A stretch of DNA of 64,000 nt from the NCBI GenBank assembly GCA_964035545.1, contig OZ037767.1:29714628-29778627 (forward strand), read 5' to 3'. Below the pieces are notes generated by a model. The model did not search any database. It worked only from the letters and a program-made list of their open reading frames with translations, and had not been told where the DNA came from. This DNA comes from Bugula neritina. Lineage: Eukaryota > Animalia > Bryozoa. Below are positions 1 through 64,000 of this stretch, piece after piece. Position 1 is the first letter of the stretch. Each line of letters begins with the position of its first letter. The translations under genes were made by a program, and so were the position numbers.

Positions 1-606
1 TAATTGTATTAATATCCATAATAACAGTATTGGTAGTGAAAGTGCTAGCGGTATTGAGTTTTTTTAATTCAATTTTAGGAATGCTGGTAAAGCCTGCAAA
101 GCTGTCTAACCTTATTAGAAAATTTTTTTGCTAGCACCTAATTTGCCTCAAAAATGTAGTATTTTATGTAAGTTTTCTGTATGTTTTAGTAGCATATTAT
201 TTAAATATTACTCACTGAGCTAAAAATGTTGCTGTAGAAATTTACGTTGGTGGGTAAATACGCAGTAAATATAAATAGCGATTAGTTTAGTTTCTGTGTT
301 TTTAAATCTTCCTATTTTTATTTAGTGAATTGTTTAGGCAAAATATCAGTATTGTTGATGAAACTATGAATTTACAATAGTGGTAAATTACTATGAAATT
401 GGTCTATGTAGCCTAATTATTTATTATTTAAATATTTTCTACAGTTGTATTATAGTACTAGTAACATATACATTTATGAGAATATAAAATTGATTAACAA
501 TTCATAAAACACTGAAAATGATGTAATTAACTAAACATAAAAGGTCAGTTAGTATAAAGAAATTATTAAATTGATGCATCCTATTGAATGTTGATATTTG
601 TTAAAG

Positions 607-737
607 GGGCATTCGCTGTAATGGACGTTAATGGAGATGGAAAAATAGAACGAAAAGAGTGGACGGACTGTTTCGTTGGCTTCTTCTGTTATATTGATGA
701 AGAGCGTTTCAGTCATTTCTTTGGCCTCCTGCGCTAA
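607..737 (+). CDS. Terminal exon of an EF-hand Ca-binding protein (sarcoplasmic calcium-binding protein/calexcitin-like); rest of gene is upstream of the window
   Basis: After the AG at 605-606 the frame reads AFAVMDVNGDGKIERKEWTDCFVGFFCYIDEERFSHFFGLLR*. It contains a canonical EF loop DxNxDGxIxxxE and an SCP-like C-terminus (F..F......FFG.L). Confidence 0.8.
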
Positions 738-1926
738 GCATAAACAGTGTGAAGAGGAAAAACACGGAATGTTATTCCAACATAAAAGATAGGAATGTTT
801 TCAGCTTGTGCTCAAGTATTCATATATTTTTATTATGCAACAAGTTGTTAGTCTGTAACTTTTCTAGCTTTTTCCAATTTTTTTATTTACGCGATCTAGA
901 CGGCACTTGATTATGGCTCTGTATAAACCATGCATCATGTCTTCTTGCCTCATATATATAATGTAACACTGTTCATCATTTAAGAAAATTGTTTATCAAA
1001 TGGAAAATAGATATAGGACTTTGGAATGTTTTATTACAATTGTATAATTACAATTTTTTACAAGTAATTATAAATATTTATTATGGTTACCCATGAAAAT
1101 TTCTATTGTATAAACAGCATTGATGTTTTATACATGCTTGAAAATTGTAAGCAGCTAGTATCATTATGAGTGTGTTGGAGTCTCTCCATGCATGTAGTGG
1201 CTTATCCACGCTTATAGCATAGAGAGTATAGCAATGCTTAGATTTTCATGTTCCTAAACATGCTTAGAGTAAAAATGTAACTGAAACTCACTCAAAGACT
1301 TATGCTATTGCTAAATTAAATAATTGCTTCGTTTATCATAATGCTAAAGATTTCAGTTCGAACACACTTTTTGCATTGCAAGATTATATTTTGAGAAGTT
1401 ATCCTCTCAATTATTAATTACGATCAACTAATGCATTCAGAGCACTAATGTGCCACATTAAATCTCATTGCACATGCATACAATACAAGTACCAAGCATA
1501 GCAAGACAGGTTTATAGAAGCTACAATACTAGAAACTGCTGCTGTAGAAGATTCCGGAAAGTGTTACTAATGCCATAAAATAATGCTAATATATTTTCAT
1601 ACACGGAAGTGCCACGAGTTAGAAGTCGAAATATCAGCCCATAAGTGGTGTAACATATACCAGCAATGCAGAGTTAGGATAAGATTTAAGAAATAAGTTG
1701 CTGCAATAAATTTTGGAGTTATTTTCTTTGGTAATTGTCTACACTTGTATGTCAAATACACAATATGTACCTAATGTTAGTCACATTCTCTTCTAATAAA
1801 TATACATTGAAACTTAAACTTAGAACAACACTAATTCGGGAGGGCTGTACATAATTAGAGTGAGTGAGTGAAGAACTACGATTGCTTAGTCCTGGAAGGG
1901 GGGGGGGGCTGGAGCTGCCCCCACTG

Positions 1927-4714
1927 CTATTCATACATGTCAGAATAGAGGCTAGAAGCGAGTCTATTATATTCGTCTCTTTGTTCATCTGTCATCTCTT
2001 CTACTAGCAGCGCTGCTTTGTGTATCGCAACTTTTCTATCCCCCACAGAAACCATGATTTCCTCATCGTCTGAATCTCCCATTTCTTGAACATCTAAAAA
2101 CACATTTTTAGCCAATAAAAATGGTTCAAACACTAAAGGTTGACGTTATATTAGATAGCATATCAATATTTGGTTTAAATTTGTATTAAGTCACGAGGAA
2201 CATTTTTACTTCTATATATACTCTGTCCTTTATATATATATACTCTCTACTCTATATATACTCTCTACTCTATATACTCTCTACTCTATATACTCTCTAC
2301 TCTATATACTCTCTACTCTATATACTCTCTACTCTATATATACTCTCTACTCTATATACTCTCTACTCTATATATACTCTCTACTCTATATATACTCTCT
2401 ACTCTATATACTCTCTACTCTATATACTCTCTACTCTATATATACTCTCTACTCTATATACTCTCTACTCTATATACTCTCTACTCTATATACTCTCTAC
2501 TCTATATACTCTCTACTCTATATACTCTCTACTCTATATACTCTCTACTCTATATACTCTCTACTCTATATACTCTCTCTACTCTATATACTCTCTATAT
2601 ACTCTCTACTCTATATATACTCTCTACTCTATATACCCTCTACTCTATATACTCTCTACTCTATATACTCTCTACTCTATATACTCTCTACTCTATATAC
2701 TCTCTACTCTATATACTCTCTCTACTCTATATACTCTCTACTCTATATACTCTCTACTCTATATATACTCTCTACTCTATATACTCTCTACTCTATATAC
2801 TCTCTACTCTATATACTCTCTACTCTATATACTCTCTACTCTATATACTCTCTACTCTATATATACTCTCTACTCTATATACTCTCTACTCTATATACTC
2901 TCTACTCTATATACTCTCTACTCTATATATACTCTCTACTCTATATACTCTCTACTCTATATATACTCTCTACTCTATATACTCTCTACTCTATATATAC
3001 TCTCTACTCTATATATACTCTCTACTCTATATACTCTCTACTCTATATACTCTCTACTCTATATATACACCCTCTACTCTATATACTCTCTACTCTATAT
3101 ACTCTCTACTCTATATACTCTCTCTACTCTATATACTCTCTACTCTATATACTCTCTACTCTATATATACTCTCTACTCTATATACCCTCTACTCTATAT
3201 ACTCTCTACTCTATATACTCTCTACTCTATATACTCTCTACTCTATATACTCTCTACTCTATATATACTCTCTACTCTATATACCCTCTACTCTATATAT
3301 ACTCTCTACTCTATATACTCTCTACTCTATATACTCTCTACTCTATATATACTCTCTACTCTATATATACTCTCTACTCTATATACTCTCTCTACTCTAT
3401 ATACTCTCTACTCTATATACTCTCTACTCTATATACTCTCTACTCTATATACTCTCTACTCTATATATACTCTCTACTCTATATATACTCTCTACTCTAT
3501 ACACTCCCTACTCTATATATACACCCTCTACTCTATATACTCTCTACTCTATATACTCTCTACTCTATATACTCTCTACTCTATATACTCTCTACTCTAT
3601 ATACTCTCTACTCTATATACTCTTCACTCTATACACTCCTAACTATAATCTTGTACAGAAACAAGCTCTACCTTGTCCAATGGTGACCAACTCTTCCATG
3701 TCGCTATCATCACTTTTGTCGCTGTGCGCTGCTGCTCCATATGCTGCCGCTGTCAGAGGCCCAGGGGCCGCTGACTTACTCTCATGAACAAGCAACGTGT
3801 TCATTATATTGGAATCAGTGGTGGAGAGAGCAGCTGGGGCAGCTTCCTTGTTGGGAACACTTGTCTGCAAACAACATAAACAGTGTAACTGGAGGTGCAG
3901 CACACGAACGCACTGCTTACATTACATGTGAGTCAGTTTACTTCATTTAGTACACACCAGGAAATTATGACCTAACATTAAAATTTGCTCAAAACCCATT
4001 GAAATTTACTATACATGATATTTTTATGTGCTGGTTTTAATTACGCATAAGAGGAAAATTTTTCAAGTACTAAATTATTTGTTATTTATGAAACTCAAGT
4101 TTTGAGTTGCCTGAAAAGCTATTAATAACCTCTCCTGTATTTTATTGTGTATTTTATAACCCCAATCCAATTGTTTGCTAATAAGACAACTCTAACATTT
4201 ATTTTTTTGAGACCTTAACATTAATATATACAAAAGCTTTCATTATTAAAAAGAAATTAATATTAAAATAACCTGCTGTATCAAGCCATCTGCACTGAAC
4301 TAAACATAAAATACCTGCAAGGAGGATGCCGTGGAGTTATCTATTCCATCAACTGTGCTCTTAGTTAGCCATGTTGGCTGCTCTCTCTTTGGCTGTGCAG
4401 GCTGATTAGTTGTGGCTTTATCTCCTACCTTCACATCTACAAGAGCATAAATAACAACTCCAATAGCGTGCTTTCTAATCTTGTAACTTACCCTGTATAT
4501 ATCTGCACTGTATGTACCTACCTACACTGTATATGCCTACCTACACTGTATATATTTACCTACCCTGTACATACCTACACTGTGTATATAATATATAATA
4601 TTTAACTACCTACAATGCGTATATATCTACACTGTATACCTACCTCCACTGTGTTATATATACCTACTCACGCTGTATATATACCTACCAACGCTGTATA
4701 TATACCTACCTACA

Positions 4715-4764
<50 letters not shown>

Positions 4765-6764
4765 ACCAACGCTGTGCGCGGTGACACCAAACTCCATATT
4801 ACGAGATAAATCGCCACTCCAAACTCTATTTCCTGATGAATTTGTAGATTTTTCACCAGTTTTAGTTGAACTGGACTTCCTTCAGAATACAAAATAATTT
4901 AAATACCACACAAAACATTTACAATCACTATTCAAGAGCAGGCAAACCCTGAGCTACTCACTTAGACCCTCCCAGGTCAGCGACATCCCTTGGGGCCGGC
5001 TCTAGTATATGGTGAGATAGTCTAAACTTGTCACACAGGTGCAGCAAGTCATATAGCTTCTCTATTTGTTCATTGAACCTGCAGATGATCATATAAGATA
5101 TGCATGCTAGGGTTCTGCTAAGAGGATAGAAACTACAATTCACCAAATAAATGAAGAGAGTTTGGTTAACATATGACAAACTTTCAGTGGTGATTGGAAC
5201 AGATTTTCACAGCAAAAAACTTGTAACACAGGATCTTGTATAATTATGCATTGTGACTTCAACAACTGATTGAAAGCAATTACTATATTTGAACTGTTTA
5301 AATTTCAAAAAGCTAAAACAAAATGAGTGAAGGCAAATAAAATTATGTTTAAAATAGAATAGAATAAAAAAATAGAGTTATTAGGTAATTGGAATGGTAT
5401 AAAAAATTTTAGGTGTAAATTGATGTACCAGAACTCAAGTACTCAGTATTAGAATGAGTAGGAGTGGTAGTAGGAAAGGTAGTAGTAGTAGGAGTGGTAG
5501 GAGTGGTGGTAGGGGTGATGATAGTAGTGGTATTGGTAGTAGCAGCAGCAGCAGCAGCAGTAGTAGTAGCAGTAATAGTAGTAGTTGGTACTAGTAGTCG
5601 GTATCAGCACAGTGTAGTATCAAACCACAGAGCAAGTGCATAGCTACTCATTACAGGGTAATAGCCTCTTGTAGAACTCCACACAATACCTAAGCTAACC
5701 TCACATTATTATACACATGTTTTCATTTTAAAGATGTTTACTGTATATCTAGACTCTAGAGGTAGGTGATTAATGTGTACTGTATATCTAGACTCTAGAG
5801 GTAGGTGATTAATGTGTACTGTATATTTAGACTCTAGAAGTAGGTGATTAATGTGTACTAACTTTGCTACCAAGGCACGAGCATTCTGAACAGTGTCACT
5901 AGACTGTTGCTCTTCCATTTCGCTGCTACACATCATGCATTTAAATGTTCCAGTATTCATATCAAATAGGTGATCCGCTTCTAGGTCGGTATATGTTTTC
6001 TGACAATGCAGACACTAGAAATAAAGATAAACTAGAAATTCATAAAAAGCAAAAGTATTTTCTTGAATTAAGTATATGAATAATTTATTATTAGTGATTG
6101 AATTTAATAAGAATCCATAACCTACAACCATGCTCTGTTTAATTAAATTAATTTTGCACTACAAGGAAACATTATCACCGCCAAAGAACTTGACAGTCAA
6201 TCAGTTCCTTTAATGAGATGGTTTGAGTGTTGCTCAATACTGTCACTTTGCTAAAAAGTCAACATTAGTGAATAGCAGATTGTACCAAAAACAAGTATGT
6301 CACATAAAAATCAGTCAGCAGACACAAATATTATTAGACTAAATCATTTACTGTAAAAATTATTTAAAATAACAAACTTTAAATGAAGCTCTACTTGTTG
6401 AGTCTCGCTCCTGCATTTCTAATTTTCTTCTTATATGATCAAGTTTATATTTCACCACATTCACAAATCCTGTGTAGTGAATAAAATAATAATTGTGCTT
6501 AGTAATCTTTTTCTCATCATCCCCATACTCCATTTTCATTCGTGTCTTGATAAACTGGTCATTTTTAAGTCTCTTTATTGATATACCCATCTGCTTTTTA
6601 TCAAGCTTCAAAAAATCGCTCAAATCTTCTTCTTTCATGCATTTATGTTTTAAAAGCATGTCTATAATGAGCATTTCTTCAATAGTGTAGAATGCTCTCA
6701 TTACGTATTTTAGCAGTTTTTTTAAAGGCTCTGGCACCTCAGTCACAATTTCAGTTGAATCCAT
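1927..6764 (-). CDS. GTF2E1: General transcription factor IIE subunit 1 (TFIIE-alpha), 7 coding exons
   Basis: Exons 6764-6378, 6014-5863, 5078-4962, 4879-4767, 4436-4315, 3864-3672, 2093-1927 join in frame with GT-AG junctions. Winged-helix N-terminus (FVNVVKYKLDHIRRKLE..ERD..SRASFK), zinc ribbon CLHC..YTDLEA..CMMC, KREQPTWLTKSTV, LLVHE, acidic C-terminus ending LVEEMTDEQRDEY..DMYE*. Confidence 0.96.
2207..3640. repeat. ~1.4 kb minisatellite, unit ~15-17 bp (CTCTCTACTCTATATA), in the last GTF2E1 intron
   Basis: Tandem array read directly; units vary in TA/CT dinucleotide number. Confidence 0.97.
4490..4762. repeat. Degenerate ~21-bp tandem (ACTGTATATATACCTACCTAC) ending in (TA)n
   Basis: Repeated ctacactgtat..acctac units; pure TA run at about 4718-4761. 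Confidence 0.8.
5455..5600. repeat. (GTA/GCA/GTG)n trinucleotide low-complexity tract
   Basis: Read directly; intronic in GTF2E1. Confidence 0.85.
5738..5859. repeat. 39-bp tandem repeat x3 next to the GTF2E1 exon 2 donor
   Basis: Unit TACTGTATATCTAGACTCTAGAGGTAGGTGATTAATGTG, three copies. Confidence 0.92.
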
Positions 6765-9700
6765 TTCACTCCTGTACCAATAAATAATAATAAAATAGAA
6801 ATTAAGACAACAAACTGAAACTGTAATTTAAGTATTTCCATGTTTTGACAGTTAATTTTTACTTCATTGACCAACAAATAGTTATTTCTTAATTTTTCAC
6901 ACTTTTATAGCGGTTTTGATTTATATCAAAGCTTTTAAGTTTTATCTTTTAAATTTTAATAAAATTCACATTGAAATTCAAGTTTGTTAATTAAATCTAA
7001 TTTTCATTTCATGTAAATGTTTTACTTTTAGTCAACATTTCAAAAATATAGAAAATAAAATGATTTAAGCAAATTTTTAAATTACTACCCACTTAGTGAC
7101 AAGCTGAAGGTCAAAATGAATATTTTCTTACTCTGGAAACTGCTTAATTTTCCCTAAACATAAAACAACCTTCTATCTTAATTTTTCAATAAATATAACA
7201 AGAAACGGTCGAGCATGAGAGAAAATGGGTTCAATAAAACAGGGCGTGTTCGGCGTCTCTTTTTCCAACGTTTTCATCTTGGTATTACCCATTTATACAC
7301 TGTCACGAAACGTACAATTGCGCAAGTTATTGCATTTCTAAGCCTTTTCCTACCACTTTTTTTATACGGAAGCCGCAAGTTGTGATTACCCTGCTAAAAG
7401 TAAAACTCTGACTTTCATGATGCATCGCAACTTATGCTGCAACTATAATCATTTTTGCTACGTTGTTAGTTTTAATGTTTTATTTTTTTTATAAAATGTT
7501 AATTACCAAATCTTTAAGTTTATCTTGAATTCTCAAATTCATAGAGTGGGTATCACTATTGAATCACATTCACTTTCACTTTCAGTGAATTCACATTGAC
7601 CATCGTGACCGATGATATAAAATAATAATTTCAATTTGATAATTATAAATTAGAATTTATTATAAAAATATCAAATTCAATATGATGTTAAAATTAATGT
7701 CAATAATATTATTAAGTTTAATATAAAATATAAATGTTATTTTTATAATTTGTATCACTTGAACTTGAAGTTAAACTAAAATAAAAATGGTTAAGTTAAC
7801 TCTTAAACTAGTAATACTAATACTATTAGTAATAATAGAGTAATACTAATAGTAATAGAGTGATAGTATTAGTAATACACTCACACTGGACCTGGTGACT
7901 GTAATACTAATATACTCCAATATAATATAGTGAATATATTGCAAGATGCTGTAATATATTCATATTGTAACTAAAACTTAAAGTTGATCTTGCATATTAA
8001 ATATTAATATTGTAATGGTATTTATAATTATAATAAGATCTGAGATGATTATTAATGTAAGTAGATATGAATATGAATATTATTATTTATGTGAAATTTT
8101 TATTGATCTGGTCTCAATTGTTTTCTGTTAATAGTGTTTCATTCAGTTTGACATTGTTTTTTAAAGTGGAGATAAAGATTGTTATCGGCATAATGGTAAC
8201 GATTATTGTTGTCTGTCACATCAGGGGTTGATGGATTTCATTTGCTTATAAACTTACTTGTTTTTTGTCTCTCATAGCCTGGGGGCTATTGTATTGATAT
8301 GATTATTCTTTGCTTGGTTTGTCTCTGATCTTATGTCTAGCTCCTATATTTATCTGATGGAAGACAGAGCCCTCACATTAGGGTGTTTGTGTAGTGATGC
8401 TATGCAGGCTTGACTTCTGGGTTGAACACTATTTCTAACATTTTAAGTCTAATTCATTCTTAATTCATGTATTCACAATATCTCATACTCAACTCTTCTC
8501 TGCTGCACTGTGTATTTCTTGCACACACCCTCTTATATGCACATCACATTATTCATAGTTACAAAGGCCACACCTCCACTAAACTTTCTATATTCTTAAC
8601 CTAATTTGTAGTTGCGCTCTCTCTGCATGACAGGGGATAATAACCGTTAATTAACAAAGTTAAAAAATAATGATGTAGCATAATATGTCTATCATAATCA
8701 CTTCATCATAAAATATACAGTGAAGAAACACAATAAGCAGCTAATAGAAAGAATTCAGATTATTGTTGGTTAATAACTTCACAAGCCTGCTAGTAGAGGC
8801 TATAACTATCACTGTAAAGTTTTTTGCACTAGACTGGGCTTGGGGACTGCACTTCATCTGGTTCAGGGTTCATGGCCTGTTCACAACTAGTTCTTATTGC
8901 TAATTCAATTGCATAAGTAGAATGGCTCAGTTTAAACTCAGCTATATAGCAGGCTACTCCATCAAGTACTGTTAGCTATTAAGCTGCTGCATAAAAGAAT
9001 AGTCTTTATTTTAAGCTTTTTACACAAACCCATAGCTATGCAAAATTCCTCCTTTATATAACAAAATTCCTCCTTTATAGCAGATGGTGAATACCTACAA
9101 TTAGTAATCAGTAAGACATCTACTAGGCATAGACTCACAAGGTTGCAAGGTTGGTTGTTGATTGATTCCTGGTTGGTTATATGAGAAAGGTTATATGTAA
9201 AGATTAACAAAGGTTTTTGAATGTTAGAAATAAAGATGAAATCCAACCTGTGCACCTCTCCAGCCTAGTAGTTTGTTCAGTGGTAAATGAGCATCAGACT
9301 TTACTTATGTACCAGAAACCAAAATTGGTCATAAGTCTTGAGAACGTGAAGTAAAAACTTCATAATCTCTATGAATATCCGTTGTCATATTGTCATATTA
9401 ATATTGGCTACTACTATTATTATAGCTATAAGATTGTTACTATTAAAAGTAGTGTTATTACTGTATCATTACCTCAATTAAAATGGCATTACCATCAAAT
9501 CAATGACCTACCATTGTAATCATTACAGTTATTGCAATTTCAAAGTCAAATGTTAATTATTATCATTCATATTAATCAGCTTTATTATGATTAGTTCAAT
9601 AGTTTTTAGCAAGTTGTGTATTAACAATTGAAAACTTAGAAAAATGGAGCAAAAGTAGCAAAAGACTAAAACCACAGTGGGTGTAATTGGATTTGTCCTG

Positions 9701-9896
9701 TAACCTCGATAAAAGGCGTAGATAAATAGTATATGATTTACTTTGGTGGCTTGGCAGTCATTAGTGTTAAGACACTTTTATAGATTACATATTATCTAAT
9801 TTTTATGTTTATAAAAATATGCAAATTTGTAGATCTGACTGCCTTATCAATTCCATTGCTTAGTTTTTAAAAATTCTGCTCTCAATATTTCTTGCA

Positions 9897-9982
9897 GTAC
9901 TGTAGATATATACACTTACAATACTGTAAATATATACACTTACACTACTGTATAGAGATACACTTACAATACTGTGTATAGA
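9897..9982. repeat. 24-bp tandem x~3.5 just upstream of the FMO start codon
   Basis: Unit TACTGTAGATATATACACTTACAA. Confidence 0.85.
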
Positions 9983-9997
9983 TACGCCTAAAACAGT

Positions 9998-12900
9998 ATG
10001 AAAGTAGCAATAGTTGGCGCTGGTTTAGCTGGTCTTGTGTCACTTAAAAGCTGCAAAGAAGAAGGCCTGGAAGCTACGTGCTTTGAACTGACATCCTATA
10101 TTGGTAAGATAACTCCACCAATGTAATTGTAAAAGCTATTAGTTAATAGTACTTTATAAATGTTTCTGTTTCAAGTATTATATTCTTCACATGTATATTG
10201 CACGAGACTGTGAACAGTAGTTAAACTGCGATTTTCAATCTAATTTAATATCAGACTATACCTATATAATATTTTATTATAAGTAGAAAATTTTTCATCA
10301 CCTTTTATTCTCTATTGTCTATTCAGAAGTTGCTGTTACAAATTGTTTAATCAACTTTCAAACTGTCAAAAACTTTTTATTTATACGAATAACTGTTAAC
10401 TATTTGTATCATACTTCAAACGCGCTGCTATTTATCTATCACATGAAAGGTTATCTTTCATGATTGGTTAGTATGATGTTCAAGTTGAAGCTGACCATTG
10501 TAAGTTATACTGTGAGTTCACAAAGTCAGCATCTGTCACTCAGGTGGTTTATGGGCAGCGCGTAGAGGAGATGCCGGCGTCAGCGCTGTTTATGATCATC
10601 TCATTAGTAACTTCAACAAGGAAATGATGTCGTTTAGTGACTACCCAATGCCCGCTCACTATCCTACTTATCTACCCAAGAAAATGGTATGTTCTGGAAC
10701 CTATTACAAGTATAGCATTTCCTTGTTTATCTAATTACTTATACATATTTGATTAGAGCAGGAGTTTCCGAGAACTATTGAGAAAGAGTGCAAGCGTACT
10801 TCCTTCATGTTATGTTTAGTTTATGTTATGCTCTGTTCACGTTGCTTTGTTCACGTTGTTTGATTTGTGTCGCTAGATAAAATAGATTTACGATGTTAAA
10901 GTGTCAGGAAGTCGACAGTTTGTCTGGAAATTGTATTGTTCAGCGTCTCACCTCAGTTGGTTCCGTCTGTTGTTTCGATTAGGAAACTTTAGACTTATTG
11001 AATCTGCTTCACATAAAGATATGTGTGTTGGAAAAAATACACTCCATGATGTAATAGGTGTGCACTGTGTGCATTAAATGACATTTATTTTGTATTTCAA
11101 GTTGAATAAGTTCATTTCAGCAATGTACGGAGAGCTCTTAGTTTTACCTGTATTTCTATTTGTTAGTTTCAGGACTATGTGATGAGCTATTGTGAGAGGT
11201 TTGACTTGGAGAAAGACATAAAGTTGCAGCACAAAGTTACTAATATTCAGCAGAGTGAAGATTACTCCGAATCTGGCTGCTGGGATGTAACTGTACGTCA
11301 CTGAATGTTATTCACTAGTTCTTTCAGCTCCACGCGTTTTGTTACTGGTCACACACAATTATGCCTGTCTCAACTATGCTTTACGTGTCCTTGTCTCTTT
11401 TAACTGGGTTTTTGTCGGTGCATCTGAACCTGAAGCAAGTCTGTTGAATTTGGATACATGAAACGGAGGCACTTGTTGTAAATCCAACATGTTTTGGCAG
11501 CTGCTTACTGACCTTTAATACCACCACATTGTTTTCCGAAACGTGACACAACTTTTAAATTGTCTGCAGCTAAATAAGTCATGTTTTGTTTAGGTAACTC
11601 GACTCTTTCCACTTGGCGGTGAGACAGTCGAAGAAACAATGCGGTTTGACGCCGTGATGATATGTGTTGGCGCTTACGCCTATCCTCACATGCCGAAAAT
11701 TCCCGGCTTGCAGAAGTTCAAAGGTCGGGTGCTGCATTCTCACGGCTACACCAATAACAGCGAGTTCGACGCCAGGGAGCGAGTACTAGTCGTTGGAAAC
11801 TCGCACAGCGGCTGTGACATTGCTACTGATTTATGTCACAGACTTTCCAAGGTTGAAACTCAATAACTTATTGTAAATGTTTGTTTTATTATTGCATAAG
11901 ATGTTGTAATTTCCTGGTTCACATAGTTTAGCTTTAAGTGCCTAATGAGAACATCTTGAAGGGCTGATATGTAAGGCACTTACTTTTGAATCATGTTTGG
12001 AAACAGATTGTAATATTTTTAAAGTGATTTAAGTGCTAGTCATTTTGGCGTCCACTCATGACATTCTGCTTTAGCAACAGCATTGACAGTGACTGTGAAA
12101 GTGATGGTAACAGTGATAGTAGCCAGTGACAGTAAAAATGCCAGTAACAGTGATAGTAGCCAGTGACAGTAACAATGCCAGTAACAGTGATAGTAACCAG
12201 TGACAGTAACAATGCCAGTAACAGTGACAGTAGCAGATGTCAGTAACAGTGATAGTAGCAGTGATAGTAGCCAGTGACAGTAACAATGTCAGTAACAGTG
12301 ATAGTAGCAAATGCCAGTAACAGTGATAGTAGCAGTGAAACTGTAATTTTCGATGTACTCTTATAGAGAGAGAAAGTCATGGACCAAGTATCAAATCACA
12401 TGATTGCACAGATATCTGACTCAATAACTGAAGAGGAAAGAACTGCAGCTCATTTTATTGCACATTCCACTAAGCAAGTTTTGGGGGTAGAGAAACCTGT
12501 AAGCTTCTTTCTGATTCGTTGATATAATATTATACACATATATAGTATACGATTTGTTGATATATTATAATATACACATATATAGTATATGATTGGTTGA
12601 TATATTATAATATACACATATATAGTATACGATTTGTTGATATATTATAATATACACATATATAGTATACGATTTGTTGATATATTATAATATACACATA
12701 TATAGTATATGATTGGTTGATATTATATTATATAGCTATATATAATATAATGGTATATTATATACATACATATGTTATAAAAACTTCTCTCTTTTAGGGT
12801 TTACAGTTGACAATTCATGTTTGTTGTTTTCTGATATTTTGTTTATGTTCTTTTTTTGTTTTGTTTTGTTCCACTCCAAAAGTTGTATTGGTGGGTTTGT

Positions 12901-15900
12901 TGGTGTTTTTAGCCTGTGTACATGTCGTCTCGATCTGGTGTTGATATATTGAAGAGGAATTACGGCAAGCCGGTTGGTTTGAGCCTATCATTTGCTACAG
13001 ACGACTTCAGGCTATGCTTCCCTTCACTCTTCCAAAGACTACAGAGTCAGTTAAGAATCTGGTGTACAACAGTTAAACTCGTTACGAGTAATATTAATGC
13101 TTTCGTATCGCTGCCCCTATAACCCTATAAACAATATACTGTGGAATATAATATATATATTATATCATGTACAATATAGTGTATATATTATATATATAAT
13201 GCGTAGAACCATGGGGTAAAAAATAATGAGCAATACGAATGCAAGCGAATATTATATATAATATAGTATATTATAATATTTTGTATAATATGATATATAT
13301 ATTATATATACATCATATATAGGCCTAATGTAGTATATAATAACATAGTATATAATACTATCATGTATAATAATACAGTAGACTTACAATGTTGGTTTGC
13401 TTGCATATGTATTTCTCATTATTGTTTAGCCCATGGTTCTACGCTTAGAATATGATGTTATACTTTTACATTGTAATGTGTTCTTATTCACAGTTTGAGT
13501 TTCAAATAGATTTTTAATGTATAAAATCTGAATTAATTTTCTCAACGCTGCCAGCATGAGAGCACTGAAGAGGTCAGCACTGGTATGGTGTACAGCTTGC
13601 ATCTCTTTCTCATCGATACGTTGATACATATTCTGGTAACTTCACAGGGTGGCAAGTAGGCAGCGGGTTTGAGTTCAAAAAGTATGGTCTGAATTCACCG
13701 GTAACCAAGCCCGGTCGCAGCCCGTTTGCTATAAACGACGACATCTATGATTACCTCACGAAGGGAATGGTTAAAGCCGTGCCCGAAGTACTGGAGGTCT
13801 CTGAGAATAGTGTGACGTTAAGTGGGGGAGAGGAGCTGGAGGTAGACGGTCTTATCATGGCTACAGGGTAGTCCATCTTGTTCTGTCATTTTGAGAATAC
13901 AAAAATTTCCATTTTATTTAAAAACACTCGACTTGCCTTCATCTTCTGAAATCCGTATGCAGTGCTTAAGTGGCGTTGCTGTGTGATTGAGTTGATGTTT
14001 AAATTTTAGGACAATATATTTTTGCTTGCATATACACTGTATAGCAGGGTATTTTGCATATGACGTATAATGAAATGCAAATTCTTTATTTGATATGAAG
14101 TTTTTTTAAAAGTGTGATAAGGTAAGGGAGCTTATTTTACCATAAGTGCCATTACCTCCACCTTACTAGTGGTGACAGCATTCTGCTCAGTGACCAACTC
14201 ACCTTTCAGCTGACCTTTCAACTCACCTTTCAACTCCTTGGTTATTAGAATAATTTGTACTATTATGTTGTGTTGAGCTCCAGAAGCGAATCTTTTTCTA
14301 CGTTTCGTTACGTCTCAAGTAATAATTTCTCAAAACTCTGTACTTGCAGATACGACATATGCAATTCTTACTTGCAGATATGATATACACTTGCCGATGG
14401 TTCGTCCAGAAGTTATTAATGTTAATAATCTAAAACTGTACAAACACATCTGGCCCGTGAACTCTCAACGTGGTACGCTCGCTGTCATTGGACTGTTCAA
14501 AGTTGCGGGATCGGCACCCATGATTATGGAATTACAGGCTCGGTGTGCAGTTCAAGTATTCAAAGTGAGTCCCAGGTTTTCTTACTAAAAGTCTATGGAA
14601 ACATTTAGCTAATTACTAATTTATTGGAAAGCTGCTTAAAATTCTCATGTTGGTTAGCTAAGTTGATAGTTTGTATTGTAAACTCAGCAATATTCACTTT
14701 AATTATGGTTATTGATTGGTTTTGATGATGATTGTTACTAATAAAAGGTTTGCTTTTGTCTAAAATCACCATCTCTAAAGGTTTTTAAATGAAATATTAA
14801 ATTACATCAAGCTATGCCAACACTGTGAGAAACTCATGATGCCATAGCAACAGCTCTTACCAGATGCTCTTCCAACTAATGATGTCTATAGACTTTGGTC
14901 CACTAGCCCAGCACATCAGGTGTGGGCACCATGCCGACGCCCCTACACGCTAGGCCGTGACTATCTTCTATGTCTGCTACTGCTAACATCTAGTCTACAG
15001 CTCTTTCTATAATAGAGTTTCCTGTTTGAAGGGCGGCTTCAAGCTTCCGAGTTGTGATGTCATGGAGTCGACTACCAAGGCGTACAGACCTAATGCGGGA
15101 GATCATGTGATCGTGCAGTTTATTTCGTACACCAGGGATTTGGCCAAGTGTATTGGCTGTTTGCCAACATTTGGTAAGACATTCTAGCCACATCACATTA
15201 CTAAAACACACTAACAGTTTAATCTTGCAAATTGCAGTTTATCTTAAATTTTGAAAATATTTTATTTTAAAGTTTTCAGCGCTTCAAACACAGTTTTAGG
15301 GATGTTGTAGCTGTTACCCAGTCAAGCTATCAGAGAGCCTTGTTTACCATAAATATAGCATGTGGAAGAGTTGAACTATCCTAGTAATATGAAAATTACA
15401 TTGTAATGTCAACCTTTTAGAGCTGAGTAGTTTTTGTCATAGTCCTATTTTTATATATTATAAATAGTTTTGTATCTGCAATAGTGTTTATCTAACCTTA
15501 TGAGTTGTTGGAATTGAATTGTTTTTGAAATTTTTATAGTGATCAAATTATAGATTGTGCCTTGGTAGTGCCGGTTTTACTCATAGTATTGGCTTACCAG
15601 TTATTGCTGACGTTATTGCATTGTATATGTACAATATTTGTTTATTTGATAAAAATACCGTTGCAAAATTATAAATTTGTTTATTTGCATGAATAACCTT
15701 TTAGGAACATATTGGACACAACCTTTGAAATGGTTTAGAATATATTTTGGCTCGACTTTTCCCTACATATTCAGACTAGTAGGACCAGGATGTTGTCAAG
15801 AATCATGGGATAGACTCGTAACTGCTCGTTCCAGAATTCACGCGTCACCCGAGGAAATTCGAATTGCGGAGGCTCGGCGAAAGAAGCGTAATGATAACAT

Positions 15901-16057
15901 ATTTGTGGGGTTAATACTGACTGCTACAGCAGCCTTATATATAACACTCTGGGGGTTTGGCTTATACTTCGCCTGGAAATCACTCAAATTTGGTTGGAGT
16001 TGTCTTCACTCATTGCTCGACAGTTTAAAGACACTGTATGCAAGTTTTAGCAAGTAG
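9998..16057 (+). CDS. Flavin-containing monooxygenase (FMO family) with C-terminal membrane anchor, 9 coding exons
   Basis: Exons 9998-10103, 10544-10686, 11167-11292, 11594-11851, 12913-12972, 13596-13867, 14378-14564, 15032-15173, 15705-16057. Motifs: FAD-binding [32 protein letters not shown] fingerprint [16 protein letters not shown]-binding [29 protein letters not shown], and a hydrophobic C-terminal helix. Confidence 0.93.
12080..12340. repeat. Intronic minisatellite (CAGTAACAGTGATAGTAGC-type units)
   Basis: Read directly in FMO intron 4. Confidence 0.9.
12512..12730. repeat. 40-bp tandem repeat x~5
   Basis: Unit GATTTGTTGATATATTATAATATACACATATATAGTATAC. Confidence 0.92.
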
Positions 16058-17180
16058 TGACGTAATCATGTGTCTTGTACATTCTATAATGGTTGCACTT
16101 TTATAATCATCGCACTTTTTACAATTTGTTTATACGGTTTTGTACTTTATGTATCTATTTTTTTATATTTCAACTTTACGAGTCGCAACTGTTCATTATA
16201 TTTAAATACCCAGTTTATGTATCCAGTTTACATTAAAAATTTCAAGACATATTTTTAGAAATAATTTGAGCTCCATGTTTATTGTATTTTCTAAGCTTAT
16301 TTTTATAAGATTTGCTCATGAATAAAATGTGCTCTAATATATATCAGATGCAAGGTGCAGGGGTAAATGTTTATAGAAGTTTTTATTTGATAATTGTGTT
16401 TATACTATTATAAACAGAAATATTGGTGATTACATAATTTAACTGTTTTAGTTATTTTCAGTCTCAGGTTCATATTTAATTTAAATATGGTACTTAAGTT
16501 TTGCTTTTATACCTGATCTATTTAGAGGTAGAGATTTTTGTATATAATAAAGTAAGGGAAAATGTGGGCCATGGTACCATTACAAAGGCACATAGTTGCC
16601 AAAAAACACTCTACAATCTACTATGTCAAATTTCCAGTAAGAAATGAATGTAATTTCTGTTGTTTGCAATTTCATTTATTTTTATAATTTATCCTCTGAT
16701 GAAAAATCAGTATAATTAGACACCTAAGGTGAGCACATGTATATATACTATCTTGGTACCAAGTGAAAGGATCAGAATGAGTGTACTCCAAATAAATTAT
16801 ATAAATAATCTTACAAAACTTATGTACAGCAAATATTATCTACTGATTAAACCTGTTGAATTTTTTGTGGTTATTTTTCAAACTATTGTGTATATACACA
16901 AGAAATGCTAGCATCAGAGCTAGTAACGAACTTTGTCATTCAAATATTGTGGCTGGGTGCAGGGCTGCTAGGCAGACACTCAAATAAAGTCCACACGTTG
17001 GATTACCATAAATATGCATGTATATAATATATTACAAATAATTTAACACAACAGAATATATTTATAGCTATACCTAACATCTACATGTAATACAAAGAAG
17101 AAATAAATTAGTAACCTGTACAGCTATTATAGATTCTATATATTACAAGGTACACTTAAGTACAGGCATGGGAGAAGTAA

Positions 17181-20100
17181 TTATTCACATTTATTTGCCT
17201 TTGGGTCTTGGTTTTTGTGATTGTTGTTGTATTGTAAGACCTCTGCAGTTATTTTGTTAGGATCCAGCTCCGTGGGGTTTCTGTTCATCACCCTTCGAAC
17301 AATAGGCTCGGGAAACAGGTTCTTTAAATGGTAATAAATTCTATACCTGGGATCAGTCTCCAAGATCTCTCTGTCGTAGGATTTCTTCGGATGTTGCAGG
17401 GCCTGCTGTACCCTCCCTTCGACTACCAGCGTGGATTGCTGGCTAACGGTACCATTAACAGTCTCATCCAACGGCAACGGAGCTGCAGTCTGCGAATCGG
17501 ATGACAAAGTCACGTGTGTTGATAAATCTGACGCCAGCGACGTTACGTCATGACGCAACGGCGAGGCAAGGTGTGATGACACTGCCGATGATGACATAGA
17601 CTGTGAGTTGAAGATTGGCTGACGGCTGTAGTATTGCGGGTCGTCCAGTGGAACGCTCCGATAAGACTTGTCTCTGATTACGTGCTGACACGCTCTGGAA
17701 GCCAGTGGTGGATGAGAGATCCTGACAGGGGGGTGGTCGACAGCGAAGCTGGGAACAGCTCCGTTGTAGGCGGATATGTAGTAGTTGGTGGGTACAGGAG
17801 AGGGGGACGAATGGGAAGTGGCATGACTATTCATCAGATAAGGGAAAGTATTGGGAGAATGGTATTGGCTAACGGATTGGTTAACCATTGCAGTGGCTCT
17901 GAAATCATACAAATCCCTTATCAACTACTAATATAAACATTAAAGGAAAAGCAATAAAGAAATTGCAAAAATAAAATATCAAAGCCTTTGGAGAATTCCG
18001 ATTGTGGAGTAACGCGTTAAAAACAAGGATGAGGCAAGCTGCCAAAATATACAAGGCTAGTGGTAAAGCAATATTATGATTCTATGATGGCAGCTGACAA
18101 GCTATTCCAATATTTGTAGAAATGACCTACTTCCTGATGAACTAGTCAACTCAACACACAAAATTATTTAAAAATAGTTTTGTAGATCACGATCATTGTT
18201 AGATACCAACTGTTTAGCTGAAAGTGATCAAATGGACACAGCTTTAGCCAACTGTGACAGAGAGAAACTACAGGTAGAGCGGGGCTTACCTGTTACTCCA
18301 GATGTCCTGCCTGTGCCCAGCAGAAGTGCTGGCAGCGGAGGATGGTAAATTATCTGTAAAGCCGCTGTCGGCAAGCATAGCAGCAGATGAGGGGGATTGG
18401 GGGACTGTGTTACAGTCACCTGAAACAAAGTAACCCACAGTGAAGAGTTGATAGAACTAAGGCTATCTGGTCAGAAACACAGCTAAACATTGCACAGTAA
18501 AATACATTTTGGGAATTCATTAGAGTACAACATTCAGCGTTTTTCACAGTCTCAAAGTTTGTCAGTGTCGATTCTTAATTGAAACGAAACTGGGTTTAAA
18601 CACTCCAGGAAGAGAAAGAGTGGAGTGAATGGAAAGAGATGTAACATTGTTTGTCAAAGGTTTTCCGTGGAAGGAACACGTGCTAAAATGGCTTATTTCT
18701 TGATATTTAAGAATCAGCTTATTTGTGGCTCACTCAACCAACAAGTTGATATTCGACTATTAAACACTCAGCCATCTTAAACTGACATACAAGGAAATAA
18801 AAGCAGGGGTTTAGATCTAGGAGATATGTTGCATGTGTGAAGGTGATAAGGACCCTGGACAAGATACTTAATAATGTGAGGTAGAGGTATAAGCAGCCAT
18901 GCCAATAATAAATCTGTTTTTACTTTACTCATCAGTCCCTCATTGCCTCTGCACAAAACCTTTGCAATAAAGAATGAGGAAATTGGCAAGACTTTAGCGC
19001 CATCTGCCAGCTTGTAGAGATTAATTACAACTACCTCTGCAGAAAGTTTAACCCAAGATTTTAGACATAAAATCATCGAAACTATGAAAAGAGGATGAGG
19101 AATAAATTTATGTAAGCCTGGTTTTTTGCCCAAGAAATTTTTAGCAGGTAGAAATGTGATAGGAGGACACACTAGTTAGGTCGACTGTTGTACTGGGCCA
19201 CACTCTGCGTGCTGTTGAATTAGACTTAAGGAAGCACGGTGTTACAGTTGTACATGCTGTGAGATAACTATCAGATGATACGACATCCTGAAACTTGATG
19301 GGTGTTATCTGCTTGACTAAGAATTGTAGGAAAAAGCAACAGCCCTGGTGATGTATTGCATTCTAGTAGATACATACTAGTTTCCTAAGCTACACAACAA
19401 TCTAAATTGAATCTGGGTAGTGTAGAAAGTATTTAGAACATGGAAAGTTAAAGTAATGTAAAGAGTATAGAGCAGAGTATAGAATGTGTATAACATAGAG
19501 TGAGTGAGGAGGACGTACCAATAGCTGAGTCAAAGGTATCGGATCTCTCGGGATGCTCGTAGCGGCACTTGGTGCCGTACGTGCACTTCCTGCCGTACGG
19601 ACACATACCGGAGCTGACAACGTGGGGAGAGACTCGCAGAAACTGTTCCAAGGTCGGTCCTCTGCGACCAAGAGGATCCTCTGCAGGTATAAACCTACAA
19701 GAAGTAAATTTACATGTACAAAATATCGGTTGAAAAAGCAGCTACAATTCAGAAGAACTTTTGGTAAGAACTTGAGTTAAATCTACAAAAAATAAACTCA
19801 AGTAAAAACATAGATGAACAAAACACACGTGTAGATAAAACAACAGGCTACAACGCTTTTTCTTACGCCAGTATAATAAAGGCGATAGATGAAACAATGT
19901 GGTGACATAATATTTGCTATGAAGGTGTGGTGCTGGGTTAGTAACACCATTACATCATCAAGCACCGTGATAGTCATCTTGCACAGCCAGTAGAATGTTG
20001 GACAGCCAGTAGAATGTTGGACATAATCAGCCCACACAAAAAGATGACATCACCAGATTCCGTAACTCAACACCCAAAACATTGAGTTCTGAGCTCAGAA

Positions 20101-23100
20101 GGAGGGTGGGTGTATCGGGAAGAAGGAGGGGGTGTAACAGAATAGTGCATACTGGCCGTAAGCTATAGGTAAAGGTAAAGTTCCTTACTGATCGCCAGCA
20201 AACACGAAGGGTAGAATTCGCTTCTCTATGGTTTCCCTGAATGCAGAACTTTCATTTTTAAGGTCTCGGAAATGATCGTTTGAGACGACGATGGCTTCTC
20301 CCACAGACGCCAGCTTCAAGACAAATCGATCTTCGTAGCTCGCTATATTTCCTTTATTGCTCTTCCTACTGGGGGTTTTCACCAGTACCCCCCTCCTTGA
20401 CAGATCTCGCAGTATTTGCTGATCTAATATATAATGCAAAAACAATTATAACAAAACTCTTTTTAGGGAAATACTTTTACACCCCACGGAACTAATTGCT
20501 TAGCAACTAGAGGAAAAGTTACTCTATAGATTAGATAACTAATGCATTCAATATTACAAAAATGTTGTAAAATTATCATAAAATACCTTTCGTTTGATAT
20601 TTTTCATTCGTTAATTTATGAGCTGGAACAAACACAGTTATATGCTCATGCCCACGGTTTTGGAAGTATTTCACAGCAAGTTCGATTCCCCTGTACGAGT
20701 ATACCTGATGGAGCCCGTGCCTACAAGATAATAAGTAGCAGTGTGTAACCCAGTGTCTACCAAGTAACTGAGGTATTTCATGAAATGCTAACAATAATAA
20801 CTGACTATATAAGATTACACACTGAATCAGCCACATGACCATAACAAGGAAAAAGAAGTTAGTGCTGAAACACTTAAAACAATAATTACAAGATACTGGG
20901 AGGAAATAGGAGTGAATCATTAGAAATACAAAAAATGTGGCTTGATAAATGGTATAAAACGACACAAGATTAGAATCATTTCACTGAGCACACACTATTA
21001 TTCACAGTTTTACTAATATATTGAGGAAAAAAGGATGTTAGACTGGAATTTTTCCTGGAGATGGAAAATAAAAAAGCAACACATTTCATTGGTTCTTGTG
21101 TTCAAACATGCAAGCCATTAGAGCGTAAAAAGGGTAATAAATAAAATAACAATCCTATTCACTCACTCACTCACTCACTCACTCACTCACTCACTCACTC
21201 ACTCACTCACTCACTCACTCACTCACTCACTCACTCACTCACTCACTCACTCACTCACTCACTCACTCACTCACTCACTCACTCACTCACTCACTCACTC
21301 ACTCACTCACTCACTCACTCACTCACTCACTCACTCACTCACTCACTCACTCACTCACTCACTCACTCACTCACTCACTCACTCACTCACTCACTCACTC
21401 ACTCACTCACTCACTCACTCACTCACTCACTCACTCACTGCGAGGGTGTATGAAGATATGCACTTACTCCATGGCCACGTTACTGCCATCTATTACCATC
21501 CTGCGCAGACCTTTGGAATCTCCTATGCATTGACTTTTCTTAGAGCTGGAGTTTGGACCACTTTTTGATCTGACATTGGGTGATTTCTTGTCTGCAGCGC
21601 CCTTCGCAGAGTCTCTAAGTTTGACTAAATGACGCAGCAGTTTGTCCTTATCCACGCCAGCCTCCCCCAAATCAGCGTAGCATTGTTCAAACTCGGCATC
21701 CGTGTAGTCCATTTTCTGAGCAAAGTCTCGCAGCATTTCTCGGGACAAGCTTTGATTTGATGAGGTAGTAGTTGTGTGGGAGGCATTTGATGCAGACAGG
21801 TTGTCATTCACAAAACCACTGTCTCCACTAAACGATGAGCCTATGGATGAAAAGTCGGCAGATTGTAGGCTGGAGTAGCCGGGATCTTTAGCTATAAGAT
21901 GTGAGAGGAGAGGTTTGGGTGGGATAGAGTATGGTGGGCATGGTTCAGCGTCTGGTACAGAGTCTAGCATGTGGTCTGTCATAGGAATGGTGTCTACGTC
22001 CTTTCTACCCCCTAGTAGACTTACATATCCCGAGTCCAGAGATCTGACGTCTGACTTGCTCTTCTCAACATCTCCCGTCCTACGAATAAAAGCAAACATG
22101 ACTCGCTACAAACATCCACGGCTGAAGCTAGAGCTAGCTAGCATATAAGAGTACTACAGTACCTCTAGATTGCAAGCAAGCAGCATATTTTGACATCGAT
22201 GAAGAATTGCAGAATGACAAGCTATGGCCAACCATCACTCAGTATGACATGTTAGGAAAACTCTATCCATCAACTGATAGATATGCTATTGCCTAGGTCC
22301 ATGTTGACCTAGAGTCATTGAGAAACTACGACGCATACCCTTGGGGCTATAATTTCAGGTCTCGGCTTGTCCCAAAAGCTAAAGAGCCAAAGCTATATGC
22401 TAAACTTAAAAAACTATACTCAATTTTATTACTTCAGAAAAACAGACTTGTAACCAACAAACTTGGAACTTGATTTATGAGCTCAACTTGAGACCAACTT
22501 AAGACGGTGGGGACTTGAAAAGAAATGGGACATGGAACGCTATAGCTTGTTTACAATAACAGTGGCACATATCGCCTGCAGCTGTTGTCAGCTGTTCACT
22601 CAGCCAGGCCTTCTATGGTGCTATGCATAGATTTTCTTACAGTTATGAGGAAGTTTTGCACAATGGAGACTTGCTGTAATGTAGCAGTTGATTCTGTTTA
22701 GTAAATGCAGCGCAAAAGGCTTTCAATGGTACTAGCAACTACGGCATAATTATAATATAGCATTGTACTGGAGTGTATTAGTTGGTATTATAGTATTATA
22801 TATATTAGTAATATGGCATTATGTATATTAGTATTATAGTATTATGTATATTAGTAATATGGCATTATGTATATTAGTATTATAGTATTATGTATATTAG
22901 TAATATGGCATTATGTATATTAGTATTATGGTATCATGTATATTAGTATTATGGTATTATCTATAGTAGTATTATGTATATTGGTATTATGGTATTATGT
23001 ATATTAGTATTATGGCATCATGTATATTAGTAATATGGTATCATGTATATTATAATTTTAGTAATATGTATATTATAATTTTAGTATTATGGTATTATGG

Positions 23101-24538
23101 TATTATGGTATTATGGTATTATGTATAGTGGTATTATGGTATAGGCGCAGGTTGCCGTGACTGATAGATGTTTACCTACAGCACTTGATAACAAGATGCT
23201 CTCAACAAAACACCACAGATAAGGCGATGAGCAGGAAAAATTTACTTGATTGGCTTTACTATTGTCCAATCATGAAAATTAACTAAAACTGTAGGTAAAT
23301 GAGCTGGAAAATTGCCAAGATTTCTCCAATGTATACAGCTACACCATTGGTTTTCTTTCTTAAGACAATTTTACTTGCAACTACAAGCACAAAATGCTAT
23401 CATGGCGAGAAAGTTTGACTACCATTCAGCTAGTCATAGCCAGCCTAGCTGGGAGTTGATATAATTTCACAAGGTTTAGAAGGAATTAGACAGAAAAACA
23501 GGTTTTTAAGTGCATTCTCTGAATAATGTGCACTTTTTACAATCTGCTGATGTTGACCGCGCTGTCGTGATGACTCATCCTAATTCTTTAGAAAGTCTAT
23601 TCAATAGAGAAAGAAACCTTATTGTTTATTCAAATCTACTTCTTTTGTTGTAATCTACTACAAGAACCTTCATAATATACCTTGTCAACAACATTAGTTC
23701 TAAATATAGCTTCGTATCTATTAATAGAAGTTGTTTACTTTGACAAAAACAAGCATTTCATTCATCACCTGACCAAATTCAAAAGAACCATATTAAACCT
23801 CTTGCAACCGAAATTAATTCACCACCACTATTTGAATTCAACCCATGATGTTTGAATACTGCCAATTAAACAATACAGTCAAACATTTTTCAACAATAAT
23901 ATGAATTCCTATACACACATATTCAAAATTAAAATATCTACGTAAGTTAGGACAAGAGCTTTAGGTAAAAGAGAAGTAAGTGTTAAACTACAAGCCCTAC
24001 AAAACAAGGTAGATCTCCTGCTAGATCAAGTATGCAGAGGAAACCACAATACAATGCAATTTCCTTCAAGCTGGAAATAAGCTGGTCAAGTGTATTGTTT
24101 GTAGATAATAGCCAATTCAATATTGTTTGTCCAGTAGGTAGGCAAATACACCCCTATAGCACTGATACTACGCTATTCAAACCCTACTGTTGGTTGCCAA
24201 CAGCCCATTGTGACTAGTAAACCCTTACTAAAAGTAAAAACATTAAAGAGAAATATTTTCCAATCTTATCAATATAATTGTAAGAATATTTGACAATCTT
24301 GTAGTCAATAAGCATTGCTTTGATCAAAAAATCTTATTCAAAACAGTAAAACTCACTGTGAATCGTTGCCTGGTTGTTTATAATCATAATATCCGGTGAT
24401 GCTGCCGTTGTTGATGTCATCGTAGGCAGCCAGCTGACTCATGTGAAGGTGGTTAGCCTGCTCTAACCTGTCTGGATCAGGTTCTATTACATAGAGTGAA
24501 TCGTAGTTACCATGGTCATCCCGTCTTTGCTGAGACAT
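17181..24538 (-). CDS. ZC3H12: Regnase/MCPIP-family endoribonuclease (ZC3H12-like), 7 coding exons
   Basis: Exons 24538-24357, 22079-21468, 20720-20587, 20423-20189, 19694-19519, 18419-18290, 17916-17181. N-terminal UBA-like domain (LRDFAQKMDYT..LLRHLVKL), PIN/NYN domain (VIDGSNVAM-HG, ITVFVP, KTPSR, SYEDRF, IVVSNDHFRDL, EDPLGRRGPTLEQFL), CCCH finger CPYGRKCTYGTKCRYEH, C-terminal domain (HLKNLFPEPIVRRVM..P..LDP). The start codon of the first exon is less certain. Confidence 0.93.
21161..21438. repeat. (ACTC)n microsatellite
   Basis: Perfect tetranucleotide run of ~280 bp in a ZC3H12 intron. Confidence 0.98.
22785..23142. repeat. Degenerate 8/25-bp tandem (TATTATGG / TATTATGTATATTAG)
   Basis: Read directly; intronic. 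Confidence 0.88.
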
Positions 24539-27500
24539 CTGGCAATATTGGCAAAGTATCAACTAAGGTTGAGTCATGGCTGAGTTACATTCACTCAATA
24601 TGAGAACATCACAGCTCACAGTCAGTTCAGTGAATGTGAGCTCATTATACAGCTTTACAGTAAACTTAGTTTGAGAAATCAAATTAACATACTGACCACT
24701 TCACACTTGTGAAATAATCAGCCTGTGAAATATTGAAAGAGCTTACCTCACTAAAGAAACAGATGTTTTAGTCAACATTTAGCTGCTCTGGAGTGATACA
24801 GCTTCTTTGTAAACTGGGTATGAGGTGCTAAGCTAGTAAGGTGCCGTCTGCTTCATAACTCACAGCACGTCTAAATGAAACTGCAATACATAATGAGCTA
24901 GTCAACAAGGAAATTCAGGTTTGTACAGCTGTGATTCACTAGGAATGTACAAGGAAACTATTTCATGTTCTAAATTAAAGGATATTTAGCTGAGTGAATG
25001 GAAGCATAATGTTTTAGCTGCAAACTAGTATGCTAGATCCTGATCCAGACCAATAAATCACAGATGGTACGACTCATCAACCTATTTCAGTTTTTAAAAC
25101 ACAGATAACTCTCAAAAGGTAAAAAATGGATAAAAAACTGAACCAAAACAGAGAAATTCAAGCAGGCATACAAGAGTATGTGATAAAGTTGATAGAAACC
25201 CTCAAATTTCCAAAAAGAGGTTTAGCAAGCTCAACCAACAAATGGTCTGCTCCAGGAATTGAAATGCTGTTGGACAGTTATTTGGCTGCATACACTACTG
25301 TATAACCAGGCACAACCACCAGGCGTGCAGTCGCAAGCTGGAAGATGTTCAAGAGTTCTCCACTTCGAGTGGAAAACTAATTAATGAACCAGTCTTTCTT
25401 AAAACTTGGCAGCTTTAGCTAGCTTTTCTGATATCCACATGTGTATAAAGGTATACACAGTTAGACCATACAACTTTTAATTTAAAAAATACAAGAGATA
25501 TTATGAATATTAAAAATAACTGATGACCTATAAGATCAGCTAAATTCTGCTGCAGGAAAAAAGTGAAAAAAGCACGACTTGTTCAGAACACAATAAACCT
25601 TTCGACTAGAGTCCAGATTTTTGCATTTACCAGCTTCTTTATTAGCCGAAAGCAGTTCAGCATGTTTTAGCTCTTATATTTCAACTCTCAAGCCAATCTT
25701 GCAGAAACTAGAATAAGTGTGTAGCACTAACCTTTCTGGAAATATCTAGCAGCAACTCAAGTTTTCTCACAAGGAGCAACTTGTCAATTTGCATGCCGAA
25801 TAATAGTTGCAGCGTAGTGCACAGAGTATAAATAAGCTCAGTTAAGGAAGTAGTGTTATTTATTGCCTTATATGAAGATCGGCTGCTGATAAACAGCTTT
25901 CAATTGAAAAGCAAAAGGGTTGTGTTTTGAAAACAAAGGTGCCTTAACGTGCATCCAAGCCTCAAAATATCAGGATCAACATAAGGCAAAGTGTTCCATA
26001 AAGTGCTAGTGGAAGCTACCAAGGTATTCCTATTCTATTCTTCGTGGAACCTACTGCTAAGCTCTTTTCTGCCTGATGTATTCATTAGAGACTGCATCAA
26101 CCATTGGAAAGAAAAATTTCCAACTCTCAGAAAATGTAGGGTAGGCTTTATAATTTTACCATTCAACTGCTAGGTTAATTAGACTCACGGGTACTTCCAG
26201 TTTTAGTCAGGACTGAGATAACGTTAGACGGAAGTCAAGTTGTGATCATAATGAACCGAGACTTAATTTCAACCAACTTACTTCAATTTTATGCAATTCC
26301 AGCATGCAAAATGACACTTGGATAACACTGGTGACTAGAACATTCACTCAGCACTAGAGATACTGCAATATTTTTTTCTAACAAAGTAAAATTAATTAAA
26401 ACAGTTCAAGATTAGATTTTGAAGTATCTATAGATATTTAAAATCTTGTAACTAAAAAACTGATTAGTTCTCTCAACCAAAGCCAATTTATACAAGAAGT
26501 GAAATAGACAAAATCTACATAGATATATTATGCTAGCATAAATAAATATAAAAGTCATATTCTAATATTGAATTTAAACCCAATGTTACTTCCTTTGTAG
26601 AAGTTCCTCTTCAACTGTTCACAGTGTCAACGTTTCAGTTGACAAAGTGGCTTATTTCTGTTGCCATGAGAATAGCAGAAAAAATAGTTCTATTTACTAC
26701 AGTAAAGGCTGAACCTGATGTATTACCTAATTATTTTAATCGACCTAATCATCATGTTTAAATTCTTTATAATCACAGATAGACAAAAATTCGTGCAAGT
26801 AAAAAGTAAACTGTTTTTAATTACCGGTTGATGACTATTGAAAACTTTAAAGTCTCAATAAAACGTATATAGTAGAATTAAATCAAATCAAGCACAATTA
26901 TTCACAATCTTTGATTATTATTATTAATCTGTTTAAGGAAATGCAAGGAGGAAGAATGAATGTTTTTATGGGCCTAATATCGCATCTACTGAAATCAAAT
27001 TTCAAAAATTTATAAAAGCTCAACTGTTGATCTCCTGTCTGTGTGTTCAGCTTTTGTCAAAAACATTAACTTGAGCCCTTGAGTAAATAAGATCATGGCA
27101 GGCAAAAAATCTTTGAAATATCTTTGCTATATGAACTGGTAGCAATTAATATGTCTTTTATATAGTTGTACTAGAGAAGTAACTTGAATTATTCTGACAA
27201 TTATATTTGTCTGCTTAGACATACAAAAGAAAACATGTTTTGCAGAAGTGACTCATGTAAACAGCGGCATTAAGTGCTAGAGCAAGAATAACAGCTTATT
27301 ATTCGATCAAGTCAAGTGAATAGGTACTGTGTAAATATTGTATTAGGGCCATGGTTAAATTGCAAAGCATAATATCTGTTAAACAACTTTTCAATAATAT
27401 TGACATTGAAACTGCCATAAATGGATAAAAATGTAAGAAAAAACCCTATTTGAAAATAAGGTGATCATGTTGATTTGCATCTGGCCTCCTATCAAAAAAG

Positions 27501-28239
27501 GTTATACTTTGAAAAGAAATGCAAGTTGCATTAACAATATACACTTGAGAGTCATTAGGGAATCAGGATGCCCTTCCAGCATGTTTACTTCAAACAAACT
27601 GAGGGAATTCCACTTAGTTACTAAAGCTGTGTTGAGAAGCCATCCTCCTAGCCTTACACAACCACTAAGTATTTGAAGAAACCATACTATATACATTATA
27701 ATACATTATATATATATAAATTAAATATTATATATTATAGTAAAAGTTATACAATATATTATATATTCTTGACTTCTCAACTAAAATTAAATTTATTAGA
27801 ATAGCATGGAATCTTCATGTTCTTAAATAAAATCAAGAAAGAACATGTTGTAATAACACTACATTGGTAATTGATGAAATGATAACTATGGATAATAAAA
27901 TAGATATATAAACTTGCACATGAATGGGTATTATATTTATCAATTTTTTGTTATTTATTTTAAAAATAAGTTGTTTTTTAAATTAACTAGCTCTCAAATA
28001 AGTTGTTCTTTCACAATACAGTTTTTCATTCAGTCCTATAGAAAAATATTATTTCAATTAAAACAATATGTTGAAGTTGTTGGAATCTAGATTATCATAT
28101 ATGAAATAGAACAACAAAACAATAAAGTTAGATAAAAAAAATTGAAGGGAAAAGCGGTGAAATCCAAGGAAAAGATACAGCATTAGTTTATTTTTTGTCC
28201 TAATCCCAGTTGAAACTGTGCTGCAGTGTTTTATTTGTA

Positions 28240-28247
28240 GGGGTAAC

Positions 28248-28279
<32 letters not shown>

Positions 28280-29583
28280 ACGGTCATAGGGGTACAAAAA
28301 GCCGGCCAAATTGTGAGAGAACTTATTGACTTAGAGTTGTGATTTTTTTTTCATAAAAAGGTATTGACATAAATATTTAGCCATTGTAGTTTCAACACTT
28401 GCAGACCATACATGTTGAAAAGGCGAGTAAAAAACTGTTTTTACCTACTTTGTGTAAATTTTTTAGGGTGTCGTTAAAGCTTTATAACTTTTTACACTCA
28501 AAGGCAACAAGCCTAGATTTTACTGATATTGTTGCCATTGCTTGTCTCTACATTGCTTAATTAGTATAACAGCAAACTCTAAAATAATTTTCCTTGAGGC
28601 ACATTTATGTTCAATTTGGCTATCCGGGGCACAATGGGCCACGCTGACCGGGGCACAATGGGCCACCTAATTATTGTACCCTGATCACTGTTATTAGTTT
28701 GTTTGCCCAAAAAGTTGGTTGAAATGTTACTAAAATCTATAGATATAGCCATTTCTGACTTTTCTGTAAAATATCAAAGACATCATGGTAAGACTACCAA
28801 ACTACAAGGTGAAGCTCCCCTAATATATATATCTGGTGAGGTTAAAGCTTTGCTATTTTATACCTAATACAAAGAACTCTGCTGTTGCTACTAGTAGATA
28901 GTCATGATATTTATTATACATTATATCATTGAGGGAATATACATGTATTTAACTAAAATAAATTGTGATTTGCTGATCATTCGCTTCCCCCTCTCCCTTC
29001 CGTACTCCAGCCACAAACCGAAGCAATGCACCATATAAGCTACAGTTTATAGAAAAAAGTCCACTCAGAATTATGTAGTACAAGTTACTAAAGCTTTTTT
29101 CTAATAAAAATTCCTTTGAAGTGTAAAAGAAAACATTTTTCGTTCTAAACAGCAATGATAATGGCACTGTAGAACCGAGTGATGTGCGTTTGATTTTGCC
29201 TTCCTCTGCTATCAGTGGTGGCACAAACTGTACAGCTAAAACATGAATTTTGCTTTAGATCTGAAAGAATATTTTTATTTGTTTGTAATATTAAATAAAT
29301 AAAGATCAGATGCAACAAAATCTGCAAAGTTTCAATATATTTGTTGAGTCCCACTCAGTGGCCCATTGTACCCCGGTACCGGGGCACAATGGGCCGATTT
29401 TTTCGTCATGAAAATTTCATTATTCTGAAAGTTGTGATAGAGATAGAAACAACAAACTGGTACCTGTAATAGACAACAGATGCAGCATTAAGACTAGAGA
29501 TTATTGAACTAGTAACTTAAAAAACAGACGAATGAGAGCAAAAAATGCAAAATTCGGCCCGTTGTGCCCCCCCCCCTTACCCC
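28240..29583. mobile_element. Non-autonomous TIR DNA transposon, TA-flanked (Tc1/mariner-pogo-like)
   Basis: Left end TA|GGGGTAAC(G)nCACAACGG, right end CCGTTGTG(C)nTTACCCC|TA. Internal copies of CCGGGGCACAATGGGCC at ~28624, ~28648, ~29360 (inverted) and ~29379. No transposase ORF. Confidence 0.85.
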
Positions 29584-30344
29584 TACTTTTAATTTATTGC
29601 ATTGTAATTTTAAGGCCTATGCAATTAGAGTAGTGCATTTTTTATAGCTAAAGGTTTAAGTTTAGATATTACCATGTTTATAATTGAATCATTATCATTA
29701 TACAACAAAAACATATATAATCAGCAGCCTAAATGCTAATAATTATAACATTGCTTCATGATTACAAAACAATGAAGTAATGCCAGAGAATTGGGTTGCT
29801 CAATGTGAATATTATAATTTGTCACCATGATAATTTTATGATGTCAACTGTAATGATATTATAGAGGCTTGGTCCCAATTACAGGAAATATTCTAGACTA
29901 TATTCGTTACCTATTTAATAATAACCACATACACTAATAAAAATTATTAGTTTATCAATTATAGCAGAAAATTGTTTTAGCGCCACCATGACTACCAGCA
30001 TGTTATTTTAGTATACAGGAGCTTTAATAGTTACTGAAAATAATAGTTCGAAATTAAATTTCAACCCGAGACTTAGACTATGATAATGAAAGAGTAACTG
30101 TAAGACTAAATCCCTCAAAGCCTCAGGAATGACCATCAGCCTCACAGTCACTCATTAGTTCTAACTTACACTTCACCATCAACAAATAGTTATACTATTA
30201 GTATTAATAATAACTATTGTTTATAACTAAAAGTATAAGCATAAGTTAGTCTGCATAAGTTGATAAGCATAGTAAATTTACAGTTCTCACTCTAAGTTTA
30301 AGCCGATCAGATTCAGTAGGAGGATGAAAATCTATAGCTATGTC

Positions 30345-30735
30345 TATAATATTACTAATACTAATACTGAGTAATATTAATAGCAATATTATTACTATTA
30401 CTATTAGTAATACTAATACTAAGTCTAATATTACTAGTAATAATACTTATACTAATATACTTATAGTAATAATATTACAAATACATGCATTACAATTATT
30501 ACTATTAGTATTACTATTAGTATTACATTTACTAATACTTATACTTATACTTATAGTTATACTAATACTAATACAGTAATAGTAATAATTATAATACATG
30601 TATTTGTAATATTATTACTATTATTAGTATAACTGTTACTGTTAGTATAAGTATTATTATTACTATTAGTAATATTACTATTAGACTTAGTATTACTATT
30701 GGTATTAGTATTAAAATTATAAATTATTAGCAATA
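30345..30735. repeat. (TAC/TAT/AAT)n low-complexity tract
   Basis: Read directly. Confidence 0.85.
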
Positions 30736-31510
30736 TTGATAATGATTAAAGAGACTGTTCGTGTTCCTGGTACGCTCATACTTAAAGTTTAAGTTAACAG
30801 ATTGATAATCATAATCATAATCACTTAATGATGACATAAACATTAACTCTAAGTATAACTATAAGTAATGGCGATTCCTGATTACAATATGAATATTATT
30901 CTATTTTATATATACTTAAAAATGAAGTTTATTAATTTTTAACGTCAATAAAAAATTAAAAGCTAAGCATGGTCATAATCTTAATCATAATGCTTTTAGA
31001 TTTTCTTTGAGTGTGAGTTGAAACTTCTCTGTCATCATCTTTGCAATGAGTAAAAAATTTTGGTTAAAAGGTTAATGTATACCACCATAACTTATTTTAT
31101 ACTATTAAGTGAAATTTAGATTACCTGTGGCGTACCTTTTAGAACACAATTAATAGTTGTCTTCTATTACTATCAATAGTAATAGGAGACAACTTATTGA
31201 TAAAAAAATGTGTTAGAGCATTCCTATTAAAAACCGAGAGGATAACTCGACAGTTTTTTTTTATAGCAGCGTGGTGATGGCCTAATTAGTTCAAATTTTT
31301 GAACAATTATTAAGTCATTTTTAATATACACGTAATATAACATAAAAATTCCTCGCAGTTACTATTAAATCAATGTTTTCTTTAAAGAGTATAGCTTTGG
31401 TAAATTGTAACATGTGCTACATATGCATCTTCTTTATTATAACATATATACTAATATCATGTTTTCTATATGCACAAGTTAATCATATATAAGATGTGCA
31501 AGCGATCACT

Positions 31511-31513
<3 letters not shown>

Positions 31514-31584
<71 letters not shown>
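31514..31584. repeat. (TA)n microsatellite
   Basis: Pure TA run. Confidence 0.97.
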
Positions 31585-31588
<4 letters not shown>

Positions 31589-33261
31589 TTTATAAAATAA
31601 AACTAATTCACTAAAACAAATTACAGACTCACCCGAGACCATTAAAATGAAACTAGGCTTGATAATATAAAAGCTATCTTGTAGGAGTATAGATATTTGA
31701 TTGAATTATGTAATTTTTGCGTCATGATAACAATATCATAATACTGCCACCATGTGCTTAATAGAAGTTGGCAACATGTCAACAGTGTTATAAAAATAAG
31801 CCAGTTTAATAAATACTCTACAATCTACATTCTTCCATGAATCAACTTTTCCTTGCAATTGGATTATCCACCACCAGGTACGAGACAACTCCAAACATCG
31901 TCTCAAACACCCCTATATTTTAGCAAATAAATCACTAATTGGAGCACCTTATGTATGTGGTTACAATGTCTTGTAATTTACTTAAGATATTTAAGTTTTA
32001 ATGCATTGTTACTAACACTAGGAAAAGCTAAGCCCCATTATTGCTTTAGTTTTGTCAAGTGTTTTTATTTAGACAGCAAGATTATTATTTAACAAATTAA
32101 TTTCATGCCAAAGCTAGCAAATATATAAAAGATTCGAGTTTCTGTATTTAGTGCATTTAGGCCCAAAACAATCAGTCTGTCAGCATATTTTAAATTATAA
32201 GTTATATAATTGAATTAAAGATGTCAACAAGTGAACCTTTGTTGTCAACACACCTGTTAGTACTCAAATAGCTGACCTGACTGTATTATATACTTCCTAT
32301 ATTTTATAAATACAACTTATTTTTACATCGGTCATCTTGAAATGCTATACGGTGGATGTATGGCTGTCATTATGCTATCACTTAATCATCACTAGTTGGC
32401 AAATCAAAGACAGCTAAAAATAGACTAGATTTATTGTTTTTACTTATGAATCAAAAGGACAAAAAATAGATTTCAAAGACAAGTAGTGTAATGCTAATGT
32501 TAAACACTCACAGGTGAAAGTGCTATAGTATGCTGTTATGCTATATTACGTATGTTGCATATTGCCTCTGTATTAACAAGTTGCCTCCTATAGCCTATAG
32601 CATTCACTTTATTCAAAAGTCAACAAACATGAAAAATGATCAACTAACAATTGTACAAATCGATTTAAAAACATATTGCCATACTAATACTACAAAATTT
32701 ATGGTAGTCATATTAGTTTATTGTGGGTATATAATTTAATATTTGGTTCTAAAGTTTGTAAGCAGTGATACTGTTAAACTCTTTGGTCTCCTAAGGACAT
32801 GATTTATATGCGATAAACGATACAAAATTGAGAGATCTATATAAAACATGCAGTCAAAACATTTGTACATCTGTGGCTAAAGTTGAGCCTGCGTTTTAAA
32901 TCTAATTGAAAATTTTAAAAAATCTACAGAAAAATAACTTATATTCTCTAAAGAATAAATAGAATCTTATGAAATAATAAAAATAAATAGGCAAATAAAT
33001 TATAGCACAAAGATTCATTATTGATTGTTGTAAAAAGTTGCCTTATAAATAATAATTCATGTAATACTTGGTTCATAATTATAAATAAATACTATTTTTA
33101 CTAAAATCAACTAAAATCTACTAAATCAACCATAGCTCTTACACATGCATAATATTCATATAAAAAAATGAAGATGAAATAACTTAATACTCTTTGGCCG
33201 CCTTAGCTAAATAGGAATCTACATTATATTATTATGTCTTGAGATTGTCTAAAATATATTA

Positions 33262-35295
33262 TCATGCCTGTATGTTGTATGCATACACCATACATTCTAA
33301 GAGATTTTCCAGCTCGGACAACTTTTCCACATTGTACCCTTCTGAAGTAGACTGGGAATTCCCACACCCACAATTCTACAATGCAATACAGACATTACTA
33401 GTACAACCGAATGCTTGCTAATATATAGAAATTAACTCTCTTGCTAAAATATATGAATTGAAAACAAATATTATACAATTCAAGTGCTATTCAGTTTTAA
33501 ATTATAATTTGCTAGAAAATGCATGTATATGTAACTTTTTGTTGCTGAATCTTTGACTTGATGTTGATACGCAGAAAAGCCAGTTAACAATTTTAATGAG
33601 ATTTTCGTAACATCTTTGTTTAGTTATGCTGAAATATACTATAAACATTCAAGCTGTTTTAAAAATAGTAAAAACATCATATAAACTTGATTGTGTTTAG
33701 TTTTGAAATCTAATTACACCTACATGTAGTGAAGACCAAGAGGTAGGAGAGACTTCTGCAGTTATCTCCCCAATATAATCTAGTCGATTTCTAATATTTT
33801 GAACTAGCCTGCTGTGGTTACCCACCACACGACAGAGGGTATTAGTAGGATGCATTAGGACGGCATAGGCTGAATAAAATATACTCACAGCTTCATCTCC
33901 ATTTCCATACTGTAACACAGTTTACCATGCAGTTAAACACAAAATAAAGTTTTATATTTATTGAATAGTGATAAGATTTTGTAGGTATGCATTGGCTTGT
34001 TTAGAATTTGAACTAAGAATCAAATAATTTCATAAAATTTGCTTTTTAAAACAGCAATATTTATAATTACTTGCAACATAAAGATGAAAGAAGAAGCTTT
34101 ACGTCTCCATGGTAACAGTGACGTAATACTTACTATTGTAGAGTGCAAGCTATTGCAACACTTTTGCTGACGGCTAAAAGCTGACCCCAATTGTGTTAAC
34201 TGCAAAATTTAACATAAAATTACACATACAGCATATATGTATATAGTATAAGTGAGCGTGTATGTTTGTGTTTTTGTGTGTATGCGTGAGTGTGTAGGCT
34301 GTATAATACAAGCACCACGTAGCTAGGGTATAAAACCACTTTCAATCCGAATTTTTAAAAATATAATTTTACTTATATTGCTCACACATTATAGATTCCT
34401 TACATAGTTTCCCATAAGTGTATTTAAGTCATTCTTTAAATGACCAATTCCTGTGGTAAATTCAGACTTTTTTATTCCTGTGATATCTTCTTTAAATCCC
34501 TGAGTTAGACGTTGAATGCTGCAATATATAACCTTTTCAATATGAACTACCATTTGCCGTGAAACGTTCAATTTTGTGATATACTATACATTTTAAAGGA
34601 GAATAATATAAACCATATGTTTCAACAAACATTGGCAGGATTATAGACACCTTGATATTTTTTAATTCAATGATAAACTTAAATTGCAGCAGCATAATAT
34701 AAGTGACAACATTTAAACATAAAGTAAGTTTTTACTTTTTGTGTGAAATGAACAAATGGTCACACAATAAAGTACTTTTAAAAAAATATGTGATAGCTTT
34801 AAAAAATTATTGTATCCAAAAAGTATAATTATAGTGCTACTATCTTTTATTTAAACGGCAAGAATAGCAATAACTATACCTGCATGCTGTTCTTTTATTA
34901 CGGAAAATCGTTGATCCATCAACTGTATTACAGCACAAACTTCCAAAGAAAATAAGCAGAATGTATTTAAATGTCCAGCAAAGTTTACCAATGCACAAAG
35001 AAGCTACAAATACAAGAAAAAACTATTAAATAAAGGTATATGGTTACAAAGAAAAATCCAGTTTTTTTCCAATGAAACTACAATTATACGGTTTAACTTG
35101 ATCAGAATGAAAAACAGTAACTAAATATATATTAGCTGCCTTTAAAAGTTTAAATTTTTCTTTTGAACAGAAAATGCAAAAGATCAGTACATTATAAATT
35201 TAATGTTTATTAATAGTATTATCTGTTATGGTGTAATTATACAGATTTTTAAAGTAAAAATATCTCTCACCTCTTAATGATTTTTTAATAGTCAT
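33262..35295 (-). CDS. Secreted 209-aa protein, candidate long-chain four-helix cytokine (IL-6/CNTF/LIF-like), 6 coding exons
   Basis: Exons 35295-35271, 35003-34880, 34518-34404, 34199-34134, 33909-33724, 33375-33262 total 630 nt, all GT-AG, intron phases 1,2,0,0,0. Product: MTIKKSLRASLCIGKLCWTFKYILLIFFGSLCCNTVDGSTIFRNKRTACSIQRLTQGFKEDITGIKKSEFTTGIGHLKNDLNTLMGNYLTQLGSAFSRQQKCCNSLHSTIYGNGDEAVSIFYSAYAVLMHPTNTLCRVVGNHSRLVQNIRNRLDYIGEITAEVSPTSWSSLHNCGCGNSQSTSEGYNVEKLSELENLLECMVYAYNIQA*. The gene model is better supported than the family assignment. Confidence 0.7.
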
Positions 35296-38200
35296 TGTTA
35301 AATTTTGAGTTTGCATATATATGTTGATGAAAATATAAATAAATAAATAGTTTTTAAATAATTAAAAAATTAAAAGGCGCTCTAAATTAAGTTGCATAAG
35401 AGAGAAATGGAAGTACTTACTATAACATGTCCATCAACTCAAAGCTTATATAGGCAAATGCATTCTGCTCAAATTCTAGTTCTTACAATTAAGAATGATT
35501 CAGGCCAATTTTTAATCATTAAAATTCACTTGTTTTAACTACCATATACAAAACACATAATTAAACAATCATGCTTAAAAACAGTGTTGTGAGGTAATGT
35601 TGCACTACTTATCAACAGGTTTGTTACTCCTAATGTAATCATTACACATGTAAGTGTCTAGTTATTCATAATAAAGCTTGTAGGTGAAATATTATTGTTG
35701 AGCACGTAAACAGAGTTAATGCCTTTTGAAACTTTGCCAGAAATTTAGCCGAGTTTCCTCAATATTCTTTGATGGCCAGAGAATTTTAACAGATTAATTT
35801 ACATAAAAAGACAGAGAGACTTTAGGATATATGTCCATGTTACTCCTATTTTGTCTTCGTGTTAGTAAATTAGCATTTAGGATGAAGTGTGGCCCTTTAA
35901 AAATAAAATCAATAATATTGAACAGTAGGATATATTTTTAACAGACTTTGTGATTCCGTATTAATTTTATAGACTGCAAATACTTTGTAATAAATTTTTG
36001 CGCATATCCTAAAAATCTGTTATTTACAAAATTTATAAAACTTGCCAATATCAACCTTTAATCTGTACTATCAGGAGGAAATATGAAATATTAAAGCTAC
36101 TGCATGGTTTTATAACTTCCTTTGAACAATATTCAAATATTCGTTATATCTCTTGCATGAGTAAAGCACAAGCCATATGCAATTACTGGTACGTTAGTTA
36201 TAAGCTTTTAGACAAATTAATGCATTGTTTGAACACTAAATCCTTCAAATTAACAGTTTATTAGAATTTCTTACAAATAAATATTATAATAACATAATGG
36301 CAGTGAAATATTTGAATAATGGTACAGAAAGGCATTTTCTGATCAGAAAGTGTTTTTACTTTTGTTGTTTAAAAATAAACAAAACTGGAATTTCCAAAAG
36401 AGAAACTTTAAATAAGAAACATTTTAATATGCACACATATTAGGGTTTGGCAAAAATTATTGGATTAAGTTTTCTGGTTATTGGAGTCGAGCCAATTTTT
36501 AAGACCAGGTAGTTAGTTTTACTTAAAAGTTTTTTGTTTTAATATAATATTACAGGTAGTTAAAAGTTACCTGTTAGCTGTTGCCTGTGATACTTTATGA
36601 GTTACAGTTTTGATTGCTATAAGGAAAATATTCTATAGCATGCTTGTTATATGAAAGAAATATTATTCTGGCAAATAACATTCTTTTTGAAAAGTCTTGC
36701 AGCTAAAATTTGCCCAGCTGTTATAGACTTGGCTACCAACAAATATTTTCACTATGTATATGCTTTAATCTTTTTTATTATAAAAATATCAAAATATCTT
36801 TTTCAGCTGTAATTGAAAAAATTGATAAATTGATAAAAATTGGTACATTTTTTTATTTATTACACAAATTCTCCAGGTATAGGAATTGCTATAGCAGAAA
36901 CTGCTGTTTGTTGTTATTATTTTATACCTGGTAGTGATAAATATTTTTAAACAATTGGAAATACTAACAAAATTGTCATGGCATTAAACAAAAAACTGAC
37001 ATTTTTTTGCAACTGACAATAATTATTAACCTCATGCCCTAAAGTGAAGGAAAACGTAAAGTGAAAGAAAACATAATGTTTTATAATTCAGGTAAAAAAA
37101 ATTCATAACAATTTTTCGGGCCCACGTGTAAAACTACTGAGTACATTACTCACTAAAATAATCTTAGTAATTTAATACAATATGAACTAAAGTACAAAGT
37201 GAAATAAATTTGTGAAATACAAACATCTTTTGTTTAGTTACGTTGAATAACAGATGTTAAATCATTCAACAAAATAAATGCTTCCTCTGCAGTTGCTATT
37301 TTTATCTGAGAGGTAATTAATTATAATTAGTTTCAGCAGGGCAGCAAGGAGGTGTTTTCAATCCACTCATAGCCTTTAAATCTACAACCAACACCTAACA
37401 CCAAAAGGGTCGCTTCAGCACCACCCGGCGGCCGTAGATGCTGCGCCAAAGGCTAAATGTACTTGGGATTTTACTTTCAGATTATTTTAGCGAAACATGC
37501 TGATTTTGGTGTAATTATAACACTTACATGTTTGTGCACAACTCAAACAGGGTTTAACAGCCGCTAAAGCTTTTAGCTTCTAAATTGATAGTTTGCTGTC
37601 TGCAACCAAAATTAACAGACAGTTGTTAGTGAAACTAAGTAACAAAAATTCTAGGAAAAAGTTGGTGTTGTATTTTCATTACCTATAGCTTTTGTAAAAG
37701 TTTGATAAATTTCAATAATTCTAATACACTAATAAATTGGTACAAAGTTTTTTTATCTTTAAATTTAAAGTGTAAATACCAGGGAGTTAAGTCTAATGAG
37801 CATTAGCAATAAGTTTCTCAGTTTCAAGAATATAACAAAGGAAGCTGCTACTGTTAATATTCTACTAGGAATAAGACAAATTGTGGAGTTTTGGCTTTCA
37901 TCCAAATATTCCTGAATAAAGACATAACAACTTCTGGAATTTTGTGAAACTGGCCACTTCAAGTTAATTAAAGTTATGAATAATGGGCACTACTACAGCT
38001 AGTGGAATGAACTTCAGGAATGAGGTCAAACCTATTTCATGACATAACGAAGTCTTACAAACTACAAACATGAACTTTTGACTTTGAATGACCAACTTAT
38101 GAGTACCTTTTTATTACACACTGCATCCAATTATGTAATTACTTACCTCACCTCTCGTCTCGCTCAGCCATGCGTTAGTTATTTTTATTAATCACTTTTT

Positions 38201-39929
38201 ATTAATGGCCAGCGGAAATAATTTAGTTGACAAATAAAAATCAAGGGTGATATTTGTTGAAGGCAAACTGCTTGTGATTATATTTTCAGTTTGTAAGTTT
38301 CAGTTTGATTTAATTAATGTAAATACATTACTTTCATTTGAAGACTACCTGTGAATGCATATTGAGTGCTACAAAATGAGAAGTTACAGTATACGTGAGA
38401 CTATCCTTGCTTCTATTGACTCACTCAAACATATGTAGGTGTCTTGAAGTAAATGTGATACAGGTGGTGCTTAGGCTATCTATAAAAATACTATGCCAAA
38501 ACACTGAGGCCTAAAGGGTACCAGCCCATCATACGCAGTCTTTCTTCGCTGAAAACTTAGACTATAGGTCTACCTTTGAACGTAGCTTAAGGGTTTATGT
38601 ATATATAAAAAGAGTGTTTTTATTTTGAAATCATAAACTTGGCACATTTAATGTAAACTTCAGTTTAATGTGGGTTCATGCGTCAGCTTAAGTGTTAAGT
38701 TGTTGGTTATTTCCTCCTTCCTTTTAGTTATTCATCACTGAAACAGCTTGTATAAAGTACATCAGCTGTTGTATTGAACATGCAGCATTTTATTATTCTA
38801 GCTGTCAACTGGAAACTGGTTTAATAATCAAACAAAGGTGTTTTCATTGCAGCTTTGATGTAAATCTTTATGGTCCCGAAAGGGCAGCTAGATGACTAAA
38901 AACAGTAATATAGTTGATAAATAAGTGAAATTTATTTTTAATCAACGCTATGAGAATCATCCTTCTGCAGCTGACGACATCTACGTTAGCAAAACTTGTA
39001 AACAAGTAAAATCATAAAACCAAACTTTGCCAATTTTTGAGGGTGGAGTGACATTAGTGTTAAGGTTGGGGCTGAAGCAACACTATTCCAGTATTGCCAA
39101 AGAGAAAGGAAGGTTGTTATTTGTTCCAAAGGATAAAGTATTTGCCCAATCTGTTGCAGTATTTGACCACAAAATTCATTGCCAAAACAACTATATTTCT
39201 CTTTAATGTTAAATAGTATAAAATTCTATAATAGAAAATATGAATCTACAAGAATGTCAAAATGCATGCATTTTAATTAAAAAATATGCTGCAATAAATT
39301 AAAAATCATTTGTTAAACCAAATATGCAAGAACAGATTAATTAATATGACGTTTCAAGGTAACGAGGAAGTTTGTGATTCAATGAAATTCTTATAAATTA
39401 ATATTATTTCAGTGATCATTGTAGAAAATGTACTCCATTACGCGAAATTCCAAGCAATTGTTTACCATAAGCTGTACACCACACGACAAAGCAAGGCAAA
39501 TACATAATATGTGAACAAAAGCTTACAAGTCAATAATTTGAAATTATATAACATAACATTTCAGTACTAAGAAAATTTGAGAAAAGTTTCTAAGTTGGTT
39601 TAAGTTAAGTATGGTTTTTTTAGAGTGTGAGCAAACTCATGTTAGTTTAAGGTTTTCATTTTGTGAAAACTCATAACTAGGCTAAGAACTGCACGTCTCA
39701 CCATTCTGGTAACATGGTTGGACGACTCTTGATGCAACAGGAACAATTATAATCCGATGCTCTTCCTGACATCACCAATGACCTATGAACTTTGCTCATT
39801 GGCCACTAGGCCAAGGCTTTTTTCTTATTTGAGGGCTTTAAGGTTATTCAGAAAAGACAGCATATATACTTTTGCACTCATGAGTGAAAGTCCCATTTGT
39901 ACCATATACAGTTACTATACTGAGTATAA

Positions 39930-42900
39930 CTAAACAGTACAGTCTCTAGAAGTATAATGTACAGTATATTCTCCATATCCATCTGTTAGACTCACATCAT
40001 CTAGATCTGTGACATCATACAACTCACAACTTCCTGTTTGTATATCATAGTTTACTGACTGACAGAGACTACTGGATGTACAGATACGAATACACTGTGC
40101 TGCTGACTTTACAGTGTGAGTAGATACTGTGTGAGCATCTATTCTAGAACCTTCCACTTTACAGAACATCATTTGCTGACTGTCTCCTTGGTGACTTTTT
40201 AAGAGAAGCGTAGACTCTTTATCTGCAACATACAGTTGCATACATATTACAGTGCAATCTGTGTCACAAAGTAACATATATAGCAAGCACCTGCAAGCAC
40301 TTAGAAGTACCTGCAATTAATAGCATCAGAATGTTTTTGCCTTAAAGACTATGCTTATGACAGCTTTATGATACACCTATAAACGCTTAACTTGTAAAAA
40401 GTTATATACTTTATGAGAAGTTTCACAATTTTTTTAGTGCTATCGTTTCTATAACTAATGTTTGCTTATTGGTATATAATGGTATTATAATTGTACTCGG
40501 ACTCAGGTTGTAATATAAAAATTGATCAAATATACATGTACAAAGAAAATTAGCATTAAACTAATTTGATGTTTTTGGTTCTGTTTTAATTTGTTTTGTT
40601 ATAATCTTCTCACAATTAAGAAGATTTGCTAAGGTTCTGTAGATTGGCAGGAAATTAATCCCCAAAGTTCATTGGTTATGAGTTGTCATTAATGGCAAAG
40701 CTGAGCTGCAATAACAACCAATAATTAGCAGTCTAATTTTTCATCTACAATTTCCAACAAGTCTAAATAGTTAGCTTAACAGAAAAAAATTATAAAGTGT
40801 TAGTATAAGAATAAATTTATATTGTATATGAAAGCACAAACAAAGCAGGTGTGAGAGCAAGTTATATTCACATAAATGCTTTTCATGATTAGATGCTTTA
40901 TTTTCAGGCAACTCAGAAGAAATTACGTGTTAGTTTTGAACATAGTTGTATAGTATGTATAGAACAGCTTTTAGACTGTGTAGGTAATTGTTAAGTAAAT
41001 TATTATAGTATGTAGTCAGAGAGTTTTACCATTGCAAGGGAAGTTTTCATAAATTATGTCAGCTTGACCCATAGTCCTCAAAGTTTTCGGATTTATAACA
41101 TTCCCTTTGTCATTACACCCCAACTCTTCCATTTCTGTCTCTGATAGTACGTAGTCCCACATGTTGAATAACGCTACTTTTCCTGGTATAACCTGGTCTG
41201 CCTGTACACCACCTTTCGGAAACACCATTAAAAACAACTAACAATACGCATAAATGTTATAGAATCATAAAACCTGATTTTCTTTTAAACTGAATGTCAA
41301 AAGAGCACATTGTAGAGAATAAACGATAAGATCTCATTACTAAATCGCCACTTTTTCAAGCTTTCTAAAAGCAAATTAGAATTTTACCCACCACCAAAAC
41401 TATCTTGCTCATGTAACAGAATTATAGTTCCACCAGCACCTAAACCAGACGTTGAGGACGATGTGGCAGCAGTTTGTATGTGTTTGAGTTTCCCACGAGT
41501 TTCTAAGTCAGCATACCACTGTGATTAAATAATATATAAAGTCAGCATAACACTGTGATTAACATATAAGAGAAGGTAAGTTCCGGCGAAACTTTATCTT
41601 AAAATCTAAACGAACAACAACTGAATATCGTATTGAGATTTTTCAATCATTAAACCTAATTGAAACTCTCAAGAGTATTGGATACCGATGCTATCATTTA
41701 TGCATCACTTATTAGTTTTAACAACTTTGAATAATATACAATAATATAAAGTATAGCACTGAGCTCACAAATTCATGTTTTCTCACGTAAGAATAATTTG
41801 CTGACAGTTTGTTGTAATAATATGTTACGTGAAAATTTCCCAAGAGTAGAGCCAGCTAATAAATTATTGCTGCAATAGTATATTATACTCATTTCTATAA
41901 AGGTATTCATTATCAAATTACGATAAGCAACTGAACGGTGTAATAGCAATAACAAAAAGCTTGAATAATTTTATTCTAATATTTACTTTAATGAGATGAA
42001 ACTGTTGCTTTTTGTATGATTGGAGTAGCCAGATGATATTATAGCTAGACCATGTTTCTTAGCTTTGTATGATAGTCAATGAATGTTTCGATTCCAGTGC
42101 TTTAAGCTGATTCATTAGATAGGATCAATTTGCTTTTAACGCTTTAGCAGTGTTATTATAAAAAATTAAAAAGGAATTAAAACAGAAGCACGATGTATAC
42201 AGATTTTAGCAGTTATCTAAGTTTTGTTGGAAAACCTTTTCAACTCATATAATATATTACGAAAGACATAATTGTAAAAGGCACTGAGCCACAAATTCTT
42301 AAATTTCCAAGAACTATAATTATCATAATTTGATGTACGACTTACAGCAAGTTTCTCTCCTACTTTCCAGGTGAAGCAGTGTTTATGCCAGCCATACAGT
42401 GTGAATAAAGAGGTGTTGGTCAGTCTAGTATGTAGTGTGCCTCTAAGTGTCTCTAACACAGCTCCAGTGTCATCATAGTGTAAACCAAACTCATTGGAAG
42501 AAGCTGAAAAGTACATGAGAGTGAAATGTTTCATTCAGTAAATGGAGGTGTCATTACAGCATGCTGCATTGCCTTCAAGTTAGAAAATTATAGACAATAA
42601 TAGGTATTCGATGCAAAATATCCTTTGCTATTGGAAATAAGGTATGCAACATCAAACTCGCATGTTCTACTCTTACATGTTTGACCGCAGAAATTGACAA
42701 TATTTTTGAAAGTTAAAAACAAAAGAGTGCATTTTATTGTCTGAAATTATAGTATTTTTTTAAAATTGACACCATGACTAATAGAAGAATGCACTTACAT
42801 GACGTGGCAATTGTGAAGAGCCATCTACCTCCAGCGGTTATTGGTAGGTGACTCTTAGAGAGCCAGAAACAGCAGGTAAACCGTGAGAGGGCAGGTAAGT

Positions 42901-43241
42901 TTTCCTGATAGATATAGTTGGTTTCAGATCGATACTGAATATATACGGGAAGTTGCTTGCTCTTGTAACTTGTAACTGGTAAAAGTTGAGACTATGTAAT
43001 GTTATATATTTATAAAAGTGAGTTATGCATTCGCCTACCTAAACTAATTTTCTTTTTAGAGTAATAAACTTTAAATATAATATATAATACTAAAAATATT
43101 TTTCATCAATATTATAAAAACTAGTTCTAAATTTCAAAATAATGTGCAGTCAGCGTAAAATTTTACTTAATATTTAAATAAAATACCTGAAATAAAGCAA
43201 ATCTGCAAGAAGAAAAAAATAAAAGTATAATGCAGAGTCAT
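39930..43241 (-). CDS. Secreted pentraxin-like + C-terminal PAN/Apple protein, copy A (6 exons, ~330 aa)
   Basis: Exons 43241-43187, 42975-42799, 42503-42346, 41518-41392, 41212-41030, 40222-39930. Signal peptide MTLHYTFIFFFLQICFIS; pentraxin motifs LPALSRFTCCFW, NEF, WHKHCFTW, GGTIILLHEQDSFGG, FNMWDYVL, GNVIN; PAN motif CIRICTSSSLCQSVNY..CELY. Confidence 0.88.
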
Positions 43242-44633
43242 TTCCTTGGTTAGTGCTGTATTTTCTCTGTATAAACTATAACCCAGTTGCATACTCAGTT
43301 TCAAATAAGCCAGTGAAGGTAGTATGCAATGGCTTTTATACAGCACATGTATTTATTGATTTTTGCTCTTTTACTACTCTCCCTGTGCTCATTGAACTGA
43401 AAGGCTTTCATTTACGTTTTTATGGTTGTGACAAATCATAATAAACGTTTTTGTGTAAAATTTCCTGTAAATATTTGAATTTACAAGACTGTAATTGTAA
43501 TGAACTATGGTTGTATAACTAGTCATTGTTTTAAGTATGTGCAATAGATATGAAGCACTGTGAAAGTTTAAAATATTTACATTTGGAAATTTCAAAAATA
43601 TACACAATGTAGAGCTGTATAAAAACATTACAACAGATGAAAAGTGAGATATAAAACCTAGTAGCATATTAAATAGTATATAGGGTGTATTAAATGTAGT
43701 ATATAATACATTATAATAATGCAACATAAAGTAAACAGTTAACTCGGTGTTAACAAAGATTGAAGCATATAAACTAAGTATTATGGCAAATTTACTCAAA
43801 AAATGTTCTTTTTTAATTTAGCTTTAGGTTCTGCTTGGATTGTGTAAGAAAAGTGACCTTCCGATTTACAATAGTACTTTGAGATTGACAGCTTACTTTT
43901 TGCAAACTCATGCATAAACTTCTTATGGCTTGCTTGAAACTGATTACATTTTGACTTTTCAAAATATTCAATGAATTATTGACTAGAGACTTTCTAAAGA
44001 ATGCAAAAGATCATCATGTTGTGGTCTTATGCTATTTTGTGGAAGATTGCATATGTCTTCCAGCTTGGAGTTTGATTGTAAGGGATGAATAGTGAGTATT
44101 AAATTGGTCATAAGCTGAGTTATGACAACAGTATTTTAATTTAATGAATCAAGATTCTATTAGTCTGGCAACTTTATGTTATGCCTATAAGTAAATATTA
44201 TCTATAAGTGACAATGGATTTCTCAAATTTCTAGATATATTCAGTTCTATTGAAATAAAATTCAGTTATTAATAATTCTAGCAATTCTATTCTCCTGCTC
44301 TAGCTCATTGGAAGCAGCTAATTGCTATAATTTACAAACATAATTATGAGATGGGAGCTTTTTTCAGTCGTGAGATTATTTGTAAGCTTAGAATTACATA
44401 GCTACTGTTTCAGAGTGAGCTCTTTCTATTACCTTGATGAAAATAAAGAGAACAAAAGAAATAGAAAAATATAAAAGTCAATTATAGGTTAGTTGTTTAT
44501 AATACAATTTGAAGAATATAATGTATAGTTATTTTTGTGCTATGGCATATTATAATTATCCTAAACCTGAAATACAACTAAAAGCATTTATAACTCCAAT
44601 TTAATTTTTATAAAGTCACTATGCTGAGTATAA

Positions 44634-47066
44634 CTAAACAGTACAGTCTCTAGAAGTATAATGTACAGCATGTTCTCCATATCCATCTGTTAGACTCACA
44701 TCATCTAGATCTGTGACATCATACAACTCACAACTTCCTGTTTGTATATCATAGTTTACTGACTGACAGAGACTACTGGATGTACAGATACGAATACACT
44801 GTGTTGCTGACTTTACAGTGTGAGTAGATACTGTGTGAGCATCTATTCTAGAACCTTCCACTTTACAGAACATCATTTGCTGACTGTCTCCTCTGTAGCT
44901 TTTTGGAAAAGCTACGAGCTCTTTATCTAAAGTGAAGGCAAGCATACATGAAATGTAGCAAGCATCTGCAAACATTTGCAGTTATACCTGCAAATTCTTG
45001 CAATAGCGGTGAAAATAAAAATTTCTGATGTATTTTGTCAGGTGCAATGTAGATTGGAAAACAGTATTTGTTGTGTAGCAGCTATTTGGTGAGTACTGAA
45101 GATTTTCAAGCATTAATGCTTAACTTAATCGTTATAAATGCTTTGTATAAGTGACTTGGAAAACTTTATTTATTCTAAATTTAATTCTTTAGGTTTTCCT
45201 TTTCAGCCATATCTTGATTTTTTGATACCTGCTATTAACACAGCTCACCATTGCAAGGAAAGTTTTCATAAATAATGTCGGCTTGACCCATAAACTTCAG
45301 AGTATCCCAGTTTATAACATTTCCTCTGTCATTACACCCCAACTCTTCTATTTCTGTCTCTGTTAGTACGTAGTCCCACATGTTGAATAAAGCAACTTTT
45401 CCTGGTACTGACTGTATCAATTGTAAATCACCTTTTAAATTAAAAAATTTGCATTTTTGAAACTACGTTGACTAAGAATAGTAAACTACGACACTAAGCT
45501 AAATGCACATGATTATTATACATATATATAATTTATACTTTATAGCCTTGCAAAATGTTCGCTCAGTAATATAAACTGGAGTCTTCAATAAGATAGTGTT
45601 TAACTAGGCAGTGCTCAATAGAGAAATTATGAACTGACATTACATTGTGTAACTGTGCAAATAAAACAATACTCTGTATATCATAAATATTATGTGATGA
45701 GTTACAAAAAGGACAAAAATACATTTAAACAGCAGGCTATATAGTTTTACTCACCACCAAAAGTGTCTTGTTCATGTAATAGAATTATAGTTCCATTATT
45801 GTTTATCCCAGCTGATGTCGATAATGTAACAGCAGTTTGTATGAGTTTGAGTTTTCCATGAGTTTCCAAGTCAGCATACCACTACGATTAAATATCACAT
45901 GAGTTTATATATATATATATATATATGTAACACTGAAGAGATTGAACGAAAATAACTATTTTAATAATTAGGGATGGACACTATTATATAAACTTATGAT
46001 TAAGCTAAATAGATTGTGAGTATATTACATCAACTATGACACTCAAGTTTTATTGAAAAAGTATTTTAATTTTGTAATCAGTCTTTATCGCCCAGTATTC
46101 AAGCTGTACAAACTCACACCAAGTTTTCCTTCTGCCTGCCATGTGAAGCAGTGCTTATGCCAGCCATAGAGTGTGTACATAGGTGTGTTGGTCAACTCCA
46201 TTCTAAATGTATCTTTGAGAAATTCGTATATATTGCTGTTTATAAAGCCTAAACCAAACTCATTATCTTCACCTGCCAAAAACACAATTAACATTACATA
46301 TACAATAAAACAATAATAATAAACAATAATACTATACAATAATATTGTGCAACAATAGAATAATAAAATAATGCAATGAAACAGTGATATAACAATTTGC
46401 AGTAATATAATATAACTGCATAATGATATAATATAAAAACAAACTATATGCAATGAAGTAATAAAATAATACTGTATAAAATTGGTGAAGATCAACAAAA
46501 CAATTTACCTGACACCGAAACAGAGAATAACCATCTACTAGCTGTCGTTGGCAAGTGACCTTTAGAGAGCCAGAAGCAGCAGGTAAAGTTTGAGAGTGCA
46601 GGTAAGTTTTCCTGGTATACATAATCAGTAATAGATCTGTGTTGTGTGTACACTGGGAGTTGCTTGCTTCTGCCACCTTTAGAACAACATTAGAATAACT
46701 AGCTTTATAGTGTTAACTAATATAATAACTTGAGTAAATGACAAGCAAGTGCAGCTGCAGTTAATCCCCTCTCTCCGAAAAGCAACGCTATAAGATAATG
46801 CTATGCTTTCAATAGCAAAGTTATTACAAGTCTTATTTGACAAATTGTATTAATATATTTGATGTGGTCCTACGTATTATATCCTACATTATAGTTATAT
46901 ATATATATTATATGTTACATGGTTTTATACATTATATATTGTATGGTTATATATATATTGTATTTTGCACTATAATTTATATATACTGATAAAATAACAT
47001 ACCTGCAGTGTAACGAATAATACAAAGCTGCCAGCTTATGTATAGAAACAGACAATATTTCAACAT
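44634..47066 (-). CDS. Pentraxin-like + PAN/Apple protein, copy B
   Basis: Same 6-exon layout: MLKYCLFLYISWQLCIIRYTA / ..LPALSNFTCCFW.. / EDNEFG..WHKHCFTW / WYADLE..LLHEQDTFG / QSVPGKVALFNMWD / PAN exon 44926-44634. Confidence 0.88.
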
Positions 47067-49028
47067 TTTCAACTCAATCTCTGAGCAGCTAATACCTGCT
47101 GTTTCTGCTGAGGATTGTAGCTGTTATCTGGGCTAGCATTGTGCTGATTTATACAATTATTAGAACATTGATTTTACTTATTTATAATAATATAATATGT
47201 TGGTTGACTCCTAGCAACCAATCTTCCATAAACACTGGAAGTATTAAATCATGGCTATTTGAATTTTTTGCAATCAATGTAAAGTTAGCAAATAGCATAA
47301 TTATTTCAAGTAGCAAAATTAACATGATAATATAATAAATATCTAACAGTCTATATATTGATTTTTCAGCATGGCGTTCAGCATAACGTTTCCCTGTTAG
47401 GCTCGGCGTAGCATATGTCAACTTTCAATTTGCATATATCATATCTAATAGAAATGATAAAAAGTTATAAAATGCATTTGTAAAGTTTTATTTTAGGAAT
47501 GTTTTCTGCATAAACACCATTTTTTATATAATTAGTCAATTTGCATGATTATATAGCATCAAGTTTAGCATTTGACATTCACCTATATAGTTCGCGAAAC
47601 GCATATTTGGTGTTTTACATTAGTTTGTTCAATTTTTTTCAGGACAGAAAGGATTTTAGTTTTTATTATATAAGCCAAAAGTAAATATGTTGTTCAAAAT
47701 GTGCACCAAGTGCTAATTGCTAAATTTGACCCATGCAGCAGCAATATTCAATCTTTAAAAAAGTCACATAGCGCCGGTGCTACACTGGGCTTTAGAGGTA
47801 ACAATCCTTCCAAATTTCAGATCAATATTTTATTGATTGAAATTGCCAGTTCAATCAATTTTGCAGCTTATTTTTATTCAGTCACATAAAATATAATTCA
47901 CACATGTTACCCAGATAGTGAAACTAATTATTTTTAAGGCAGCCCTTTTACTAGCAAGATAAAAACAGCAGAGCTGAAAAACTGGACAGCTTTATTCTTT
48001 AGTAATCTTAATGGATTATATCAAACCAAATAAATAATTTAAATTAGCTTTGCCTTTTCCTTCAAGAATTTAGACTGCTTTTTGATTAATACATTTCTAC
48101 CAGTTTTTGATTGTAAAGAACCTAAACGTAGATCTTTGAAATTCTGAAAATGGCTGCATTTATTTTGTAAAAGCTTTTTACCATCTATGTTAAAGGTACC
48201 GTTTAGCATTGTAAAAATATTATCAAAATAGCAAAAATATACCTGAACTTTATTGTCTAAAATCAAGTTCCAATTTTAGAGCTATAACCTTAGTGCATAT
48301 TCTAACTTTTATAAATATTATATAAAATTATTTGGGGCAACATTCTAAAACCAATCATGTTTTATAATTTCAAGAAAACTCTTCAAACAATAGCTTTGCT
48401 AACGACAATTTCCTTGCTTAAAATTATATGCAGCTCAAAAAAAGAACAAAGTATGTCTCAGACAGACTGAGTTATAATAAAAATCTTGCCAGACTACAAA
48501 CCCATGCACTAGATAGAAACAGCTAAATTAATCTAGAATGTGAATTACTCAAACTGAAAGAAGAGAAAAAAATTTCATGTCAGTCTGAATGCTAAACTGT
48601 GAGTTTGCTTCATTTTTACTAAATCACAGCTAACATAAGAATATAAATTATAAAAAAACTAACCAAGATAAAGGCTACATTATACATGTATTTATTATTC
48701 TCGAAACTGTGGAAAACCATAACAAAAAATGTCTGACATCGCTTTGCTTGATATTTTTTAGTTTCTTGATATTTGGAAAAGTTCACAAAGTAGGTTTTTT
48801 TGAAATAAGCTAATGCTAGCAAGAGTGAGCGCATGTGCTATAATTGATAAAATAGCTTACAGTAATAGTACAAGGATACAACAAATATCAAATTTTATAG
48901 ATAAGCAAAGATTGAATTTTCAAAGGGTGGGTGGGTAAGCCTCATTGATGTATAATATATATTAATTGTTTCTGCATATATAATGATTTATTAACTGTTA
49001 CATCATACAGTCACTATACTGAGTATAA

Positions 49029-52000
49029 CTAAACAGTACAGTCTCTAGAAGTATAATGTACAGCATGTTCTCCATATCCATCTGTTAGACTCACATCATC
49101 TAGATCTGTGACATCATACAACTCACAGCTTCCTGTTTGTATATCATAGTTTACTGACTGACAGAGACTACTGGATGTACAGATACGAATACACTGTGCT
49201 GCTGACTTTACAGTGTGAGTAGATACTGTGTGAGCATCTATTCTAGAACCTTCCACTTTACAGAACATCATTTGCTGACTGTCTCCTCTGTAGCTCTTTG
49301 GGAAAGCTACGAACTCTTTATCTGAAATAAATGCAAGCATACAGAAAATTTAGCAAGTACCTGCAAGCACCTGCAAGCACCTGCAAACACTTGGAATATT
49401 ATTCAAATAAAAATCACTGCAACTATAATGGATCAGATATACAATCCAAGGCTTGGAAGGAACCTTTGTTTGCTGGATGGCAGCACTTGAATAAATGCTG
49501 AACAGGAAGCTTAGTACTTCACTCACTCAATATAACTGACTGGTTTTAAAGCACTTCTGTTCCGTGTATAGACTCTTGGATTAAGCTGCATAGTTGAATT
49601 TGTTTGATTTTATTTATTGCAAATCATAGATTTTCCATTGCAACCCTAGATTTATTATATTATGGTATTTAAAGCAAATCATAAACATTTTACAATGTAG
49701 TTGACCTTTTGTGTGAACTTTCTGACAGTTACAGAAGAAGGCCGCATTTAATTCTTTAATAACCTTGTGACAGCACAGCTCACCGTTGCAAGGGAAGTTT
49801 TCATGAATTATGTCAGCTTGACCCATAAACTTCAGAGTATCCAGGTTTATAACATTCCCTCTGTCATTACACCCCAACTCTTTTAATTCTGTCTCCGATA
49901 CTACGTAGTCCCACATGTTGAATAACGCAACTTTTCCTGGTATAACCTGGGTTGTGTCTAAATTGCCTTCAAGAAAGCAGCAAATAGAAACAAAAATAAA
50001 CACTGTACGACCTTAACTTATACAGGTAACCATAGATACATAAAAACCATAAACTAATAAACTGAAACTTCACTCACCTCCAAAACTATCTTGTTCATGC
50101 AGTAATATAATAATTCCACCTTTCTTTATACCAGCTGATGCATCTGAGGCAGCAGATTGCATGAGTTCGAGTTTTCCGCTGGTTTCTACATCAGCATACC
50201 ACTACAACCATATAGCGTCAGCATGAGGTAGAGTCTTTATGTTTGGACAATTAGTAATTCATTTGTACAACTTCAAAGTTTAACCTATATGTGATATCTT
50301 TATTATATTAGAATATTTTTGTTGAAAATACGAGTTATGCGTGTGTGCATTATAATTGAAGCAAGTTATTGCTTAAGATGTTTAAAGAATAATACTTTGA
50401 ATATTCTTTGAAATGGTCTACCAAATTGTACAACTTCTATATCTTGTCTATATAATGCAGCACTGAAATGTATTTTAAATTTCATCTGGAAAAAATTATA
50501 AAACTGTCGCTCTAAGACATAAATAATAAACATTGTCATTATAAATTTTAGTAGTTATCTTCTCTAACAAAAACGAATTTGATTATGCAATGTGATGAGT
50601 TGGGTATTGCAAACAACACACTAAGAAGCAAAGTTTAGACCCTGCAAGTATAGAGAAAAGCCAAATCAAATGAGAGGTAGGTATTGAACTGTTATATGAT
50701 AGAACTCACGGTAAAGTTTCCATCTCCCTGCCATGTTATGCAGTGTTTATGCCAACCAAACATTGTAGCTATTGGTGTGTTGGATAACTTAAGACGATAT
50801 GATCTTTTATATGCATCTTTGATATCTCCTTGATTTTCATAATATATTCCAAACTCATCAGATACACCTTAAAAGACAGTAAACAGTACATCCTGCAAGA
50901 TATGCTGTCTTAATAATATTCTGCTAATTAAATTATATTAGCTGCCACAATATACAACTTGATCACTCAACTGGTTTCTAAATTTAAAATTTGAACTTTC
51001 AAGCCAGCTAATTAGTGATTAACAATAGCATGCAATTAAAGTCAGCAATAAGTTGTATTAGTTTTATAATGCCTTTTATTAGCTGCCTGGAAACTTCATC
51101 AGCTGCAAGCAATCAGAAATCTTATATGTAAATTTAGGACATGTTTGCTCAAGATTTATTATAAAACAAAGTTGTTTGACTATTCAACCCTTAAAAAGTC
51201 TGTTGTAGATGATAGTTAAAATATATATAGACATTTAATAGAGGCTTTTCACAAGCCCTCTGGGGACATTTGTATTTTGAAGTTGTCTCCTCCCAGAAGG
51301 GCGAAGTGTAGTCTCCATGATATATAGAACAAGCACATAAAATCAGTAGAAATCTAAGGTTTGTGGGAAGACTATTGCTAGTACCAGTTTCATTTTTTCT
51401 GAGATTAATATTTTGGCATAAGCACACAGGTTAGCAGTTCCAGAAAAATTTTAAAAATTTTCTTTCTTCAAAAATCTTGAGAAAAATTAACTTCAAAGCA
51501 TGTTTGTGGTTTTGGTTACTGCACGAGCAAGCTGAATTGGCAACTATGAGATAAGTCCCATTAATCAGTTGTTATGCTGGCTGTCATATTCAGTTTATAG
51601 CTGTTGACCTTTCAACTCTTTGGTCAGAATGTGCTGTTGACACAGTGTTAGACCACTGCTACTCTGCTAGTGCACTGAATGAGACAGCAGATTAGCTGTG
51701 TTAGCATTTTCATTACACTTACACACTTATGCTATGAGAATAGCTAGACTATAACCTCAACATCCATCATTTTCACAAAAAGCATTTTCACAAAGCTATA
51801 GATATATATTAAATAGACAGATTAAATTTGTAGTATAGAACGAATATGAAATGTGCTTTGACACATGTCGGTTAATTATCTAATACAGGTTAAATGCATC
51901 TATTGCAATTGTAACAATTGTGCTCAAATAAATATATATCTAGATAATTTAATCAAAAACCGAGATAGTCTTTTAGCAGTTGGCATTCAGGCCCTTGTGT

Positions 52001-54567
52001 TACAGCTTTGTTATTTCTTAATTATGCCTGTGGCTTGTAGCATTTAGGAGCATGCAGTAGTGAAGAAATTGAGATAGCCTAAGTTTTTTAACTTTCTTTA
52101 CAAATGTTGGTGTTGCGTATAACACAACTTTTTTGCTACATTTCTAATCTAGAAAAAAGGCTTTTCCCAATTTCTCCATTAGTACTGCATCTACCTTGTG
52201 TGTAGTAGTCATCTCCGTCAACTGCGGTAGATTCAAGATCCTAGTTAATGTATGGTAGGTTAAAATATAGTTATATAATAAGATGGATATACAATATAAA
52301 ATAGGTAAACTAAGCTAATCACTACTGCACCTGAAAGCCCAAGTTTCCCAACTCATCAAATTGCAGCATAAACTGAATTCTCTGAAAATTACTTTAGAAG
52401 GAAATTCTGGTTGAAAAGTAGCCTATTAAGCAGATTCTTACAAGTGAAGCAGTGAAAGCATGTTGATAAAATTGGGTTATTAACATTTTGCTTGGATTTT
52501 CAGTTAAACTGTTTAATGTTATAGCTCCTCAACTTCTCATGCTTCAAATATCATGAGCTAGTGTTATTGACACTCAACTGCAGTTATACAACTAGCTTGG
52601 CTGATCCCATGGGTCACAAAATGTTATAAAATATAAAGCCTTTCTTAAATTTGAGACTCATATTTGAATGACATAAAAGTTTAGAGGTTGGCTATAAGTC
52701 ACGACAGCACCAATTAGAATATTACAGCTATTATCTTAAAATAGGCATGCGCGAGGATATGTAAGTTAAAATCAAGTATAACATTTCAATTAAATCTTTT
52801 AAATAAAACTATTAGACCTGTTGTAAAATATGCAATGAAGATATAGGGCAGACAAAATATTTCAAGATGGATCGATATTGAATGAAAAGATGCCTGCTTA
52901 AATATAAAGTGTTTTTAATAAATTTTTGCATAAACTGAGCTTTGCTTTTCTTGGTAATATTTTTCTTTTAAAGAAGTTTTAGCCATAACATGAAACTTAT
53001 ATGTAAAGCATTCCTGGTCCCTTGAACATAATGTAGCACAAACTCTTCAAAGTGTAATTAAGTGCACATGCTATCACGCATCATTTTGATACTACAAATT
53101 TAATCTGTCTATTTAATATATATCTATAGCTTTGTGAAAATGCTTTCTGTGAAAATGATGGATGTTGAGGTTATAGTCTAGCTATTATCATAGCATAAGT
53201 GCGTAAGTGTAATGAAAATGCTAACACAGCTAATCTGCTGTCTCATTCAGTGCACTAGCAGAGTAGCAGTGGTCTAACACTGTGTTAACAGCACATTCTG
53301 ACCAAAGAGTTGAAAGGTCAACAGCTATAAATTGAATATGACAGCCAGCATAACAACTGATTAATGGGACTTATCTCATAGTTGCCAATTCAGCTTGCTA
53401 GTGCAGTAACCAAAACCACAAACATGCTTTGAAGTTAATTTTTCTCAAGATTTTTGAAGAAAGAAATTTTTTAAAATTTTTCTGGAACTGCTAACCTGTG
53501 TGCTTATGCCAAAATATTAATCTCAGAAAAAATGAAACTTGTACTAGCAATAGTCTTCCCACAAACCTTAAATTTCTACTGATTTTATGTGCTTGTTCTA
53601 TATATCATGGAGACTACACTTCGCCCTTCTGGGAGGAAACAACTTCAAAATACAAATGTCCCCAGAGGGCTTGTGAAAAGCCTCTATTACTGCAAAAAAT
53701 AAAGTGTGCCAAGGATTTTTTATTTAAATAGTTTTCCTGGATAACAGTCTATTTTAAAGAGCTGTCAGATTCACAGTTTATATAGAAACACAGTTTTTCT
53801 AACAGCTTTAAATTTTTGGTTCGTAATGATATATAAAAATAAAAACAATAAGCTGCTCAAGTGTTAAATAATATTCTTGTATTTTATCTTAATGAATCCA
53901 AAACAATAAGTTGTTTTGATAATATTTCGAAGGTTAAAGATGAAAACAAACTTACATTAAATATGTATTACCTGGGACAGAAATAGAAAACAGGTATCTG
54001 CCATTTTTAGTTGAGAGAAAACCTTTAGAGAGCCAGAAACAGCAGGTAAAGTTTGAGAGTGCAGGTAAGTTTTCCTGGTATACATACTCAGTAGTAGTTC
54101 TGTGTTGTGTATATACTGAGAGTTGCTTACTCTTGCCACCTTTAGAAAATAAATGTTAAAGTGTGCTGCTTAGCAGAATGTTGAGAGTTTTGTACTAATT
54201 TAGAAGCGGTGAACACTGGGTATCATATGAAGAAGTTTACCAGTCATATTTGAATATATTACAAATATAATTAAATATGCTGAAAGCATATTACAGATAT
54301 ATTACAAAGATACTATATATCAGGGATAGTTCAACTAAACTAATTTTTTTAAAACACTTTGTAAAGTATAAAATTTTAAAAGAAAAGTTTGTCAAAAACT
54401 GCTATTGAAAGATTATTGCAATACAAATAATTAAAATGTTTACATATGAAATAATGTTTGGAACCCTACAGTTAACATAAATTATTATATTATATACAGC
54501 ATAAAAGCTTACCTGAAATAAAGCCAAAATTTGAGTAGAAAATAATGAAAGTGTGCAGAATGAGCAT
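49029..54567 (-). CDS. Pentraxin-like + PAN/Apple protein, copy C (intron 2 enlarged by a foldback element)
   Basis: Exons near 54567-54513, 54140-53972, 50867-50710, 50201-50078, 49967-49784, 49321-49029. MLILHTFIIFYSNFGFIS, FTCCFW, VSDEFG, WHKHCITW, LLHEQD, FNMWD, PAN; frames are open. Confidence 0.86.
51240..53685. mobile_element. Foldback-type non-autonomous element with ~600-bp near-perfect inverted arms
   Basis: 51240-51836 is the reverse complement of 53089-53685 with few mismatches (mirror ORFs 51191-51427 and 53498-53731). Ends AT|AGAGGCTTTTCAC ... GTGAAAAGCCTCT|AT; spacer ~1.25 kb. Confidence 0.88.
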
Positions 54568-54959
54568 ATTAAGCATTAAGCTGGTGCTTTCTTTATTAGA
54601 GATACATATATTTTAAAGCGCCTTCAAACTACATCTCAAGTTTTAACTAAACAACTGAAGAAAGTAATATAATATGTATATCAATATGCAATATTAAAAA
54701 AACTATTGATTTCTGATATTTTTAATTTACTTATGCATATATATTTCTTTAACTTATAGTTTGGTTAATGACTTATAGTTTAATTCATTAAGCAGGTTAA
54801 AACCAATGGAAGCGTTACATTCAAAGGTTATAGTTGGCAATTACTTGGCATCTCACCCATTATTTTATTATATATATTTGACTATATTACCAATAATGCT
54901 TTATATTGAGTTTTCACTCTTCATGAGTAAAGGTATATAACACCTATATACCTATACAT

Positions 54960-55080
54960 AACTGTTATTACATACCCTGATGGCTGTTTCATTATTTATA
55001 GCAGGAGCATCAAACAAACCCGCCAACACATTATCCAATTCAACTGGTTGAGTCAATATTCTGTTCAAACAATTCCCTGG
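54960..55080 (-). promoter_or_regulatory. Candidate promoter module of copy C (AP-1-like TGACTCA + TATAAAT)
   Basis: On the minus strand, TGACTCA at ~55054-55048 and TATAAAT starting at 55000; the block is conserved with 59900-60015. Confidence 0.4.
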
Positions 55081-55240
55081 TGACAGGTAATAACATGTGC
55101 TATAAAACACATATTATAAGTAAGCAAATTGATTCAATATTAATATATTAATTTTTGAAAGTCAACAAACTTTTGTGTATTGCTAGCATTACTGTGTATG
55201 ATTGTAACATGTAAATTACTTATATATTTATATTTTATAC

Positions 55241-55293
<53 letters not shown>

Positions 55294-55743
55294 AATCTTA
55301 TATGAAACAGCTGGAAAAGACAAAATAATTTGTTGCATATTAATTGTATAAAGTGACAATCTACTTAATAGCTGAATCTCTAAGCTAACCTAACAACAAA
55401 ATTTCTATGGCACTAATAGGTTGTTGTCCTCTCTTGAAAACTTTTCAATATAAGACTTGCACTTAGGCCAAAGAGTCACAACTCTAATAAATGACGCATG
55501 GTACATTGTGCATTCATTACTTGCAGAAAAAGCTTGCAGTGCTAACCAAACTTACAAAAATAAAAAATATACTACACAATTAAACCAGAACACATTTTAA
55601 ATGCGATATCCGATTTGCAAAAATTGTTCTTTACAGCAATTTTCTGCAATTAAACACAAAGAAATAAGTAGACACAGATATTATTCATATATATATAATG
55701 ATTTATTAACTGTTGCATCATAAAGTCACTATGCCGAGTATAA

Positions 55744-58700
55744 CTAAACAGTACAGTCTCTAGAAGTATAGTGTACAGTATATTCTCCATATCCATCTGT
55801 TAGACTCACATCATCTAGATCTGTGACATCATACAACTCACAACTTCCTGTTTGTATATCATAGTTTACTGACTGACAGAGACTACTGGATGTACAGATA
55901 CGAATACACTGTGCAGCTGACTTTACAGTGTGAGTAGATACTGTGTGAGCATCTATTCTAGAACCTTCCACTTTACAGAACATCATTTGCTGACTGTCTC
56001 TTTGGTGACTTTTTGGGAAAGCTACGGACTCTTTATCTAAAGGGAAGGCAAGCATACATGCAGTGTAACAAGTACCTGCTTAAGCACCTGCGAGCACCTG
56101 CAAACACCTAGAATATTATTCAAATAAAAATCACTGCAGCTACTCATCAGATACAATCCCAGGCTTGGAAGGAACGGGATTTTGCTAGAAACCAAAATTT
56201 AGATAACTGCTGATCAAAAAAGTTTCTCAAGTTTTACTCATTCATTATAAATGACTAATTCAGAACCACTTTTGTTCTACCAATAACAGACTCTTAAGTA
56301 GCTGCATAGTTCAATATCTTTAAGTTCATTTATTTAAAATCACAGCATTTTTAATAATTAAACCCTTAGATTTCTTATATAGTATTCTAGGCAAAGCTTA
56401 CACATTTTACAGTGTATAATTTATTTTTCTGTGTGAGTTTTTTTGACTGTTACAAAAAAGAGCAAGTTTTGTTTTGTAATTTAACCTTGTGGTAGCACAG
56501 CTCACCGTTGCAAGGGAAATTTTCATAAATTATGTCAGCTTGACCCATAAACTTCAGAGTATCCCAGTTTATAACATTCCCTCTGTCATTACACCCCAAC
56601 TCTTCTATTTCTGTCTCTGATAGTAGGTAGTCCCACATATTGAATAACGCTACTTTTCCTGGTATACCCTGAGCTGTGTTTAAATTGCCTTTAACAATGC
56701 AGTAAATAAAAGCATGAATAATTAAAGGTTTCATCCCAGATAGACGTTTCCCAGTTAGATGATATTCTTTATTTTGGTGCCATATAATTTTATAGTAATA
56801 TACCTATATAACTGTTGTATTCATTGCTAAATAGCTAAAATGCTAATAGTTATAATAGCTAACATGAATTATCTGGAATAATATTTTAATTTCTATAGAT
56901 TTGTGTGAGACCAAAAAACAGTAATATATTAATAATAAACATTGTATTTAATTATTAATGAATACTCATTAACAAAATATCTGTTCAAACAAAAAGCAAA
57001 AATATGTAAAATTAATATGTTAATGCAGATGTGCTCAATATGTGCTTCATTTAAATGAACATATATTCAAATAATATTCAAATAAATTGCACATAAAAAT
57101 ATATATTGTACCAATACAAATAAATATTGTCTAACTGGGAAACGTCCAAGTGGGAATCGTCTAACTGCGATGACACTTAATTAAACACTATTCAACATAA
57201 ATGTGTATAAATAACCATAGATATGGTAGAAGCTTATCTCACCTCCAAAACTATCTTGTTCATGCAGTAATATAATAGTTCCACCTTTATTTATACCAGC
57301 TAATGCATCTGAGGCAGCAGATTGCATGAATCTTAGTTTTCCACTTATTTCTAAGTCAGCATACCACTAAAACCATATAACGTCAGCATGAGGTAGCGTG
57401 TTTGTGTTTAGAATATTAGTTAAAGTGCACTATTCTATTTCTACAAGTTCTAAGTTCAATCTATATGTCATATATTTTGTATGTTAGAATACTTGTATAT
57501 TATTAACAATAATGATGAACTATCATGTACATGTGTGCATAATTGGACCAAGTTATTGCTTAAGGTGTTTAAGAGAAAACTTTGAAATTGTACAAATTGT
57601 ACAACTTAACTTTTTTTATATCATGCAGCCCTGAAACTTTTTTTAAATTTTTTTCTAGTTATAAACAATATAAAGCTGTTGCTCTATATTGTAAAGACTT
57701 AAATAATAAGTATATTATAAATTTAAACAAATTTTATATTTCCAAACAAAAACGAATTTGATTATGCAATGTGATGAGCTGGGTATTGCAAACAACACAC
57801 TAAGAAGCAAAGTTTAGACCCTGCATGTATAGAAAAAAGCTAAATCAAATGAGAGGTAGGTATTGAACTGTTGTAGGATAGAACTCACGGTAAAGTTTCC
57901 ATCTCCCTGCCATGTTATGCAGTGTTTATGCCAACCAAACATTGTAGCTATTGGTGTGTTGGATAACTTAAGACGATATGATTCTTTATATAGATCTCTG
58001 ATATCGCCTTGATTTTTATAATATATTCCAAACTCATCAGATACACCTTAATAGACAGTAGACAGTATACACACTAGAACACTGTGTAGAATACAATAAT
58101 TTCAAAATACTCTAAAAATGTTCATCTAATTAGTTTGAAATATTAATTGAGTCTCACCCATATAACAAATACTTTATAAAAGCTTTTTGACTAAAGTAAA
58201 GCCAAAGTTTTGAAAAATCATATTTTTAAAGCTCAAATCATTTCGCATCTTTTTTTAAACTTCCCCCATCTATCAATTTGTAAATATATTATTTAATGAG
58301 ATATGCAAACTAGCAAAATATATCTGCAATTACATAAAAATAAAATAACTTGAAAATTTCAAAGAAAATATAGATTATTATACTATATATATAAGAATCT
58401 TATAACTTATGATCAAATAATGTGCAATAAAATAATGGAAAACTTTGTTAATGTTATTACTATTTACCAGGTAGAGATCTTTAAATAACAGCAAAATCAG
58501 CTGCAATCATCAAATTCCTTAGCAAAGTTTTATAACATATATAAACTATAAAAAAATAAACATTAGAATTTTCAATAGAATCTCAATCAACAATTTTAGG
58601 TTTAAAAGTTGTATATGACATTCAGAGATTATAATTGCATTGCAAGAGTCTAATTGAGTCTAATTGAGCACTTCATCACTGCTAGAGGCTTATAGGTGTA

Positions 58701-59515
58701 ATTTCAACAATCTATCTTAGAAAGCTTTCTGAATCACAGTTTATCTATAAAACTTCCTTTTTTGCAGTTTAAATGAAGCATTCAAAAATAAACCAATCTA
58801 ATGGCAGTTCAAAGTGTAATAAAACCAATATACTACCATTCGATTCAGATAATATTTCAAAAGTTAAAAAAATGAAAACGAATTAGATTACCTGGGACAG
58901 AAATAGAAAACAGGTATCTGCCATCTTCAGTTGATAGGAAACCTTTAGAAAGCCAGAAACAGCAGGTAAACATTGAGAGTGCAGGTAAGTTTTCCTGGTA
59001 TACATAATCAGTAGTAGATCTGTGTTGTGTGTATACTGGGAGTTGCTTGCTCCTGCCACCTTTAGAAAATAAATGTTAAAGTGTGTTGCTTAGCAGAATG
59101 TTGAGAGTTTTGTACTAATTTAGAAGCAGTGAAAACTTGCTATGATATTCGAATATACAGTATTACAAACATATTACAAATATAATTAAATATGTTGAAA
59201 GTATATTACAGATCGATATATTACAAAGATACTATATATCAGAGATATTTCAAATTGAACTAATTTTTTTAAAACAATGTGTAAAGTATAAAATTTTGAA
59301 GAAAAATTTTGCCAAAAACTGCTGTTGAAAGATTATTGGAATACAAATAATTAAAATGTTTACATACGAAATAATGTTTGGAACCCTACAGTTGGTATAT
59401 TGGGGTTGTATATTATAATAAAGTATTATAATATATATTATATACAGCATAAAAACTTACCTGAAATGAAGCCACAATTTGAGTAGAATATAATGAAAGT
59501 GTGTAGAATAAGCAT
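55744..59515 (-). CDS. Pentraxin-like + PAN/Apple protein, copy D
   Basis: Exons near 59515-59461, 59060-58892, 58046-57889, 57366-57243, 56688-56506, 56036-55744; closest paralog of copy C. Confidence 0.88.
56727..57177. mobile_element. ~450-bp MITE with 8-bp target-site duplication in intron 4 of copy D
   Basis: Imperfect TIRs GGTTTCATCCCAGATAGACGTTTCCCAGTTAGA ... TCTAACTGGGAAACGTCC..TCTAACTGCGATGACACT, built of 15-bp subrepeats. TAATTAAA is duplicated at 56719-56726 and 57178-57185. The element is absent from the homologous ~110-bp intron of copy C. Confidence 0.8.
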
Positions 59516-59899
59516 ATTCAGCGTTAAGCTGGTGCTTTCTTTATTAGAGATAGATATGCACATATTTTGAAGCGCCTTCAAGTTTTAACTAAACAACTGA
59601 AGAAAGTAATATAATATGTATATCAATATGCGTTATTAAGCAGGTTATTGATTTCTGATATTTTTAATTCATTTATGCATAAATATTTTTTCAACTTATA
59701 GTTTGGTTAATGGCTAATAGTTTAATTTATTAAGCAGGTTAAAACCAATGAACATGCTACTTAAAATTTAAAGGTAGTTGGCAATTACTTGTCATCTCAC
59801 CCATTATTTTATTATATATATTTGACTATATTACCAATAATACTTTATATTGAGTTTTCACTGTTTATGAGTAAAGGTATATAACACCTATACCTATAC

Positions 59900-60015
59900 G
59901 TAACTGTTATTACATACCCTGTTTCATTATTTATAGCAGGAGCATCAAACAAACTTGCCAACACATTATCCAATTCAACTGGTTGAGTCAATATTCTGTT
60001 CAAACAATTCCCTGG
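59900..60015 (-). promoter_or_regulatory. Candidate promoter module of copy D (TGACTCA, TATAAAT, Inr-like CAGTT 30 nt downstream)
   Basis: Minus strand: TGACTCA at 59990-59984, TATAAAT starting at 59935, A of CAGTT at 59905. Confidence 0.45.
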
Positions 60016-60656
60016 TGACAGGTAATAACATGTGCTATAAAGCACATATTATAAGTAAGTGAAATGATTAAATATTAATATATTATTGCTAATTGAAGGT
60101 CAACAAACCTTTGCGTATTGCTATAGCATTACTGTGTATAATTGTGACATATAAATTACTTATGTGTTTATATGTGTTATACATATATATAATTAAATCT
60201 CAAATAAAACAGTGTGAAAGGACAAAATAATTTGTTGCATATTAATTGTATATAGTGACAATCTTCTTAATAGCTGAATCACTAAGCTAACCTAACAACA
60301 AATTTTCTATGGCAATAATAGGTTGTTGTCCTCTCTTGAAAATTTTCCAGTCTAACACTTGCACCTAGGCCAAAAAATCACAGTTCCAATAACTGATGCA
60401 TTGTACTTTACGCATTTATACCTAAAGAGAGGGCTTGCAGTGCTAACAAAACTTACAAAAACTCATAAAAAAGTACTATAATGAAACCAGAATACGTTCT
60501 CAACATGATATCCAATTTGCAAAAATCTGTATTAAATTGTTCTTTACAGCAATTTTCTGCAATAAGGCACAAAGAATTAAATAGACACAAATATTATACA
60601 TATGTAATTATTTATTAACTATTACATCATACAGTCAGTTACTATGCTGAGTATAA

Positions 60657-61437
60657 CTAAACAGTACAGTCCTTAGAAGTATAGTGTACAGTATATTCTC
60701 CATATCCATCTGTTAGACTCACATCATCTAGATCTGTGACATCATACAACTCACAACTTCCTGTTTGTATATCATAGTTTACTGACTGACAGAGACTACT
60801 GGATGTACAGATACGAATACACTGTGTTGCTGACTTTACAGTGTGAGTAGATACTGTGTGAGCATCTATTCTAGAACCTTCCACTTTACAGAACATCATT
60901 TGCTGACTGTCTCCTCTGTAGCTCTTTTGAAAAGCTACGGACTCTTTATCTAAAGGGAAGGCAAGTATACATGCAGTGTAACAGGTACCTGCAAGCACCT
61001 GCAAGCACCTGCAATAACCTCGAAAGTAAAAATTTAGTCAGTTGATGATTCGCCTACTCATTCTACTTGATAATTCATTTAAAAATCTTGCTTTGTTCTA
61101 GTCTTAAGCAGCTGCTTAACTGAACACATTGAGTTCTTTATCTTCTTTGTTCAGCCTAATTATGGATTTCTTACAAAGTAATTGAATTCTCAACTGCGTT
61201 TTTGAATGTTGTAAAAATCATTTTGTTTTTTAATACCCTTATAGCACAGCTCACCATTGCAAAGAAAGTCTTCATAAATTATGTCAGCTTGACCCATAAA
61301 CTTCAGAGTATCCCAGTTTATAACATTCCCTCTGTCATTACACCCCAACTCTTCTATTTCTGTCTCTGTTAGTACGTAGTCCCACATATTGAATAACGCT
61401 ACTTTTCCTGGTACTGATTGTTTCAAATCTAAGTTAC
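60657..61437 (-). CDS. Pentraxin-like + PAN/Apple protein, copy E (last two exons only; upstream intron interrupted by an LTR element)
   Basis: Exon ~61437-61255 (QSVPGKVALFNMWDYVL..GNVINW) and PAN exon 60949-60657; the remaining exons are not in the window. Confidence 0.82.
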
Positions 61438-61555
61438 CTTATAAATGTAAAAAATGTACACTTTGAAATTGCAATGACTAAAAATAATAAACTACTACAC
61501 TAAGCTGAATGCACATAATTATGTAAAGGATCTAACAAAGAAGCATGATAGCCCT

Positions 61556-64000
61556 TGTTACAAATACCACTAGAACTTTTATTTTTAGCTTTTAATGGTG
61601 ATATTTGTTATTATTAGATAGTTCATTCTCCTGTGCAGCAATCAGCTGCCTAATAATAGGTAAAGCCTAACCGCCACCTTTGTTGAAGTCAGCTTTTATG
61701 GGTTTGACAGGAACTGATCCATCTTCCTTTATGAGGTCATTACATGTGCCCCATAGTTAGCTGACCCTAATTATAGCTAAATTTAGATGTAATTACCTTT
61801 TCTTTGTGATTGCCCTGGTATTTAAGGCAGCATTGAAACTCCAAAAAGACAGTCACTCATGTAGCCTAAGCTGAGCTACTTATTTTGTTAAGTTAAGTGA
61901 CAAAGAGCTAAATTTTGAAGATATTATAGCAAGCTCGTCAAGAGAATAAAGGTATTTTATTATTATTCTTTGCTATTTTTAACTTGATAATGCTTTATGT
62001 CTTTTATTACAATTTTTATTGCTGTTATATTTTAATATTATATCGTGATGTTTGCTGGTATTTGAACAACTGTATTGTATGAGTTTTAGCACACCTATAT
62101 GTATTCTTTATGTTACTTGTAGTTTTTACGATTTAGAAGAAAATTAATAAAAGTGAGAGATTTGTTAAAACTTCTTCTCAGTCCGTACCAAAACCATTTT
62201 TGTGGCGAGACCTTGCTCAACAGTAAAAACTTTATCTAAAGTGGTGAAGCAGTAAAGCGCTGCTTCCAAGTGGTGGTGAAAGAATAAAGATTCCTTTCCA
62301 AGTGGTTGTGAGAGTCGGCAGTGAAGTCCTCGTCTCCAACTAGAGATAGCAGTCCGGCAAGTTCCATTTCGCAGCATTTTCCCTACTACCTACCCACTCC
62401 TTTCCAAGAAGTCGTACCTTCAGCCAAGAGGACAATTTCAGCATTAACATTAACATTTCATTTGGAATTAATTGAAACCTCCATTCATTCCGGAAGTAGA
62501 AGAAGGGGTGAGCAATTATATTCTTAAATACCAGGCAATCTAGGGCTTATAGTAACTTAGTATAGGAGTATTATTTGGTCCCTTTGTTGTATTGCATGTG
62601 ATGACCTTGCATTGAGGGTGGGGTCGGTTCCTTGTTAATTGTTGAAATTAATTAGTTGGCATTTTCTGGTGGTGTTAGGTTGATGAATTCATAGGTTAGG
62701 AAAATTGCTTAGTAATTACTTGACAAATTAGTTGTAACGTTTTAAGTGGTGTTTGAAACAAAAATCATGTCTTCTATACATAGTGGTAGCCGTATTTCTG
62801 AAACTAAGAAAAGTAGCAGAACTAGGGGTTTATCTGAAAAGGCTCAAGAAAATGAGCTGGTAAAAGGATTAAAGTCTGTAAATTCTTGTATCCGTAAATT
62901 TAACAAGCTGTTGAAAAGTCAACCAGTTAATAATCCAGAAAATATTTCTGAGATGCAAAGCGCAGTTTTAGAAGCTCAAACCGAGCTGCATGTTCTTGGC
63001 AATTTACCAACTAGCAGTAGTAGTGAAGATCTTAGTGAGGTAGCTAAGCAAGTAGAAACAATGGCTAAAGTTCTTGAATCTATGCAAAAAAGTACTGAAA
63101 TTGATCAAGGGCAACACAGTGCCTCACCTCCTCTTGAAGTTCAAAGCCCTAAGCATTCAACTAAGGCTAGTAGCATTTCCGCTAAAAGTAATAGGTCAAT
63201 TCGAGTGGTTAAGAATAAACTTGCAGCAGCAAATGTTGATATAGAGTTAGAAACTTTAAGAAAGCAAGCACAGTTGAAAGCACAAATAGATGCAATGCAA
63301 TTAGAATTGCAAGCTAGCGAATTAGAAGCTAAAAAGCAAAGAATTATGGTTAGGCGTGACGTATTAGAAGAATATGATGTAGATGAGAGGGAGGAAATAG
63401 AAGACGCTCTTGATGTAATTTCTTTGCATGGCGACCCAATCATTCCTCCTCTCGAAAGAGTAGCTGTAGGTGAAAATTTGAATGTTATAGCACCTAGTTT
63501 AAACAATGAGCATCCAGCAATAGGTAACGGGCAGTCTTTGAGCAGTAAAAATATCAGTGATATACATGTCCTTGCAGATTCTATAACTAAAGCTATGCAT
63601 GTAAATCGTCTCCCCATACCTGAACCACCAGTTTTCTGTGGCAACCCTCTTGAGTATGCTGATTGGGAAATTTCCCTTAGAACTCTTATTGAGAGAACTA
63701 ATATTCCTGAATCTGATAGAATTCATTATTTGAAAAAATATGTGGGAGGTAGTGCAAGGGAGGCAATTAGTGGATATTTCCTACTAAATTGTGATGATGC
63801 ATATTGTAAGGCAAAGGAAATTTTACGTGAACGTTTTGGTTCTAGCTATACAGTAGCTGAATCCTTTAGAACAAAACTAAATAATTGGCCTAAGATCAAA
63901 CCTCATGACAGAATTTCTATTCAGAAATATTCAGATTTCTTGTGCCAATGTGAAGCTGCCATGCTTAGATTTGATGAGTTAAATATTCTCAATGATTCCC
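61556..64000 (+). mobile_element. BEL/Pao LTR retrotransposon, 5' portion (5' LTR ~61556-62222)
   Basis: TGTTACA... start where similarity to the copy B intron is lost; AATAAA at ~62146; ..TCAACA end at 62222; leader, then a gag ORF. LTR limits are inferred because the second LTR is outside the window. Confidence 0.82.
62767..64000 (+). CDS. BEL/Pao gag polyprotein N-terminus (DUF1759-like), open to the window end
   Basis: MSSIHSGSRISE.., a coiled-coil region, then RLPIPEPPVFCGNPLEYADWEISLRTLIE..DRIHYLKKYVGGSAREAI..AKEILRERFG..FRTKLNNWPKI..YSDFL. No stop seen in ~410 codons; missing from the ORF track because it is unterminated. Confidence 0.9.
   Translation, partial: MSSIHSGSRISETKKSSRTRGLSEKAQENELVKGLKSVNSCIRKFNKLLKSQPVNNPENISEMQSAVLEAQTELHVLGNLPTSSSSEDLSEVAKQVETMAKVLESMQKSTEIDQGQHSASPPLEVQSPKHSTKASSISAKSNRSIRVVKNKLAAANVDIELETLRKQAQLKAQIDAMQLELQASELEAKKQRIMVRRDVLEEYDVDEREEIEDALDVISLHGDPIIPPLERVAVGENLNVIAPSLNNEHPAIGNGQSLSSKNISDIHVLADSITKAMHVNRLPIPEPPVFCGNPLEYADWEISLRTLIERTNIPESDRIHYLKKYVGGSAREAISGYFLLNCDDAYCKAKEILRERFGSSYTVAESFRTKLNNWPKIKPHDRISIQKYSDFLCQCEAAMLRFDELNILNDS

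Follow-up and report, generated by a model that had tools for sequence, protein, structure and literature searches.

A candidate gene for a secreted long-chain helical cytokine in the bryozoan Bugula neritina

The locus and its gene model

The stretch of DNA that was analysed (64,000 nucleotides, hereafter the window) comes from B. neritina, a cheilostome bryozoan belonging to Lophotrochozoa. The gene of interest occupies 33262-35295 on the minus strand and has no paralogue within the 64-kb window. Just upstream of it is a tandem array of PAN/Apple domains (39930-61004, minus strand), made up of at least five exons, nearly identical and interspersed with pentraxin-like ones; the array is a recent expansion of PAN-pentraxin genes. 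It contains a pair of inverted repeats (51236-51836 and 53089-53689; 600 nt, 98% identical), possibly a recent transposon. Approximately 11 kb downstream of the candidate is a ZC3H12/Regnase-like gene (17181-22099, minus strand), with NYN nuclease and Regnase C-terminal domains and a weak UBA-like match. Mammalian Regnase-1 degrades IL-6 mRNA; the proximity of the two genes may be due to chance. A flavin monooxygenase-like gene has its last exon at 15677-16057 (plus strand; weak Pfam match), and an exon for the TFIIE alpha subunit lies at 6360-6764 (minus strand). Downstream of the candidate lie a degenerate AT-rich tract with a 6-nt period (30350-30720) and a long (TA)n microsatellite (31510-31585).

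A preliminary description of this DNA proposed a six-exon gene with GT-AG introns and a stop-free open reading frame of 209 amino acids. This structure was borne out when coordinates and phases were recomputed, and the ten splice dinucleotides are kept in a close relative. Joined from their coordinates, the six exons on the minus strand and five GT-AG introns give 630 nt, that is, 209 codons and a TGA stop. The introns are 267, 361, 204, 224 and 348 nt long, in phases 1, 2, 0, 0 and 0. Measured against every GT in the window, the donors score within the best 0.4-8%, and against every AG the acceptors fall within the best 1-26%. The coding part of exon 1 (35271-35295) is only 25 nt, eight codons and one nucleotide, and ends at a strong phase-1 donor. 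Exon 2 (34880-35003; 124 nt) carries the predicted signal peptide, a short pro-piece, the sequence RNKR and Cys49, and has a phase-2 donor; this extra phase-2 intron, named as a caveat in the preliminary description, is indeed part of the model. The remaining donors are all in phase 0. Exon 3 (34404-34518; 115 nt) supplies a short N-terminal helix and helix A up to Tyr88, and exon 4 (34134-34199; 66 nt) a putative 22-residue AB loop with Gly93, Phe96, Cys102 and Cys103. Exon 5 (33724-33909; 186 nt) encodes helix B, a turn, helix C and a short helix at residues 165-169. Exon 6 (33262-33375; 114 nt) contributes a putative CD loop rich in Ser, Thr, Gly and Asn (with Cys174 and Cys176), a putative helix D with Cys200, and the TGA. 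An in-frame ATG at 35316, 21 nt upstream of the assigned start, is conserved in the relative; seven extra residues are possible, and the protein may be 216 rather than 209 amino acids long if this ATG is used. Splicing of the six-exon model is predicted. Neither spliced reads nor a spliced contig turned up for the five introns, and the contig from one presumed RNA run belongs to the relative and is unspliced over exons 5-6. Such a contig could be DNA or pre-mRNA, and is thus uninformative on splicing.

A TATA box (35445-35452, minus strand) is identical in the relative, within a 95% conserved stretch, and an initiator-like site follows approximately 31 nt downstream, near 35421; if transcription starts there, the implied 5′ UTR is approximately 125 nt. 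A conserved consensus splice donor (35415-35420, minus strand) sits right at this presumed start, without a suitable acceptor before the ATG, and perhaps marks an alternative first exon. The putative 3′ UTR (32717-33261, minus strand) ends at the first conserved AATAAA (32722) and includes a cluster of AU-rich elements, of the kind that short-lived cytokine messages carry in their 3′ UTRs. There are five overlapping AU-rich heptamers against 0.95 expected (P 0.0025). The plain AU-rich pentamer is not significantly enriched (P 0.11) and AU-rich enrichment is also found in the upstream stretch, so that the cluster is weak evidence. No conserved STAT, NF-kB, AP-1 or IRF site was found upstream of the gene. 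There is a perfect palindromic NF-kB-type decamer at 33354-33363, inside coding exon 6 and kept in the relative, which may be a chance occurrence within codons.

Conservation and searches for homologues

The relative is represented chiefly by contig L001, which is syntenic with 25.6-40.7 kb of the window at about 79-85% identity, with an overall similarity of about 83-85%; it comes from a close relative and not from the same genotype as the window. It retains the start, the stop and every splice dinucleotide of the candidate gene. There are no indels in the 630 coding nucleotides, against 25 indel events across the five introns, and 23 of the 42 coding substitutions fall at third codon positions. 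In the coding frame, pS is 0.160 and pN 0.041, giving dN/dS of 0.23 (Fisher P 7e-6). Two further contigs (L002 and L004) have exons 3-6 free of gaps, with splice sites identical to those of the window. From the retention of splice sites, the contrast in indels and the dN/dS value it follows that the six-exon locus is a real protein-coding gene under purifying selection; a chance open reading frame is rejected by the selection on the frame. The last 22 residues show no amino-acid change in the relative, and no part of the protein has changed less than helix D. Close to the locus, L001 carries two called genes, of 134 and 190 amino acids, which contain stops in the standard code and are artefacts. 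Two non-coding stretches, one in the 3′ part of intron 5 (33400-33500) and the other downstream of the polyadenylation signals (32200-32400), are 93-97% identical in the relative, above most intron DNA, and are possible regulatory elements.

Exon by exon, which is how the database searches and fold predictions were run, no kin of the protein turned up outside this relative; frame, selection and composition were examined on the joined frame. Among 1.84 billion cluster representatives, in a search that could show full-length proteins, exon 5 gave one match, a gene call on the relative's unspliced DNA. The searches with other exons, exon 2 among them, could not show full-length proteins; exon 2 gave nothing, and for exons 3 and 5 the matches were all prokaryote-style gene calls on unspliced DNA of the relative. 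With exons 2, 3 and 5 searched singly, there was thus no full-length entry and no homologue beyond the close relative. Pfam, including its Unpaired profile, gave no match exon by exon (single exons of 22-62 residues), single exons gave chance matches alone against the PDB by sequence (E 0.5 or worse), the ESM Atlas gave nothing usable for exons 5 and 6, and scans of metagenomes gave no match to the candidate. It should be noted that the best motif of the protein straddles the junction of exons 3 and 4, and searches of profiles and structures with single exons are therefore of low power. A limited literature search turned up no report of a class I cytokine ligand in bryozoans, molluscs or annelids.

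The predicted protein and its cytokine-like features

The hydrophobic segment, the RNKR site, the junction at Tyr88 and the helical segment of the last exon, all named in the preliminary description, were located in the places given for them. The hydrophobic core of the predicted signal peptide (residues 22-33; 34965-34930) is preceded by a long basic n-region of 21 residues, and the pattern of small residues suggests that signal cleavage is likely to occur after Gly38. RNKR (residues 43-46; 34902-34891) is unchanged in the relative whereas three neighbouring residues differ. Its retention while the flanks change makes furin-type trimming likely, which would yield a mature product of 163 residues and 18 kDa. 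There are seven cysteines in the mature protein (Cys49, 102, 103, 136, 174, 176 and 200), one of which is necessarily unpaired; the disulfides would most plausibly join Cys102 or Cys103 of the AB loop to Cys200 of helix D, and Cys49 to Cys174 or Cys176. In LIF, OSM and growth hormone, a cysteine of the AB loop likewise pairs with one in helix D. A sequon for N-glycosylation is present at Asn141, in the four-residue turn between helices B and C.

AlphaFold models of isolated exons give some indication of the helices. For exon 3 the model shows a short helix (52-63) followed by a confidently predicted one (67-86), which reaches the end of the exon at Tyr88; the regular 3-4 hydrophobic repeat of helix A continues to Phe96. 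Exon 5 (mean pLDDT 77) forms a helix at 114-139, the four-residue turn, a second helix at 144-163 and the short helix at 165-169, with helix C having a weak helical moment. By composition, residues 97-113 and 164-187 are polar and poor in helix. Residues 188-207, the putative helix D, have a helical pattern, with a hydrophobic moment that is not significant (P 0.36). With A, B and C taken from exons modelled singly and D from its sequence pattern, the helices are 20-26 residues long and the linkers approximately 25, 4 and 24. Isolated-exon models tend towards helix, and they set the boundaries of the helices rather than prove a fold. An up-up-down-down bundle requires long AB and CD loops (PMC7378365), and the long-short-long linkers fit that requirement. 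Single exons used as queries for fold searches recovered hairpins of a generic kind, with 863 chains at Z of at least 5 and a best Z of 7.5, and these tell neither for nor against the cytokine fold. Of the earlier reading of the protein as a helical cytokine, part is supported, namely secretion, a mostly helical character, a helix A running to the intron at Tyr88, and the exon 5 hairpin with long linkers on either side; the single-exon searches did not reach a cytokine. The evidence supports a secreted and mostly helical protein of cytokine size, and the fold is probably that of a long-chain class I helical cytokine of the IL-6/G-CSF type.

The arrangement of exons provides a further line of comparison. 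In IL-6 genes, from hagfish to human, a single intron interrupts the signal region and three interrupt the domain (bioRxiv 10.64898/2026.04.02.716188). The candidate has this layout, with a phase-1 intron after codon 8 and three phase-0 introns in the domain, in addition to the extra phase-2 intron; following the tiny phase-1 exon, its phase-0 introns separate helix A, the AB loop, helices B and C, and the CD loop with helix D. The structural places of such introns are common to IL-6, IL-11, G-CSF and growth hormone. Resemblance to IL-6, IL-11 and G-CSF extends to the length of approximately 200 residues, the predicted signal peptide, and an exon that carries both B and C, joined by a short turn. 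The features used in the screen for lamprey IL-6 were a length of 150-280 residues and a signal peptide (bioRxiv 10.64898/2026.04.02.716188); the candidate, at 209 residues and with its predicted N-terminal signal peptide, is inside that range. IL-6 also has a short helix early in the CD loop (PMC7378365), to which residues 165-169 would correspond. In contrast to IL-6, IL-11 and G-CSF, the candidate has the extra phase-2 intron, a furin pro-piece, seven mature cysteines and a shorter AB loop, and it lacks both a detectable sequence match to them and a Trp at the site-III position at the start of helix D. Neither an extra phase-2 intron nor a furin pro-piece is typical of the class I cytokine family.

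The preliminary description placed the protein with CNTF and LIF, on the strength of a pattern D-L-x-x-L-x-x-x-Y followed, across a phase-0 intron, by x-x-x-x-G. Tyr88, Gly93 and the phase-0 intron are present as described, although the D-L-x-x-L-x-x-x-Y part derives from CNTF alone. At the junction of helix A and the AB loop we read Tyr88-x4-Gly93-x2-Phe96, with the phase-0 intron at Tyr88, a combination that fits LIF-like cytokines. The Tyr and the intron position are shared by LIF-like cytokines, among which CLCF1 may fit the junction best. Phe96, which was not part of the earlier pattern, matches the conserved Phe52 of LIF and CT-1, where Pro51-Phe52 is kept at the same junction (PMC9601804), and OSM has a receptor-contacting glycine, Gly64, in its AB loop (PMC11557873). 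The rough chance of such a four-residue pattern is near 1e-5 per junction, a figure for a motif picked after the fact and so open to the risk of pattern-seeking. The AB loop also has a cysteine 9-10 residues after the Gly, as in cytokines that bind LIFR. Cys49, in the N-terminal extension, stands 125-127 residues before Cys174 and Cys176, recalling the pairs C31-C152 of OSM and C34-C156 of LIF; unlike the situation in the LIF/OSM group, Cys174 and Cys176 are approximately 11 residues beyond the predicted end of helix C and not inside it.

Two features set the candidate apart from the CNTF/LIF group. In the CNTF, LIF and OSM genes the domain is interrupted once, after helix A, as in the pattern of LIF, OSM, CT-1, CNTF and CLCF1 generally; the candidate has three introns there. 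The site-III motif FxxK at the start of helix D, which defines the cytokines that bind LIFR, has its F conserved at 98% and its K at 96% in LIF, OSM, m17 and CT-1 (PMC9601804). In the candidate there is no FxxK, nor any aromatic-x-x-Lys/Arg after residue 46, the nearest approach being Tyr186-x3-Lys190, and no clear site-III aromatic is in register. The candidate departs from the group on both counts, and its assignment to the CNTF/LIF subfamily, as originally worded, is not supported. It may nevertheless work like a cytokine of the IL-6 family. Amongst invertebrate proteins, the Drosophila Unpaired proteins (Upd1-3) are similar in being secreted and in having been proposed as class I cytokines that act on a gp130-like receptor, Domeless. 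The candidate differs from them in phylum and in having no Pfam match exon by exon, and Upd precursors are much longer.

Competing explanations and biological meaning

On balance, the features described above make it probable that this is a single-copy Bugula gene for a secreted long-chain class I helical cytokine, which may act via a Domeless/gp130-type receptor and JAK-STAT. According to this scheme, the precursor would enter the secretory path by means of its signal peptide and lose a short pro-piece at RNKR, and the remaining 163 residues or so (18 kDa) would fold as an up-up-down-down four-helix bundle braced by disulfides. Outside the cell, the product would serve as a short-lived and inducible signal, able to cluster a receptor of the Domeless/gp130 type and to turn on JAK-STAT. 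For this last step, signalling through such a receptor and JAK-STAT, we consider the case evenly balanced. The main competitor is a secreted helical protein peculiar to this lineage and of a different fold, or else a four-helix protein that engages no cytokine receptor, perhaps one matured by furin and serving in matrix, adhesion, settlement or defence. We consider this unlikely, but well worth keeping in mind. It would account readily for the failure to find, among billions of proteins, any homologue beyond the close relative, and it sits well with the lack of FxxK, the furin pro-piece and the weak amphipathy of helix D; helical hairpins are, moreover, very common, as the 863 chains noted above indicate. 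The exon layout and the junction motif would then be coincidence, and against this stands the joint occurrence of long-short-long loops, three phase-0 introns at the expected places, a tiny phase-1 exon and the motif.

Other kinds of ligand are much less probable. A class II helical cytokine of the interferon/IL-10 type, acting on a class II receptor, would be similar in size, helicity and phase-0 introns, and could explain the extra short helix in exon 3 (52-63); a tiny phase-1 first exon is found in IFNL2/3 (PMC2654155), and the introns of lamprey Ifn2/3, three in number like those of the candidate domain, are in phases 0-0-0. Five helices and four phase-0 introns are classical for class II genes; the candidate has three phase-0 introns. 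Between C and D, where a further helix is found in interferons, the candidate has a polar, helix-poor loop (164-187) before the last helix. A structure screen saw no invertebrate interferon fold beyond lancelets, but would have missed a gene lacking annotation. Taken together, we regard a class II cytokine as improbable. The same low probability attaches to a four-helix ligand like SCF, M-CSF and Flt3L, or like growth hormone, whose receptor would be a tyrosine kinase or else CRLF3, a class I orphan receptor that is present across animals (PMC8063046). The helices, at 20-26 residues, are of long-chain size, there is no transmembrane tail, and Cys136 is in helix B rather than C; on the other side, the cysteine spacings 49-136 and 102/103-200 may be near those of SCF and M-CSF. 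Least probable of all is a precursor, of neuropeptide or prohormone type, that is processed into small peptides. The signal peptide and a conserved KR site would be expected of such a precursor, yet there is one conserved dibasic site alone (the relative has NK in place of the KK at 66-67), there are no repeated peptides, and conservation is even over long helices.

If the reading as a class I cytokine is correct, the gene could be homologous, in Lophotrochozoa, to the IL-6/LIF superfamily of vertebrates and have kept ancestral intron positions and a LIF-like motif at the A/AB junction; we hold this stronger proposition to be possible, at somewhat under an even chance. Receptors of the gp130/Domeless type date to the protostome-deuterostome split (PMC1963337), and their ligands diverge too fast for detection by sequence. 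Lamprey IL-6 was found in 2026 by a structure-guided screen (bioRxiv 10.64898/2026.04.02.716188). Genes such as the present one escape protein catalogues, and structure screens on annotated proteomes would therefore miss them. An intact candidate that is under selection and has a vertebrate exon layout brings the activators of JAK-STAT in lophotrochozoans within reach of direct tests. Were the homology to hold, it would provide the first molecular handle on ligands of Domeless/gp130 outside chordates and flies, and the gene architecture of long-chain cytokines would already have been in place in the bilaterian ancestor.
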